DNA of 62,867 nucleotides, filler included, from Octopus bimaculoides (Eukaryota), in the NCBI RefSeq assembly GCF_001194135.2. It is 6 parts of 5 records of this genome, joined end to end, with 100 filler letters (N's around TTAATTAATTAA, not from the genome) between each part and the next. Parts side by side here need not be neighbours in the genome. Positions count along the whole stretch, not along the records: positions 46,164 to 53,516 come from NC_069003.1; 5 more parts are not named here. One strand, given 5' to 3'. The translations under genes and the position numbers were made by a program. Shown here piece after piece: positions 1 to 62,867 of this stretch. The notes under the pieces are model-generated. The model searched no databases, had not been told where the DNA came from, and saw only the letters and a program-made list of their open reading frames with translations. Every line of letters starts with the position of its first letter. Positions within the stretch are counted from its first letter, which is position 1.

Positions 1-397
1 GGCTCCATGCCACACAGTGAAAAGGAATCAACAATGGCTGACTGAAAATGGGTTCAAAAAGCTTCCTTGGCCGAGTCAATCTCCTGACACGAACCCAATT
101 GAAAATCTTTGGAGCATACTAGATAGAGCTATACGAAAAACTCGACAGAAACCTAAATCTAAAGAGGAATTGTTTCGATTGTTGCGTGAAAAGTGGGCAG
201 AAATTCCACAAGAGACAATCACAAAGCTCATCAGTTCAATGCCAAAAAGAGTTTCTGAATTAAAGACTGCAAAGGGAATGTCAACTAAATACTAAAGTAT
301 GTAGTCCTACCTATCGATTACATTTCAATTGTTCGCTTTGCGTATTAAATAAAAGATTTTGAAAGTTAAAAGTGTCTTTTTACTCCCTGCATGTCTG
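1..397 (+). mobile_element. Tc1-family DNA transposon, 3' part (transposase C-terminus open from the window edge to stop at 295, probable right end ...CTG|TA)
   Basis: Frame 2..295 reads APCHTVK...WPSQSPDTNPIENLW...SMPKRV...KGMSTKY*, the DD34E C-terminal signature. AATAAA at 348-353; ends CTG (395-397) followed by TA. Confidence 0.9.
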
Positions 398-401
398 TAT
401 G

Positions 402-451
<50 letters not shown>

Positions 452-614
452 CTATATCAATGTAACATTACCGAAGTAACATTATCAGAATTAGCACAAA
501 GTGTCACTGTCCTCTCTATCACCCTTCCCTTTCTCTATTGACAAGGAATCTTGAGATAAAACTGAATAACGACATACATAGTAGAGTGTTACCTATCATA
601 TGATGTTAACTATA

Positions 615-1373
615 CTATAGGGCTTTCCTATAAGGTGTTATCCACCCCTGATTGGAACTTTCCCGTATGACATGTACGCATGCTCAGTGACTTGCTTTAA
701 CAGTTGCAATCAGCTGAATGCACATTGCCACTGACATTTGACATAATTACCCACACTCTGTGGTCAGGATTCTTTTTTTGGTTTGATGTCGGTATCGAAG
801 GGATTACCAGACACCGGACAATACAGTGAGAGCAGCTTTCACTCACATCGTGGTATTCGATGCTGTGTACGTGTCTGTCGTGGTAAAATATGCCACTCCT
901 TAACTGTTGCTTTGCTTTCATCCGTAGCACGAGGTAATTATGTCATTATCTGTGAAATTCGGCAACTTACAAAGATCTTTAGATCAGGCAATACTTCACC
1001 GAGAGGAGATATAAGCTTCTGCTTATTCCTGTCTGAAGTATCGTCCGATACTTNNNNNNNNNNNNNNNNNNNNNNNNNNNTTATCGTCCGATGAATTTAC
1101 TTTGTTGACATTCTTCATCGACAGAATTTTTATTCCTTTCAACCTTTCAGTCAAGTCCTCCTTTCTTCCGGTAACATACTGTCCATATAATCTTAAATAT
1201 TTCTTTAACTCAGGCCCAGTAAGTACTTCGATAGCTGAATCATCAAGCTGCTTTATATCCATGATAAGACGTAAAACAATAACAATGGCGTGGGTAGCCT
1301 CCGGAAGTTTAATTATCTACATGGAGCGCCGCCTAGCCAAGGGAGATAACCTACTTATAGGAAAGCCCTATAG
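615..1373 (-). mobile_element. Internally deleted TIR DNA transposon encoding SAP-domain and SWIM-finger fragments (ISL2EU/PIF-Harbinger-like, tentative)
   Basis: Perfect 22-bp inverted repeat: 613-634 TACTATAGGGCTTTCCTATAAG and 1354-1375. Minus ORF 1262-1023 has LTGPELKKYLRLYGQYVTGRKEDLTERL (SAP). ORF 930-697 ends HRVWVIMSNVSGNVHSADCNC (start of SWIM CxC). Confidence 0.75.
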
Positions 1374-1498
1374 TAATATCAATTAATAGCGTCTCTGATT
1401 TCAACCCTTGATAACATTAGTATCACACTTTTGAGGGTTTTATATGAACTGTCAAGTTTAGCCTGATTACCCCGTGCGTGTGTCTGTGGGTAAGTGTG

Positions 1499-1646
1499 AA
1501 TGTGTGGTAAGAAGTTTACTTCCCAACCACATGGTTCCAGGTTCAGACCCACTGCATGGCACTTAGGGCAACTGTCTTCAATTATAGCTTCTGTCCAACC
1601 AAAGCCTTGTGAGTGGATTTGGTAGACAGAAACTGAAAGAAAATCG

Positions 1647-1650
<4 letters not shown>
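1499..1650 (+). mobile_element. SINE family A (tRNA head + CORE-like segment), module A only
   Basis: Matches the consensus seen at 28709, 33790, 39172 and 62672; ends in (TG)n. Confidence 0.85.
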
Positions 1651-1727
<77 letters not shown>

Positions 1728-1746
1728 CGTGCGTGCATGTGTGTGT
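1649..1746. repeat. (TG)n microsatellite
   Basis: Direct reading. Confidence 0.95.
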
Positions 1747-2100
1747 GCGAGTATATTGGTTTATACGTGTATGTACGTATGTATGTATGTATGCATGTCG
1801 GGCTTCTGTATCGTTTCTGTCGACTGAATTTCTCTCACAAAATATTGATCAACACAAAGCAGTAGTGGGTGGGGGTGAAAAGCCATTTGCCCAATGTACC
1901 ACGCAAAAGAGGGGACCGAACTCAGTGCATCTATGTTACAAAGTCGACTTCTTAACCACAGAGCCATACCTTACTGCCATTGACAACTATAAACAACAGA
2001 TATGTATATAACATTCCACCTGATCACTTGGGCTATTTCCCGTTTGTAAGTAGGCTCTCAATCCTTTGCCTGCACATTTAAAATGTCATTCAGTAACGAA

Positions 2101-2343
2101 TACACACACACATATATATACCCACATACACACACATACGTACATATACACACATACATACTTACATATATCCATACATACATACATACATACATGCATA
2201 CATACATACATACATACATACATACATACATACATACTAGAGTTATCTATATATGACTTTATATGACGTTATATAGTTACCTATATATGACGTTAACTAT
2301 ACTAGGTATGATAATACTATTTATTAGCGTCTAACACTTTGAG

Positions 2344-2392
<49 letters not shown>

Positions 2393-2480
2393 TATATATA
2401 CAAAAATTCATACAAGTATATGTATATACATACATATAATACATAGAAACGCACATGCATACATATACACAGATAGATAA

Positions 2481-2519
<39 letters not shown>

Positions 2520-2702
2520 CATACATACATACATACATACAAACATATATATACATACATATATACATATAGATAGATACATACATACATACACACGCAC
2601 ATACATATATACATATAGATATATAGATAGATTCATACATACATACATATGCAGACACATACATACACATACATACACATGCACATACATGCATATATAG
2701 CT

Positions 2703-2761
<59 letters not shown>

Positions 2762-2841
2762 CATGCATACATACATACACACACATACATACGTACATGT
2801 ACACACACATATATACACACGCACACATAATACATGCATGC

Positions 2842-2884
<43 letters not shown>

Positions 2885-2901
2885 TGTGTGTGTGTGTGTG
2901 T
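2101..2901. repeat. Compound microsatellite block (CATA, CA, GATA, TG)
   Basis: Direct reading; source of several spurious ORFs. Confidence 0.95.
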
Positions 2902-4175
2902 ACACTACCGTCCATGCCTTACCCCATCATTTTCACTTTATATCCTCAAAAATATCCAAAATACTCCCTGCCTTATCTTATATAAATAATACAAACACTA
3001 GTCTCATTGAAAGACGTGAGGTGTCAGTATTTATCTGCTCAAACATATTGGCAATATTTTCTCTTTCCTCCAACTCAATTGCCCCCTTTTTTGTTATTGC
3101 TGTCGCTACAGCCGTTGTTTGTGTAGCCCTAGGTTCCTCCTAATCAAATAGAGGCATCATATGCTGTTAGTCTGTTACGCAGCTGCTAGATATGCCCTAC
3201 ATAGCTATTATGCAAGACGTACCGTGTCGAGCCGGCTTGACCGATGGCAGGGTCAGCACTCAAGTTATACTCCGTCGTGATAGCAACAAGATATAACGTT
3301 ACAATATCATCTGAAATGTCTGTTCGTCCTTCCTGTCCTTAAAGGTGACCAGATTGACAGCTTTACTCTTTTGGATCAATATTGTCATAAAACCTTCGAT
3401 TATAGTTGTGGACGGGAGGGCGAAATAGCAACAGAACTGCTGAAATACTCAAGGATCTGTCGGTGCTGAACACTTCTTCCTTTGCCCAAATAACGACCAC
3501 ATATCATGGGCCGCCGAATGTGTGAGTTTGTGATTGACAGCTTCCGGCTGTTGATCACATATTCACACATTGAGCGGCCTCGGGTATGTCATTGTCACTT
3601 CCCCACCATCACAGGACTTTCAAATATGTAAAGTCACACTGACATGCGTCAGATTTTTAAGATGAGGAAGAATTTCAGAAAAACTGTTGCACCCACTTTT
3701 ATTGTTCTTAAGACAGGTCGCTCTAGGCTGCACTGGTAACGTGTAATTCAGTAGGTGCCGTCGATTAGTTGGCAGCCAAACCGGTTGTCCTACTAAGCCG
3801 GCTTCGTAGGAAGGAAAGGTTTTCGTTGAACATCTTGTACGAAAAAAAGCAGAAAAATAAATATACCAGGTTCATCTGCCCCAGAGGTGGATGAATTCTG
3901 TTTTGAGGAGCTTGGTCTTATGCAAGAGCTTCCCTCACTTTAAAAAAGCTTCAGGCACTGGCAAGCCCATCTGTTGTCTAGCAGATTATACTTTTTTAAG
4001 CATTGACGGAGGAAGTCGACGCTGAAAGAAGTTCAGGAGTGGAGCCCTTACAGGCAGTAGAATGGTTGTGTCTCATTCTGGCAGCTCTTGCATCCAGCAC
4101 TTCTCAGTTGTTTACGAAATATCTTCCCACGGTACTTTGACAACTATTAATAGCAAGAGCTACCTTTCCTTATTG

Positions 4176-4510
4176 AAGATGCATGGTTCAGTGGTTAGAG
4201 CGTCAGGCTCACAATCAGGAGGTAGTGAGTTCGATTACCGGACCGATTACAGTGTGTTGTGTGCTTGAGAAAGACACTTTATTTCACATTGCTCCAGTTC
4301 ACTCAGCTGTAGAAAGGAGTTGCGATGTCGCTGGTGCCAAGCTGTATCGGTCCCTTTGCCTTTCCCTTGGACAACGTCGGCGGCATGGAGAGGGGAAGCT
4401 AGTATGCATGGACGACTGCTGGTCTTCCGTAAACAACCTTGTCCGGGCTTGTGTCTCAGAGGGGAACTTTCTAGGTGTAATCCCATTGTCATTCATGACC
4501 AAAGGGGGTT
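4176..4510 (+). mobile_element. tRNA-derived SINE family E (CORE-like centre)
   Basis: A-box TGGTTCAGTGG and B-box GAGTTCGATTACC, then GTGTTGTGTGCTTGAGAAAGACACTT. A related partial copy lies at 28315-28450. Confidence 0.75.
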
Positions 4511-4604
4511 TTATCTTTCCTTAACTTTTCTTTTCCTCATTCAATGTATAATGCATTGCCTCTAAATATGTCACAGGGCCAACGATTTTAAAAGAAACGA
4601 GGAT

Positions 4605-4925
4605 GAATCAATAAAACCGACTCCGGTATTTGACTAGTATTTCCTTTTACTAATCCTGCGAGAAGGAAAGGTAAAGTTGATTTCGGTGGAGTTTAAACTC
4701 AAAACTTTAATAAGTTAAAGGGCCGGTATACCGCAAAGTATTTTCTCCGACGCTCCAATGATATTTCAACATTTGTTCCAATGCTTTAAGTTCTGAGTTT
4801 AAAACCCGCCGAGGTCAGCTTTGCCTTTCACACCTTCGAGATCGTTAAATTAAAGTTACCTACAAGAGTCGTTGGTTTCGACTAAATCCCTCCTCTTAAA
4901 ATGGCTGGCCTTGTACCTAAATTCC
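4605..4925. mobile_element. Two degenerate SINE family C copies in opposite orientations
   Basis: Similar to family C (GTTCTGAGTT...GCCGAGGTC..CTTTGCCTTTCA); minus about 4605-4770, plus about 4785-4925. Confidence 0.55.
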
Positions 4926-5362
4926 AACCATCCATCCATTTCCCCCGTCCACAATTCCTGGGGAGGTCGTGGGGTTAGTTACTGTCTTCAGACACCTCAG
5001 CCATGGGGTCCCATCAGAAGAAACCGTCATTACACCTTAAAATTTGTCTCTACGCCCAGTCGTCTTTAGCTGGTCTTACCTCTGATTGAAGAAGATCACA
5101 GACAAGAGAGTGGGGTTGACGGTATGCAACTCTTCTTCGCTTTAAACAAAGTAACTGCGCAGTACATTAGTCATCTATAAGGATGACTAGATGGTCCTTG
5201 TCGCCCCGGCAGATGAACATGATCGTCAGCTCTTATATAACAATTAACGGCATAGATACAGCATGGATAATATTCCCCAGCGTGTACATCGTTGTCAGAG
5301 ACAAAATCGATTGAGGCTTCTTGCGAAACTTATTGTCTTTTCGTTGTGTCCTGAATGATCGA

Positions 5363-5782
5363 TGTATGTATGCATACAGGTAGGTAGGTACGTACGTACG
5401 TACGTACGTATGTAGATAGGTAGGTAGGTAGGTAGGTAGGTAGGTAGGTAGGTAGGTAGGTGGGTAGGTGGGTGATTAGTTAGGTAGATAGGTAGGTGTG
5501 TATGCATGTATTAATATTATATGTGTATATATATATATGTAGGTGTGTTTATGTGTATGTGTGAATGCGTGTATATGTGAATATATGCATGCATATATGT
5601 ATGTGTGTGTATGTACGTTTGTATGTGTGTGCATGTGTATGTGCACGTATGAGTGTAGCTATGTGTGTGTGCGTGTATGTTTGTATGTGTGTGCGCGTAT
5701 GCGTTTGTGTGTGCGTATGTGTGCGTGTGTGTTTGTGCGTGTTTGTGGTTGTGTGTGTATATGATTGCGTGCGTGTGTGTGT

Positions 5783-5829
<47 letters not shown>

Positions 5830-5830
5830 T
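5363..5830. repeat. Compound microsatellite (TACG, TAGG, TG)
   Basis: Direct reading. Confidence 0.95.
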
Positions 5831-6079
5831 GCGTACAGGATGCTCGGACTAAATTTGATGATTTTTTTGTCTCCCTTTTCATGCATCGGTGAGCAGTCAA
5901 TGGTGTTGGAGAGCATAAAGATTAAAAGTTCTAGTTGAGATGAGGTTAACTGACACGGAGGACTGGAAGTCTTACGAATATTAGAATAAAGTTACTTGAA
6001 TCATGATGATTCGTGGCCTGTTATTAAAATGCCGGCATTGTGACAGCTGCTCAATGCTCTGTGAACATTATAAAGGTCT

Positions 6080-6624
6080 ATAACACTAAAAAGGACCCCA
6101 AACTATGATGGCCTTTGGATGCGTCTCCAGTGAGAACAATGTCATGACGCCCCAGATCTTTGAAGAGGGCCTTTGGCTCAATTCAGACGGTTATGTGAAG
6201 CTACTGAAGGCTGTGGTGAAACCCTGATTGGAGAAGCTGGCTGCTAGAAAGTCATATGTCTGAGGTGGTTGTCGGAGAATTTCTACTTTACCAGCCCCAA
6301 TTTCTCAGAACTTCCACGACTGAAATTCCGTAGATTACTATATGTAGGTCACAGTTGAGAAAGACACCAACTGCTCTGCCAGCAACATCAGAGTCGATCT
6401 GGTGGCCAAGATCATGGGAGTGCTTGAAGATCTTCCTAGGAACACAATGAGAAACGTATGCGCCAGGTTCTAGAGCCGTCATGAGGCCGTGGTGGAAGCT
6501 ACTACCTTTCATCCATAATCTAGGTGATATTTTTTGAATTTTTAAAAGTACTTTTATTTTTGCGTGAGATAATGTATTTTCTTTCCTTTGTATGCAAACT
6601 ACCAAATTTAGCTCAAACATCCTG
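6080..6624 (+). mobile_element. Degenerate maT-type (DD37D) Tc1/mariner transposon, 3' part
   Basis: Conceptual translation MMAFGCVSSENNVMTPQIFEEGL...WLSENF...VCARF*SRHEAVVEA, homologous to 56549-57391; ends AAACATCCTG. Confidence 0.75.
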
Positions 6625-7174
6625 AATGTATGTATGTATGTATGTATGTATGTATGTATGCATGTATGTATGTATTTATATGTGTACATGTATGTTTTCT
6701 GTTTTTAGTTCTTTGAAATCTTCCTTTGGGGTAGGAGCTGGTTTCTAACAAAGATAAAAAGCTTTGTCATTGAAATATTAGTAACAAAAACAAATTCACG
6801 TTTTAAACGTGAGAAAAGTCTTGCATAATTGCACTGATCCACTTCATATTGTATTTTCTAATGAGCAAATTACTTGGTTGATTTCTTTTTCTGAAAACCT
6901 AGTTTAACCAGATCGTCACTTAAGCATTTTCTCGTGAAACCACAGTTATTTTTAGTATAAATGTGAATTCATAACCCGAATATAGGAGCTGGATATTTCG
7001 AAGCTGTAGTCCATAGTTTTCCTCGCTGTCTTTTGATTTTCAAAGAGATATTCACATTAACAGGGAAGTTGACCTCTTTTACAGTGCGTATGTCTTCTTG
7101 TCTGTCCCAAACAAAAACATTTCAATTTATTACGTTTAAACTTAGAATGAATAAGTGTACGTAACATTATGTAA

Positions 7175-7216
<42 letters not shown>

Positions 7217-7689
7217 NNNNNNNNNNNNNNNNNNNNNNNNNNNNNNNNNNNNNNNNNNNNNNNNNNNNNNNNNNNNNNNNNNNNNNNNNNNNNNNNNNNN
7301 NNNNNNNNNNNNNNNNNNNNNNNNNNNNNNNNNNNNNNNNNNNNNNNNNNNNNNNNNNATCAGATGCTGGTGTGTGTGTGTGTGAGTGTATCCGTCTACT
7401 ATTGAATGTGACCAATACAATAGCCAAGTCACCTACTACGACCAAGGACTTAAACAAAGACCGTTCTTAACCTAAACTAACTAATAACCTTGGCTTTTTA
7501 TCTTTCATCTTTTACTTGTTTCTTTCTAGGATTGTAGGCAACCCATCACACCTGGGTTGAGAAACAACAACGGCCAGTACCCGTTCCTTGATTACCTTTT
7601 AAACTATTCACTCTGTTGCAAGTATTCTGTCGAGTCTTTAGCCGGAAAATAACGTACCTTCCGAAAGTCCAAAAATCTCTGAAATAATG

Positions 7690-7862
7690 ATTTCAAATTT
7701 CGGCACAAGGCCAGCAATTTCGAGGAGGGGATAAGTCGATTACATGGACCCCACTGCTCATCTGGTACTTATTTTATCGACCCTGAAAGGACGTAAAGAC
7801 ACACGAAATACCGCTAAGCATTTCGCCTGGCGTACTAACGATTCTGCCAGCTCGCCGCCTTA
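7690..7862 (-). mobile_element. SINE family C (tRNA head + Meta-like domain), internally deleted
   Basis: Reverse complement begins GGCGGCGAGCTGGCAGAATCGTTAG. Confidence 0.85.
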
Positions 7863-7938
7863 AGTTGGAACAGATATTATTGTACCTCGGGAGGGTCATT
7901 ATGCCAATGATAAACACGTGCACTAGTTCCATTTCATT

Positions 7939-7970
7939 TATCATCATCATCATCATAATCGTCGTCGTCG

Positions 7971-8042
<72 letters not shown>
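7939..8042. repeat. (CAT)/(CGT)/(ATT)n trinucleotide tract
   Basis: Direct reading. Confidence 0.95.
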
Positions 8043-8043
<1 letters not shown>

Positions 8044-8044
8044 A

Positions 8045-8265
8045 GAAGGCGAGCTGTCAGAGTCGTTAGTACGATGGTCGAAATACTTAGCGATATATCG
8101 CTCGTCGCTATGTCCTGGGCTCAAATTCCGCCGAGGGCGACTTTGCCTTTCATCATTTCGTACTCTATAAAATCAAGTAACAGTCAAATACTGGGGTCGA
8201 TGTAATCGACTATCCCCTCCCCCAAATTTCAGGTCTTGTGCCTATAGTAGAAAGGATTATTATTA
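8045..8265 (+). mobile_element. SINE family C, near full length
   Basis: GGCGAGCTG..AGAGTCGTTAG head, GACTTTGCCTTTCATC..TTTCG core, GTGCCTATAGTAGAAAGGATTATT tail. Confidence 0.85.
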
Positions 8266-8284
8266 TCATTTTCATTATCATCTT

Positions 8285-9522
8285 CTTTCAAATCCGTTTC
8301 CATTTCTTGCCGATTGTCTTCCTGACACCTAGGGCAGAGAAACGTACTGTATACTCATCACTGAGTGTTTGATTCCGTCCCCTTCAAATACCCCTAAGTA
8401 TTTGTAGCTCACCACTGGTTCTAACTCCTTTATGATATTCTGCTGGTCACGATAAACATTGGATGTTTCTGTCATTTTTCCTTTGATAAAGGTAGCTTTT
8501 GCACATTTATCGAAGCCAAGTTGCATCTTGATGTCATCACTGAATTGTTTAACAATTGCTAGTAAGCCCTGTAGCTGTTGGTCATTTTTTGCAAAGAGCT
8601 TTGAATCATCCATGTAAGTGAGATGATTTATATTTTTATCAAACATTTTATAGCCTTATTGTACATCATCGAGCAATTTCGAGAGAGAGGTATTAAGGCT
8701 AGACAAAAGAGGAGTGATGATAGAGAGTAACCTTGGAAAATGCCACATGAAATTATTACCTCTCCAGGATTAAGAAATTCATTGTCAATGTTCAAAGTCA
8801 ACGTGGTTCTTCATGATCTCATACTTACAGACAAAAAGTTTCACAGAGTAGGTGCTATTTTATACATCTCCAAACATTTCTTAATCCAGCTACGTGGTAG
8901 ACTATCAAAAGCGTTTTTATAGTCTACCCAGGCTATCGATAAGTTTTTGTGTCGTTTGTGACAATCTTCCAAAATCATCTTATTGATGAGTAGCTCATCT
9001 TTACAACCATAGGACCCACGTTTACCTCCTTTTTGCTCATTAGGGAATATACCACTTTCTATTTTTAAAAAACTATCGGTATATTCAGTCAAGACAGACG
9101 TTAGCGTTTTATACATTGTTGTTAAGCAGGTTATCAGTCTATAATTTTTTGGTTAATTTTTCTTCATTTTTTGGAAGTAGGAATGTTACACCATTAACTA
9201 GCCAAGAGGGAATCATACTTGGTTGTTGCAAAACATTGTTGTAAAGTTTTGTTAGCAGTTCATGGCTCTCTGCGAAGGCATTCAACCAGAAGTTAGGAAT
9301 TTTATCCTTTCCTGGAGCCTTCCATTTGCTTGACCTCCTGAGAGCAGATCTTACATCCTCTACCTTGATACCCTCCTACTTTTGCTCTTCTAAGAAGTCT
9401 AAGTCTGTAGATATTCTATCAATCCAAGGGGCCTTTTCAGTGTATGTTTTATCTTCTGCTCAGATTTTATTCCAAAATTCCTGCACTTCTTCTTTTGATG
9501 GGACAGACTTTATTGTTACTGG

Positions 9523-9527
<5 letters not shown>
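8285..9527 (-). mobile_element. R4/Dong-clade non-LTR retrotransposon RT fragment (pseudogenised)
   Basis: Minus translation: KWKAPGKDKIPNFWL, YKTLTSVL, EQKGGKRGSYGCKDELLI, WVDYKNAFDS, GIFQG, LTYMDD, YKYLG. Abuts (ATT)n at 9527-9610. Confidence 0.9.
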
Positions 9528-9564
<37 letters not shown>

Positions 9565-10334
9565 TACTATTATTATTATTATTATTATTATTATGATGAT
9601 GATTATTATTACATTGGTTAACACTTAGCCAATTAACTAATCTAGTGTTTGATTAATCTGTTCGCTCAATCAATCAACTAGGTTTGTCAAACTCCTAATT
9701 GACCGAAAAATTAATCAAACAATCGAATTCTCAATTGGTTAAATGTTAACGAAATGAAAATGGTAACAACGATAACATCAACAACAATAACAATAACAAC
9801 AGCAACAATAATGAAAGAAGTGAAAAATAATCATTGTGTGTGCATATTGTTAACATAATAACCGTCCCGAGCAACAACAGGTTATGAAGGTGTCTAATGT
9901 TAAAAAATATCAATCACATTACATTAAAATTGCTAACACTGTCCCCTAACCGGACAAGTTCAGTATCATTATCACCAGATATGTGGACACAGTTTCTACA
10001 TCGTGGAGATTTTTTTTTACTCCGAATTCCTTTCAAAGTTCAACGACTGTTCTGAATTAATGGAGAGTTTTCGCTTGCCGTTTTATAACAACAACATTCC
10101 ATGTCGTATAACTTCGACTATTGTATCTCTTTTTTACAGAGGTGTACATTTTTTTCATTTTAAAAAAAAATTTTGACTTTTATTTTAGACAGTTCTGTGA
10201 GATGTGACAACATAAATATTCCACATTCAAATAAAAATACAAAACCAATAACAATATAACCATGAGTGAAAAAAAAAAGAAGAAAGAAGAAAAATCATCA
10301 ATCTAACACCAATTGCATCAATTGATCGCACACC

Positions 10335-10612
10335 ACAAGGCTCAAAGGAACCTATTGTAGCAAGCCAACGCGCTCGCAGCATTACCACGGGTGATGGCGA
10401 GACTAAGGCGTAGGAACAGTCAAGTACTATTTTGAGTATCCCCTGACACCACGATCATGACAAGAACTTCGCAGTTAGTGGCCCAGCCCCTCCAAACGAC
10501 TCAAACGTCAAAGGGTGAACAAAGTGGTTCACCGACAAGTCCCGATACTTCAAGACTTTGTTCTGTTCGGCTACTGAAGCAGTGACCCTCACGTTTATCG
10601 CAGTATCCGGGA
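10335..10612 (-). mobile_element. CRE-like non-LTR retrotransposon, restriction-like endonuclease C-terminal fragment
   Basis: ASVAEQNKVLKYRDL...HPLTFESFGGAG...LSLAITRGNA, matching the AExxKxxKY...PxxxExxG...RGNA pattern. Confidence 0.7.
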
Positions 10613-10632
10613 TGTGAGAGAGAGAGAGAGAG

Positions 10633-10702
<70 letters not shown>

Positions 10703-11511
10703 CAAAGGATTCATATAGACTGTGGTATCCCAGATGAGACACCTCATCTGAGCCAGGGAAAATTAAGACCATCTGGTCTCTTCACATCATTTCTAGATAA
10801 TCCCGCCGAATCCAGAACCGAGAGGATATTTACTCGAGTCAGGGCCATGTTTTGACTTGAAGTCATGTATAAAATGATTAGAGAGTGAAAGACACCCGTT
10901 AGACATTCAAAAACACGCAAAAACTGTCAATTTCATTTAAACATTCAGTGTTTGTTATATAGTGTCAAACTTTCCGTCACTATTTGTTATGTGTCAAAAT
11001 TTCCGTCATTGTTTGTTATATGGTGTCAAAATTTTCGACACTGTTTGTGATATGCTGTCAAAATTTTCGTCGCTGTTTCTCATCTGCTGTCAAAATTTTT
11101 GTCACTTTGTTATCTGGGGTCTAAATTTTCGTCCTTGTTTGTTTGTTGGTGTAAACATTTTCGTCACTGTTTGTTATCTAGTTTCAAAATTTTGGTTACT
11201 GTTTCTTACCTGGTGTCAGACACCATATAAGAAACAGTGACGAAAAGTTTGACACCATATAACAAATACTGAATGTTTAAGTGAAGTTAACAGATTTTGC
11301 GTGTTTCTGAATGTCTAGCGGGTGTCTTCCACTCTCTAATCGCTTTACACACGACCTCAGATCAAAACATGCCCCTGGCTCGGGTAAATAACTTCTCGGT
11401 TCTGGAGCCGGCGGGATTATCCAGAAGTGATGGTCTTAATCTATGCTTGGATTAGATGTAGGTGTCCCATCTGGTATGCTACAATCTATATGACTCCTTT
11501 GCTCTCTCTCA

Positions 11512-11790
11512 TTGCTGCGGTAAACGTGAGGGTCACTGCTTCAGTAGCCGAACAGAACAAAGTCTTCAAGTATCGGGATTTGTCGGTGAACCACTTTGTT
11601 CAGTCTTTGACGTCTGAGACATTTGGAAGGGCTGGGCAGCTCACTACGAAGTCCTTTTCATCGTTAGCGACTCGCCTGATCGTGCTGCTTGACCGAAAGA
11701 GTGCTTGACTGTTCCAACAATTTAGCATCACTATTGCCCGCGGTAATGCCACGAGCGTGTTGGCTTGCTTCAAGAGGTTCCGTTGCGCCC
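11512..11790 (+). mobile_element. Second CRE-like RLE fragment (inverted copy)
   Basis: ASVAEQNKVFKYRDL...SETFGRAG...FSITIARGNATSVL. Confidence 0.7.
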
Positions 11791-14784
11791 TGTGGTGTGC
11801 GACCAATTGATACACTTGTTGTTGAATTAATGGTTTTTCTTCTTATTTGTTGTTTTTTTTTTCTGTCGCTAATGACTGTGCTGTCTTCGGTTTGGGATTT
11901 GCATTTTAATGTGGAATGTTTATGTTCTCACAACTGTCAGAAGTGTCTAAAATAAAAGTCATAAAACATATTTTAATGTGGAATACATATGATGTCAGGC
12001 TGTCACAACTGTCGAAAATAAAAGTCATAAATATTTTTTTTTAAATGAAATAAAAGTACACATCTGTAGAAAAGAAATATAATGATTGAATTTATACGAG
12101 ATGGAATGTTTTTATTATAGAATAGCAGACGAAAACTCTGCGTTGATTCAGGACAGTCTTTGAACAATAGTTCTGGAGAAGAAATATTTTCGCCATGCTG
12201 AAACTGACATGGGTTGATGACAGTGTACTCATGTCAGTGAGGACAATTTTGACACCAGATACGAAAGAGTGACGAAAATTTTGACAGCACGTAACAAACA
12301 GTGATAACAATTTTGACACCATATAAGAAAGAGTGACGAAAATTTTGACACCTCATAGCAAACAGTGAAGAAAATTGTGACACCAGATAACAAAGTAACA
12401 AAAATTTTGACACCAGATAACAAATGTTGTCAGGCTGTTACAACTGTTTAACATTTATTTTGGCACCATATAACAAGTAGTGACGAAAATTTTGACACCA
12501 GATACGAAACAGTGACGAAAACTTTGAAAATTTTCGTCACTGTTCGTTATCAGGTGTCAAACTTTTGTCACTTTGTTTTCAGGCTTCAAACTTTTTGTCA
12601 GTTTTTGTTATGTGGTGTCTAAATTTTCGTTACTGTTTCTTATATTCTGTCAAACTTTTCGTGACTTTGTTATCTGGTTTAAAAATTTTCGCCACTGTTT
12701 GTTATATGGTGACACAATTTTCGTCATTGTTTCTGATATGATGTCAAAATTTCCGTCACTGTTTGATATCTGGTGTCACAATTTTCGTCACTGTTTCTTA
12801 TCTAGTGTTCAAATTTTCGTCACGGTTTCTTATATACTGTCAAAATTTTCGTCACTCTTTCTTATCTGGTATCAAAATTTTCGTCACTTTGTTATCTGGT
12901 GTCAAAATTTTCGCCATTGTTTCTTGTCTGGTATCAAAATTTTCAGCACTGCTTCTTATTTGGTGTCAAAATTTTCCTCACTGACATGAATACACTGCTA
13001 TCAACCCATCTCAGTTTCTACGCTGTGAAGATATTTTTTCTCCAGAATTATTGTTCAAAGACTGTTCTGAATCAATGCAGAGTTTTCGTTTGCTATTCTA
13101 GAACAACAATCCATGTCGTATAACTTCGACTGTTATATTTCTTTTTTACAGAAGTGTACTTTTATTTCACTTTAAAAAATTTTTTATGACTTTATATTAG
13201 ATAGTTGTGACAGCCTGACAATATAAATATTCCACATTAAAATAATTTTTATGACATTTATTTTAAACAGTTCTGACAGTTGTGACAACATAAATATTCC
13301 ACATTAAAATACAAATCCAAAACCGAAAATATCTGGTTTCAATATTTTCGTCACTTTGTTATTCATCAGTTTATTAAATGGTGTCAAAATTTTCGTCACT
13401 GTCCTTATATGATGTCAAAATTTTCGTTACTATTTCTTATCTGATTTCAAAATTTTCGTCACTTTTTTTTTTTTTTTGTCTGGTGTCAAAGTTTCGTCAC
13501 TGATTCTTATCTCGAGTCAAAATTTTCGTCAGTATTTTCAAACTCCTACCAAAATTTTTGTCACTGTTTGTTATTTGGAGTCAAGATTTTCGTCACTGTT
13601 TATCTAGTGTCAAAATTTTCGTCACTGTTTGTTATGTGGTGTCAAAACTTTCGTCATTGTTTCGTATCTCCTATCAAAATTTTCTTCACTATTTCTAATC
13701 TAGTGCCATAATTTTTGTCAATGTATGTTATATGGTGTCAAAATTTTCCTCACTGACACGATCACACTACCATCAACACTTGTCACTTTCTACATTATGA
13801 AGATACTTTTTGTCCAGAAGTAATGTCAAAAATTATTGTTCTGAATAAACGGGGAGTTTTCGCCCGCTATTCTGTAACAACAACAATCCATGTCGTATCA
13901 CTTTAACTATTATATTTCTTTTTTAAAGAAGTGTACTTTTATTTCATGTTTTAAAACGTTCTATGACTTTTATTTTACACAATTGTGACAGCCTGACAGC
14001 ATAAATATTCCACATTTTTATGACTTTTATTTTAGACAGTTCTGACAGTTGTGATAACATAAATATTGCACATTAAAATAAAAATCCAAAATCGAAGACA
14101 ATATAATCATGAGCGAAAAAAGAAAAGAAGAAAGAAGAAAACCATCAATCGAACACCAGTGATCCTCCCGTTTACCGCAGCATCCAGTATGTGTGAGAGC
14201 GCAAAAGATTCATATAGACTGAGGCATCACAGATGAGGCAAGTACATCTAAACCAGGGACAAATTAAAACTATCTGATCTCTTCTCATCACTTTTGGATA
14301 ATCCCTCCGGCTCTAGAACCAAGAGGATATTTACCCGAGCCAGGCCTATATTTTGATCTGAAGTCGTGTGTTAAAACTAAAACGATTACAGAGTGGAAGA
14401 CACCCGTTAGACATTCAGAAACACGCAAAAACTGTTAACTTCACTTAATCATTTTGTGTTTGTTATATGCTGTCGAAATTTTCGTCACTGTTTCTCATCT
14501 GCCGTCAGAATTTTTATCACTTTGCTATCTGGGATAAAAATTTTCGTCACTGTTTCTTATCTAGTGTCAAAACTTTCCTCACTGTTGCATACTCTCAAAA
14601 TGTTCGGCAATGTTAAATGCTCTCAAAATTTTCTTCACTCTTTGTGATACGTTGTCCAAATTTTTATCATTCTTTGTTATATGGTGACAAAAGGATCGTC
14701 ACTATTTGTTACACGGTGTCAAAGTTTTTGTCACTGATTGTTATATGGTTCCAAGTTTTCTTCGCTGTTTCTTATATAGTGCAA

Positions 14785-15362
14785 AATTTTCGTCACTGGT
14801 TGTTCTATGGTGTCAAAATTTTCGTCACTGGTTGTTCTATGGTGTCAAAATTTTCGTCACTGAANNNNNNNNNNNNNNNNNNNNNNNNNNNNNNNNNNNN
14901 NNNNNNNNNNNNNNNNNNNNNNNNNNNGCAAAATTTTCGTCACTGGTTGTTCTATGGTGTCAAAATTTTCGTCACTGGTTGTTCTATGGTGTCAAAATTT
15001 TCGTCACTGAATGTTCTATGATGTCAAAATTTTCGTCACTGATTGTTCTATGGTGTCAAAATTTTCGTCACTGGTTGTTCTATGGTGTCAAAATTTTCGT
15101 CACTGGTTGTTCTATGGTGTCAAAATTTTCGTCACTGGTTGTTCTATGGTGTCAAAATTTTCGTCACTGATTGTTCTATAATGTCAAAATTTTCGTCACT
15201 GATTGTTCTATGGTGTCAAAATTTTCGTCACTGGTTGTTCTATGGTGTCAAAATTTTCGTCACTGGTTGTTCTATCGTGTGAAAATTTTCGTCACTGATT
15301 GTTCTATGGTGTCGAAATTTTCGTCACTGATTGTTCTATGGTGTCAAAATTTTCGTTACTGA
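14785..15362 (+). repeat. Homogeneous 32-bp satellite sub-array GGTGTCAAAATTTTCGTCACTGGTTGTTCTAT
   Basis: Near-identical head-to-tail units; interrupted by an N gap at 14864-14927. Confidence 0.95.
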
Positions 15363-16718
15363 TTGCTATATGGTGCCAATATTCTGGTCTATAACAAGAT
15401 TACACTGCCATCAACCCATGTCAGCGAGCATGTCGCAATTCGATCGACGAAAATTTTAACACCATATTGCAAACAATAAACGTTGAAGAGAGGTTAACGG
15501 TCTTTCTGAATTACTAACTTGTGATTTTTACGCAGCAATCATTTCTTGTTTATTGATTTGTTATTTGTTATTCTTGTTATTTATTATTACTGTTATTGTC
15601 ATATTGTCAAAACATCCGAGTTTATTATCGTTTTATCCGAGTTTATTACAGAGGGACAGAGAGGGGAGATGGAAGGAAGGAAGAAAGAAAGAAAGAAAGG
15701 AAGGAAGAAAGAAAGAAAGAAAGGAAGGAAGGAAGAAACAAACAAACATACAAAGATACTCTTTGTGACTTCGATTTCTCGGAAGAGAAACGACGTTGGT
15801 CTTTTGTTCTCCACAAGTTTTATGAATGCATGTGAACCTAGAAAGTCTTTTTTTCTGCCTTGTTATTGAATCGTGTTAAGACTTCTCCTATATTTATCGA
15901 ATTTTTTTTTCCGTAATTGCAATAATGAGCTTCATCAAGGTGAACTGCAACTTATTCATTTCTGTATTTTAAAATCAAAACTCGTTTCATCCCTGTAATT
16001 TTTTACGTAGACCAGTGCACATTGCATGTTTGTATACAAATTTTCCATGATATTGTTTTGTATGGGTATACACATCGAAAACCTTTCATTTTCATTATGG
16101 GAATTATTTTATTAAAATATTTTTTTATTGGATAATATAATGAGTGCGTTCATATTGTGTTATATTACTGATCAAAACCAATTTTTGTATAGAGAATAAT
16201 CTATACGGTGTTATGTTAAAGAATAACGTGGAAAAGCGTTCACATTATAAATTTCACTTTTATAACTTTTAGGAAAAACAGTTGAACGTTTGGCATTTGA
16301 AAAATTCATCGTAAAAAATTGGGTGGGGGCAAGAAGATGAACTCTCCCTGGTCAGCGGGGCCTTCTGCTTAAGCACACCTAAGCAAAATGGTAAATCCGG
16401 CACTGTATATATNNNNNNNNNNNNNNNNNNNNNNNNNNNNNNNNNNNNNNNNNNNNNNNNNNNNNNNNNNNNNNNNNNNNNNNNNNNNNNNNNNNNNNNN
16501 NNNNNNNNNNNNNNNNNNNNNNNNNNNNNNNNNNNNNNNNNNNNNNNNNNNNNNNNNNNNNNNNNNNNNNNNNNNNNNNNNNNNNNNNNNNNNNNNNNNN
16601 NNNNNNNNNNNNNNNNNNNNNNNNNNNNNNNNNNNNNNNNNNNNNNNNNNNNNNNNNNNNNNNNNNNNNNNNNNNNNNNNNNNNNNNNNNNNNNNNNNNN
16701 NNNNNNNNNNNNNNNNNN

Positions 16719-16773
<55 letters not shown>

Positions 16774-16862
16774 GAAAAAACAACAGACGAAGACAGGTGG
16801 TGTAAACAACAAATGGATGTATCAGTATAACGCTCGGGAATAGAGAATGTCTTTAACGTTTC
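16719..16862 (-). mobile_element. Penelope-like terminal repeat fragment
   Basis: Homologous to 24004-24110; retains GAAACGTTAAAGAC (hammerhead 3' half) on the minus strand. Confidence 0.55.
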
Positions 16863-18221
16863 GAATGCTAATGGAAAATGGAGACAAACACACAAGATGT
16901 TATTTAAATCATTTATATTACCGACATATATGTTTCGATGGACACATTAAAATTAACCCGGGCGCAAAAATAAGGTGGAATAATGTATCAATTTCATCGG
17001 GGTGAAGATTATAAATAACAGCGTTCATTAATAAGCCATGTTTACAAATGTAAGAAATTATACAATATATTCTATATGAAAAAAAAAGAAAAAGTGGACA
17101 GAGAACGCTAGCAATTTTTAAAATACCGTTAAGAAATTTCACGTTATAAGTCGAGAGAGGAAGAGCAGCAAGAAAGAAAGAAAATTCAAGAAGTAATGGA
17201 AGACTAAACAAATAGAAAGGTGAATGACAAATGGATAGAAATGATAAAGGGGAGAATAGGATGTGGAGATTGAAAAGAATAAAGTGAAAATTACAGATAT
17301 TATTAGGCAAAGGAGAGCAGATATTTGAAATCGATGAAAGTGTGTTTTTTCCAATGTAAACACATGTAAACACGTTCTTTATAGGTATTGACAAATGTGT
17401 GTTTGGAAAAAAGGAATAAACAGTTGTTCATCCGTACAAAGAGGGCAAATTTTTTTGCCCTCATCATAAGAAACGATCTGGACAACATTTTCCAGTCTAA
17501 AGTAAATTGTTTATTACAGTCTTTGAGATGCCAAATTAGTTTACTAATATATTTAAACGTGGAAAGATGATCAGCTATGAGTTTTTTTTTTGTTTGTTTT
17601 TTTCAGTGGAAGAAAGGCCAATATAGAAAAATTCTTTAGTTTCTGAAGTAACCTTGCATTCGTAGACCACGAGGCTCCGGCAGGGGATGGTGGCGAACCC
17701 TGCTGTATTCTTTCACCACAACTTTCTCTCACTCTTTCTTCCTGTTTCTGTTGTGCCTGTAATTCAAAGGGTCAGCCTTGTCACACTGTGTCACGCTGAA
17801 TATCCCCGAGAACTACGTTAAGGGTACACGTATCTGTGGAGTGCTCAGCCAATTGCACGTTAATTTCACGAGCAGGCTGTTTCGTTGATCGGATCAGCTG
17901 GAACCCTCGACGTCGTAAGCGACGGAGTGCCAACAGTTACATAATATGATCACCTTAGAGTGCCTATTTATCACGTTTTCCCTGGAAACGTGTGTAGCGA
18001 TGTATTAAATGTTTATACATTCCATCCAAGGATTATTATTATTATATTTATCCTACATTATATCGTTACAGCTTGATGCAACCCCCAAGAACTGGTTCAC
18101 CAGTCAGCATCATTAGACTGTGGCCAGCATAATGGAATAGGAGCTTTATTGGCATATTCAAAACGTTTCTCCATAAACGAATTTAAAATTAAACTAATGA
18201 AGAAGTTTATATTCTTTTCTA

Positions 18222-18380
18222 GTCTAGGCACAAGGCCCGAAATTTTTTAGGAGGTGCCAGTCGATAAGATCAACCCCAGTATGCAACTGATGCTTAATTT
18301 ATTGACCCTGAAAGGATAAAAGGCAAAGTCGACCTCGGCGGAATTTGATCTCAGAACGTAAAGACAGACGAAATTCTGTC
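18222..18380 (-). mobile_element. SINE family C
   Basis: Contains GGCAAAGTCGACCTCGGCGGAATTTGA.CTCAGAACGTAAAGAC (reverse complement of the family C core). Confidence 0.85.
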
Positions 18381-18476
18381 TTTTGAAGAGGGGTTTATAT
18401 TGTAGTGAAACTTTATTTCTTGTTTACGCTATAAACGTTTTTCTTTTTCATTTTTCGTTTTTTCTTATTTCTGTGT

Positions 18477-18509
<33 letters not shown>

Positions 18510-18639
18510 AAAAGCCTGTAACATTTACAATGACGGCATCTGATGTCTCCAAAGTTGCCGTTATTCGGGAAGTCTACGGCAATGAATATTTATAAGGAAT
18601 CAACGAGGGTTACACAATACAACGAGACTTCGGGTAAAG

Positions 18640-18905
18640 TTAAGACGATATTCTAGACATCAGTAAAGCATTTAATCTAAATCTGCCAGGAAAATCTTAA
18701 ACGTGTTCATTTTGAATGGAAAATTTTATAATCTGCTGTACCGTATCTTAGGCAATCCTAAAGATTAATTATTTCCTGGTCGTTGCTTTCAGGCTTTGAA
18801 ATAATATCTGTTGTGTTTTACAATGAGTTATGACGATCGAGTTTAGAAATTATCCTTTTCTATGTCTCTACGTGTTATAAATACTACAGCGATGACGACA
18901 CCAAA
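18640..18905 (+). mobile_element. Very old LINE RT remnant (CR1/Jockey-like)
   Basis: Motifs LDISKAF (about 18654) and a degenerate YxDD-like GATGACGACACC (about 18891); no open frame. Confidence 0.35.
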
Positions 18906-19104
18906 CATTAATAATTATTTTTTCCCCTCCGTTAATGGCCAGAGTCATATTAGTAAACTGAATGACGTCTGGAAAATGTAACTGCTGTCACTTACAGAAA
19001 AACTATTATTTTACCGTGAGAAAAGTGCTTTTGAACTATCAAGAGAAATTTGGCGATCGAGGATCGAATCCACGCTATTCCTGCATGAAGCCACTACATA
19101 TATG

Positions 19105-19176
19105 TGTGTGTATGTGTAGTGGAAGTGTGTTGGGCCCATAACTCAGAGGTCCGTAGATCGAAGCTACGCTCTGCTA
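19105..19176 (+). pseudogene. tRNA-iMet: Initiator tRNA-Met pseudogene (5' acceptor strand lost)
   Basis: GTGTAGTGGAAGTGTGTTGGGCCCATAACTCAGAGGTCCGTAGATCGAAGCTACGCTCTGCTA. Anticodon CAT at 19137-19139; initiator-type T-loop ATCGAAG closed by CGTAG/CTACG; TTTT at 19187-19190. The first 9 nt are replaced by TG repeat. Confidence 0.85.
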
Positions 19177-19195
19177 AGTGGGATTCTTTTGATAA

Positions 19196-19340
19196 GCGCA
19201 GGAGCGGCTGCTTACCAACCACAGGGTTCCGGGTTCAGTCCCACTGCGTGGCACCTTGAGTAAATACCTTCTACAATAGCCTCGGGCCGACCAAAGACTT
19301 GTGAGTGGATTTGGTAGACGGAAACTAAAAGAAGCCCGTC

Positions 19341-19409
<69 letters not shown>

Positions 19410-19625
19410 CGCGCGCGCGTGTTTGTGTGTGTGTGTGTGTGTATGTTTGTGTGCGTCTATGTTTGTCCCCCACCATCGCTTGACAACCGATGCTGGTGTG
19501 TTTACGTTCTCGTAACTTATCGGTTCGGCAAAAGAGACCGCTAGAATAAGTACTAGGCTTGCAAAGAATAAGTCCTGGGGTCGGTTTGCTCGACTAAGGG
19601 TGGTGCTCCAGCATGGCTACAGTTC
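19196..19625 (+). mobile_element. SINE family A+B composite with internal (TG)n
   Basis: Module A, microsatellite, then module B (CATCGCTTGACAACCGATGCTGGTGTGTTTACG...GCTCCAGCATGG). Confidence 0.9.
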
Positions 19626-19637
19626 GGGACGGAATTC

Positions 19638-19835
19638 CCTAACGCAAACCCTAAAATCAAGCCCTAACCGTAAACCTAACCCTAACTCTAAACCCTTCAA
19701 AATAAATCGCGCTCTCTGTATGTCTTTCGCTGTTATGACATCGTTTCCCTGTTTCTCTCCAACACTTTTTACGGAAAAGGCCGATCTTTGGTAAAGATCA
19801 CCGAAGACGCTTTTTACGGAAAAGGCCGATATTTA
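19638..19835. repeat. Degenerate CCCTAA tract plus a duplicated CTTTTTACGGAAAAGGCCGAT motif
   Basis: CCCTAA-like units at 19638-19700; the motif occurs twice, at about 19765 and 19810. Confidence 0.7.
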
Positions 19836-20454
19836 GGTAATCGTACCGAAAGATCGCCCGCTTTCTTTATGAACCAGTAATAAGAGGATTAGAATATGTT
19901 TTACTGTGAAAACAAACGAGTCACGAAGTGAGCAGTAGAAAAGATGAAGGGGTTTGTACAAGAGCAGAAGATAATAACAGACTGTCGGGTTGGACTGTGT
20001 AGTAATACTCTAATACCAATACGTACGAAAGACGGGTAAATACAAAACAGTATATCCGATAACCTGAACTTGCCGAATATGCCCCAAGTTCAATGGATTC
20101 AGGTGTACAACATTAGTTTAACACCTGTTGTCAATAAGTGTTGATTGGAAAGTAGTTTATTAGCAGAACCAGCGAGAAAATAACAGGTTAATTAAACCGA
20201 GAGAAAATTCTTGCTAAGATGACTGACTGCCATTTTGACGATGACTCTTAACCTAAAATGATGCCCTGTCACAAAAGATAAAGACTAGCTAATTACACCT
20301 GATCACTACCAGAAATTGTTTGTCTAAATGACTCGGCCATCAAGCCCAGGTAATTCCGTTCAGCATTAAGTTTGTGACACAGTTGATATTAGCTAAAACT
20401 GGTGTGGATTAGCTGGAAAATACAAAGAGATAGTGTGTGTGAGAGAGGGGGAGT

Positions 20455-20542
20455 GTAAACACACACATGCACACACACACGCACACACATATGTACATGC
20501 ATACATACAAAAACACATAAACACAGTTAGATAGACTGACAA

Positions 20543-20587
<45 letters not shown>

Positions 20588-20608
20588 CAAATAGATAGAT
20601 AGATAGAC

Positions 20609-20643
<35 letters not shown>

Positions 20644-20746
20644 TAGATAGACAGATAGATAGATAGATAGGTAGGTAGGTAGGTGGGTGGGTGTTTGGGT
20701 AGACAGACAGGCAGACAGACAGATAGAGAGGTAGGTGGGTAGACAA

Positions 20747-20781
<35 letters not shown>

Positions 20782-20890
20782 TACATACATATATGTCTAT
20801 ATTGTATATATAATACATACACACACAGAGCAAGAGAGAGAGAGGACAGAGAAAAAGAAAGAAAGAAAGAAAGAAAGAAAGAGGGATGTA
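20455..20890. repeat. Compound microsatellite (CA, GATA, GACA, TAGG, GAAA)
   Basis: Direct reading. Confidence 0.95.
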
Positions 20891-21869
20891 AAAAAAAGCA
20901 AAATCGAGAAAAAATAACAGAAAATATAAACACCAAAAAAATCAATTAACAAATAAACAAACAAGTAAACAAAAGCGTATGATTTAAACAACGGACCCCG
21001 ATCTAACGGAATTAGTGAGTTGGGGAGGGCATAAGTGGCGTGGTGTGTGTCGGTGAATTGCTGCATAGTGACTAGAATTGTCTTAGTAATTAAAACTTTC
21101 GTTGAGTGCTGGTGCTTAGCGATAATTGCCTTTTGTGTTTTTTGTTCTTTTTTTTTTCTTTTTTTTTTTGTAGTCTGCATTGAGTACAGTTTCTTTCTGA
21201 AGGNNNNNNNNNNNNNNNNNNNNNNNNNNNNNNNNNNNNNNNNNNNNNNNNNNNNNNNNNNNNNNNNNNNNNNNNNNNNNNNNNNNNNNNNNNNNNNNNN
21301 NNNNNNGGAGTTTTTCTTTTCTTTTCTTTTTCTTTTTTTGTTGTTCCTCGGCGGCCAAGTAGTAACCCTAGCATTAATACAATGTCCGTAGTGACAGTAC
21401 GAACACTGGTAGTTTCAACTAGTTTTCGTAATTGCTCACTGTGACCCTTCGTCCACTCCAACGCCCGCCACCCATGCCCTACCTACCTCCTCCTCTGCTA
21501 TTAGTACAATGTTGGTACCGCTGGCGTTGTTGATATTCTTGTCGGTCTTTTTATTTTTGTTGATGATGAAGATGAAGATGACGACGATGATGATGGTGGT
21601 GGTGGTGGTGGTATTGGGGGTGGCGGTGGTGATTGTGACAATGATGATGATGATGGTGATTATGATGATGATGATGACAATGACAATAACAACAATAGTA
21701 ATGATGACGATGATGATGATGATGATGATGACAAACGAGAGAACAAAAGTACAAAACAAGAAACAACAGCACTGACATCGGTCACACAGTTGATAGCTAT
21801 CACTGAGAACAACAGCGAAATCAGGGGGTACCTTTCGAATAAGTCCAGCATTCAAATTCCAGACTCAAG

Positions 21870-23345
21870 GCCATTCTGTAATGTTTGTGTGACTCTGGTT
21901 ATAAAAAGTTGCTATAATATGGCCAAAACATCTCCAAGAACACCAGATGTCTTTTTGCATGAGGGTTGGAATGGATAAACGGTTCCAAAGAACCTACATG
22001 CACACAAGAGAGAAATACAGGTATATGAAAATTTAAGTTCTTGGCTTATTAAAATTATCTCTGACTCTATAAACTGCAATTAAGAACAATTCCAGGAGGA
22101 AAATGAAAAAGAGGGGATAATGTTATGAATGAAGAATTCTTCAAAGCTGACATGCCGTAACAGAAGAGGTCAGGCTTATTGTCCTGAGATGAGTGGACAG
22201 TCATGGACACATGTTTCCCCCTCAGAAGGCATCATCAATATCACTGTTGTTCAAAATTATCTCCAGCATCCAAGGGACATAGACTTATGCAAAAAGAGTA
22301 GAACTCAATTATGGCCAAGGTAATTTGTATGAATTGAACAAAAAATATGAGCTAAGGGGGAATAACTCAGAGTAGCCAGTGACATGTATTTGAGCAACAT
22401 AGACAAATACAGGTATATTAAATACTATGCAACATAAAGTCCTGATTTATTAAAATTGTCTCCGCCTCTAGAAGATGTATCATAATTACCAAATTGCGAT
22501 TGAGATCAGTTTCATATGAGAAGGGGAGATAACTTCAAGAATCAAGAATTCCTCCAAAGTTGACATGCCATTAAGGAGAAGGATTGGATTATTCTCAGGA
22601 GTGAAGAGGGCAGTTGTAGACATGTGTTTCTTCCTCAATTGCTGACGGTCAAACAATTGGAAGACAGGGGCTCGAGTAGATAAATAGTTATAAAGGTTGC
22701 CGTTACTTGGTTGGGGCCACAAGTGAGCAGAGACATTAAAGCATAAGGCTAAATACCTTGTGGTAATTTTTTGATAGTCCCACCAAGGTTAACTTCTATC
22801 TTTCATCCTTTCACAGTTGATAACAAAGCACTGATCAAGGGTAACAGATTGGCAGAACTGTTAGAGGGACCAGCAAGATACCTTGTGATGTTTCTTATGG
22901 CTCTCTACATACTACTAGCAACATCTGCAATGACACTGGCTCCAAGCTGTATTGGCCCAAGTTGGTGGCCTTTCTTGTGGATAAAAATTGGTATCATGCT
23001 GAGAGGAAAAACCTGCATGCTTGGACAACTGCCACTCTTCCTCCTCAAAAACATTGTGCCCAAGGACTACATATATATGTGGTGATGTATGGTCAGTATT
23101 GACCAACAAACCACATGGTTTTTGAAGCATTGAAATGTATTGTAGAACAAGTAGAAAGGTATATTTTTCAACACATAAATACTGAACTGTACATATAAAG
23201 GATAAAATCCTTTTAAGAGCAGGAAAATTTGCCAGCAACCAGGCATGAGGATTGAACTCACACCCCTCCAATATTTGCCGGCAAATTTTTCTGCCCTTAA
23301 AACGATTTTATCCTTTATATATATACTGTTCAGCATTTACATATT
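21870..23345. pseudogene. CpG-depleted, decayed coding-like block with a diverged ~400-bp internal duplication; unidentified
   Basis: 9 CpG counted in 21901-23340. 22011-22240 resembles 22401-22640. Splice-like signals at 22021, 22413, 22471 and 22816. Confidence 0.3.
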
Positions 23346-23370
23346 GAAAAGTATATCTTTCTGTTTGATA

Positions 23371-23625
23371 TCATCATCATCATCATCATCGTTTAACGTC
23401 CGCTCTCCATGCTAGCATGGGTTGGACGATTTGACTGAGGACTGGTGAAACCAGATGGCTACACCAGGCTCCAATCTGATTTCGCAGAGATTCTACAGCT
23501 GGATGCCCTTCCTAACGCCAACCACTCCGAGAGTGTAGTGGGTGCTTTTACGTGCCACCGGCACGAAGGCCAGTCAGGTGGTACTGGCAACGGCCACACT
23601 CAAAATGGTGTATTTTACGTGCAAC
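23371..23625 (-). mobile_element. RTE LINE 3' UTR (5'-truncated copy) with (GAT)n tail
   Basis: Same sequence as the 3' ends of RTE copies at 26588 and 54908. Confidence 0.85.
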
Positions 23626-23747
23626 AATATATATATATATTACTCACGGTGGTGCACCAGCATGACCGCAGCCACTTGGCTGAAACCCATAAATAAACAA
23701 ATAAATATATCCATATATATATATATAGATATCCATATATATATATA

Positions 23748-23847
23748 NNNNNNNNNNNNNNNNNNNNNNNNNNNNNNNNNNNNNNNNNNNNTTAATTAAT
23801 TAANNNNNNNNNNNNNNNNNNNNNNNNNNNNNNNNNNNNNNNNNNNN
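23748..23847. other. Assembly linker (44 N + TTAATTAATTAA + 44 N)
   Basis: Identical 100-bp construct occurs five times in the window; artefact. Confidence 0.95.
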
Positions 23848-23874
23848 AGATTTCAGAACAATTATAAAGAAAAA

Positions 23875-23922
23875 GTCTCACAGCTGCTTCCAGGATATTT
23901 TATATATCCCTTCATCAGAGAC
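23875..23922 (-). ncRNA. Degenerate minimal type I hammerhead ribozyme motif
   Basis: Minus strand: GTCT-CTGATGA-AG-GGATAT(ATAAA)ATATCC-TG-GAAG-CAGCTG-TG-AGAC. Core CUGAUGA is intact, but A15.1>G and the cleavage base is G. Confidence 0.55.
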
Positions 23923-23973
23923 AGTGCGAGAAAATGGTTAAGCAATAGTTATTATAGAGAAGATATGAAATAA

Positions 23974-24003
<30 letters not shown>

Positions 24004-24008
<5 letters not shown>

Positions 24009-36863: not shown

Positions 36864-38234
36864 GGTTTAGATATAGATTCAAGGCTTGAATATGGTACTT
36901 ATGCGAAGGCACCCGAATATCACATCCCAAAAGGATGGGTGATTAAAATCAAATAATAAGCAACACGGATTTCAAAAGTGATTGCAGTACGCACGTTTCA
37001 TGCTACTTCAATTTATTTAAGTAATGTGAGCATTACCTTAAATGCAATATGAAGAGCAATCTTCAGCTGCACGAAAAAATGTAGAAAAAAAGACATATAT
37101 ATATATATANNNNNNNNNNNNNNNNNNNNNNNNNNNNNNNNNNNNNNNNNNNNNNNNNNNNNNNNNNNNNNNNNNNNNNNNNNNNNNNNNNNNNNNNNNN
37201 NNNNNNNNNNNNNNNNNNNNNNNNNNNNNNNNNNNNNNNNNNNNNNNNNNNNNNNNNNNNNNNNNNNNNNNNNNNNNNNNNNNNNNNNNNNNNNNNNNNN
37301 NNNNNNNNNNNNNNNNNNNNNNNNNNNNNNNNNNNNNNNNNNNNNNNNNNNNNNNNNNNNNNNNNNNNNNNNNNNNNNNNNNNNNNNNNNNNNNNNNNNN
37401 NNNNNNNNNNNNNNNNNNNNNNNNNNNNNNNNNNNNNNNNNNNNNNNNNNNNNNNNNNNNNNNNNNNNNNNNNNNNNNNNNNNNNNNNNNNNNNNNNNNN
37501 NNNNNNNNNNNNNNNNNNNNNNNNNNNNNNNNNNNNNNNNNNNNNNNNNNNNNNNNNNNNNNNNNNNNNNNNNNNNNNNNNNNNNNNNNNNNNNNNNNNN
37601 NNNNNNNNNNNNNNNNNNNNNNNNNNNNNNNNNNNNNNNNNNNNNNNNNNNNNNNNNNNNNNNNNNNNNNNNNNNNNNNNNNNNNNNNNNNNNNNNNNNN
37701 NNNNNNNNNNNNNNNNNNNNNNNNNNNNNNNNNNNNNNNNNNNNNNNNNNNNNNNNNNNNNNNNNNNNNNNNNNNNNNNNNNNNNNNNNNNNNNNNNNNN
37801 NNNNNNNNNNNNNNNNNNNNNNNCAAGCCAACAATTTCCCCTTGTTTCCCTCAGAAATCACCAATTTGTTTTTACTCTTGCAATTTCTCAGAAACATATT
37901 TAAGAAATAAATATTTGCATTGCTTTAGGTTGGACATTATTCGCATTAATTCATATGTATTCTCTTTTAATTGTTTCTTCTCTTCGATTTAATTTATCTG
38001 AACCAAATCAACCAGATGCCATCACCCTCCGGCTTATCGACTGCAGACGATCACGTCATTTCCTTGTCGTCTGACAAACATTTCTTCGAAACATAACTGA
38101 TAAAGTAGGTTCTGGTATAGATATAACAAATTTTACCAACTCAGATGTCGTAGTCGGTTTATTTATCATTAAAAAAAAAATCTTCTCCGATATTACTGTT
38201 TCTTTACATATTCTATGATTGAAACAGACAATAC

Positions 38235-38865
38235 AGGCGTGCTAGTAGAATCGTTAGCGCGCCGAACGAAATGCTGTTAAGCATTTCGTTCGTCTTTACG
38301 TTCTGAGTTCAAATTCCATTGAGGTCGACCTTGCCTTTCATCTTCTCGGGGTCAATGGAATAAGCACCAGGTGAACACTGCGGTTAATGTAATCGACTGG
38401 CCTCCTAAAAATTCAGGTCTTGTGCCTATGGTAAAAAAGTAAGAAGGATTATAGAATAACATTTACATAGAGGAATATGGCAGCGAACTGGCAGAATCGT
38501 CAGCCCCTCCGGACGAAACACCGCTAAGCATTTCGTGTCTCTACGTTCAGAGTTCAAATTCCGCTAAAGTAGACTTTGCCCTTCATCCTTTCGGAGTCAA
38601 TAAAATAAGTACCAATTGAACACTGTGATTGATAATCAACTTCCCCCACCCCTCAAAATTGTATGTGCGTTTGTCCTACTCCCAACGCTTGACAACTAGT
38701 GTTGGTTTGTTTAAGTCACCGTGAGTTAGTTTCGACAGAAACAACCAATACGATAGGTGCGAAGCTTTAAAAAGAAATATTGGGATCGATTTATTCGACT
38801 GAACCCTTCGAGGCGCTGCCCCAGCATGGCAGCAGTCCAATGACAAAAGAAAGAAAAAGAAAGAA
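38235..38865 (+). mobile_element. Two tandem SINE C copies followed by a module B copy
   Basis: Heads at about 38235 and 38478; module B from about 38665. Confidence 0.8.
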
Positions 38866-39171
38866 AAAATAAAGATTAGTGTGTGATCTTTTAGATTGGA
38901 AGGAAAGCAGTACTCATAAGTCTTCACAGTTTCCGAAACTGTTGGAAGCCAGGGACGAAGTTATCCGCAAACCGGAGACTTGCTCCCGAATTCTTTACGA
39001 ACAGAGTGAACTCCGCTAGGGACACTCGAAGTATAAAAGGTGAGGGTTGTTAAATCAGACAGCAAAATTTAAAAAATTTTTTTTAATAAGTATACCACGT
39101 ACTGTAGGCTATGGTGGAATTTGAACTTCAGGACCCAAGATGTAGGAATAGAATAACTGCATGTGTATACA

Positions 39172-39560
39172 TAGGCGCAGGCGTGGCTGTGTGGTAAGAA
39201 GCTTCCTAGCCACATGGTTCCAGGTACAGTCCTACTGCGTGGCATCTTGGGTGGGTGTCTTTTGCTATAGCCTCGGGCCGACTAAAGCCTTGTAAGTGGA
39301 TTTGGTAGACGGAAACTGAAAGAAACCCGTGGTATGTGTGTGTGTCTATGTTTGTCCCCCACCACCGCTTGACAACCGGTGTTGTTGTGTTTACCTCCCC
39401 GTAACGTAGCGGTTCAGCAAAGACACAGATAGAATGAGCTACCAAGCTTTAAAAAAAAAACTGAAAAGAAGTACTGGGTCGATACGTCCGACTAAAATTC
39501 TTCAAGGTGGTGCCCCAGTATGGCCACACTCTAATGACTGAAACAGATAAAAAGAATAAT
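39172..39560 (+). mobile_element. SINE family A+B composite
   Basis: Consensus match. Confidence 0.9.
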
Positions 39561-40241
39561 GAGTATATATACACACACACACACGTGTGCGTGTTTAAAG
39601 ACAACACACGCTCACATTCAGAGGCACATATATGCACACACACACACACATTGCTGAAGACAACTCACACCACACACTCACAGTCACCTTATCTGTGTGT
39701 GAGTTTTTGTGACTTTGTGCATGTATGCGTGTGTATGTATTTGTGACTGTATGACTGCGTCTATATGGTATGACCTAGATTCCAACAGACAGTAAGTAAA
39801 AATAAAGAAAGCAAAAGTAAAAAAAGCTAACACAAGAAAGAGAAAAAAAAATGACACCTCTACCCTTTTAGCCTCGCACTGCACTAGACACACAATAAGA
39901 CAGGGAGATATAGTAGAGAGAGAGACTGATCTGACGACAGCTATGATTGGCTGAGCAGGTTTCTGGAGGTCAAGGTTTATTGGTTGATGTTTTGGAGTCA
40001 CGGGAGTCGGCAGGGAGAATGAAGGCGGGGCTGAGAACAAAATAGTAAAAGTCAAGAAAAAAATCTAATATTAGCTGGAAATGGAGTTAAAAAAAAAAAC
40101 AATGAAAATAGTAATAACAATATTAAAACTGACGTGCAAAGAGATGGGCGGAGTCAATAGTAAATACACACGCACACACGTATGTGTGTGTATACATATA
40201 TAAGATGTTAGAATTAAGATTGGAAGTTTAACACAGACACA

Positions 40242-40283
<42 letters not shown>

Positions 40284-40505
40284 AATATATATATATGTAA
40301 GTTTTGAACTATATATATATATATATATACATATGATCTTGTTAGATTTGAGATTGTCAAGATCCTGTGTATGCATTATATACATTTGTGTGTGTGTGTG
40401 TGTGAATTTCGGTAATATGATTCTTTGAAGTGGTTTGTTGTTGTGGTGGTGGAGATGAAAGAACGTTGTATCGAAATATCAAATGTCATGTATGTATATA
40501 GGTTA

Positions 40506-40605
40506 NNNNNNNNNNNNNNNNNNNNNNNNNNNNNNNNNNNNNNNNNNNNTTAATTAATTAANNNNNNNNNNNNNNNNNNNNNNNNNNNNNNNNNNNNNNN
40601 NNNNN
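40506..40605. other. Assembly linker (44 N + TTAATTAATTAA + 44 N)
   Basis: Artefact. Confidence 0.95.
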
Positions 40606-40684
40606 TCAACGTATGGACGCTGATTACTCACGTTCATAGTCTACGTTTGGTTTCTGAAATTTTGAATTTTCAATCACCTTTTGG

Positions 40685-40729
40685 TTTGAACTTGAGAAAG
40701 ACAGACGTTCTGTCGAAATGTTGTTCAAA
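40685..40729 (+). ncRNA. Minimal type I hammerhead ribozyme motif with U3-A8 variant (Penelope-like terminus)
   Basis: Stem I TTTGAAC/GTTCAAA; core TTGAGAA + extra A; stem II GACAGA(CGT)TCTGTC; GAAA-TG-T-T; AATAAA at 40731. Confidence 0.7.
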
Positions 40730-40773
40730 AAATAAAACATCTAAAATCGCGCTCTTCGTTTTGACTAATAATG

Positions 40774-40816
<43 letters not shown>

Positions 40817-40844
40817 TGATGATGATGATGATGATGATGATAAA

Positions 40845-41010
40845 TAGATCTGACAGGTTAGCTTGGGAAGTTAACCAGTTGTGCTCGCTGAAAAATGTGG
40901 TAGTCGTTCCAATAACTGTCGGGGCCCTGGGAACAGTGAGTGAAAATATTGAGAAGTACATGGAACAAATAGAGGCTGTAATGAGTGTGGAGCACTTGCA
41001 GAAAATAACA
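40845..41010 (+). mobile_element. R4/Dong RLE-domain C-terminal fragment
   Basis: LAWEVNQLCSLKNVVVVPITVGALGTVSENIEKY...VEHLQK; begins right after (TAA)n(TGA)n. Confidence 0.75.
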
Positions 41011-41473
41011 CCGGGCCATTGCGCCTCCGAGCGTGTCCTTTAGTGGTTGACAATATGTGCATCTCTGATCACGAGCAGGAGTAGTGGTGGAACATTGAGA
41101 GGATTCTTTAGGGATTGAATAATTCACTTCTGGAAACATGGGTGTTTCGTTTCGTTCATCATCCTTAAACAACCCTTATTCAGAGACCTTTTGAGCGGGG
41201 TGGTCCTCTCGACCTGAAGAAAATTTTAACTGGACCCCCACCTGCCAGCTCATGCGCAATTTATTTTGATGTGAGGTTACCATGTTGCGCACATATGGTT
41301 GTGATGCATGTGTCTGGTGTACCCTTATCAGATGGGTAGTCATGATGGATATATTGGGCTTCGAATATTTGTACCCCAGAGTCACATTAATGGCATGCAT
41401 TGCTCTCTCACTCAATAACAACAATAATGAAAATAATGATGATGATGATGGTGATGATGATTTCTTTTATTAT

Positions 41474-41534
<61 letters not shown>

Positions 41535-41536
<2 letters not shown>

Positions 41537-41742
41537 CCTTTCTATTATATGCACAAGGCCTGAAATTTTGTTGGAGATGTCGACTATATCGACCCGAGTG
41601 CTCAACTAGGATTGACGCCAAAATTATGCAAGACCGAGTCAGCCTCAGCAGAATTTGAACTCAGAACGTAGTGTCGAAAGAAGTGCTGCAAAGAATTTAC
41701 TCTGATACTCTAACAATTCTGCCTGCTCGCCACTTTTAATGA
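41535..41742 (-). mobile_element. SINE family C (degenerate)
   Basis: Reverse-complement consensus match; ATT tail at 41470-41535. Confidence 0.75.
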
Positions 41743-41921
41743 TAAAAAATAACAACAGTAACAGCAACAACTGCATCNNNNNNNNNNNNNNNNNNNNNNN
41801 NNNNNNNNNNNNNNNNNNNNNNNNNNNNNNNNNNNNNNNNNNNNNNNNNNNNNNNNNNNNNNNNNNNNNNNNNNNNNNNNNNNNNNNNNNNNNNNNNNNN
41901 NNNNNNNNNNNNNNNNNNNNN

Positions 41922-41985
41922 AGAAGAAGAAGAAGAAGAAGAAGAAGAAGAAGAAGAAGAAGAAGAAGAAGAAGAAGAAGAAGAA
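41922..41985. repeat. (AAG)n
   Basis: Direct reading. Confidence 0.95.
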
Positions 41986-42685
41986 AAACGCTTATAATGT
42001 CACAATCACAAAAAAAATCCTGTTTTTGTCCACTTTGTGCGTAAATACACACTTGTATACATGCCGGCGTATACATACATACATACATTTATACATACAG
42101 CAATGATGACGATGATGAGAATGATAATTTGACAACGCCAAAGATGACAATGCCACAATGCAAATATAGATGTGCAGCCAGATTCTTTTGTTATTCTATG
42201 AGTAGTTTCCGACTGCTGAACAATTTTTCAAGAAGTCTTTTTTTTTTAATTCATTACTTCTCGCTTTGTGAATTACTTTCAATCAATTGTAGAGGAAATT
42301 TGTTTTTGGTTCTTCTTTGAAGTTGAAGATAGTTTGGTATTTCCTAAATAGTGAGCGGATGCGCTCCATATTTTTTGGCAGTATACAAATCTATATCTTT
42401 TACGTTTTTTTTTGTTTTTTTTTTAACTGGCATGACATTAAGAAAAGTTTAAAGTAGTTCTTGTGGAGTAGGTTGGAAAAATAACGTCTAGTCAAATAAG
42501 AAAACGATGGCCAAACGTTAGGCTGATAAATGAAGAGAATGTAGTTGTTTTGAAAGGGAATTTTTGGCGACAGCACAAACAAAGTTGTTACACAGTTTTT
42601 GAATCTCCACATACATCTCAGGGTATATGGAGAAGATAAGAAAATCACACATATCAATTTTAGAAACCATGATGGAATCGACATA

Positions 42686-43530
42686 GTGACCTGATCAATA
42701 AGTATCCGGACTGTTGCCGTAGTAACGAAGTTAAAGAACGTACAGTGAAGCCGCTTGGCACAGATTGACCTTCAATTCTGCTGTGCATGTGCACCAAGCT
42801 TTAACGTTCTAGCTCACTTCTACCGTTTACAACAGTGCTTGGAAGGAAGCTGTGTAGCGTGTGATTGTCGCATTGACCATGACAGAGAAAGTTGAGCAGA
42901 TGATCTGCATCAAATTTTGCCAAAATCTTGGCGATACCTGCTCAGAGGCCTAGGCAAAGTTTTCAAAAAGTTTTCATCGTTCTCGACACAATCAAGATCT
43001 TGCGCAACTGAAACTTGAGTGTCTTCTTGGTCAGCTGAAAACAGTTTTGGCACAAACTTGGCAACTTTCATGCCCAAATCTTCACTGGACTGAACCGTAA
43101 CTAATCTGCACATCCTCTGATAACTCACGGATGGTGATTCGGCGATTATCCCTCAAAGCTGCAGGCACATCTGCGATGTTTTTCTCAGTTCTGCTGGTTG
43201 CGAGTCTCCCAGAGCGTTCATCAATATTGACATATTTTCAACCATCTTGGAAACGTCTGAAGCACTCATACACTTGTGTGCGGCTCATACACTCCTCTAC
43301 ATACACTTTCTGCAAATTTGCATAGGCCTCTGAGCAGGTATCACCATAACAACTTCCTCTGTCATGAAAAATGCGACGATCACACGCTACACACCTTCCT
43401 TCCAAGCACTGCTGCAAACGGCAGAAGTGAGCTAGAGCGTTAAAACTTGGTACACATGCAAAGCAGAGTTCAAAGTCAATCAGTGCCAAGCGGCTTTACT
43501 CTGCGTGCTTTGAATTCGTTACTATGGCAA
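42686..43530. mobile_element. Foldback mariner derivative made of two 5' ends in inverted orientation
   Basis: Plus arm: TGATCAATAAGTATCCGGACT then ATG at 42879 (MTEKVEQMICIKFCQNLGDTCSEA*). The minus arm from 43530 repeats the same 5' UTR and runs into the HTH region (SRTQVYECFRRFQDG...RITIRELSEDV). Confidence 0.8.
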
Positions 43531-43632
43531 GGCTACAGTAGAAGACATTTGCCCAAGGTGCCACGCAGTGGGACTGAACCCGGAATCATGTGGTTGGTTA
43601 GCAAGCTACTTACCGCACAGCCACTCCTGCGA
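43531..43632 (-). mobile_element. SINE family A 5' fragment truncating the mariner arm
   Basis: Reverse complement of GCAGGAGTGGCTGTGCGGTAAG... Confidence 0.85.
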
Positions 43633-44149
43633 TAAATTATATAACTATTTCATTTGCTTGTTGGTGTTAATTCATTTGGTCATTTTATGATATCCCTATG
43701 AATAATTTCAACTGCTTTAAAGTTGGAACGCGTTTGAATTACGTAACATCACATTTCATGCAAATTATGTGCTTTCCCTTTGTTTGGGATAAGTGTGATA
43801 AATTAGCGTGGTCTTTTTACTTCAGCGGGCTTAACAGATTATCTACTTTCTAATCAATTGGTATAACTGTTATTAATACCTTCTCTATCCTGATAAGTTC
43901 TGCGTAGAGTAGGAGGTTATGATATATCTAGTGTGCTCTTTGGAGGAGCGAGCGATTTTATGAAAGAAATGTATATTTAAGAGGTCAAACATTGGGATAA
44001 ACACTTGTCAAAGAGTTCTGGTAATAAATGGTAACGGTTAATATTGTGGAAGGAAGTTTTGTTCTTAACCCATAAATCATGTACAAATTTTAGATTCTAT
44101 GTTATTAAACTCCTTACGATTGTGCAATTGCGTCTTATCTTCGAAAGCT

Positions 44150-44374
44150 ACTCATATGCATACATACTTACATACATACAGCATACATATACATATATTC
44201 AGACATACATGTATGTGCATATATGTATATGTACATATATACATGCACATACTTACCTATATACATGCATATATAAATATATATATATATATATATACAT
44301 ACATACATACGTTTATATATACATATATACATATATATGTACNNNNNNNNNNTACAAATATACATATATATATG

Positions 44375-44412
<38 letters not shown>

Positions 44413-44553
44413 CATACATACGTTTATATATACATATATACATATATATGTACATATGTACGTAATGCGTGTGCATATATGTGTGTATCTATATACACAC
44501 ATACACATATATATATATGTTTATATATGTATATATATATATATACATATGTG

Positions 44554-44623
<70 letters not shown>

Positions 44624-44705
44624 TACATATACATACGTACATACACATACATACATACGTACATATATACATACATATGTACATGCATGTGCGTGTGCGT
44701 GCGCG
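44150..44705. repeat. (TA)/(CATA) compound microsatellite
   Basis: Direct reading. Confidence 0.95.
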
Positions 44706-45904
44706 CATATCGTCAACATACCGACCCAACGACCTGCAAAAGATTGCAAATCGAGAATTATCTTAATATATATGAGAAATTGCAACGAAAATCTCCATCA
44801 AATCACATCCTCACATCCAAAGGATAAATATACTGGACAATGTAACACACTTGATAAACAAAAGGCCGAATGGTTATGGCTACTCGATAAATGGTGACCT
44901 AGGTTTGACCGCGGTTAAACACCCACAGTATATCGGCTAAATGTTAATGGCTTCAGACGATCTAGCAGTTTTGAATATTTCCTACTATATATATTATGTA
45001 ATAAAAAGTTGCGAAACTGGGCTAAAACGGAGATCTGAAAATAGTTGCATAAGTGTGAAGTATACATGAAAATTATATCATTACGCAACACTTTAGGCAA
45101 ATGTCCGATTTTGTTAAATATCTTTCAACCACTTGAAATATTCCAAATTTCCACCAGATTTCTTTTTTCTAATTTTCTACATTAATGTAGCTTCTTTATT
45201 ATTAACTTCTAGAACAAAAAAAAAATGAATGCGATTTTTTTTTTTTTCTTTTTCAGGATGCAAAATCACAGTTTATGAAAATATAATCTGGTGAAAATTT
45301 GAAATACTTCAAGTGCTTGGAGGAATTTCAACTAGAACTCAAGGATCTTCTGCCATAACTTCTAATAGATTAATATCTTGTAAGTGGAATTTTGTTGACA
45401 TATACCATGCAGAACGTATGTTATGTGTATGTGTCATTTATGAAAAGACGCTAAAAAGTACACTGTGGTGTTATGTACTATAAACTCTTTGCTAATCGCT
45501 TAACCTATTAGAAAAGTGTTAACGGTATTTAGCAATGTCGAGTTTAATGAAGGTACTATCGAGAGGTTGCTTATAGCGGTGTGTATGTTGTAGACCATCG
45601 TGTGGTTGTGATTGGCTGTGTGTATTATAAATGAAGTTGACTCATGAACGTTCAACAATATTTATGGATAGAAATTATATAGAAATTATAAGAAATTATA
45701 ATAAATCTCTGATAATAAAATTATAATAAATCTCTGAGCGAGGTATAAACAGTAGCCGCACGACATCGGGAAGTACATTTGCCACCTAAATGTGGCTAAC
45801 CCTTAAGGGTTGATGCTGCTGTTGCTTGTAGCCCCAGGAAGACATCTCCCCCAGCTGGCTATTGACACACTATCTGTGCCCTATCAGTATTTGCAAAGGG
45901 AAGT

Positions 45905-46063
45905 CAGCTTGCTTACCAACCACGGTTCCGGGTTCAGCCCCACTGCGTGGAACCTTGGGCAAGTGTCTTCTACTATAGCCTCGGGCCGACCAAAGGCTTC
46001 TGAGTGGATTTGGTAGAGGAAACGGAAAGAAGCCTGTCGTATATAAATGTGTGTGTGTGTGTG
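45905..46063 (+). mobile_element. SINE family A (5'-truncated)
   Basis: Consensus match running into a gap. Confidence 0.85.
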
Positions 46064-46163
46064 NNNNNNNNNNNNNNNNNNNNNNNNNNNNNNNNNNNNN
46101 NNNNNNNTTAATTAATTAANNNNNNNNNNNNNNNNNNNNNNNNNNNNNNNNNNNNNNNNNNNN
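46064..46163. other. Assembly linker (44 N + TTAATTAATTAA + 44 N)
   Basis: Artefact; distance and orientation across it are uncertain. Confidence 0.95.
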
Positions 46164-47079
46164 TTTCGACACACACACACACACACACTCACTACTGGCG
46201 GGCTGGAACACACTCGCACAGACGGGATGGCACAACGTGAGACATAAGGTATTCGCTATTCACTCGTCATACGCCCCACTAACCCACAATTCCAACCACC
46301 GCCTCACACCGTCCTTGAAATATTTATGGTTCTACAAAAAAAAAAAAGAAAAAAGAACCTTTTCTAATTTCGACACACACACACACACACACGCACACGC
46401 ACACGCACAGTCTTCGTTGTCGTCCTCAAAGCAAAATAAGGCGGAGAAACCGGTCAGCTGAAATAGGTTTCTTGGTCAGTCTCGATGAATAAGAGATCTT
46501 CATGGCTTAAAGATCAGAAATAAAACCTTTCATTGAAAATTGCTTAATGAGATACTCGTCGTCTTAGTTAATGTGAATTTTAAATGAGCTTCGGTTGGGT
46601 GCCGGGTAAAGTGCGTCGTAACGTTAAGGTTTTTTGCATTCTTGTGTTCAATTTCTATTAGGCTGTGGCCATTTAATCATTCCGAGGTCCTCGATCGGTT
46701 GTTGGCGTTGCTATACAGCCCTAGGTCTGTCCTGATTGAGAAGACTTTTGATCCAATTTTCACTCACACACACACAACTATTAAATCAGGCCCTAAAACA
46801 ATGTTTCTCACACCATTTTTTACCTATAGTTCCCTTTGATACTAATTTTACTTGGTTGGACTTTCATAGCCATTCGATGTTTAAGAAATCCCCTTATATT
46901 TTTATAATTGAGTATAATTAGGAATTGTATTAAAATAAAATGATAAATTTATTGCCCTTAAACTTTAACAACAAAATCTTATATACGGACCTCCAAAGGT
47001 CATATGAACCCTCCCAAGGTCGTCTGGACCCCTCACTATTTAATGTCTTTTCCAGTTTCGTTATTATTAAGGGCACTGG

Positions 47080-47345
47080 GGTTCGATGTAATCGACCATG
47101 CTCCCCACAACAAAAAAATTTCAGGTCACGTGCCGAAAGTAGAAAGGATTAAGGCGGCGAGCTGGCAGAATCGTTAGCACGCCGAATTAAATGCTTAGTG
47201 GCATTTCTTTCGGCTTTGTATTCTGAGTACAAATAACACCAAAGTCGACTTAGCCTTTCACCCTTTCAGAATCGATGGAATTTACTAGTCCCCCCTCTAC
47301 CTTTCTCCCAAAATTTCATGCTTTATGCCTATAGTAGAAAATATG
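47080..47345 (+). mobile_element. SINE family C (3' fragment then deleted full copy)
   Basis: AAGGCGGCGAGCTGGCAGAATCGTTAGCACGCC at about 47152. Confidence 0.85.
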
Positions 47346-48617
47346 TTTATTATATATTGGTGGCGTGTGACTTGAGGGAGATTTGGCTGGTATTTTTTAG
47401 CAGGCTGAGGATCATGCGCAGGTTAGCTCGTTATATGCTTGGAGTTATTTTATCAACTGCACATAGCTCCAACGACAATATGTGGACTTGCAGTAATGAT
47501 ATAAAATCTTTATTGCATATCATATAGGGTTTGAGTTGCAGACGACAGACCATAAGACAGCCACTAAAATGTGGTATTTGTTACAGCTCTTTACAGTGAG
47601 TTCAAATCCCGCCTAGGCCGTCTTCCGAGGTCGACTATGAAACATATACAGTACGTGTGTGTACATCATGGTAAGCAACACTTCGCGCTCGTTTAAAAAA
47701 TGTGCGACGTTGTACCTATCCTGCATTTCATTCAAGCAGTCCTGAGCTCAATTTCCACCAGGGTTGTTAAATTTACCTTTCTTCAACCCGGGGTCCATAT
47801 AATAAGGTTTTACTGGGCCTTAAACAGCAGTATCGACTAAAACCCCTTAAGGTGGTGGTCCAGCGTGGCCGCAGTTAAATGACTGAAACGGGAAAATATA
47901 TATATATAAATATAACGTGAGAGAGTTAGGGGTTGGGGGTTCAACCCACTAAGGGATAGTATCTATCCAGTATACTGCTGGGAGGTACCCAATTATTGCT
48001 ACACTAGTGCTATACTAGGTGCAATCAATGGGAGCGGGTAAAATATATATATATATATATATATGATGTGTGTGTGTGTCCAGTTGCGCTTGAACATATT
48101 GCAGCTTTAGTTCACGTGAACGGATTCACAACACCTCAACGGGTTATCGGTTCTTCTACGATTTTATGCCGATGTGAAGAAAAGACCTCAAAAATTCCAC
48201 ATAAACAACAATATGGAATCTTTTTACCTCAAGTAACTTCGGCGGCTATTCCCGTCACCAGCCACAAATAAATAATGTGTGTGCGTGTGCGTGTGCGTGT
48301 GCGTGTGCGTGTGCGTGTGCGTGTGCGTGTGTTACTATGTGTTCTCTAGTCAGATCAAGTATGTTCACAGTATTATCATCATCATCATCATTTAATGTGA
48401 AACTAGTTGAATTCCTTTTATATATTTTCTTATTCTCCCACTTCAAACTTTCCCTTTACTCCTCCTCCTCCAAATATGCAATAACACATTTCTGAATAAT
48501 AATAATAATAATAATAACAACATACTTTGGACTTTCTTTGTTATATATTTAGGATCAACATGTGCTTTCTAATGTCGTTCACAGCGCCAATACACACGCC
48601 ATCGCGCACATATATAT

Positions 48618-48985
48618 GTGCAGGCGTGGCTGTGTAGTAGGAGACCTGCTGGGTTCAGTCCTACTACGTGGCACCTAAGGCAACTGTCGCCTACTACAGC
48701 CTCGGGCCGACCAAAGCCTTGTGAGTGGATTTGATAGACGGAAACTGAAAGAAGCCCGTCATATTATATATATATATATTCTTTTATTCTTTTCAGTCAT
48801 TTGGCTGCGGCCATGCTGGAGCACCGCCTTTAGTCGAACAAATCGACCCCGGAACTTATTCTTTGTAAGCCTAGTACTTATTCTATTGGTTTCTTTTGCC
48901 GAACCGCTAAGTTATGGGGACGTAAACACACCAGCATCGGTTGTCAAGCGATGTTGGGTGGGAGTGACACACACACACACACACA
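48618..48985. mobile_element. SINE module A (+, 48618-48765) joined to module B in inverted orientation (-, 48781-48985)
   Basis: The second part is the reverse complement of module B, including its (TG)n linker. Confidence 0.85.
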
Positions 48986-49214
48986 NNNNNNNNNNNNNNN
49001 NNNNNNNNNNNNNNNNNNNNNNNNNNNNNNNNNNNNNNNNNNNNNNNNNNNNNNNNNGTACTAAGGTACGGAAACGTAAACAAACAATCACCTCAGGACC
49101 TCAACGTAGCAAGATACTATTGATCTCTGCTATGGTGCTGAGTACTCTTAAATCTTTATTACAGGCACGAAGGCCTCATTACGTGCTGAGTACTCTTTTC
49201 CCAACATCCGGCAA

Positions 49215-49895
49215 CTGAAAGGATGAAAGGCGAAGTCGACCTCGGCGGAATATGAACTCAGAACGTAAAGACAGACGAAATACCGCTAAGGATTTCGCCC
49301 AGCGTGCTAACGTTTCTTTATTGCCCACCAACGATTCTGCTTATAAAAATTCTTTTATATTCTGCTAATAAAAATTCTTTTATTGGCCACAAGGGATCAC
49401 ATACAAAACATTAACATACAACATAAAAGACAAAAATAGGACGATACCATGGGTTTTCGCGTGTACACAATGTAATAACAAAAATTGAACAAATTAAAAC
49501 CCCCCAATAGAGTCCAAAGAGCAGAGTTTCTGTCTTTAGCCCTTTAATAATAATAATTCTTTCTACTACAGGCACAAGGCTTGAAATTTTTGGGGAGGGG
49601 ACTAGTGGAATGTGAACTCGCAGCGTAGCGACGGACGAAATGCCGCTAAGCAATTTCGTCCAGCCTGCAAACATTTCTGCCAGCTTTTTTCCTAAATAAT
49701 AATAATAATCTTTTCTACTAAAGGCACAATGCCTGGAATTTGGGGGGAGGGGACCAGTCATTTACATGGACCCCAGTGTTTCACTGGTATTTAATTTATC
49801 AACTCCAAAAGGATAAATGGCAAGTCGATCCCGGTGGAACTTAAAGCTCAGAACGTAAAGCCGGACGAAATACCGTTCAGCCTTTTGTCCGGAGC
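49215..49895 (-). mobile_element. Three SINE family C copies just upstream of the trunk-like exon
   Basis: Reverse-complement matches at about 49215-49315, 49555-49690 and 49710-49895. Confidence 0.8.
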
Positions 49896-50000
49896 ATAAA
49901 AATAATAATTGTAAGAATAATAATAATAATTGTTGTAATAATATTGTTATAATTAAATGAAAGTTTTGTTAAAATTATATTTTAATTAATATATTAATAT

Positions 50001-50027
50001 ATTTTTTCTTTTTTTGTCTCCTTGCAG
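50001..50027 (+). promoter_or_regulatory. 3' splice acceptor immediately before the ATG
   Basis: Polypyrimidine tract ATTTTTTCTTTTTTTGTCTCCTTGCAG|ATG; AG at 50026-50027. Confidence 0.8.
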
Positions 50028-51332
50028 ATGCGATATCTCACACAGTCTCTAATGTTCAGAGTGATACTCTGTCTTATTCTCATACCAACTATCTTAGCTT
50101 ATCCGAAACCGATACTCGTGGAAAAGGCTAACCAGACGATCGTAGTGTTCCATACGGCTCCGTGTCGTCCGTTATCAAGGGACCAACTCCGAAGCCAGCT
50201 GGGAGAGGCTTACGACAAAGGCCGAATGGCTGAGGACGAACAAACGGTGAAGCGAAGCATTGAAGCGGCGACTTCGAACCCTCGTCGAGAAGAACAGTTG
50301 AATGATGCTGACATAGATGATGGTTACTTAAGTGACCAACCTATGAGCAGAAGACGACGTAACTATGGTGATACGGAATTTGGTAGACAAAAATATGACG
50401 ACGACGACGACTATGAAGAAAATGAATACGATGGTGATGACAGTGATTTAGGAGACGAAGACGACGATAGTGATGATGATGATGATCGTGATTACCATGA
50501 CGACGATGATGAGACATTTGATGATAACGATGAAGACGATGATAGTGATGATGATGATGATGATGATGATGGGTTTAAGGATGAAGACGACGATGGCAAT
50601 TTTAAACGTAATAATAATGGTAGAAAGAAAAATAGGAGGAAAACTGGTTCGAACAAGAATGGGCGTCGTCGCCACCGACGCAGGAATCAAAGGATTAGAA
50701 ATTTAGGTGGCGGCAAAATTCGTCGGAAAAGCAGACGAGAACATCTCACGTCTAAACGGCGACATTTTTATTCACAGATCAATCACAAATTGAAACCTCG
50801 CAAAAACAAAAGCAGACTTTCAGCAGATGCCCGCAAAAAGTCCCCCTATCTTAGATCGGGTCTTGTTCGTGGCAAGAGAGACGTCGGCAAATTGAACAAA
50901 CGAAACCAAACTAGAAAAACTGGTCCTTATATCAAAGTAACCATTTCAGTCAAACATCGAGGGCGACAGTTACAGCGTCACAAACGAACTGGTCGTGCAG
51001 CTGAAATGTCAGCCAATTGGCAGTGTGAAATGGAGACCGACTGGAAACGAATGGACGATGGATATTTTCCGCCATATTTACAAACTGGAAAGTGTAAATC
51101 AAAGTCTTGCTTCTTTGATTTCTACAGATGTATTCCCAAAAGATATACGATAAAAGTTCTCAAAAGAGATCCCTTCCGCTGTAACCCAATCCCCACGTTC
51201 GGACAAAACACCACTTACGAAGAAAAATGGATATTTGACAAATATCACGTGACTGTTTGTTGCCAATGTGGTAAAGCGAGACTGAGGACATCGAGACGCC
51301 GTCAAAGCAATCGGCGGTCAAGACCACGTTGA
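50028..51332 (+). CDS. trunk: Trunk/PTTH-family (Noggin-related) secreted cystine-knot growth factor precursor, 434 aa
   Basis: Signal peptide MRYLTQSLMFRVILCLILIPTILA. Prodomain motif CRPLSRDQLRSQLGEAYDKGRM (Trunk C..LS...L...LG.AF...M). Furin site RHKR. C-terminal WQC-x5-W...YFPPYLQTGKC...SCFFDFYRCIPKRYTIKVLKR...C...WIFDKYHVTVCCQC with 8 Cys in Trunk spacing (comparison to insect Trunk from memory). High CpG, varied codons, no stops. Confidence 0.9.
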   Translation: MRYLTQSLMFRVILCLILIPTILAYPKPILVEKANQTIVVFHTAPCRPLSRDQLRSQLGEAYDKGRMAEDEQTVKRSIEAATSNPRREEQLNDADIDDGYLSDQPMSRRRRNYGDTEFGRQKYDDDDDYEENEYDGDDSDLGDEDDDSDDDDDRDYHDDDDETFDDNDEDDDSDDDDDDDDGFKDEDDDGNFKRNNNGRKKNRRKTGSNKNGRRRHRRRNQRIRNLGGGKIRRKSRREHLTSKRRHFYSQINHKLKPRKNKSRLSADARKKSPYLRSGLVRGKRDVGKLNKRNQTRKTGPYIKVTISVKHRGRQLQRHKRTGRAAEMSANWQCEMETDWKRMDDGYFPPYLQTGKCKSKSCFFDFYRCIPKRYTIKVLKRDPFRCNPIPTFGQNTTYEEKWIFDKYHVTVCCQCGKARLRTSRRRQSNRRSRPR

Positions 51333-52124
51333 TGTAACGTCTGTTTTATTACTACTTTCTATTATTTTGCAACATTTATTAAAATGTAATGTTGCCCCGG
51401 GTTTTTTTATTAATTTAAAAAATATATATATACCAAAAAGCAAGCATACCAAATTTAAATAATTTAAAGAAAACAAGGATATGTGTGTGTGTATGTGTGT
51501 GTCTGTATATAAACACTGTGTGAATGGAAATAGATACATATATGTATGTATGTATGTATGTATATTTGTGACAGAAACGGATTGACAGTTGTATAGCGAC
51601 AAGGGGGATAAGGGCGAGAGAAAAGCTTTGAATGTGATGCAAGTGAAACGGAATTGGGCAGAAGACGGTTTGTGATTGTACATAAGCGTCGTGCCTAGAA
51701 ACGTTACATTTGAGTTATTCTTCTTGACATTGGAGAAGAAAACAGGGGACTTAGATCGCAACACAACACTCACAAATGCGGCGCGCGATGGCACACATTT
51801 ATGCGTGTGTGTACGCATGCATATATGCGTGTACATATGTGTCTATTTCTGTTTGTTTGCAATTACACTTTTATATTTAAATACATACAGATGCGTACAT
51901 ATGTATGCATGTGTGTACACAAATGTGTTAATATATATATTATGTATATATAATGTATGTATGTATATATACACGCACCGTTAGACTTATAAATATGTGA
52001 ACTGTAGTGTTTTTCTTTTTAATTGCGTATATGTGACCAAGTGTTTGTACGTATGTGTGTGTGTGTGTATGCAATATATTTATAATGTATTTATACTTAA
52101 ATGTAATGACTGAAAATGGTGTAA

Positions 52125-52130
52125 AATAAA
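52125..52130 (+). terminator. Candidate polyadenylation signal for the trunk-like mRNA (alternative ATTAAA at 51378-51383)
   Basis: AATAAA hexamer 0.8 kb after the stop; no transcript evidence available. Confidence 0.3.
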
Positions 52131-52236
52131 AAGCGTGGCTCGAGAAATATTAACGAAACATAACAGCAAAACAACTAGCATGACCGGAAGACAGTAACCA
52201 GGGTAATACACCAGACTGAGAGCCTCGTAAAATACA

Positions 52237-52278
<42 letters not shown>

Positions 52279-52288
52279 NNNNNNNNNN

Positions 52289-52330
<42 letters not shown>

Positions 52331-52804
52331 GTTGTGGCTATGATAAGCCAGACGACAGCAGTCACAGTGTGTGTGTGATCATGACGGCGGTTCGAGATTT
52401 CGCTTGTTGATTTCTTAACGCCAAATGTCTCCCAATAAAGACAACAATACCTTTTGACATTGTCAAGAGACTTGCTTTGAAACACAGACATATAGCGCCA
52501 CAATTATCATGTTATATTTTACCTTATTATAGTAGTTACCGACACACATATGTCTGCATATATATTTACGTATATATGTATATATATGTATGTATATGTA
52601 TGTATAGAACATACATACATCGACACCTAAGTACAGTTATGTGTTTGTGTGAGAGCGAGAGAAAGAATGAGATTCTGTGTGTACGTCTGTATTTATGTAT
52701 GTATGAATGTATGTATTTATATATATGAATGTTTATATAGGAATATAGGCCGTTGGATGGATTGAAGATAATTAATGGAGTGTATATAAATATATGTGCC
52801 TGGA

Positions 52805-52886
<82 letters not shown>

Positions 52887-53382
52887 AGATTCATTGTTTG
52901 TCTGCGCATGTAATAGCATTTCTGTGTACTTACGTATAATCATGTAAATAGATAAGAATGTATGCGTGAAAAGAGGTGGCAGATTGCTAAATGAAAGGAA
53001 ACACATTTAAGACATACGTTACCACATAAAAATGAAATACAAAATATACAATACAAAATAACATGTTTATAACGGAGTTGTAGTTGACTCCCATTTGTGA
53101 TAAAAAAAAAATGCCGTAATTATTAATAATAGCAGACTTCAAGATACGTACATATATATATATATATGTATGTATGTATATACGATGTATGTACGCAATT
53201 CTTTTTAAAGAAAAGAAACGAGCAAATATATATATATAAAAAAAGACGTATACGAATGTCAAAGAAAAAAAAAGACGATAATGAACATATATACACACAA
53301 TTTGTGGATTAACAAGGCAAGCAATGGTTTCATGTGGAAAACGTCTCCACAGTTGTTCAGGCTTACGACGTTCGATACTAGC

Positions 53383-53432
<50 letters not shown>

Positions 53433-53516
53433 CAAAGAATAAAATATGAAACAACGTATGACTTATTTTGAGAATTATATATGAAAGAAAATGCGTTTCA
53501 ATATCCTAAAGTGGAA

Positions 53517-53616
53517 NNNNNNNNNNNNNNNNNNNNNNNNNNNNNNNNNNNNNNNNNNNNTTAATTAATTAANNNNNNNNNNNNNNNNNNNNNNNNNNNN
53601 NNNNNNNNNNNNNNNN
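53517..53616. other. Assembly linker (44 N + TTAATTAATTAA + 44 N)
   Basis: Artefact. Confidence 0.95.
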
Positions 53617-53921
53617 AAACACATATACTTAAGACTTATTTGTGATCTGAACATAACCGCTTCTTACACAGAGAATCGGGAGCCCTTTTGGGCATTCTAT
53701 TTTCCTTGCTGGAAGGGTTCCCAACCCATGGGCAAAGAGGAGTTAGATGATGGGGATGGTGTTTTCAAAGGGCTGGCATGTGTAACCTGATCACCTCTGC
53801 CGATCAAACTCCCAACCCATGCACTCCCGTCGCGACACTGATTCTACCCAAATTTGATGTTGATGTTACTTAGTTTGGTTTGAAATAAAAAACTTCATTA
53901 GTTTGATAATCCTAACATAAT

Positions 53922-53948
53922 CCCGGGCAAAGCTGGGCTATACTGCTA

Positions 53949-53949
<1 letters not shown>
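53922..53949 (+). mobile_element. Helitron-type 3' terminus
   Basis: Hairpin CCCGG-GCAAAG-CTGGG, then CTATACTG-CTAG|T. Confidence 0.65.
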
Positions 53950-53991
<42 letters not shown>

Positions 53992-54012
53992 TATATATAT
54001 ACATATACATAT

Positions 54013-54046
<34 letters not shown>

Positions 54047-54907
54047 AATAAGTAACAAACATGTACAAGTGTTAATACATTACGGCTGTTTTAAATGGCT
54101 CCATTTAATTGATTAATGAAAACATTACATCAGTTTGAATGAAACCATTCTCTTCAGATGACCATATAGATTTCAAGCATAATGGATAAACCATTTTTAA
54201 CAAATTTACATCAATAATAGAAACCAAAATAGTTACATTGTTTCCTTATGTTATATTTGTGACCAGAATGAGTTTAGAAAAGAATGTATATCTTATGAAT
54301 CCTATTATAATTTAGAGAGTTACAGAGGAAAATAGTGGGGGTCAAGATAAAAGAGTGGTGGGGCAGATATTTATATTTAGATTTTATGAAGCATGCNNNN
54401 NNNNNNNNNNNNNNGGGGGGGGGGGGTCTTCAACCATTTAGAACTAAATCCATTGGAAGTTGTCAACTGTATTCTAGTTGATAGTGATAAATCAATTAAT
54501 GTCAGACAATCTCCTGGACCCTCATTATACAGGGAACCATATATCTAGCTTTATCTACATAGAAGGATATGTCACAGAGCTGCTAGTATGAGAATGACTG
54601 ATGGTGAAGAGGTGGTAACTAGAGGGAATGATAGGGGAATATAAAGAAAAACAAAGGAGATAAGTAATATAAGCTTTGAGGGTAGAAATTAGAATTGAAG
54701 GACACGATGGGGGTAGTAATTTATAACTTGGCAAATTTATTATATCAAATTGAGAGAATTTAAATAAATATATAGAAAAAGGATAGAATTTAAACTTAAA
54801 ACCTAACCAAACTATACTGAACTGGTAGGGTGCCTCAATTTAAGTGCCTAATTCAACTGACTCTGTACTATATAGATATATACATGATTATATATAATAT
54901 ATATATA

Positions 54908-56250
54908 TCATCATCATCATCATCATCGTTTAACGTCCGCTTTCCATGCTAGCATGGGTTGGACGATTTGACTGAGGACTGGTGAAACCGGATGGCAACA
55001 CCAGGCTCCAGTCTGATTTGGCAGAGTTTCTACAGCTGGATGCCCTTCCTAACGCCAACCACTCAGAGAGTGTAGTGGGTGCTTTTACGTGTCACCCGCA
55101 CGAAAACGGCCACGCTCGAAATGGTGTCTTTTATGTGCCNNNNNNNNNNNNNNNNNNNNNNNNNNNNNNNNNNNNNNNNNNNNNNNNNNNNNNNNNNNNN
55201 NNNNNNNNNNNNNNNNNNNNNNNNNNNNNNNNNNNNNNNNNNNNNNNNNNNNNNNNNNNNNNNNNNNNNNNNNNNNNNNNNNNNNNNNNNNNNNNNNNNN
55301 NNNNNNNNNNNNNNNNNNNNNNNNNNNNNNNNNNNNNNNNNNNNNNNNNNNNNNNNNNNNNNNNNNNNNNNNNNNNNNNNNNNNNNNNNNNNNNNNNNNN
55401 NNNNNNNNNNNNNNNNNNNNNNNNNNNNNNNNNNNNNNNNNNNNNNNNNNNNNNNNNNNNNNNNNNNNNNNNNNNNNNNNNNNNNNNNNNNNNNNNNNNN
55501 NNNNNNNNNNNNNNNNNNNNNNNNNNNNNNNNNNNNNNNNNNNNNNNNNNNNNNNNNNNNNNNNNNNNNNNNNNNNNNNNNNNNNNNNNNNNNNNNNNNN
55601 NNNNNNNNNNNNNNNNNNNNNNNNNNNNNNNNNNNNNNNNNNNNNNNNNNNNNNNNNNNNNNNNNNNNNNNNNNNNNNNNNNNNNNNNNNNNNNNNNNNN
55701 NNNNNNNNNNNNNNNNNNNNNNNNNNNNNNNNNNNNNNNNNNNNNNNNNNNNNNNNNNNNNNNNNNNNNNNNNNNNNNNNNNNNNNNNNNNNNNNNNNNN
55801 NNNNNNNNNNNNNNNNNNNNNNNNNNNNNNNNNNNNNNNNNNNNNNNNNNNNNNNNNNNNNNNNNNNNNNNNNNNNNNNNNNNNNNNNNNNNNNNNNNNN
55901 NNNNNNNNNNNNNNNNNNNNNNNNNNNNNNNNNNNNNNNNNNNNNNNNNNNNNNNNNNNNNNNNNNNNNNNNNNNNNNNNNNNNNNNNNNNNNACAGCCC
56001 ATGTTTCACTGCCATGTAGCATGGTTGTTCGTACGCATGCGTCATACAGTCTGCCTTTTACTCTGAGTGAGAGTCCCTTTGTCGCCAGCAGGGGTAAGAG
56101 CTCTCTAAACTTTGCCCAGGCTATTCTTATTCTAGCAGCTACACTTTCAGCGCACCCACCCCCACTACTAACTTGGTCGCCCAGATAGTGGAAGCTATCG
56201 ACTACCTCTAGTTTTTCACCCTGGAATGAGATAGAAGTTGTTTCCTGTTT
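54908..56250 (-). mobile_element. 5'-truncated RTE LINE (middle in N gap)
   Basis: Minus translation LEVVDSFHYLGDQVSSGGGCAESVAARIRIAWAKFRELL...KGRLYDACVRTTMLHGSETW; the shared 3' UTR and (GAT)n lie at 54908-55139. Confidence 0.9.
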
Positions 56251-56255
56251 GTTTA

Positions 56256-56311
<56 letters not shown>

Positions 56312-56490
56312 AGATAGATATATATATACATAATACACATACGCGCACACATATACATAAAATAGAGAAGATATTCGTAAGGGATTATCAATCCAGGCAA
56401 GATATTTTATAAACTCTATGTTAAATCACCAAGCTAACAATGTTGTTTAGATTCGTGAAGATCTCTAAATGCTCTTGTGACAGAAGAATC

Positions 56491-56542
<52 letters not shown>

Positions 56543-56548
56543 CATACA

Positions 56549-57391
56549 CAGGGTGCTGTGAGTAAATTCGCAAAAATTAAAATAACACTGAGATCTCATT
56601 TTAACACAATATATTTACCAAAATTCCATAAAAATATCTTGAAATACTAAAGAGTAAATTTATTCAATAAAATTACCATTGGCTTCAAACACAGCCTCCA
56701 GACAACTTCAGAATCTCCTGCAACTCTCTGGATGGTCTCCTTGTTTAAGTTGGTGAATGCTGCCATAATCCTTGACTTCAGTTCATCTTTGGTGTTACAA
56801 AGAGTTTTGTTGGTCCCTCATTCAACTGCGCCCTACACATAATAATCAAGTGGGTTGCAGTCTGGGGAGTTAGGTGGTCAGATGTTAGAGGTGGGGTGGT
56901 TGCAGAAATTGTCTGACAGCCATGACTGGGTTCTCCTGCTTGTGTGGCATGGTGCAGAGTCCTGTTGCCAGATATAGGGTCTTCCAGTAGCCACCCTCTT
57001 AACTCAGGACAGCACTACCTCCTCCAGGTACTTAATGTAGGCCTCTGTGTTGAGCCTGAGGCCATGTAGGAAGATGAATGGAGGCATAACGTCGCCATCA
57101 CTTGTGATCACTTCAAACACCATGATGTCGACTGGATGTTTGATTTTTATCACTTTCGGTACATGTTTTGGGGACATGGCAAGCTAACGGTTGTTCTGTG
57201 TTCACCATCTGATCCTGCTGGAAACTTTTCTCATCAGAGAAAAATCAAAGCATGTTCAGGTAGAAGGGATGCTTGAGTTTGTTCAAAAGTTTTGTAGCAC
57301 AGTCTTTCCTCTTGTCCTTCATGGCTTTGGATAAAAATTGGCCCTTTCTCATCTTGTATGAAGAATACAGAATGCCTTCATGCACTATCTG
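56549..57391 (-). mobile_element. maT-type (DD37D) transposon relic
   Basis: Minus translation FFSDEK...VITSDGDVMPPFIF...WQQDSAPCH...PPNSPDCNPLDY with in-frame stops; terminal CAGGGTG at 56549. Confidence 0.9.
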
Positions 57392-57392
57392 C

Positions 57393-57866
57393 CAAAAATC
57401 GGCATTGTGAAATCCCCCCCCCTTTTCCCCCCAACTTCTTCAATTTTGACTTTTTTCCCCAATACTAACCCTAAAACCCTAGCCCTAACCCTAACTCTAA
57501 CTCTAAAACCCTAACCCTAACCCTAAAACCCTAACCCTTTATATACACTAACCCTTTATACAGTTGGAGTAATTTAGAAATGTCGATTTTTGCCAATTTT
57601 TTTGCAGATTCATATTCCCTGTAGCTGAAAAGGGGGGTTTCTGTCAAAAAAAGAAATTTCCAGAAAGACTGGTTCTTGGGGGAGGGGGGGTGAAGCAGTT
57701 TTCTGACGGGAGGACGGGAGTTATTTCCATACAGCTGGAGGCTCCAATCAAAAAAGGCGACCCGAAATGATAAGGTTGAGAAACGCTGTTAAAGATTATG
57801 CCTAACCGAAAATGATCACAGCCACATCATCCAAACAGACTGGGTGAAACTGGGCTTAGCTGCTAG
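57393..57866 (+). mobile_element. Probable non-autonomous Helitron-like element with internal CCCTAA tract (57465-57556)
   Basis: Degenerate telomere-like repeats; ends ACTGGGTGAAACTGGGCTTAGCTGCTAG|T, like 53922-53950. Confidence 0.5.
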
Positions 57867-57928
57867 TATATATATATATATATATATATCCAAGTTTGCA
57901 TGACTGTGTAGAGAAGAATATATTAATC

Positions 57929-57959
<31 letters not shown>

Positions 57960-58184
57960 GATGTGTGTATTTTTCCCTTGTTAACAATTAACATAATCAC
58001 TATACGTATCCACCATATTCTGTTAAAATGTCTTATTGACGAGTTTCATTTCTTCATTTTGCTGAAGAGAAGATTACATTGTTTTACACCATTTTATTCC
58101 TTTGGAATAATACCAATGACATCTTTGAAACATGTGTCAGAAGTAAAAGAATTTGAATAACACCTGCGTTTAACTCCATTTATG

Positions 58185-58257
<73 letters not shown>

Positions 58258-58261
58258 CATA

Positions 58262-59330
58262 TATATATCAACACAATTTTGCCATTTTATCCGTAGCTTA
58301 GTTATGCTGACAGTGAAAAATTCTGGAGAGCATGAGGTGATGAAATCAATAAAAGGCTGTTTTTGCATCTTCTTCAGATTTGAAATTTTTCCTGCAGATA
58401 AGTTGTCTAATGTCTGGAAAATGTGATAGTCAGTTGGTGCAAGGTTTAGTGAATATGGTGGATGATAGTGTAATTCCAAGTTCACTTCCTGAAACTTGAG
58501 TAACGCTCTTTGTGCAACATGTGGTTGAGCATTGTCATGTAAGAGAATTGGCCTGCCTCTATTGACCAATCTCAGTTGTTGAATTGCAAGTTCACTCATC
58601 ATTTCATTTTGTTGGTTGATGTATACATCTGCTGTAATTGACTTACCAGGTCTCATGAAGCTGTAGTGGATGACACCAGTGCTAGACCACCAAACAGGCA
58701 CCATTAGCTTCTTCTGGTGAATATTCTTTTTTGGATTGGGTTTTGGCACTTTATCCGATCACCAAACAGAACATTTGCTATTGTTATAAAGAATCCATTT
58801 TTCATCACACATAACAATACGATGCAAAAATGGTTTACTTGTATGCCGTGACAGCAAAGAACAGCAAGTTTCAAGACAACATGTCATTTGATGCTCGTTC
58901 AGTTTATGTAGTACCCACTTGTCCAGCTTCTTTATCTTGCCAGTTTGTTTCAGATGGTCCAATACAGTTGGAATTGAAACATCAAACCTTGCCACTAACT
59001 CATGCGTAGTTTGAGATGTATCCACTTCCACTACAGTTTTCAGCTCATCATTATCCACCTTGGTCTCAGGTCTACCACAGGACTGATTTTCAAGAGTAAA
59101 GTCGCCAGACCAGAACTTCTCAAACCATCAATGTACAGTGCACCCATTTGCCACATCTTCACCAGACACCTCATTGATGTTTCGAGCTGTCTGAGATGCA
59201 TTGGTTCCATGACAGAACTCATGTTCATAAACAACACAAATTTTTGATCTATCTATGGGTTCACAAAAATTGATTTACAAAAAAAACTCACAATATAATC
59301 AGACACCATGAATCGCATTTTGAAAAATGA
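58262..59330 (-). mobile_element. Mariner (DD34D, Hsmar1/cecropia-like) transposase relic
   Basis: DKWVLHKL, IVMCDEKWILYNN, KKLMVPVWWS, LLHDNAQPH, HPPYSLNLAPTDYHIF; frameshifts present; 3' end lost in (TA)n. Confidence 0.9.
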
Positions 59331-59450
59331 TGATGTAACTCTTCAATGCTGTAAAACAAAGAATTGTCAGGATAAAACATTAGAGTTAACAACAGTCAAA
59401 CTTGGTGCATAAGAAAATCAGACATTTCATTCATAATGAACTGGTATATA

Positions 59451-59497
<47 letters not shown>

Positions 59498-60144
59498 NNN
59501 NNNNNNNNNNNNNNNNNNNNNNNNNNNNNNNNNNNNNNNNNNNNNNNNNNNNNNNNNNNNNNNNNNNNNNNNNNNNNNNNNNNNNNNNNNNNNNNNNNNN
59601 NNNNNNNNNNNNNNNNTATATATATATATATATATATTCATAAAAATATATATATTCATATATATATATAGGGAGAGAATGCAAAAGAATGGTGAATTAT
59701 ACATTCTATAATCTTATGTGCATTTTGGATACATTGATATTGCATAATTCTGTTATTTATTAATCCCAAATATTAATCAATCAAATATGGATCGATTAAT
59801 ATCCAGGATTAGTGAATCGCAGAATTATGCAATACCAATGTATCTGAAAAGCACATAAGATTAAAAATGCATAATTCTCCAATCTTTTGTGTTTTCTAAT
59901 GTACTCTGTGACCTTATACTGAAGGTTTTCATGTATGAGCTTTGGATTTACAAACTAGACAGGCAGTGGAAAATACTTCTACAGACTATGTAGAGATAAT
60001 GAGGATTTTCACTGGTCAATTTGGCCACTTAAGTTTGAGACTGACAGAGTGCTTAAAAACTACTCACCTGGACTTTTTAATCCTGTTTTCTTCTTTGTAT
60101 AAAATGAGAGAGTGCTGAAAATTTCTAGCTTTGGGTAAAAGAAA

Positions 60145-60245
60145 ATACAGGATCAGTTAATTGTGACTTTATTTAACATATTCCCCTCTCAGATTTACAT
60201 ACTTATTACAGTGGTCCTTCAGTTTTTGTAAGCCCTGTAAAAGAA
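60145..60245 (-). mobile_element. Mariner 3' terminal fragment
   Basis: Minus frame GLQKLKDHCNKYVNLRGEYVK*. Confidence 0.55.
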
Positions 60246-60546
60246 CTCCAACCAGACCTTTTGTTACATTTCTCAGTTTTTTCCGTCCTTGATTTCTTAT
60301 ACATTTGCTGCTTTCTTCCAAGGAATCTAATGTTCTTAGCTTAGTTTTTCCTTAGAGCTGGCCAGATTGGAACAATCTCGAGTATAACCAGCCAAAATTG
60401 CAAAGATAATCTGGAACTCAACTGAGGATAGAAAACTCCGAATGACCCATCCTTGTTTTTTTGTATCATCTGTCTGGATGTTTTAGTTGTCTCTTTTTTG
60501 TATCACTTAACTGTCTGGATGTTTTGTGTTCTTGTNNNNNNNNNNT

Positions 60547-60755
60547 TTATGTGCCACCGGCACGAGGGCCAGTCTGGCGGTACTGGCAACGGCCAAGCTC
60601 AAATATTATTTTTTTATGTGCCACCTGCACAAGAATCAGTCAAGCAGCACTGGCAATGACCTTGCTCGAATGTTTTGCTCACATGCCACCAGCACCAGTG
60701 CCAGTAAGGCAATGCTGGTAATGATCACGCTCAAATGGTGCTTTTTATGTGCCAT
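60547..60755 (-). mobile_element. RTE 3' UTR internal repeat fragment
   Basis: GTGCCACCGGCACGAGGGCCAGTC..GGCGGTACTGGCAACGGCC motif. Confidence 0.75.
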
Positions 60756-61141
60756 ATACATATATATATATATATACCTGTCCTAATGTACACGTTTTTA
60801 ATATAATACATGTAAATTTATAACTTCATCATACTGTATATATTTACCCATTATATGTTATATCATAATGTATGTTTACACATCGTAATGTTTTAACTTT
60901 AATTTGTCATATTTTTATACAACTTAGAAATCATGCATATTTATAAATATTCTTTTAATAAATATTTTGAACATTCATGATATTTCTAAAGTTTTTATTG
61001 TTGTATTTGCTTGTCTTTTTACCGTACCTTTTAGACACTTTAGAGACTGAATACTATAAATTCATTTATTGATTCTTGAAGGAATTGAACACACATATTG
61101 TATCTTGCGTTGGACATATGGTATTGTTCCTGTGATTTTCC

Positions 61142-61241
61142 NNNNNNNNNNNNNNNNNNNNNNNNNNNNNNNNNNNNNNNNNNNNTTAATTAATTAANNN
61201 NNNNNNNNNNNNNNNNNNNNNNNNNNNNNNNNNNNNNNNNN
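61142..61241. other. Assembly linker (44 N + TTAATTAATTAA + 44 N)
   Basis: Artefact. Confidence 0.95.
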
Positions 61242-61309
<68 letters not shown>

Positions 61310-61424
61310 CTGTGCAATTGTCGTAACTAAGATATCAATCTCAAAGCTGAAGTCTCAAACATCTAGACTCGTATAAATGTGACAATATAACGTTCGATGA
61401 GTATTACATGTATCTGCGTATGTA

Positions 61425-61471
<47 letters not shown>

Positions 61472-61561
61472 CTGTGCATTTGTGCCTATATGTATGTATA
61501 TGTATGTATGTATATGTATGTATGAGTGTATATGTATATATGTGTGTATATAGACGTGTGA

Positions 61562-61599
<38 letters not shown>

Positions 61600-61684
61600 G
61601 TATATTTTCCTACAAACACCTGCGTGCATACATACATACATAGAAACATGCACACACACAACATATTTGTAAACACACACACAT

Positions 61685-61727
<43 letters not shown>

Positions 61728-62291
61728 CACTGCCCCATGTGTACTACGTATATGTGTGTGTGAGTGTTTGTGCGCGCGCGTATGTGTGTATACATACATG
61801 CATACATACGTACATAACTGTGATCTTAACCAACGCCATCGTAACTATTAATGAATCTGTTATTTAAATAATTATGACACTTCATTCTAGGTGAATTGTT
61901 TGATGTTTCCATGAAAATATATGATGTCGCTGGATTATCGGAATTTATATTTGAGACAGTTTGCATAAAACATTTCCTACCTTGCAGTGAGGCCTTTAAA
62001 GAGACGACGGGCTCTTTGTCTCGTGCAGCATGAAAACACATGAATTCAAAATGACTTGAAAGAGACCTCATAAAATTATTTAGTGATATAGGTTTTAGAA
62101 TTACATTTGATACTAATCTTAGTATAGTTATATTTTTTCTTTTAGTTATCACTTAAAACTTAGTTACTAATATATACTGTCATTATAGAAAACCCAACAG
62201 AAAAATATTTTAAGAATTCCAAATACACACATCCACTAGTCTATAAAGTTTAATTCCTAATATTAGTAAAAGTTTTCCTTCAATATCATCT

Positions 62292-62430
62292 AAGACGGAC
62301 AAAATGCTTAGCAGCATTTCGTCCTTCTATACTTTCTGAATTCAAATTCCACCGAGGTGGACTTTGCCTTTCGTCTTTTTGAGTCGATGTAAATTCCCCT
62401 AACATTACTGTCCTTGTGCCAAATTTGAAA
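62292..62430 (+). mobile_element. SINE family C (truncated)
   Basis: AAAATGCTTAGCAGCATTTCGTCC...GAGGTGGACTTTGCCTTTC. Confidence 0.75.
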
Positions 62431-62671
62431 GCATTATTATGACGAGGCACCCGAGTAGTTGCTTTTCAGGTAAAGTGCAATGTAGTTTTCATCCAATGTC
62501 CCAATAATCTCACACTAACGCACACAGATACAGGTGCACATGCACACTCACACACACATACACAGGCACACACACACACTCACACACACATATACACACG
62601 CACATACACATAGTCAAAAGAGACGGGTGAAAGAGAGACACGGAGTTATATAAAATATGTAATATATAATA

Positions 62672-62833
62672 GGCGCAGGAGTGGCTGTGTAGTAAGTAGC
62701 TTGTTTACCAACCACATGGTCCTGGGTTCAGTCCCACTGTGTGGCACCTTGGGCAAGTGACTTCTACTATAGCCTCGAGCTGACCAAAGCCTTCTGAGTG
62801 GATTTGGTAGACGGAAACTGAAAGGAGCCCGTA

Positions 62834-62867
<34 letters not shown>
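62672..62867 (+). mobile_element. SINE family A running off the window end in (TA)n
   Basis: GGCGCAGGAGTGGCTGTG head consensus. Confidence 0.9.

What the first reader, a model, noticed from the sequence alone, without database searches (positions are those of the whole stretch)
50028..51332. Cephalopod-type Trunk/PTTH-family ligand: a Torso-pathway hormone outside arthropods
Seen: signal peptide, conserved prodomain motif, RHKR site (50976-50987) and a 114-aa C-terminal product with 8 Cys ending CCQC. Established: in insects, Trunk (embryonic terminal patterning) and PTTH (moulting neurohormone) are cystine-knot ligands of the Torso RTK; Trunk needs proteolytic processing, and the MACPF protein Torso-like acts in the pathway. 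Trunk-like genes have been found by homology outside arthropods, but I know of no function assigned in molluscs. Inference: this locus encodes the ligand of an uncharacterised developmental or neuroendocrine signalling system in an animal that neither moults nor patterns like a fly. At 434 aa it is about twice the length of insect Trunk as I recall it.
Basis: partly seen in the sequence, partly recalled or inferred. Interest (0 to 1): 0.85.

Follow-up and report, generated by a model that had tools for sequence, protein, structure and literature searches.

The report
Octopus Trunk-family cystine-knot ligand gene
This is a real octopus gene for a secreted growth-factor-like protein related to the insect signals Trunk and PTTH, but the same protein was already listed as a cephalopod Trunk in a 2019 study, so it is a known kind of gene whose function and receptor in octopus remain untested.

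Summary
Window 50028-51332 (+) is an intact 434-codon reading frame. It has a hydrophobic signal sequence, a conserved prodomain motif, an RHKR site at exactly 50976-50987, and a 114-residue C-terminal piece with 8 cysteines.

The locus is Octopus bimaculoides LOC106874022, which RefSeq calls "uncharacterized protein". Residues 322-428 are 100% identical to "octopusVulgaris.40845 ... PTTH/TRUNK" in the source data of De Oliveira et al. 2019 (eLife). The cephalopod Trunk-family ligand is therefore already catalogued, and it came from a transcriptome, so it is expressed.

The family assignment is supported by sequence, profile and fold evidence. The knot domain scores 155 bits on a spiralian subgroup I call T1, 77 bits on canonical Trunk, 48 bits on PTTH, and human Noggin scores only 18 bits on T1. 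The AlphaFold model (pLDDT 89.7) matches IL-17, Noggin and PTTH knots.

Two refinements:
- The gene belongs to T1, a paralogue of canonical Trunk rather than its orthologue. Chitons and Lingula carry both types.
- The extra length is a low-complexity acidic and basic linker.

The Torso link is inference only. The 2019 screen recovered no cephalopod Torso, and I could not test for one here.

Novelty: already known. Interest: low to moderate.

The parts
50002..50027 (+). Polypyrimidine tract plus AG: the 3' splice acceptor that immediately precedes the ATG
   Evidence: The sequence reads ttttttctttttttgtctccttgcag|ATG. The RefSeq protein XP_052831940.1 has 9 extra N-terminal residues (MSRSWPLTQ) that are not encoded anywhere in the piece, so they come from an upstream exon.
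50028..51332 (+). Main coding exon: 434 codons plus stop, encoding the prepro form of a Trunk-family ligand
   Evidence: It is 100% identical to the cluster that contains XP_052831940.1.
50028..50102 (+). Signal peptide (about residues 1-25), with likely cleavage after ILA before YPKP
   Evidence: The hydrophobic core at residues 8-24 has a Kyte-Doolittle mean of 2.55. Homologues align at the same place, at TVLA/FP and TVFA/FP. No dedicated predictor was run.
50163..50228 (+). Conserved prodomain motif C-x-P-x-S-x3-L-x3-(L/M)-G-x-A-(F/Y)-(D/N)-x2-(R/K)-M (residues 46-67)
   Evidence: Alignments A1 and A4. The motif is shared with Drosophila and Tribolium Trunk and with amphioxus. A profile of the motif finds only Noggin residues 35-59 in the PDB (E = 0.0089).
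50250..50255 (+). Conserved dibasic site K75-R76, followed by Ser (VKR|S)
   Evidence: KR(S/T) is present in 7 of 9 T1 sequences in A4. Drosophila Trunk K75-R76 (KRSS) is the site critical for cleavage and function (PMC4640135).
50358..50597 (+). Acidic low-complexity linker (residues 111-190, 62% D/E), encoded largely by a GAT/GAC trinucleotide array
   Evidence: TRF period 3 at 50471-50571; family D3.
50598..50987 (+). Basic linker (residues 191-320, 39% K/R) holding the R-x-(K/R)-R sites RHRR215, RGKR281 and RHKR317
50976..50987 (+). RHKR: a furin-type site 12 residues before the knot's first Trp
   Evidence: Idiosepius has NRKR in the equivalent place.
51018..51269 (+). Cystine-knot domain (residues 331-414), with 8 Cys ending CCQC
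   Evidence: A profile match to Bombyx PTTH 5AOQ_L (E = 0.00099) aligns six of the octopus cysteines (the predicted knot cysteines) with PTTH cysteines. The AF2 model has pLDDT 89.7. Foldseek matches IL-17, Noggin and PTTH.
51270..51329 (+). Basic C-terminal tail (residues 415-434, 50% K/R)
   Evidence: Basic tails are also present in the other T1 sequences.
51378..51383 (+). ATTAAA, a candidate polyadenylation signal 46 nt after the stop codon
   Evidence: This is a motif match only.

Best explanation
The locus is the main coding exon of Octopus bimaculoides LOC106874022. It encodes a secreted prepro-protein of the Noggin-like/Trunk/PTTH cystine-knot superfamily.

The protein belongs to a spiralian subgroup that I call T1 here. 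T1 includes molluscs, a nemertean, an annelid and a brachiopod. Its nearest relative is canonical Trunk.

Shown:
- The domain architecture: signal peptide, Noggin/Trunk-type N-terminal motif, a conserved KR|S site, a low-complexity acidic then basic linker, RHKR, an 8-Cys knot and a basic tail.
- Homology to Trunk and PTTH, and a confidently predicted knot fold.
- Identity of the mature peptide to a transcript-derived, published octopus 'PTTH/TRUNK' sequence.

Inferred:
- After signal-peptide removal, furin-type convertases cut the precursor in the secretory pathway at K75-R76 and/or RHKR320, as shown for Drosophila Trunk.
- This releases a C-terminal knot-bearing fragment that dimerises.
- The fragment acts as an extracellular ligand, most probably for a Torso-type receptor tyrosine kinase driving Ras/ERK.

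Its tissue and role in octopus are unknown.
For: Identity:
- The cluster partner is XP_052831940.1, an uncharacterized protein LOC106874022 of O. bimaculoides.
- Residues 322-428 are identical to octopusVulgaris.40845 'PTTH/TRUNK'.

Family:
- With the knot profile, the best PDB sequence match is Bombyx PTTH in its Torso complex (5AOQ_L, E = 0.00099), and six octopus cysteines (the predicted knot cysteines) align with PTTH cysteines.
- The knot profile finds 364 cluster representatives. These include RefSeq 'protein trunk-like' from Gordionus and 'protein trunk' from Elysia.
- Octopus knot domain HMM scores: T1 154.9 bits, canonical Trunk 77.3, PTTH-like spiralian group 68.0, insect PTTH 47.6.
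- hhalign of T1 against each group: canonical Trunk E = 4e-27, PTTH-like spiralian group 1.6e-23, PTTH 2.4e-14, Noggin 8e-4.
- The T1 split has 80% NJ bootstrap support.

Fold:
- AF2 pLDDT is 89.7 and the model is all-beta.
- Foldseek top hits are IL-17, Noggin 1M4U and PTTH 5AOQ, all at probability 1.0.

Precursor logic:
- The prodomain motif and the KR|S site are conserved with Drosophila Trunk.
- Drosophila Trunk is cut intracellularly by Furin 1/2, and K75-R76 is critical (PMC4640135).

Receptor:
- Trunk and PTTH both act on Torso, and an aphid Noggin-like protein rescues trunk nulls (PMC9071555).
- Torso is present in other molluscs that carry T1, including Lottia, Patinopecten and Leptochiton.
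Against: - No receptor evidence for octopus. The published Torso set has no Octopus, Idiosepius or Nautilus sequence, although those databases were screened. My own attempt to search for one was uninformative.
- The gene is not in the canonical Trunk clade.
- The deep branching order among T1, canonical Trunk and the PTTH-like groups is unresolved on about 89 columns. Support for T1+T2 is at most 12%.
- Cleavage, dimerisation and secretion are inferred from motifs only.
- Pfam has no dedicated model that the octopus protein passes: IL17 scores 19.1 and Noggin 15.1 bits, both below their cut-offs.
Confidence: 0.6

Rival explanations
1. The protein is a Trunk-family ligand that, in cephalopods, uses a receptor other than Torso. 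This could be another RTK or a different receptor class. Torso may have been lost in this lineage while the T1 ligand was kept.
For: No cephalopod Torso appears in the 2019 receptor data, although the O. bimaculoides proteome and three cephalopod transcriptomes were screened, and the bursicon receptor was recovered from O. bimaculoides and Idiosepius. Only the T1 type was recovered from cephalopods, whereas chitons and Lingula have T1 plus canonical Trunk. PTTH is reported to act on GPCRs too (PMC9071555).
Against: Absence from one 2019 screen of an early gene set and short-read transcriptomes is weak evidence. Torso is present in monoplacophoran, chiton, bivalve and gastropod data. I could not search any cephalopod genome here.
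Confidence: 0.2
2. The protein is a Noggin-like extracellular antagonist or modulator. It would bind BMP or other ligands rather than activate a receptor.
For: The prodomain motif profile finds only Noggin in the PDB. Foldseek gives Noggin the highest sequence identity of the structural matches (26%). Bona fide Trunks themselves pass Pfam's Noggin threshold. An aphid Noggin-like protein inhibits BMP without needing its clip (PMC9071555).
Against: The knot domain is far closer to Trunk than to Noggin: 77 bits on canonical Trunk, against 18 bits for human Noggin on T1. Pfam Noggin is below its cut-off, and its alignment does not reach the clip region of the profile. The cysteine pattern is the 8-Cys CCxC of Trunk, not Noggin's CxCxC end. 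Several furin-type sites would separate the N-terminal motif from the knot, which is unlike Noggin.
Confidence: 0.12
3. The long basic linker is the functional part. The precursor would be cut at its many dibasic sites into small peptides, as in a classical neuropeptide polyprotein, and the knot would be secondary.
For: There are 19 KR/RR dipeptides and four R-x-(K/R)-R sites, most of them in residues 191-320.
Against: The linker is low complexity and poorly conserved, and it differs in length among homologues from 290 to 536 aa. Conservation is concentrated in the motif and the knot. There are no repeated peptide units and no Gly-dibasic amidation signals.
Confidence: 0.04
4. The ORF is a chance or decayed reading frame, not a functional gene.
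For: It lies in repeat-rich, gap-containing sequence and carries an internal trinucleotide array.
Against: The frame is intact over 434 codons. The mature region is 100% identical between O. bimaculoides and an O. vulgaris transcript. An orthologue is transcribed in Idiosepius. All knot cysteines and family-invariant residues are kept.
Confidence: 0.02

Closest known systems
Octopus vulgaris contig 40845 and Idiosepius notoides contig 126128, labelled 'PTTH/TRUNK' in De Oliveira et al. 2019 (eLife 8:e46113, Figure 2-source data 1)
   Same: The O. vulgaris peptide (107 aa) is identical to window residues 322-428. The Idiosepius fragment shares the linker end, an RxKR site and the knot.
   Different: The published entries are partial transcripts. 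The window gives the full precursor and the exon structure of the O. bimaculoides gene, which RefSeq still names 'uncharacterized protein'.
Spiralian T1-type Trunk-like precursors, for example Solemya velum 25405, Nucula, chiton 68426/7446, Lottia 1234654, Aplysia 524898990, Lineus 23979, Capitella 210641 and Lingula g10966; probably including the propeptide-bearing type of oyster precursor (Cragi-PTTH3/4)
   Same: The architecture is the same: signal peptide, N-x-S/T-(I/V)-V-(I/V)-F strand, CxP...LG.A(F/Y)D..M motif, KR|S, acidic then basic linker, W-x-C-x-M...FPPY.QTG.C...NP.P...NTTYEE.W...C.C knot and a basic tail. Knot identity is 44-71%.
   Different: The octopus linker is longer than in bivalves: 434 aa against 290-335 aa. 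Octopus keeps the 8-Cys CCxC form, whereas many T1 members have 7 Cys. I could not confirm the match to the oyster genes because their sequences are held only as images.
Drosophila and Tribolium Trunk (canonical Trunk, here T2)
   Same: Both are secreted proproteins with the same N-terminal motif, a KR|S-type site after it, and an 8-Cys knot with an extra Cys pair (C...CCxC). The octopus knot scores 77 bits (E = 2e-25) on the canonical Trunk profile.
   Different: Knot identity is only 27-36%. The octopus gene falls outside the clade that contains Drosophila, Tribolium, amphioxus, chiton 106697 and Lingula g541. Chitons and Lingula have both types, so the two are paralogues. Canonical Trunks pass Pfam's Noggin threshold and the octopus protein does not. 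The octopus protein has no ...DLG..FPR(Y/F)LR... or ...EERAVTFCC signature.
Bombyx PTTH (PDB 5AOQ, in complex with the Torso ectodomain)
   Same: It is the best solved-structure sequence match (E = 0.00099), with aligned knot cysteines. The Foldseek TM-score is 0.61-0.68.
   Different: Identity is about 20-27%. PTTH has the CxC start with an interchain Cys and lacks the extra Cys pair. The octopus knot scores only 47.6 bits on the PTTH profile.
Noggin and arthropod Noggin-like proteins (e.g. pea aphid ApNL2)
   Same: They share the N-terminal LLG..(F/Y)(D/N)P..M motif and the cystine-knot fold. ApNL2 acts as a Torso ligand in flies (PMC9071555).
   Different: No match to the clip region. The C-terminal Cys pattern differs. 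The score is below Pfam's Noggin cut-off. A long processed linker lies between the motif and the knot.

Membership tests
Trunk/PTTH/Noggin-like cystine-knot ligand superfamily | C-terminal cystine-knot domain with the family's cysteine spacing and a significant sequence match to known members | tested here: met
   The profile matches Bombyx PTTH 5AOQ_L at E = 0.00099 with aligned cysteines. The octopus knot scores 77.3 bits on the canonical Trunk profile and 47.6 bits on PTTH. Named 'protein trunk' and 'trunk-like' records are among the profile hits.
Trunk/PTTH/Noggin-like cystine-knot ligand superfamily | Cystine-knot growth-factor fold | tested here: met
   The AF2 model has pLDDT 89.7 and four long beta elements. 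Foldseek hits IL-17, Noggin 1M4U_A and PTTH 5AOQ_L at probability 1.0 and E = 2e-3 to 1e-2. The fold alone does not separate these families.
Trunk/PTTH/Noggin-like cystine-knot ligand superfamily | Secreted precursor: N-terminal signal peptide | tested here: met
   Residues 8-24 form a hydrophobic core (Kyte-Doolittle mean 2.55), followed by ILA|YP, and this aligns with the signal regions of homologues. This is sequence inspection only; no SignalP-type tool was available.
Trunk (as a processed proprotein) | N-terminal L...(L/M)G.A(F/Y)(N/D)..(R/Y)M motif followed by a dibasic convertase site, plus basic sites before the knot | tested here: met
   Alignment A4 with Drosophila, Tribolium and amphioxus Trunk. 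The sites are KR75-76|S, RRRR108, RHRR215, RGKR281 and RHKR317. Drosophila K75-R76 is critical for furin cleavage. Actual cleavage was not tested.
Canonical Trunk (orthologue of Drosophila trk) | Falls in the clade that holds Drosophila and Tribolium Trunk, amphioxus Trunk and the chiton and brachiopod canonical copies | tested here: not met
   The gene groups in the separate spiralian clade T1, an 80% bootstrap split. It scores 154.9 bits on T1 against 77.3 bits on canonical Trunk. Acanthochitona and Lingula carry both types.
Trunk/PTTH (functional definition) | Binds and activates the Torso receptor tyrosine kinase | not testable with these tools
A search for an octopus Torso also failed: the E-value cut-off was set too strictly, and no cephalopod genome was available.
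Insect PTTH | PTTH clade membership and the C-x-C start, with an extra Cys for the interchain disulfide | tested here: not met
   The octopus sequence starts W-Q-C, with no Cys two residues upstream (alignment). PTTH gives the lowest score of the four profiles (47.6 bits).
Canonical Noggin (Pfam PF05806) | Score at or above Pfam's gathering cut-off, the Noggin 9-Cys pattern ending CxCxC, and an N-terminal clip | tested here: not met
   The score is 11.1 bits for the full protein and 15.1 bits for the mature domain, against a cut-off of 24.1. The alignment covers profile positions 104-210 only. The C-terminus is CCQC plus a basic tail. Human Noggin scores 18.3 bits on T1. Only the short motif after the clip is shared.
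Interleukin-17 (Pfam PF06083) | Score at or above Pfam's gathering cut-off | tested here: not met
   The score is 19.1 bits against a cut-off of 24. The structural similarity is at the level of the shared knot fold, with 15-18% identity.

The most novel reading that the evidence does not exclude
Cephalopods have kept only the spiralian T1 Trunk-like ligand and have lost both canonical Trunk and Torso. The knot protein would then signal through a different, unidentified receptor, or act as an extracellular antagonist. That would be a case of a conserved ligand outliving its ancestral receptor.
Probability: 0.15. Interest if true: 0.6.

Novelty: already known. Interest (0 to 1): 0.25.

Why it matters
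Trunk and Torso genes outside arthropods have been documented since 2013-2019, so the existence of this gene changes nothing in the field.

What remains open is function. No Trunk-family ligand has a demonstrated role or receptor in any mollusc.

This report adds three practical points:
- RefSeq's "uncharacterized protein LOC106874022" can be annotated as the octopus Trunk-like (T1) precursor, with its full precursor structure.
- Lophotrochozoan "Trunk" is at least three paralogue groups, and the octopus gene is not the fly orthologue. This matters for anyone designing rescue or receptor-pairing experiments.
- The published receptor survey lacks a cephalopod Torso. That gap is easy to check in current chromosome-level cephalopod genomes, and if it proves real it would make the ligand an orphan worth de-orphanising.

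Tried and rejected
1. The search for homologous proteins with the 4-sequence knot alignment A2 returned nothing, not even its own members. I treated this as a tool quirk, because the same alignment worked in the PDB and representatives searches.

2. My last homologue search used the full-length Laevipilina Torso from the 2019 supplement to look for an octopus Torso. I set the E-value limit at 1e-40. Only a Trichinella insulin receptor was returned, so the search says nothing about octopus.

3. The look-up of encoding contigs for the window protein found no record.

4. Literature searches for LOC106874022 and for 'receptor torso' with 'octopus' found nothing. Skelly et al. 2019 (Torso activation cassette) is cited by others but is not held in the library.

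5. The oyster Cragi-PTTH1-4 sequences are images in the supplement, so I could not place them relative to the octopus gene.

6. A first bootstrap run timed out. Biopython's get_support gave unreliable numbers on arbitrarily rooted NJ trees. I replaced both with explicit split counting.

7. Rfam and tRNA scans of the piece found nothing.

8. I considered IL-17 and canonical Noggin membership and rejected both on Pfam cut-offs, cysteine pattern and profile scores.

9. I looked for the upstream exon encoding MSRSWPLTQ in all six frames of the piece and did not find it.
Full report
**What is there.** The piece (46164-53516) is AT-rich, repeat-laden eukaryotic sequence with two short assembly gaps. 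Its one long reading frame is 50028-51332 (+), 434 codons. The ATG sits directly after a polypyrimidine tract and AG, with in-frame stops upstream. This is therefore an internal exon whose first ATG starts, or nearly starts, the protein.

An exact look-up shows that the product is in the same 90% cluster as XP_052831940.1, "uncharacterized protein LOC106874022 [Octopus bimaculoides]". That record carries nine more N-terminal residues (MSRSWPLTQ). These residues are not encoded anywhere in the piece, so they come from an exon more than 3.8 kb upstream or from a gap.

Every stated element is present at the stated place:
- A hydrophobic signal-like N-terminus, residues 8-24.
- A conserved prodomain motif, C46 to M67.
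- RHKR at residues 317-320, which is nt 50976-50987.
- A 114-residue C-terminal piece with eight cysteines.

The only slip is "ending CCQC". CCQC is at residues 411-414 and is followed by a 20-residue tail that is half Lys/Arg.

The "twice insect Trunk" remark is also right: 434 aa against 235 aa for Drosophila and 212 aa for Tribolium. The excess is a linker that is 62% Asp/Glu (residues 111-190, partly a GAT/GAC trinucleotide array) and then 39% Lys/Arg (residues 191-320). Similar acidic and basic linkers occur in the Aplysia, scallop and chiton relatives, so the linker is a trait of the subgroup and not peculiar to octopus.

**Relatives.**
- A word-seeded search found only three distant homologues: a Solemya velum hypothetical protein and two unnamed assemblies, at E = 8e-53 to 2e-41. 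They align at the N-terminal motif and the whole knot.
- An exhaustive HMMER search with the knot alignment found 364 cluster representatives at E <= 1e-3 and 190 at E <= 1e-10.
- Named members include uncharacterised proteins of Patella and Potamilus, "protein trunk-like" of the nematomorph Gordionus, and "protein trunk" of the sea slug Elysia.
- Against solved structures, the best and only meaningful sequence match is Bombyx PTTH from its complex with Torso (5AOQ_L). The E-value is 0.079 with the single sequence and 0.00099 with the profile, and six octopus cysteines (the predicted knot cysteines) align with PTTH cysteines. Noggin was not hit.
- Pfam gives only sub-threshold IL17 (19.1 bits) and Noggin (15.1 bits) matches.

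**Already published.** De Oliveira et al. 2019 (eLife 8:e46113) state that Trunk had been found in arthropods, annelids, molluscs and amphioxus (Jekely 2013), and they extend it to many more phyla and to a ctenophore. A companion paper lists Trunk among mollusc prohormones.

Their Figure 2-source data 1 contains ">octopusVulgaris.40845 MolluscaCephalopoda PTTH/TRUNK". Its 107 residues are identical to window residues 322-428. The file also holds a partial Idiosepius orthologue. The O. vulgaris entry derives from transcriptome run SRR331946, so the gene is transcribed.

An oyster study describes four Trunk/PTTH-like precursors of two architectures, with expression profiles but no function.

**Placement inside the family.** I took labelled knot domains from that supplement (Drosophila and Tribolium Trunk and PTTH, Bombyx PTTH, amphioxus, many lophotrochozoans). 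I added human Noggin, whose sequence I recalled and then verified against 1M4U_A. From these I built an alignment and NJ trees.

Lophotrochozoan sequences fall into three types:
- **T1** includes octopus, Idiosepius, chitons, protobranch and pteriomorph bivalves, Lottia, Aplysia, a scaphopod, Lineus, Capitella and Lingula g10966. It forms a split with 80% bootstrap support.
- **T2** holds Drosophila and Tribolium Trunk, amphioxus, an onychophoran, a bryozoan, chiton 106697 and Lingula g541.
- **T3** is a short PTTH-like type.

Acanthochitona and Lingula have both T1 and T2, so these are paralogues and the octopus gene is not the fly trunk orthologue.

Profile scores agree:
- The octopus knot scores 154.9 bits on T1 (built without the cephalopods), 77.3 on T2, 68.0 on T3 and 47.6 on insect PTTH.
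- Human Noggin scores 18.3 bits on T1.
- hhalign ranks T2 as T1's nearest profile (E = 4e-27), then T3 (1.6e-23), PTTH (2.4e-14) and Noggin (8e-4).

The deeper branching order is not resolved on about 89 columns; support for T1+T2 is at most 12%.

Octopus shares with T2 the eight-cysteine pattern with an extra pair (C385 and the first C of CCxC). Among the 162 domain sequences extracted from all proteins fetched up to that point, T1 and T2 types together, the 7-Cys form was commonest (100) and 45 had 8 Cys with CCxC; by eye most of the 7-Cys forms are T1 members.

**Fold.** An AlphaFold2 model of the mature domain, built with 51 aligned relatives, is confident (mean pLDDT 89.7) and consists of long paired strands. 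Foldseek against the PDB returns cystine-knot cytokines only: IL-17A/F/25, Noggin (1M4U_A, 26% identity) and PTTH (5AOQ_L, TM up to 0.68). All are at probability 1.0 and E = 2e-3 to 1e-2. The fold confirms the knot superfamily but does not discriminate within it.

**The prodomain motif.** The motif C-x-P-x-S-x3-L-x3-(L/M)-G-x-A-(F/Y)-(D/N)-x2-(R/K)-M aligns across T1 and canonical Trunk. A profile of it retrieves a single PDB chain, Noggin residues 35-59 ([25 protein letters not shown], E = 0.0089). Drosophila, Tribolium and amphioxus Trunk pass Pfam's Noggin threshold through an alignment that starts at this motif. The motif is therefore an inherited Noggin/Trunk feature rather than something specific to this gene.

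Eight residues after the motif, octopus has K75-R76-S. KR(S/T) is kept in 7 of 9 T1 sequences. In Drosophila Trunk the K75-R76 (KRSS) site after the same motif is critical for cleavage and function, and cleavage is carried out inside the cell by Furin 1 and 2 (PMC4640135).

Octopus has four further R-x-(K/R)-R sites. The last is RHKR, 12 residues before the knot's first Trp, with NRKR in the same place in Idiosepius.

**Mechanism.** I consider the following the most likely course:
1. Co-translational entry into the ER and signal-peptide removal.
2. Folding of the knot with four intrachain disulfides. Three are the knot bonds by alignment with PTTH, and the fourth is C385-C411 by analogy with canonical Trunk. 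This is inference.
3. Furin-type cleavage at KR76 and/or RHKR320.
4. Secretion of a basic, probably dimeric knot fragment that acts as a receptor ligand.

By homology the receptor would be Torso, signalling through Ras/ERK. Trunk, PTTH and an aphid Noggin-like protein all act through Torso, and Torso is present in molluscs that carry T1.

The weak point is the receptor in cephalopods. The 2019 Torso FASTA, alignment and trees contain no Octopus or Idiosepius entry. Yet the O. bimaculoides proteome and the O. vulgaris, Idiosepius and Nautilus transcriptomes were among the screened databases, and other receptors were recovered from O. bimaculoides and Idiosepius.

I tried to look for an octopus Torso with a full-length monoplacophoran query. 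I set the E-value limit too strictly for the database size and obtained nothing useful. The Torso step is therefore inference (about even odds), while the family assignment and precursor architecture are well supported.

**Rivals.**
- A non-Torso receptor, if Torso really is absent from cephalopods.
- A Noggin-like antagonist role. This is supported only by the shared motif and fold. It is opposed by the Trunk-like knot, the missing clip match and the processing sites.
- A neuropeptide polyprotein role for the basic linker, which is unlikely because the linker is not conserved.
- A non-functional ORF, which is excluded in practice by cross-species identity and transcripts.

**Verdict.** However, the gene is an already catalogued member of a known family. 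Its unusual length is low-complexity linker, and its function in octopus is as unknown as before. The most interesting residue is the unverified absence of Torso, and of canonical Trunk, from cephalopod data.

Noticed in passing
window 47167-47269 (inverted), 49215-49317, 49545-49660, 49697-49890: Several copies of a short interspersed repeat (GGCACAAGGC..TTTGGGGGAGGGG ... CTCAGAACGTAAAG.CGGACGAAATACCG) lie in the intron just upstream of the coding exon. From memory it resembles the abundant cephalopod SINE, but I did not verify this against any repeat library.
   Followed up: partly
window 50400-50618: A GAT/GAC trinucleotide array inside the coding exon encodes the poly-Asp part of the linker. 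Such arrays are prone to length change, which may explain why linker length varies so much among relatives (290-536 aa).
   Followed up: partly
window 48986-49057 and 52279-52288: Runs of N (72 and 10 bases) are assembly gaps within the piece. The first lies in the upstream intron, so a small exon could in principle be hidden there.
   Followed up: no
window 50028 (N-terminus) / XP_052831940.1: The RefSeq model adds MSRSWPLTQ from an exon that is not in the piece. The UniRef entry starts at the window's ATG. Which start is used is unresolved, but either leaves a plausible signal peptide.
   Followed up: partly
related sequences: The 162 fetched domain sequences (T1 and T2 types together) show two cysteine patterns: 45 have 8 Cys with CCxC (octopus, protobranch bivalves, chitons, Lineus, and the canonical Trunk type) and 100 have 7 Cys with (G/A/W)CxC. 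In T1, the 7-Cys forms have an unpaired Cys that might form an interchain bond.
   Followed up: no
De Oliveira et al. 2019 source data, files 3-8: No cephalopod Torso sequence appears in the published receptor set, and only the T1 ligand type was recovered from cephalopods. Chiton and Lingula have T1 plus canonical Trunk, and Lingula also has a PTTH-like copy.
   Followed up: partly
Pfam scan of reference proteins: Drosophila, Tribolium and amphioxus Trunk pass Pfam's Noggin gathering score (31-37 bits). Drosophila PTTH and an oyster PTTH-like protein pass the IL17 score (24.2 and 26.1 bits against 24). Pfam therefore splits this one superfamily between two models and has no Trunk/PTTH model of its own.
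   Followed up: no
window 51400-53516: The 3' flank is dominated by TA, TG and TATG microsatellites, with GC falling to 28%. The long 'ORFs' listed there (up to 172 aa) are artefacts of this low-complexity sequence.
   Followed up: no

What the first reader, a model, noticed from the sequence alone, without database searches (positions are those of the whole stretch)
50397..50987. Charge-balanced diblock polyampholyte inserted in the prodomain
Seen (hand count, ORF-track numbering): residues 126-191 have 48 Asp/Glu and 2 basic residues (net about -46); residues 195-322 have 51 Lys/Arg and 3 acidic residues (net about +48). The Asp tract mixes GAT/GAC codons and is punctuated by Tyr and Ser, unlike the pure (GAT)n tracts elsewhere in the window. 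Inference: the acidic block may neutralise the basic block intramolecularly until convertase cleavage, drive condensation in secretory granules, or control heparan-sulfate or Ca2+ binding and ligand range. Tyr residues in acidic context are candidate sulfation sites. I know of no such architecture in described Trunk/PTTH proteins.
Basis: partly seen in the sequence, partly recalled or inferred. Interest (0 to 1): 0.75.

Follow-up and report, generated by a model that had tools for sequence, protein, structure and literature searches.

The report
Giant acid-then-base spacer in octopus Trunk-like precursor
An octopus gene for a secreted Trunk/PTTH-like growth factor carries, between its signal peptide and its active domain, a floppy spacer made of a very acidic stretch followed by an equally basic one. 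It is real and striking, but it is the enlarged version of a pattern shared by the same protein in snails, clams and worms, and its function is untested.

Summary
ORF residues 126-191 hold 48 Asp/Glu and 2 Lys/Arg. Residues 195-322 hold 51 Lys/Arg and 3 Asp/Glu.

The ORF (CDS 50028-51332, one exon) is Octopus bimaculoides LOC106874022, named "uncharacterized protein" in RefSeq. Its C-terminal cystine-knot domain has 335 homologues. A profile of them hits Bombyx PTTH at E=2.7e-11, against 0.011 for IL-17A and 0.034 for noggin. The Trunk/PTTH assignment is therefore supported.

The diblock is predicted disordered (pLDDT <50). It lies between multibasic convertase sites, RRRR upstream and RHKR at its end.

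It is not unique in kind. In 74 homologues the same linker is a near-neutral polyampholyte, with net charge +0.8 ± 7.7. The acidic residues lie ahead of the basic ones in 63 of 74.

The octopus version is the largest (63 acidic, 64 basic) and the most charge-segregated by a size-dependent measure (SCD z = -31). Its big Asp block also sits in a different place: downstream of the conserved mid-linker RRRR site, not upstream as in relatives. Part of it is a degenerate GAT/GAC microsatellite.

Acidic and basic counts co-vary across homologues, mostly through linker length.

Function remains inferred. My best reading is a processed, self-neutralising spacer.

The parts
50005..50027 (+). Polypyrimidine tract and ttgcag 3' splice acceptor directly in front of the ATG
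   Evidence: Sequence read. The RefSeq model XP_052831940.1 adds 9 residues (MSRSWPLTQ) from an upstream exon and is otherwise identical. That exon was not found in the piece.
50028..51332 (+). Complete coding exon, 434 codons plus TGA stop, of Octopus bimaculoides LOC106874022, a Trunk/PTTH-like precursor
   Evidence: ORF. Identical to P0001 and to P0151 = XP_052831940.1.
50028..50099 (+). Predicted signal peptide (MRYLTQSLMFRVILCLILIPTILA)
   Evidence: Hydrophobic N-terminus read from the sequence; helix 2-23 in the model. The cleavage point is inferred; no signal-peptide predictor was run.
50103..50255 (+). Conserved, ordered N-terminal pro-region motif (F..PC.P.S...L...LG.AYD..RMA.D) ending in the dibasic site K75-R76 | S (bases 50250-50255)
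   Evidence: A profile of this motif is found in 82 of 157 family sequences. pLDDT is 96-98. Drosophila Trunk is cut by furins at K75,R76 in the context KRSS (PMC4640135). KR followed by a small residue occurs within 14 residues after the motif in 24 of 74 homologues.
50283..50360 (+). Short first acidic patch (REEQLNDADIDDGYLSD) followed by the conserved mid-linker multibasic site PMSRRRR (RRRR = 50349-50360)
   Evidence: In 28 other homologues the matching M-x-[RK]3+ site lies at 45-65% of the linker with the main acidic block in front of it. In octopus it lies at 13.5%, with only 9 acidic residues in front.
50397..50594 (+). Acidic block: 66 residues, 41 Asp + 7 Glu, net -46, with Tyr in acidic context (DDDDDYEENEYDGDD, DRDYHDDDD)
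   Evidence: Partly a degenerate GAT/GAC microsatellite. pLDDT <50. Largest acidic block among the 150 homologues; the next is -25, in Aplysia.
50604..50987 (+). Basic block: 128 residues, 21 Lys + 30 Arg, net +48, not repetitive at the DNA level
   Evidence: Mixed Arg and Lys codons. pLDDT <50.
50670..50681 (+). Internal furin-type site RHRR
   Evidence: R-x-[KR]-R scan.
50868..50879 (+). Internal furin-type site RGKR; it also reads as a Gly-Lys-Arg amidation-type signal
   Evidence: R-x-[KR]-R scan.
50976..50987 (+). Furin-type site RHKR, 12 residues before the first knot cysteine; the presumed final maturation site
   Evidence: 51 of 74 homologues have a multibasic site in the last 25 residues of the linker.
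50988..51272 (+). Cystine-knot ligand domain. Eight Cys in the octopus protein (333, 356, 361, 368, 385, 411, 412, 414, CDS numbering); six of them are invariant and Cys385 nearly invariant (at least 90%) across the 53-domain alignment, and Cys411 is an extra one.
   Evidence: 335 homologues. Invariant columns. Profile against PDB gives PTTH at E=2.7e-11. pLDDT 86-98. Fold matches to IL-17, noggin and PTTH.
51273..51329 (+). Basic C-terminal tail (KARLRTSRRRQSNRRSRPR, net +10)
   Evidence: Similar basic tails are seen in P0002, P0003, P0006, P0016 and P0027.
51378..51383 (+). Candidate polyadenylation signal ATTAAA, 46 bases after the stop
   Evidence: Pattern scan; not otherwise tested.

Best explanation
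The region is the central, intrinsically disordered spacer of the pro-region of an octopus Trunk/PTTH-family ligand precursor (O. bimaculoides LOC106874022).

Architecture of the precursor, in order:
- a signal peptide;
- an ordered N-terminal pro-motif ending in K75-R76;
- a short acidic patch and an RRRR site;
- the Asp block (net -46);
- the Lys/Arg block (net +48), which holds RHRR and RGKR and ends in RHKR;
- the cystine knot;
- a basic tail.

Shown here:
- An acid-then-base, nearly neutral, charge-segregated linker is a general trait of this protein family in molluscs, annelids and nemerteans.
- The octopus has the largest version.
- Its Asp block grew out of the small secondary acidic patch downstream of the conserved RRRR site, not out of the main acidic block found upstream of that site in relatives.

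Inferred, not shown:
- The Asp block grew partly by slippage of GAT/GAC repeats.
- The acidic half pairs electrostatically with the basic half in a hairpin-like or self-associating manner. This keeps a roughly 50-charge polycation soluble and stops it binding sulfated glycans, membranes or convertases prematurely in the secretory pathway.
- Proprotein convertases then cut at RRRR, RHRR, RGKR and RHKR. The spacer is removed like a connecting peptide.
- Partial cutting would leave the knot with more or less basic extension, and so could tune matrix retention.
For: Identity:
- Exhaustive HMMER finds 335 homologues, and the window protein itself at 100% identity.
- The RefSeq name and accession come from the cluster look-up.
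- A profile of 53 knot domains hits PTTH chain 5AOQ_L at E=2.7e-11 over the full domain. IL-17A scores 0.011 and noggin 0.034.
- Two relatives are named 'trunk' by their sources.
- The K75-R76|S site matches the Drosophila Trunk furin site K75,R76 in KRSS (PMC4640135).

Disorder and flanking order:
- pLDDT is below 50 across about residues 100-310 of the 434-residue protein (50-60 in the flanking blocks).
- pLDDT is 96-98 for the N-motif and 86-98 for the knot.

Convertase sites: four R-x-[KR]-R sites were found.

Family trait:
- In 74 linkers the median composition is 18% acidic and 19.5% basic, and the net charge is +0.8 ± 7.7.
- The acidic centre lies ahead of the basic centre in 63 of 74 (p=4e-10).
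- SCD z is below -2 in 58% of linkers; the octopus, at -31, is the extreme.
- Family median kappa is 0.31; the octopus linker scores 0.48 and ranks 4th of 74.

Relocation: counts before and after the M-RRRR site are 9 acidic before and 54 acidic / 56 basic after in octopus. In relatives they run from 18-50 acidic before and 3-20 after.

Co-variation: Spearman 0.74, partial 0.47. Independent contrasts give 0.74 and partial 0.27, p=0.02.

Slippage signature in the Asp block only.

The segment 112-320 has net charge +2.

Established background: charge segregation drives compaction and coacervation of polyampholytes (review PMC7503639). A charge-balance hypothesis exists for anionic propieces of defensins and cathelicidins (PMC4571063).
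Against: - No experimental or transcript-level data were available here. Cleavage at any site is inferred from motifs alone.
- The balance of 63 against 64 may be coincidence plus shared composition. The acidic and basic fractions are uncorrelated across homologues (rho 0.00). The spread of net charge is no tighter than in a length-binned shuffle (P=0.23).
- The independent-contrast result rests on a noisy gene tree built from about 120 aligned residues.
- The acidic block does not neutralise the precursor as a whole, which stays at +18. The knot plus tail carry +14.
- In Drosophila the C-terminal fragment alone is active (PMC6303783), so the spacer may be dispensable.
- No other cephalopod sequence could be examined, so it is unknown whether the expansion is conserved or a recent, possibly polymorphic, event.
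Confidence: 0.55

Rival explanations
1. Neutral low-complexity growth. The Asp tract is a by-product of trinucleotide slippage in a microsatellite-rich genome. It is tolerated because the spacer is disordered and discarded, and the near-equality with the basic block has no functional meaning.
For: A degenerate period-3 array at 50471-50571, a (GAC)5 run and a (GAT)8 run lie inside the block. The piece is full of microsatellites, including an (ATC)5.7 array at 48375-48391. The nearest homologues (60% identical knot; Solemya and an unnamed relative) have no large diblock. Acidic and basic fractions are uncorrelated, and the net-charge spread is no tighter than the shuffled null.
Against: The basic block, also far above the family median (64 basic residues against 23), shows no repeat structure and uses mixed codons, so slippage does not explain it. 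Acid-before-base order and near neutrality recur in 63 of 74 homologues across phyla. Acidic and basic counts co-vary after controlling for other residues, including in independent contrasts. The Asp tract is interrupted by Tyr, Ser, Glu and Gly, so it is old enough to have accumulated substitutions.
Confidence: 0.3
2. Granin-like or Ca2+-dependent sorting module (one of the reader's options). The Asp block binds Ca2+ at low affinity and, with the basic block, drives condensation of the precursor into dense-core granules for regulated release.
For: High charge segregation (kappa about 0.5, SCD -35.9) is the sequence property that favours self-coacervation (PMC7503639). Asp-rich tracts as low-affinity Ca2+ binders is my own background knowledge. 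The oyster paper describes Trunk/PTTH homologues expressed in the visceral ganglia (PMC8398477).
Against: Nothing in the sequence tests Ca2+ binding or granule sorting. Tissue of expression is unknown. The oyster paralogues that carry a long pro-peptide are expressed broadly rather than specifically in ganglia. Most homologues have much weaker blocks.
Confidence: 0.12
3. The diblock stays on the active ligand. If activation is by the N-proximal cut only (K75-R76 or RRRR, as at K75,R76 in Drosophila Trunk), the secreted ligand carries the diblock. The diblock would then regulate receptor or matrix binding, for example with the acidic block masking the basic tail or mimicking heparan sulfate.
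For: The conserved KR|S site is at the same position as the functionally critical Drosophila site. The knot has a +10 basic tail that an acidic block could mask.
Against: Three further furin-type sites lie in the basic block, one of them 12 residues before the first knot cysteine. A multibasic site directly before the knot is present in 51 of 74 homologues.
Confidence: 0.12
4. The host protein is an IL-17-like cytokine or a noggin-like BMP antagonist rather than a Trunk/PTTH ligand, so comparison with Trunk prodomains is misplaced.
For: Pfam IL17 is the best Pfam hit (E=0.015 for the full protein, 0.00078 for the domain) and is hit by 43 of 53 family members; Noggin is hit by 36 of 53. Foldseek ranks IL-17F and noggin just above PTTH by E-value.
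Against: All of the window protein's Pfam scores are below the gathering thresholds: 16-20 bits against 24 for IL17, and 11-16 against 24.1 for Noggin. The family profile matches PTTH nine orders of magnitude better than IL-17A or noggin, and over the whole domain. The best target-normalised TM-score among the E <= 0.001 matches is to PTTH, 0.67. Pfam appears to have no Trunk/PTTH model, since none was hit.
Confidence: 0.08

Closest known systems
Trunk / PTTH cystine-knot ligands of the receptor tyrosine kinase Torso (Drosophila Trunk; Bombyx PTTH, PDB 5AOQ)
   Same: Both have a signal peptide, a pro-region and a C-terminal cystine knot. The profile match to PTTH is E=2.7e-11 over the whole domain. 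A dibasic K75-R76|S site sits where Drosophila Trunk is cut by furins. Multiple cleavage sites are present, as described for Trunk.
   Different: The pro-region linker is 259 residues long, with a -46 block followed by a +48 block. Nothing like this is mentioned in the Trunk/PTTH papers I read. Binding to Torso is untested. The gene is unnamed in RefSeq.
Lophotrochozoan Trunk-like proteins: Aplysia LOC101857133, Haliotis LOC124140837, Patella LOC126819722, 'trunk' of Plakobranchus and Elysia, and Owenia, Lineus and Solemya proteins
   Same: They share the N-terminal pro-motif, mid-linker M-RRRR site, acid-then-base linker, near-zero linker charge, knot and basic tail.
   Different: Their main acidic block lies upstream of the M-RRRR site and reaches at most net -25. 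The octopus block lies downstream and reaches -46, with 54 acidic and 56 basic residues after the site.
Charge-balanced propeptides of cationic host-defence peptides (alpha-defensins, cathelicidins; 'charge balance hypothesis')
   Same: An anionic pro-segment offsets a cationic segment in the same secreted precursor until proteolysis, and the two charges are reported to co-vary in evolution (PMC4571063).
   Different: Here the cationic partner is itself part of the spacer, not the mature product. The precursor as a whole stays at +18, and the mature knot plus tail are not neutralised. There is no homology.
Strongly charge-segregated polyampholyte IDRs (model (Glu-Lys)25 diblocks; Ddx4 N-terminus)
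   Same: High fraction of charged residues (0.53), near-zero net charge and high kappa (about 0.5), the regime in which hairpin-like compaction or self-coacervation is expected.
   Different: Those are cytoplasmic or nuclear, or synthetic. This one is in a secretory precursor and flanked by convertase sites. Its behaviour has not been measured.
Proinsulin-type connecting peptides
   Same: A disordered segment bounded by basic convertase sites lies between two ordered parts, both predicted with high confidence.
   Different: It is not shown that the N-terminal piece stays attached to the knot. The cysteine-parity test was inconclusive. There is no homology.

Membership tests
Trunk/PTTH ligand family | C-terminal cystine-knot domain homologous to PTTH/Trunk, with conserved Cys spacing | tested here: met
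   The single sequence hits PDB chain 5AOQ_L at E=0.083. A profile of 53 homologous domains hits it at E=2.7e-11, profile positions 3-89 against chain residues 14-100. Foldseek TM-score normalised to the target is 0.67.
Trunk/PTTH ligand family | Secreted precursor: signal peptide, N-terminal pro-region, and basic proteolytic site(s) before the knot | tested here: met
   A hydrophobic N-terminus and four R-x-[KR]-R sites, including RHKR 12 residues before the first knot Cys. Motif level only; no cleavage data.
Trunk/PTTH ligand family | N-proximal dibasic furin site equivalent to Drosophila Trunk K75,R76 (KRSS) | tested here: inconclusive
   The octopus has TVK75R76|SI, directly after a conserved motif, and the Drosophila site is known from PMC4640135. 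No Drosophila sequence was aligned here, so homology of the sites is not shown.
Trunk/PTTH ligand family | Activates the receptor tyrosine kinase Torso | not testable with these tools
   Needs a binding or signalling assay, and identification of an octopus Torso orthologue.
Trunk/PTTH ligand family | Groups with bona fide arthropod Trunk in a phylogeny that includes noggin, noggin-like and IL-17 | not tested
   The homologue library carries no names. Only two relatives are named 'trunk' by their depositors, which is automatic annotation.
Interleukin-17 (Pfam PF06083) | Score at or above the Pfam gathering threshold (24 bits) | tested here: not met
   16.1 bits for the full protein and 20.2 bits for the domain. 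Fold resemblance exists, with E about 1e-4.
Noggin (Pfam PF05806) | Score at or above the Pfam gathering threshold (24.1 bits) | tested here: not met
   11.1 bits and 15.8 bits. The profile against noggin chain 1M4U gives E=0.034, covering only part of the domain.
Charge-neutralised propeptides (defensin/cathelicidin type) | The anionic propiece offsets the charge of the cationic mature peptide, so the precursor is near neutral | tested here: not met
   The precursor has net +18 and the knot plus tail +14. The acidic block offsets the basic half of the spacer only; the segment 112-320 has net +2.
Strong, charge-segregated polyampholyte IDR | Fraction of charged residues above 0.35, net charge near 0, high kappa or strongly negative SCD, predicted disorder | tested here: met
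   Fraction of charged residues 0.53, net charge per residue +0.01, kappa about 0.52. SCD -35.9, z = -31. pLDDT below 50.

The most novel reading that the evidence does not exclude
The acid-then-base spacer is a conserved functional module of lophotrochozoan Trunk-like precursors. It would be a self-neutralising connecting peptide whose two halves are separated or released by convertase cuts, and which controls how, where and in what form the ligand leaves the cell (secretory-pathway condensation, matrix retention, range). Octopus would then have relocated and amplified this module about four-fold. That would give a natural, extreme diblock polyampholyte in a secreted growth-factor precursor.
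Probability: 0.2. Interest if true: 0.65.

Novelty: new variant of a known kind. Interest (0 to 1): 0.4.

Why it matters
Trunk/Torso signalling is a textbook case in which ligand processing and release, not transcription, set where a receptor is activated. The role of the Trunk pro-region is still debated (PMC6303783).

A pro-region linker whose charge pattern (acid first, base second, near-zero net) is kept across phyla, while its sequence and length drift, would point to an electrostatic mechanism in ligand handling. It would also give a ready set of natural variants to test, from about 20 to about 64 charges per side.

For the physics of disordered proteins, the octopus spacer is a rare natural near-diblock in the secretory pathway (fraction of charged residues 0.53, net charge about 0, kappa about 0.5).

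If the expansion is neutral, the finding is only a curiosity of a repeat-rich genome.

Tried and rejected
- Word-indexed homology search with the knot domain alone found nothing, not even the protein itself.
- With the full protein it found 4 hits.
- With a 48-sequence alignment it again found 4 hits, because low-complexity words filled the candidate list. No Octopus sinensis or vulgaris, squid or Nautilus orthologue was obtained.
- An exact look-up of the 434-residue product found no contig.
- The two closest unnamed relatives come from run SRR12008146 and assembly ERZ24900295. A literature search for those accessions and for the gene and protein ids found nothing, so their species are unknown.
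- The supplements of two mollusc neuropeptide papers held no usable Trunk/PTTH sequences.
- I tested whether the conserved pro-region Cys pairs with an odd knot Cys, which would make the spacer a true connecting peptide. The commonest pattern is 7 knot Cys plus 1 pro Cys. The octopus group has 8 plus 1.
- The upstream exon encoding MSRSWPLTQ is not in the piece.
- Antisense and out-of-frame ORFs across the tract (50448-50690 on the minus strand, poly-Ile; 50470-50706 on the plus strand, poly-Met) are by-products of the GAT repeat and were rejected as genes.
- Gly-basic-basic amidation-type motifs in the basic block (three seen by eye, including SPYLRSGLVR-GKR) are about what I estimate its composition would give by chance (own rough estimate of 1.4-2, not computed). 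I did not pursue them as neuropeptides.
- Fold search could not separate IL-17, noggin and PTTH. Only the sequence profile did.
Full report
1. WHAT IS IN THE SEQUENCE

The piece 46164-53516 is AT-rich eukaryotic DNA. It is crowded with (AC)n, (AT)n and (TATG)n microsatellites and has two N gaps, at 48986-49057 and 52279-52288. It holds one long ORF on the + strand, 50022-51332.

The tool's TTG start is an artefact. The real ATG is at 50028, directly after a polypyrimidine tract and ttgcag, a textbook 3' splice acceptor. The whole 434-codon coding sequence therefore lies in one exon.

- Residues 126-191 (50397-50594) hold 41 Asp, 7 Glu, 1 Lys and 1 Arg.
- Residues 195-322 (50604-50987) hold 21 Lys, 30 Arg, 2 Asp and 1 Glu.

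Other details of the two blocks:
- The Asp codons are 27 GAT and 14 GAC, and the tract contains 3 Tyr and 3 Ser.
- Tandem Repeats Finder sees a degenerate period-3 array at 50471-50571 (71% matches) and a (GAC)5 run at 50397-50411.
- It sees nothing in the basic block, which uses six Arg codons and both Lys codons.

The segregation of charge is far beyond chance:
- Sequence charge decoration (SCD) of the 259-residue linker is -35.9. Shuffles of the same residues give -2.1 ± 1.1, so z = -31.

2. WHAT THE PROTEIN IS

An exhaustive HMMER search with the C-terminal 107 residues found 335 homologues; 151 of them have E <= 1e-10. The window protein itself came back at 100% identity.

The cluster look-up identifies it as 'uncharacterized protein LOC106874022 [Octopus bimaculoides]', XP_052831940.1. 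That model is identical except for nine extra N-terminal residues from an upstream exon. This agrees with the splice acceptor seen in the DNA.

Named relatives:
- Gastropods: Aplysia, Haliotis, Patella, Pomacea, Elysia, Plakobranchus.
- Bivalves: Solemya, Mactra.
- An annelid, Owenia, and a nemertean, Lineus.
- Two of them are called 'trunk' by their depositors.

Pfam gives only sub-threshold IL17 and Noggin hits. A profile of 53 family knot domains gives a clearer answer:
- Bombyx PTTH (PDB 5AOQ_L): E=2.7e-11, across the whole domain.
- IL-17A: E=0.011.
- Noggin: E=0.034.

Fold search of the AlphaFold model places IL-17F/A, noggin and PTTH at similar E-values, 1e-4 to 1e-3. The best target-normalised TM-score among those matches, 0.67, is to PTTH.

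Trunk is known to be widespread outside insects, including in molluscs (PMC6660194; PMC6425005). Oyster has four Trunk/PTTH paralogues, two of them with an additional pro-peptide that carries dibasic sites (PMC8398477).

Torso binding is untested.

3. ANATOMY OF THE PRECURSOR

In CDS numbering (ORF-track numbering minus 2):

| Residues | Feature |
|---|---|
| 1-24 | Signal peptide |
| about 26-76 | Conserved pro-region motif F..PC.P.S...L...(M/L)G.A(F/Y)D..RMA.D, ending in TVK75R76\|S |
| 86-102 | Short acidic patch |
| 106-111 | PMSRRRR site |
| 124-189 | Asp block |
| 193-320 | Basic block, holding RHRR (215-218), RGKR (281-284) and, at its end, RHKR (317-320) |
| 321-415 | Cystine knot |
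| 416-434 | Basic tail, net +10 |

- A profile of the N-terminal motif finds it in 82 of 157 family sequences.
- AlphaFold gives pLDDT of 96-98 for the N-motif and 86-98 for the knot.
- pLDDT is below 50 for about residues 100-310, so the diblock is predicted disordered.
- In Drosophila, Trunk is cut by furins before secretion, and the critical site is K75,R76 in the context KRSS (PMC4640135). The octopus K75-R76|S site fits that description, but I did not align a fly sequence.

4. IS THE DIBLOCK UNIQUE?

No, not in kind. I took the 74 homologues that have both the N-motif and the knot and analysed the linker between them:
- Median length is 118 residues, with 18% acidic and 19.5% basic.
- Net charge is +0.8 ± 7.7.
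- The mean position of acidic residues lies ahead of that of basic residues in 63 of 74 (Wilcoxon p=4e-10).
- Charge is significantly segregated (SCD z < -2) in 58%.
- Family median kappa is 0.31. Three homologues reach 0.51-0.53, against 0.48 for the octopus linker.

What is special in the octopus is size and position.
- It has the most acidic (63) and most basic (64) residues of all 74.
- It has the largest single acidic block of 150 homologues, -46; the next is -25, in Aplysia.
- It has by far the most negative SCD.
- In the 28 other homologues with a recognisable M-x-[RK]3+ site, that site lies at 45-65% of the linker. Nearly all of them have 11-50 acidic residues before it and 2-20 after.
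- In the octopus the site lies at 13.5%, with 9 acidic residues before it and 54 acidic plus 56 basic after it.

The octopus Asp block is therefore not the family's main acidic block grown larger. It is an expansion of the small secondary acidic patch that several relatives carry just after the RRRR site, for example DLEEGDIDDADN in P0006 and DDFEEDELVDDIDDSD in P0016. 'Inserted' is a fair word for it.

The closest relatives available have no large diblock. These are Solemya velum and an unnamed sequence, each about 60-70% identical in the knot. The expansion is therefore specific to a lineage that includes the octopus. How deep that lineage goes I cannot say.

5. DO THE BLOCKS CO-VARY?

- Acidic and basic counts correlate (Spearman 0.74). 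Each also correlates with the number of other residues (0.70 and 0.72).
- The partial correlation controlling for other residues is 0.47 (p=2e-5).
- Independent contrasts on a neighbour-joining gene tree give r=0.74 and partial r=0.27 (p=0.02).
- On the other side, acidic and basic fractions are uncorrelated (rho=0.00). The spread of net charge is no tighter than when basic fractions are shuffled among linkers of similar length (P=0.23).

My reading is that the blocks do not vary independently, so the refutation condition fails. Most of the co-variation is 'both scale with linker length at about 18-19% each'. Evidence for active charge compensation beyond that is weak.

6. MECHANISM

Shown:
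- A disordered, strongly charge-segregated, net-neutral spacer.
- Four furin-type motifs around and inside it.
- Conservation of the charge pattern, though not of the sequence, across phyla.

Inferred:
- The two halves attract each other. Charge-segregated polyampholytes compact into hairpin-like states or self-associate (PMC7503639).
- This would mask a polycation that could otherwise stick to sulfated glycans or membranes, or occupy convertases. The Trunk paper itself used a polyarginine compound as a potent competitive furin inhibitor.
- Convertase cuts then remove the spacer.

The idea resembles the 'charge balance hypothesis' for anionic propieces of defensins and cathelicidins (PMC4571063), with one clear difference. 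Here the acidic block balances the basic half of the spacer (segment 112-320 has net +2), not the mature ligand. The knot plus tail keep +14 and the whole precursor +18.

Tyr in acidic context (DIDDGYLSD, DDDDDYEENEYDGDD, DRDYHDDDD) fits what I know of tyrosine-sulfation site preferences. Tyr is the only neutral residue of the eight tested that is clearly over-represented in acidic context in the family's linkers (z=2.9). This is suggestive, not proof.

The main rival is that the Asp tract is a neutral slippage product in a discarded region. The repeat signature supports this for the acidic half. It does not explain the equally enlarged, non-repetitive basic half, nor the family-wide polarity.

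7. VERDICT

- The family assignment is supported.
- 'Unique architecture' is not supported in kind but is supported in degree and position.
- The functional proposals remain open.

I rate it a new variant of a known kind, of moderate interest.

The most useful by-product is the family-level result. Lophotrochozoan Trunk-like precursors share an ordered N-terminal pro-motif and an acid-then-base, near-neutral, convertase-punctuated linker. I did not find this described in the papers I could search.

Noticed in passing
window 50103-50255: A conserved pro-region motif (F..PC.P.S...L...MG.AFD..RMA.D) with a Cys conserved in at least 90% of aligned relatives is predicted at pLDDT 96-98, as confidently as the knot itself. 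It may dock on the knot, or be disulfide-linked to it. If so, the spacer would be a true connecting peptide.
   Followed up: partly
window 51273-51329: The mature domain ends in a strongly basic tail (KARLRTSRRRQSNRRSRPR, net +10 in 19 residues). Similar tails occur in many homologues. It looks like a matrix- or heparin-binding tail and is not neutralised by the acidic block.
   Followed up: partly
window 50850-50879: SPYLRSGLVR-GKR, preceded by RKK, has the form of an amidated-peptide precursor site (Gly-Lys-Arg). Two more Gly-basic-basic motifs lie in the basic block. By my rough estimate (not computed) this is about what its composition would give by chance.
   Followed up: partly
window 51258-51269: The octopus knot has an extra cysteine (VCCQC) compared with the usual V.C.C. 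This makes 8 knot Cys plus 1 pro-region Cys, an odd total. A sizeable subgroup of homologues shares this pattern.
   Followed up: partly
window 50448-50706, both strands: Two long ORFs overlap the Asp tract in other frames: poly-Ile on the minus strand and poly-Met on the plus strand. They are by-products of the GAT repeat, not genes.
   Followed up: yes
window 48279-48331 and 48375-48391: A perfect (GTGTGC)8.8 array and, close by, an (ATC)5.7 array, which is GAT on the other strand. Non-coding GAT-type microsatellites therefore occur near the gene, consistent with a slippage origin for part of the Asp tract.
   Followed up: no
window 49334-49383: A 25-base tandem duplication (ATTCTGCTAATAAAAATTCTTTTAT x2, 96% matches) lies about 650 bases upstream of the coding exon, in the presumed intron.
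   Followed up: no
window 48986-49057 and 52279-52288: Two assembly gaps (runs of N). The second interrupts an (AT)n array. Neither touches the coding exon.
   Followed up: yes
proteins P0027, P0166, P0167, P0169 (Haliotis isoforms): Abalone isoforms differ only in the N-terminus (alternative first exons), like the octopus RefSeq model. The acid-base linker is nearly identical between Haliotis rufescens and H. asinina (about 91-93% identity overall), which hints at constraint on the linker in that genus.
   Followed up: partly
loci L001 (run SRR12008146) and L002 (assembly ERZ24900295): The two unnamed closest relatives are each encoded without an interruption on their contigs, single-exon like the octopus gene. 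Their species could not be determined.
   Followed up: partly
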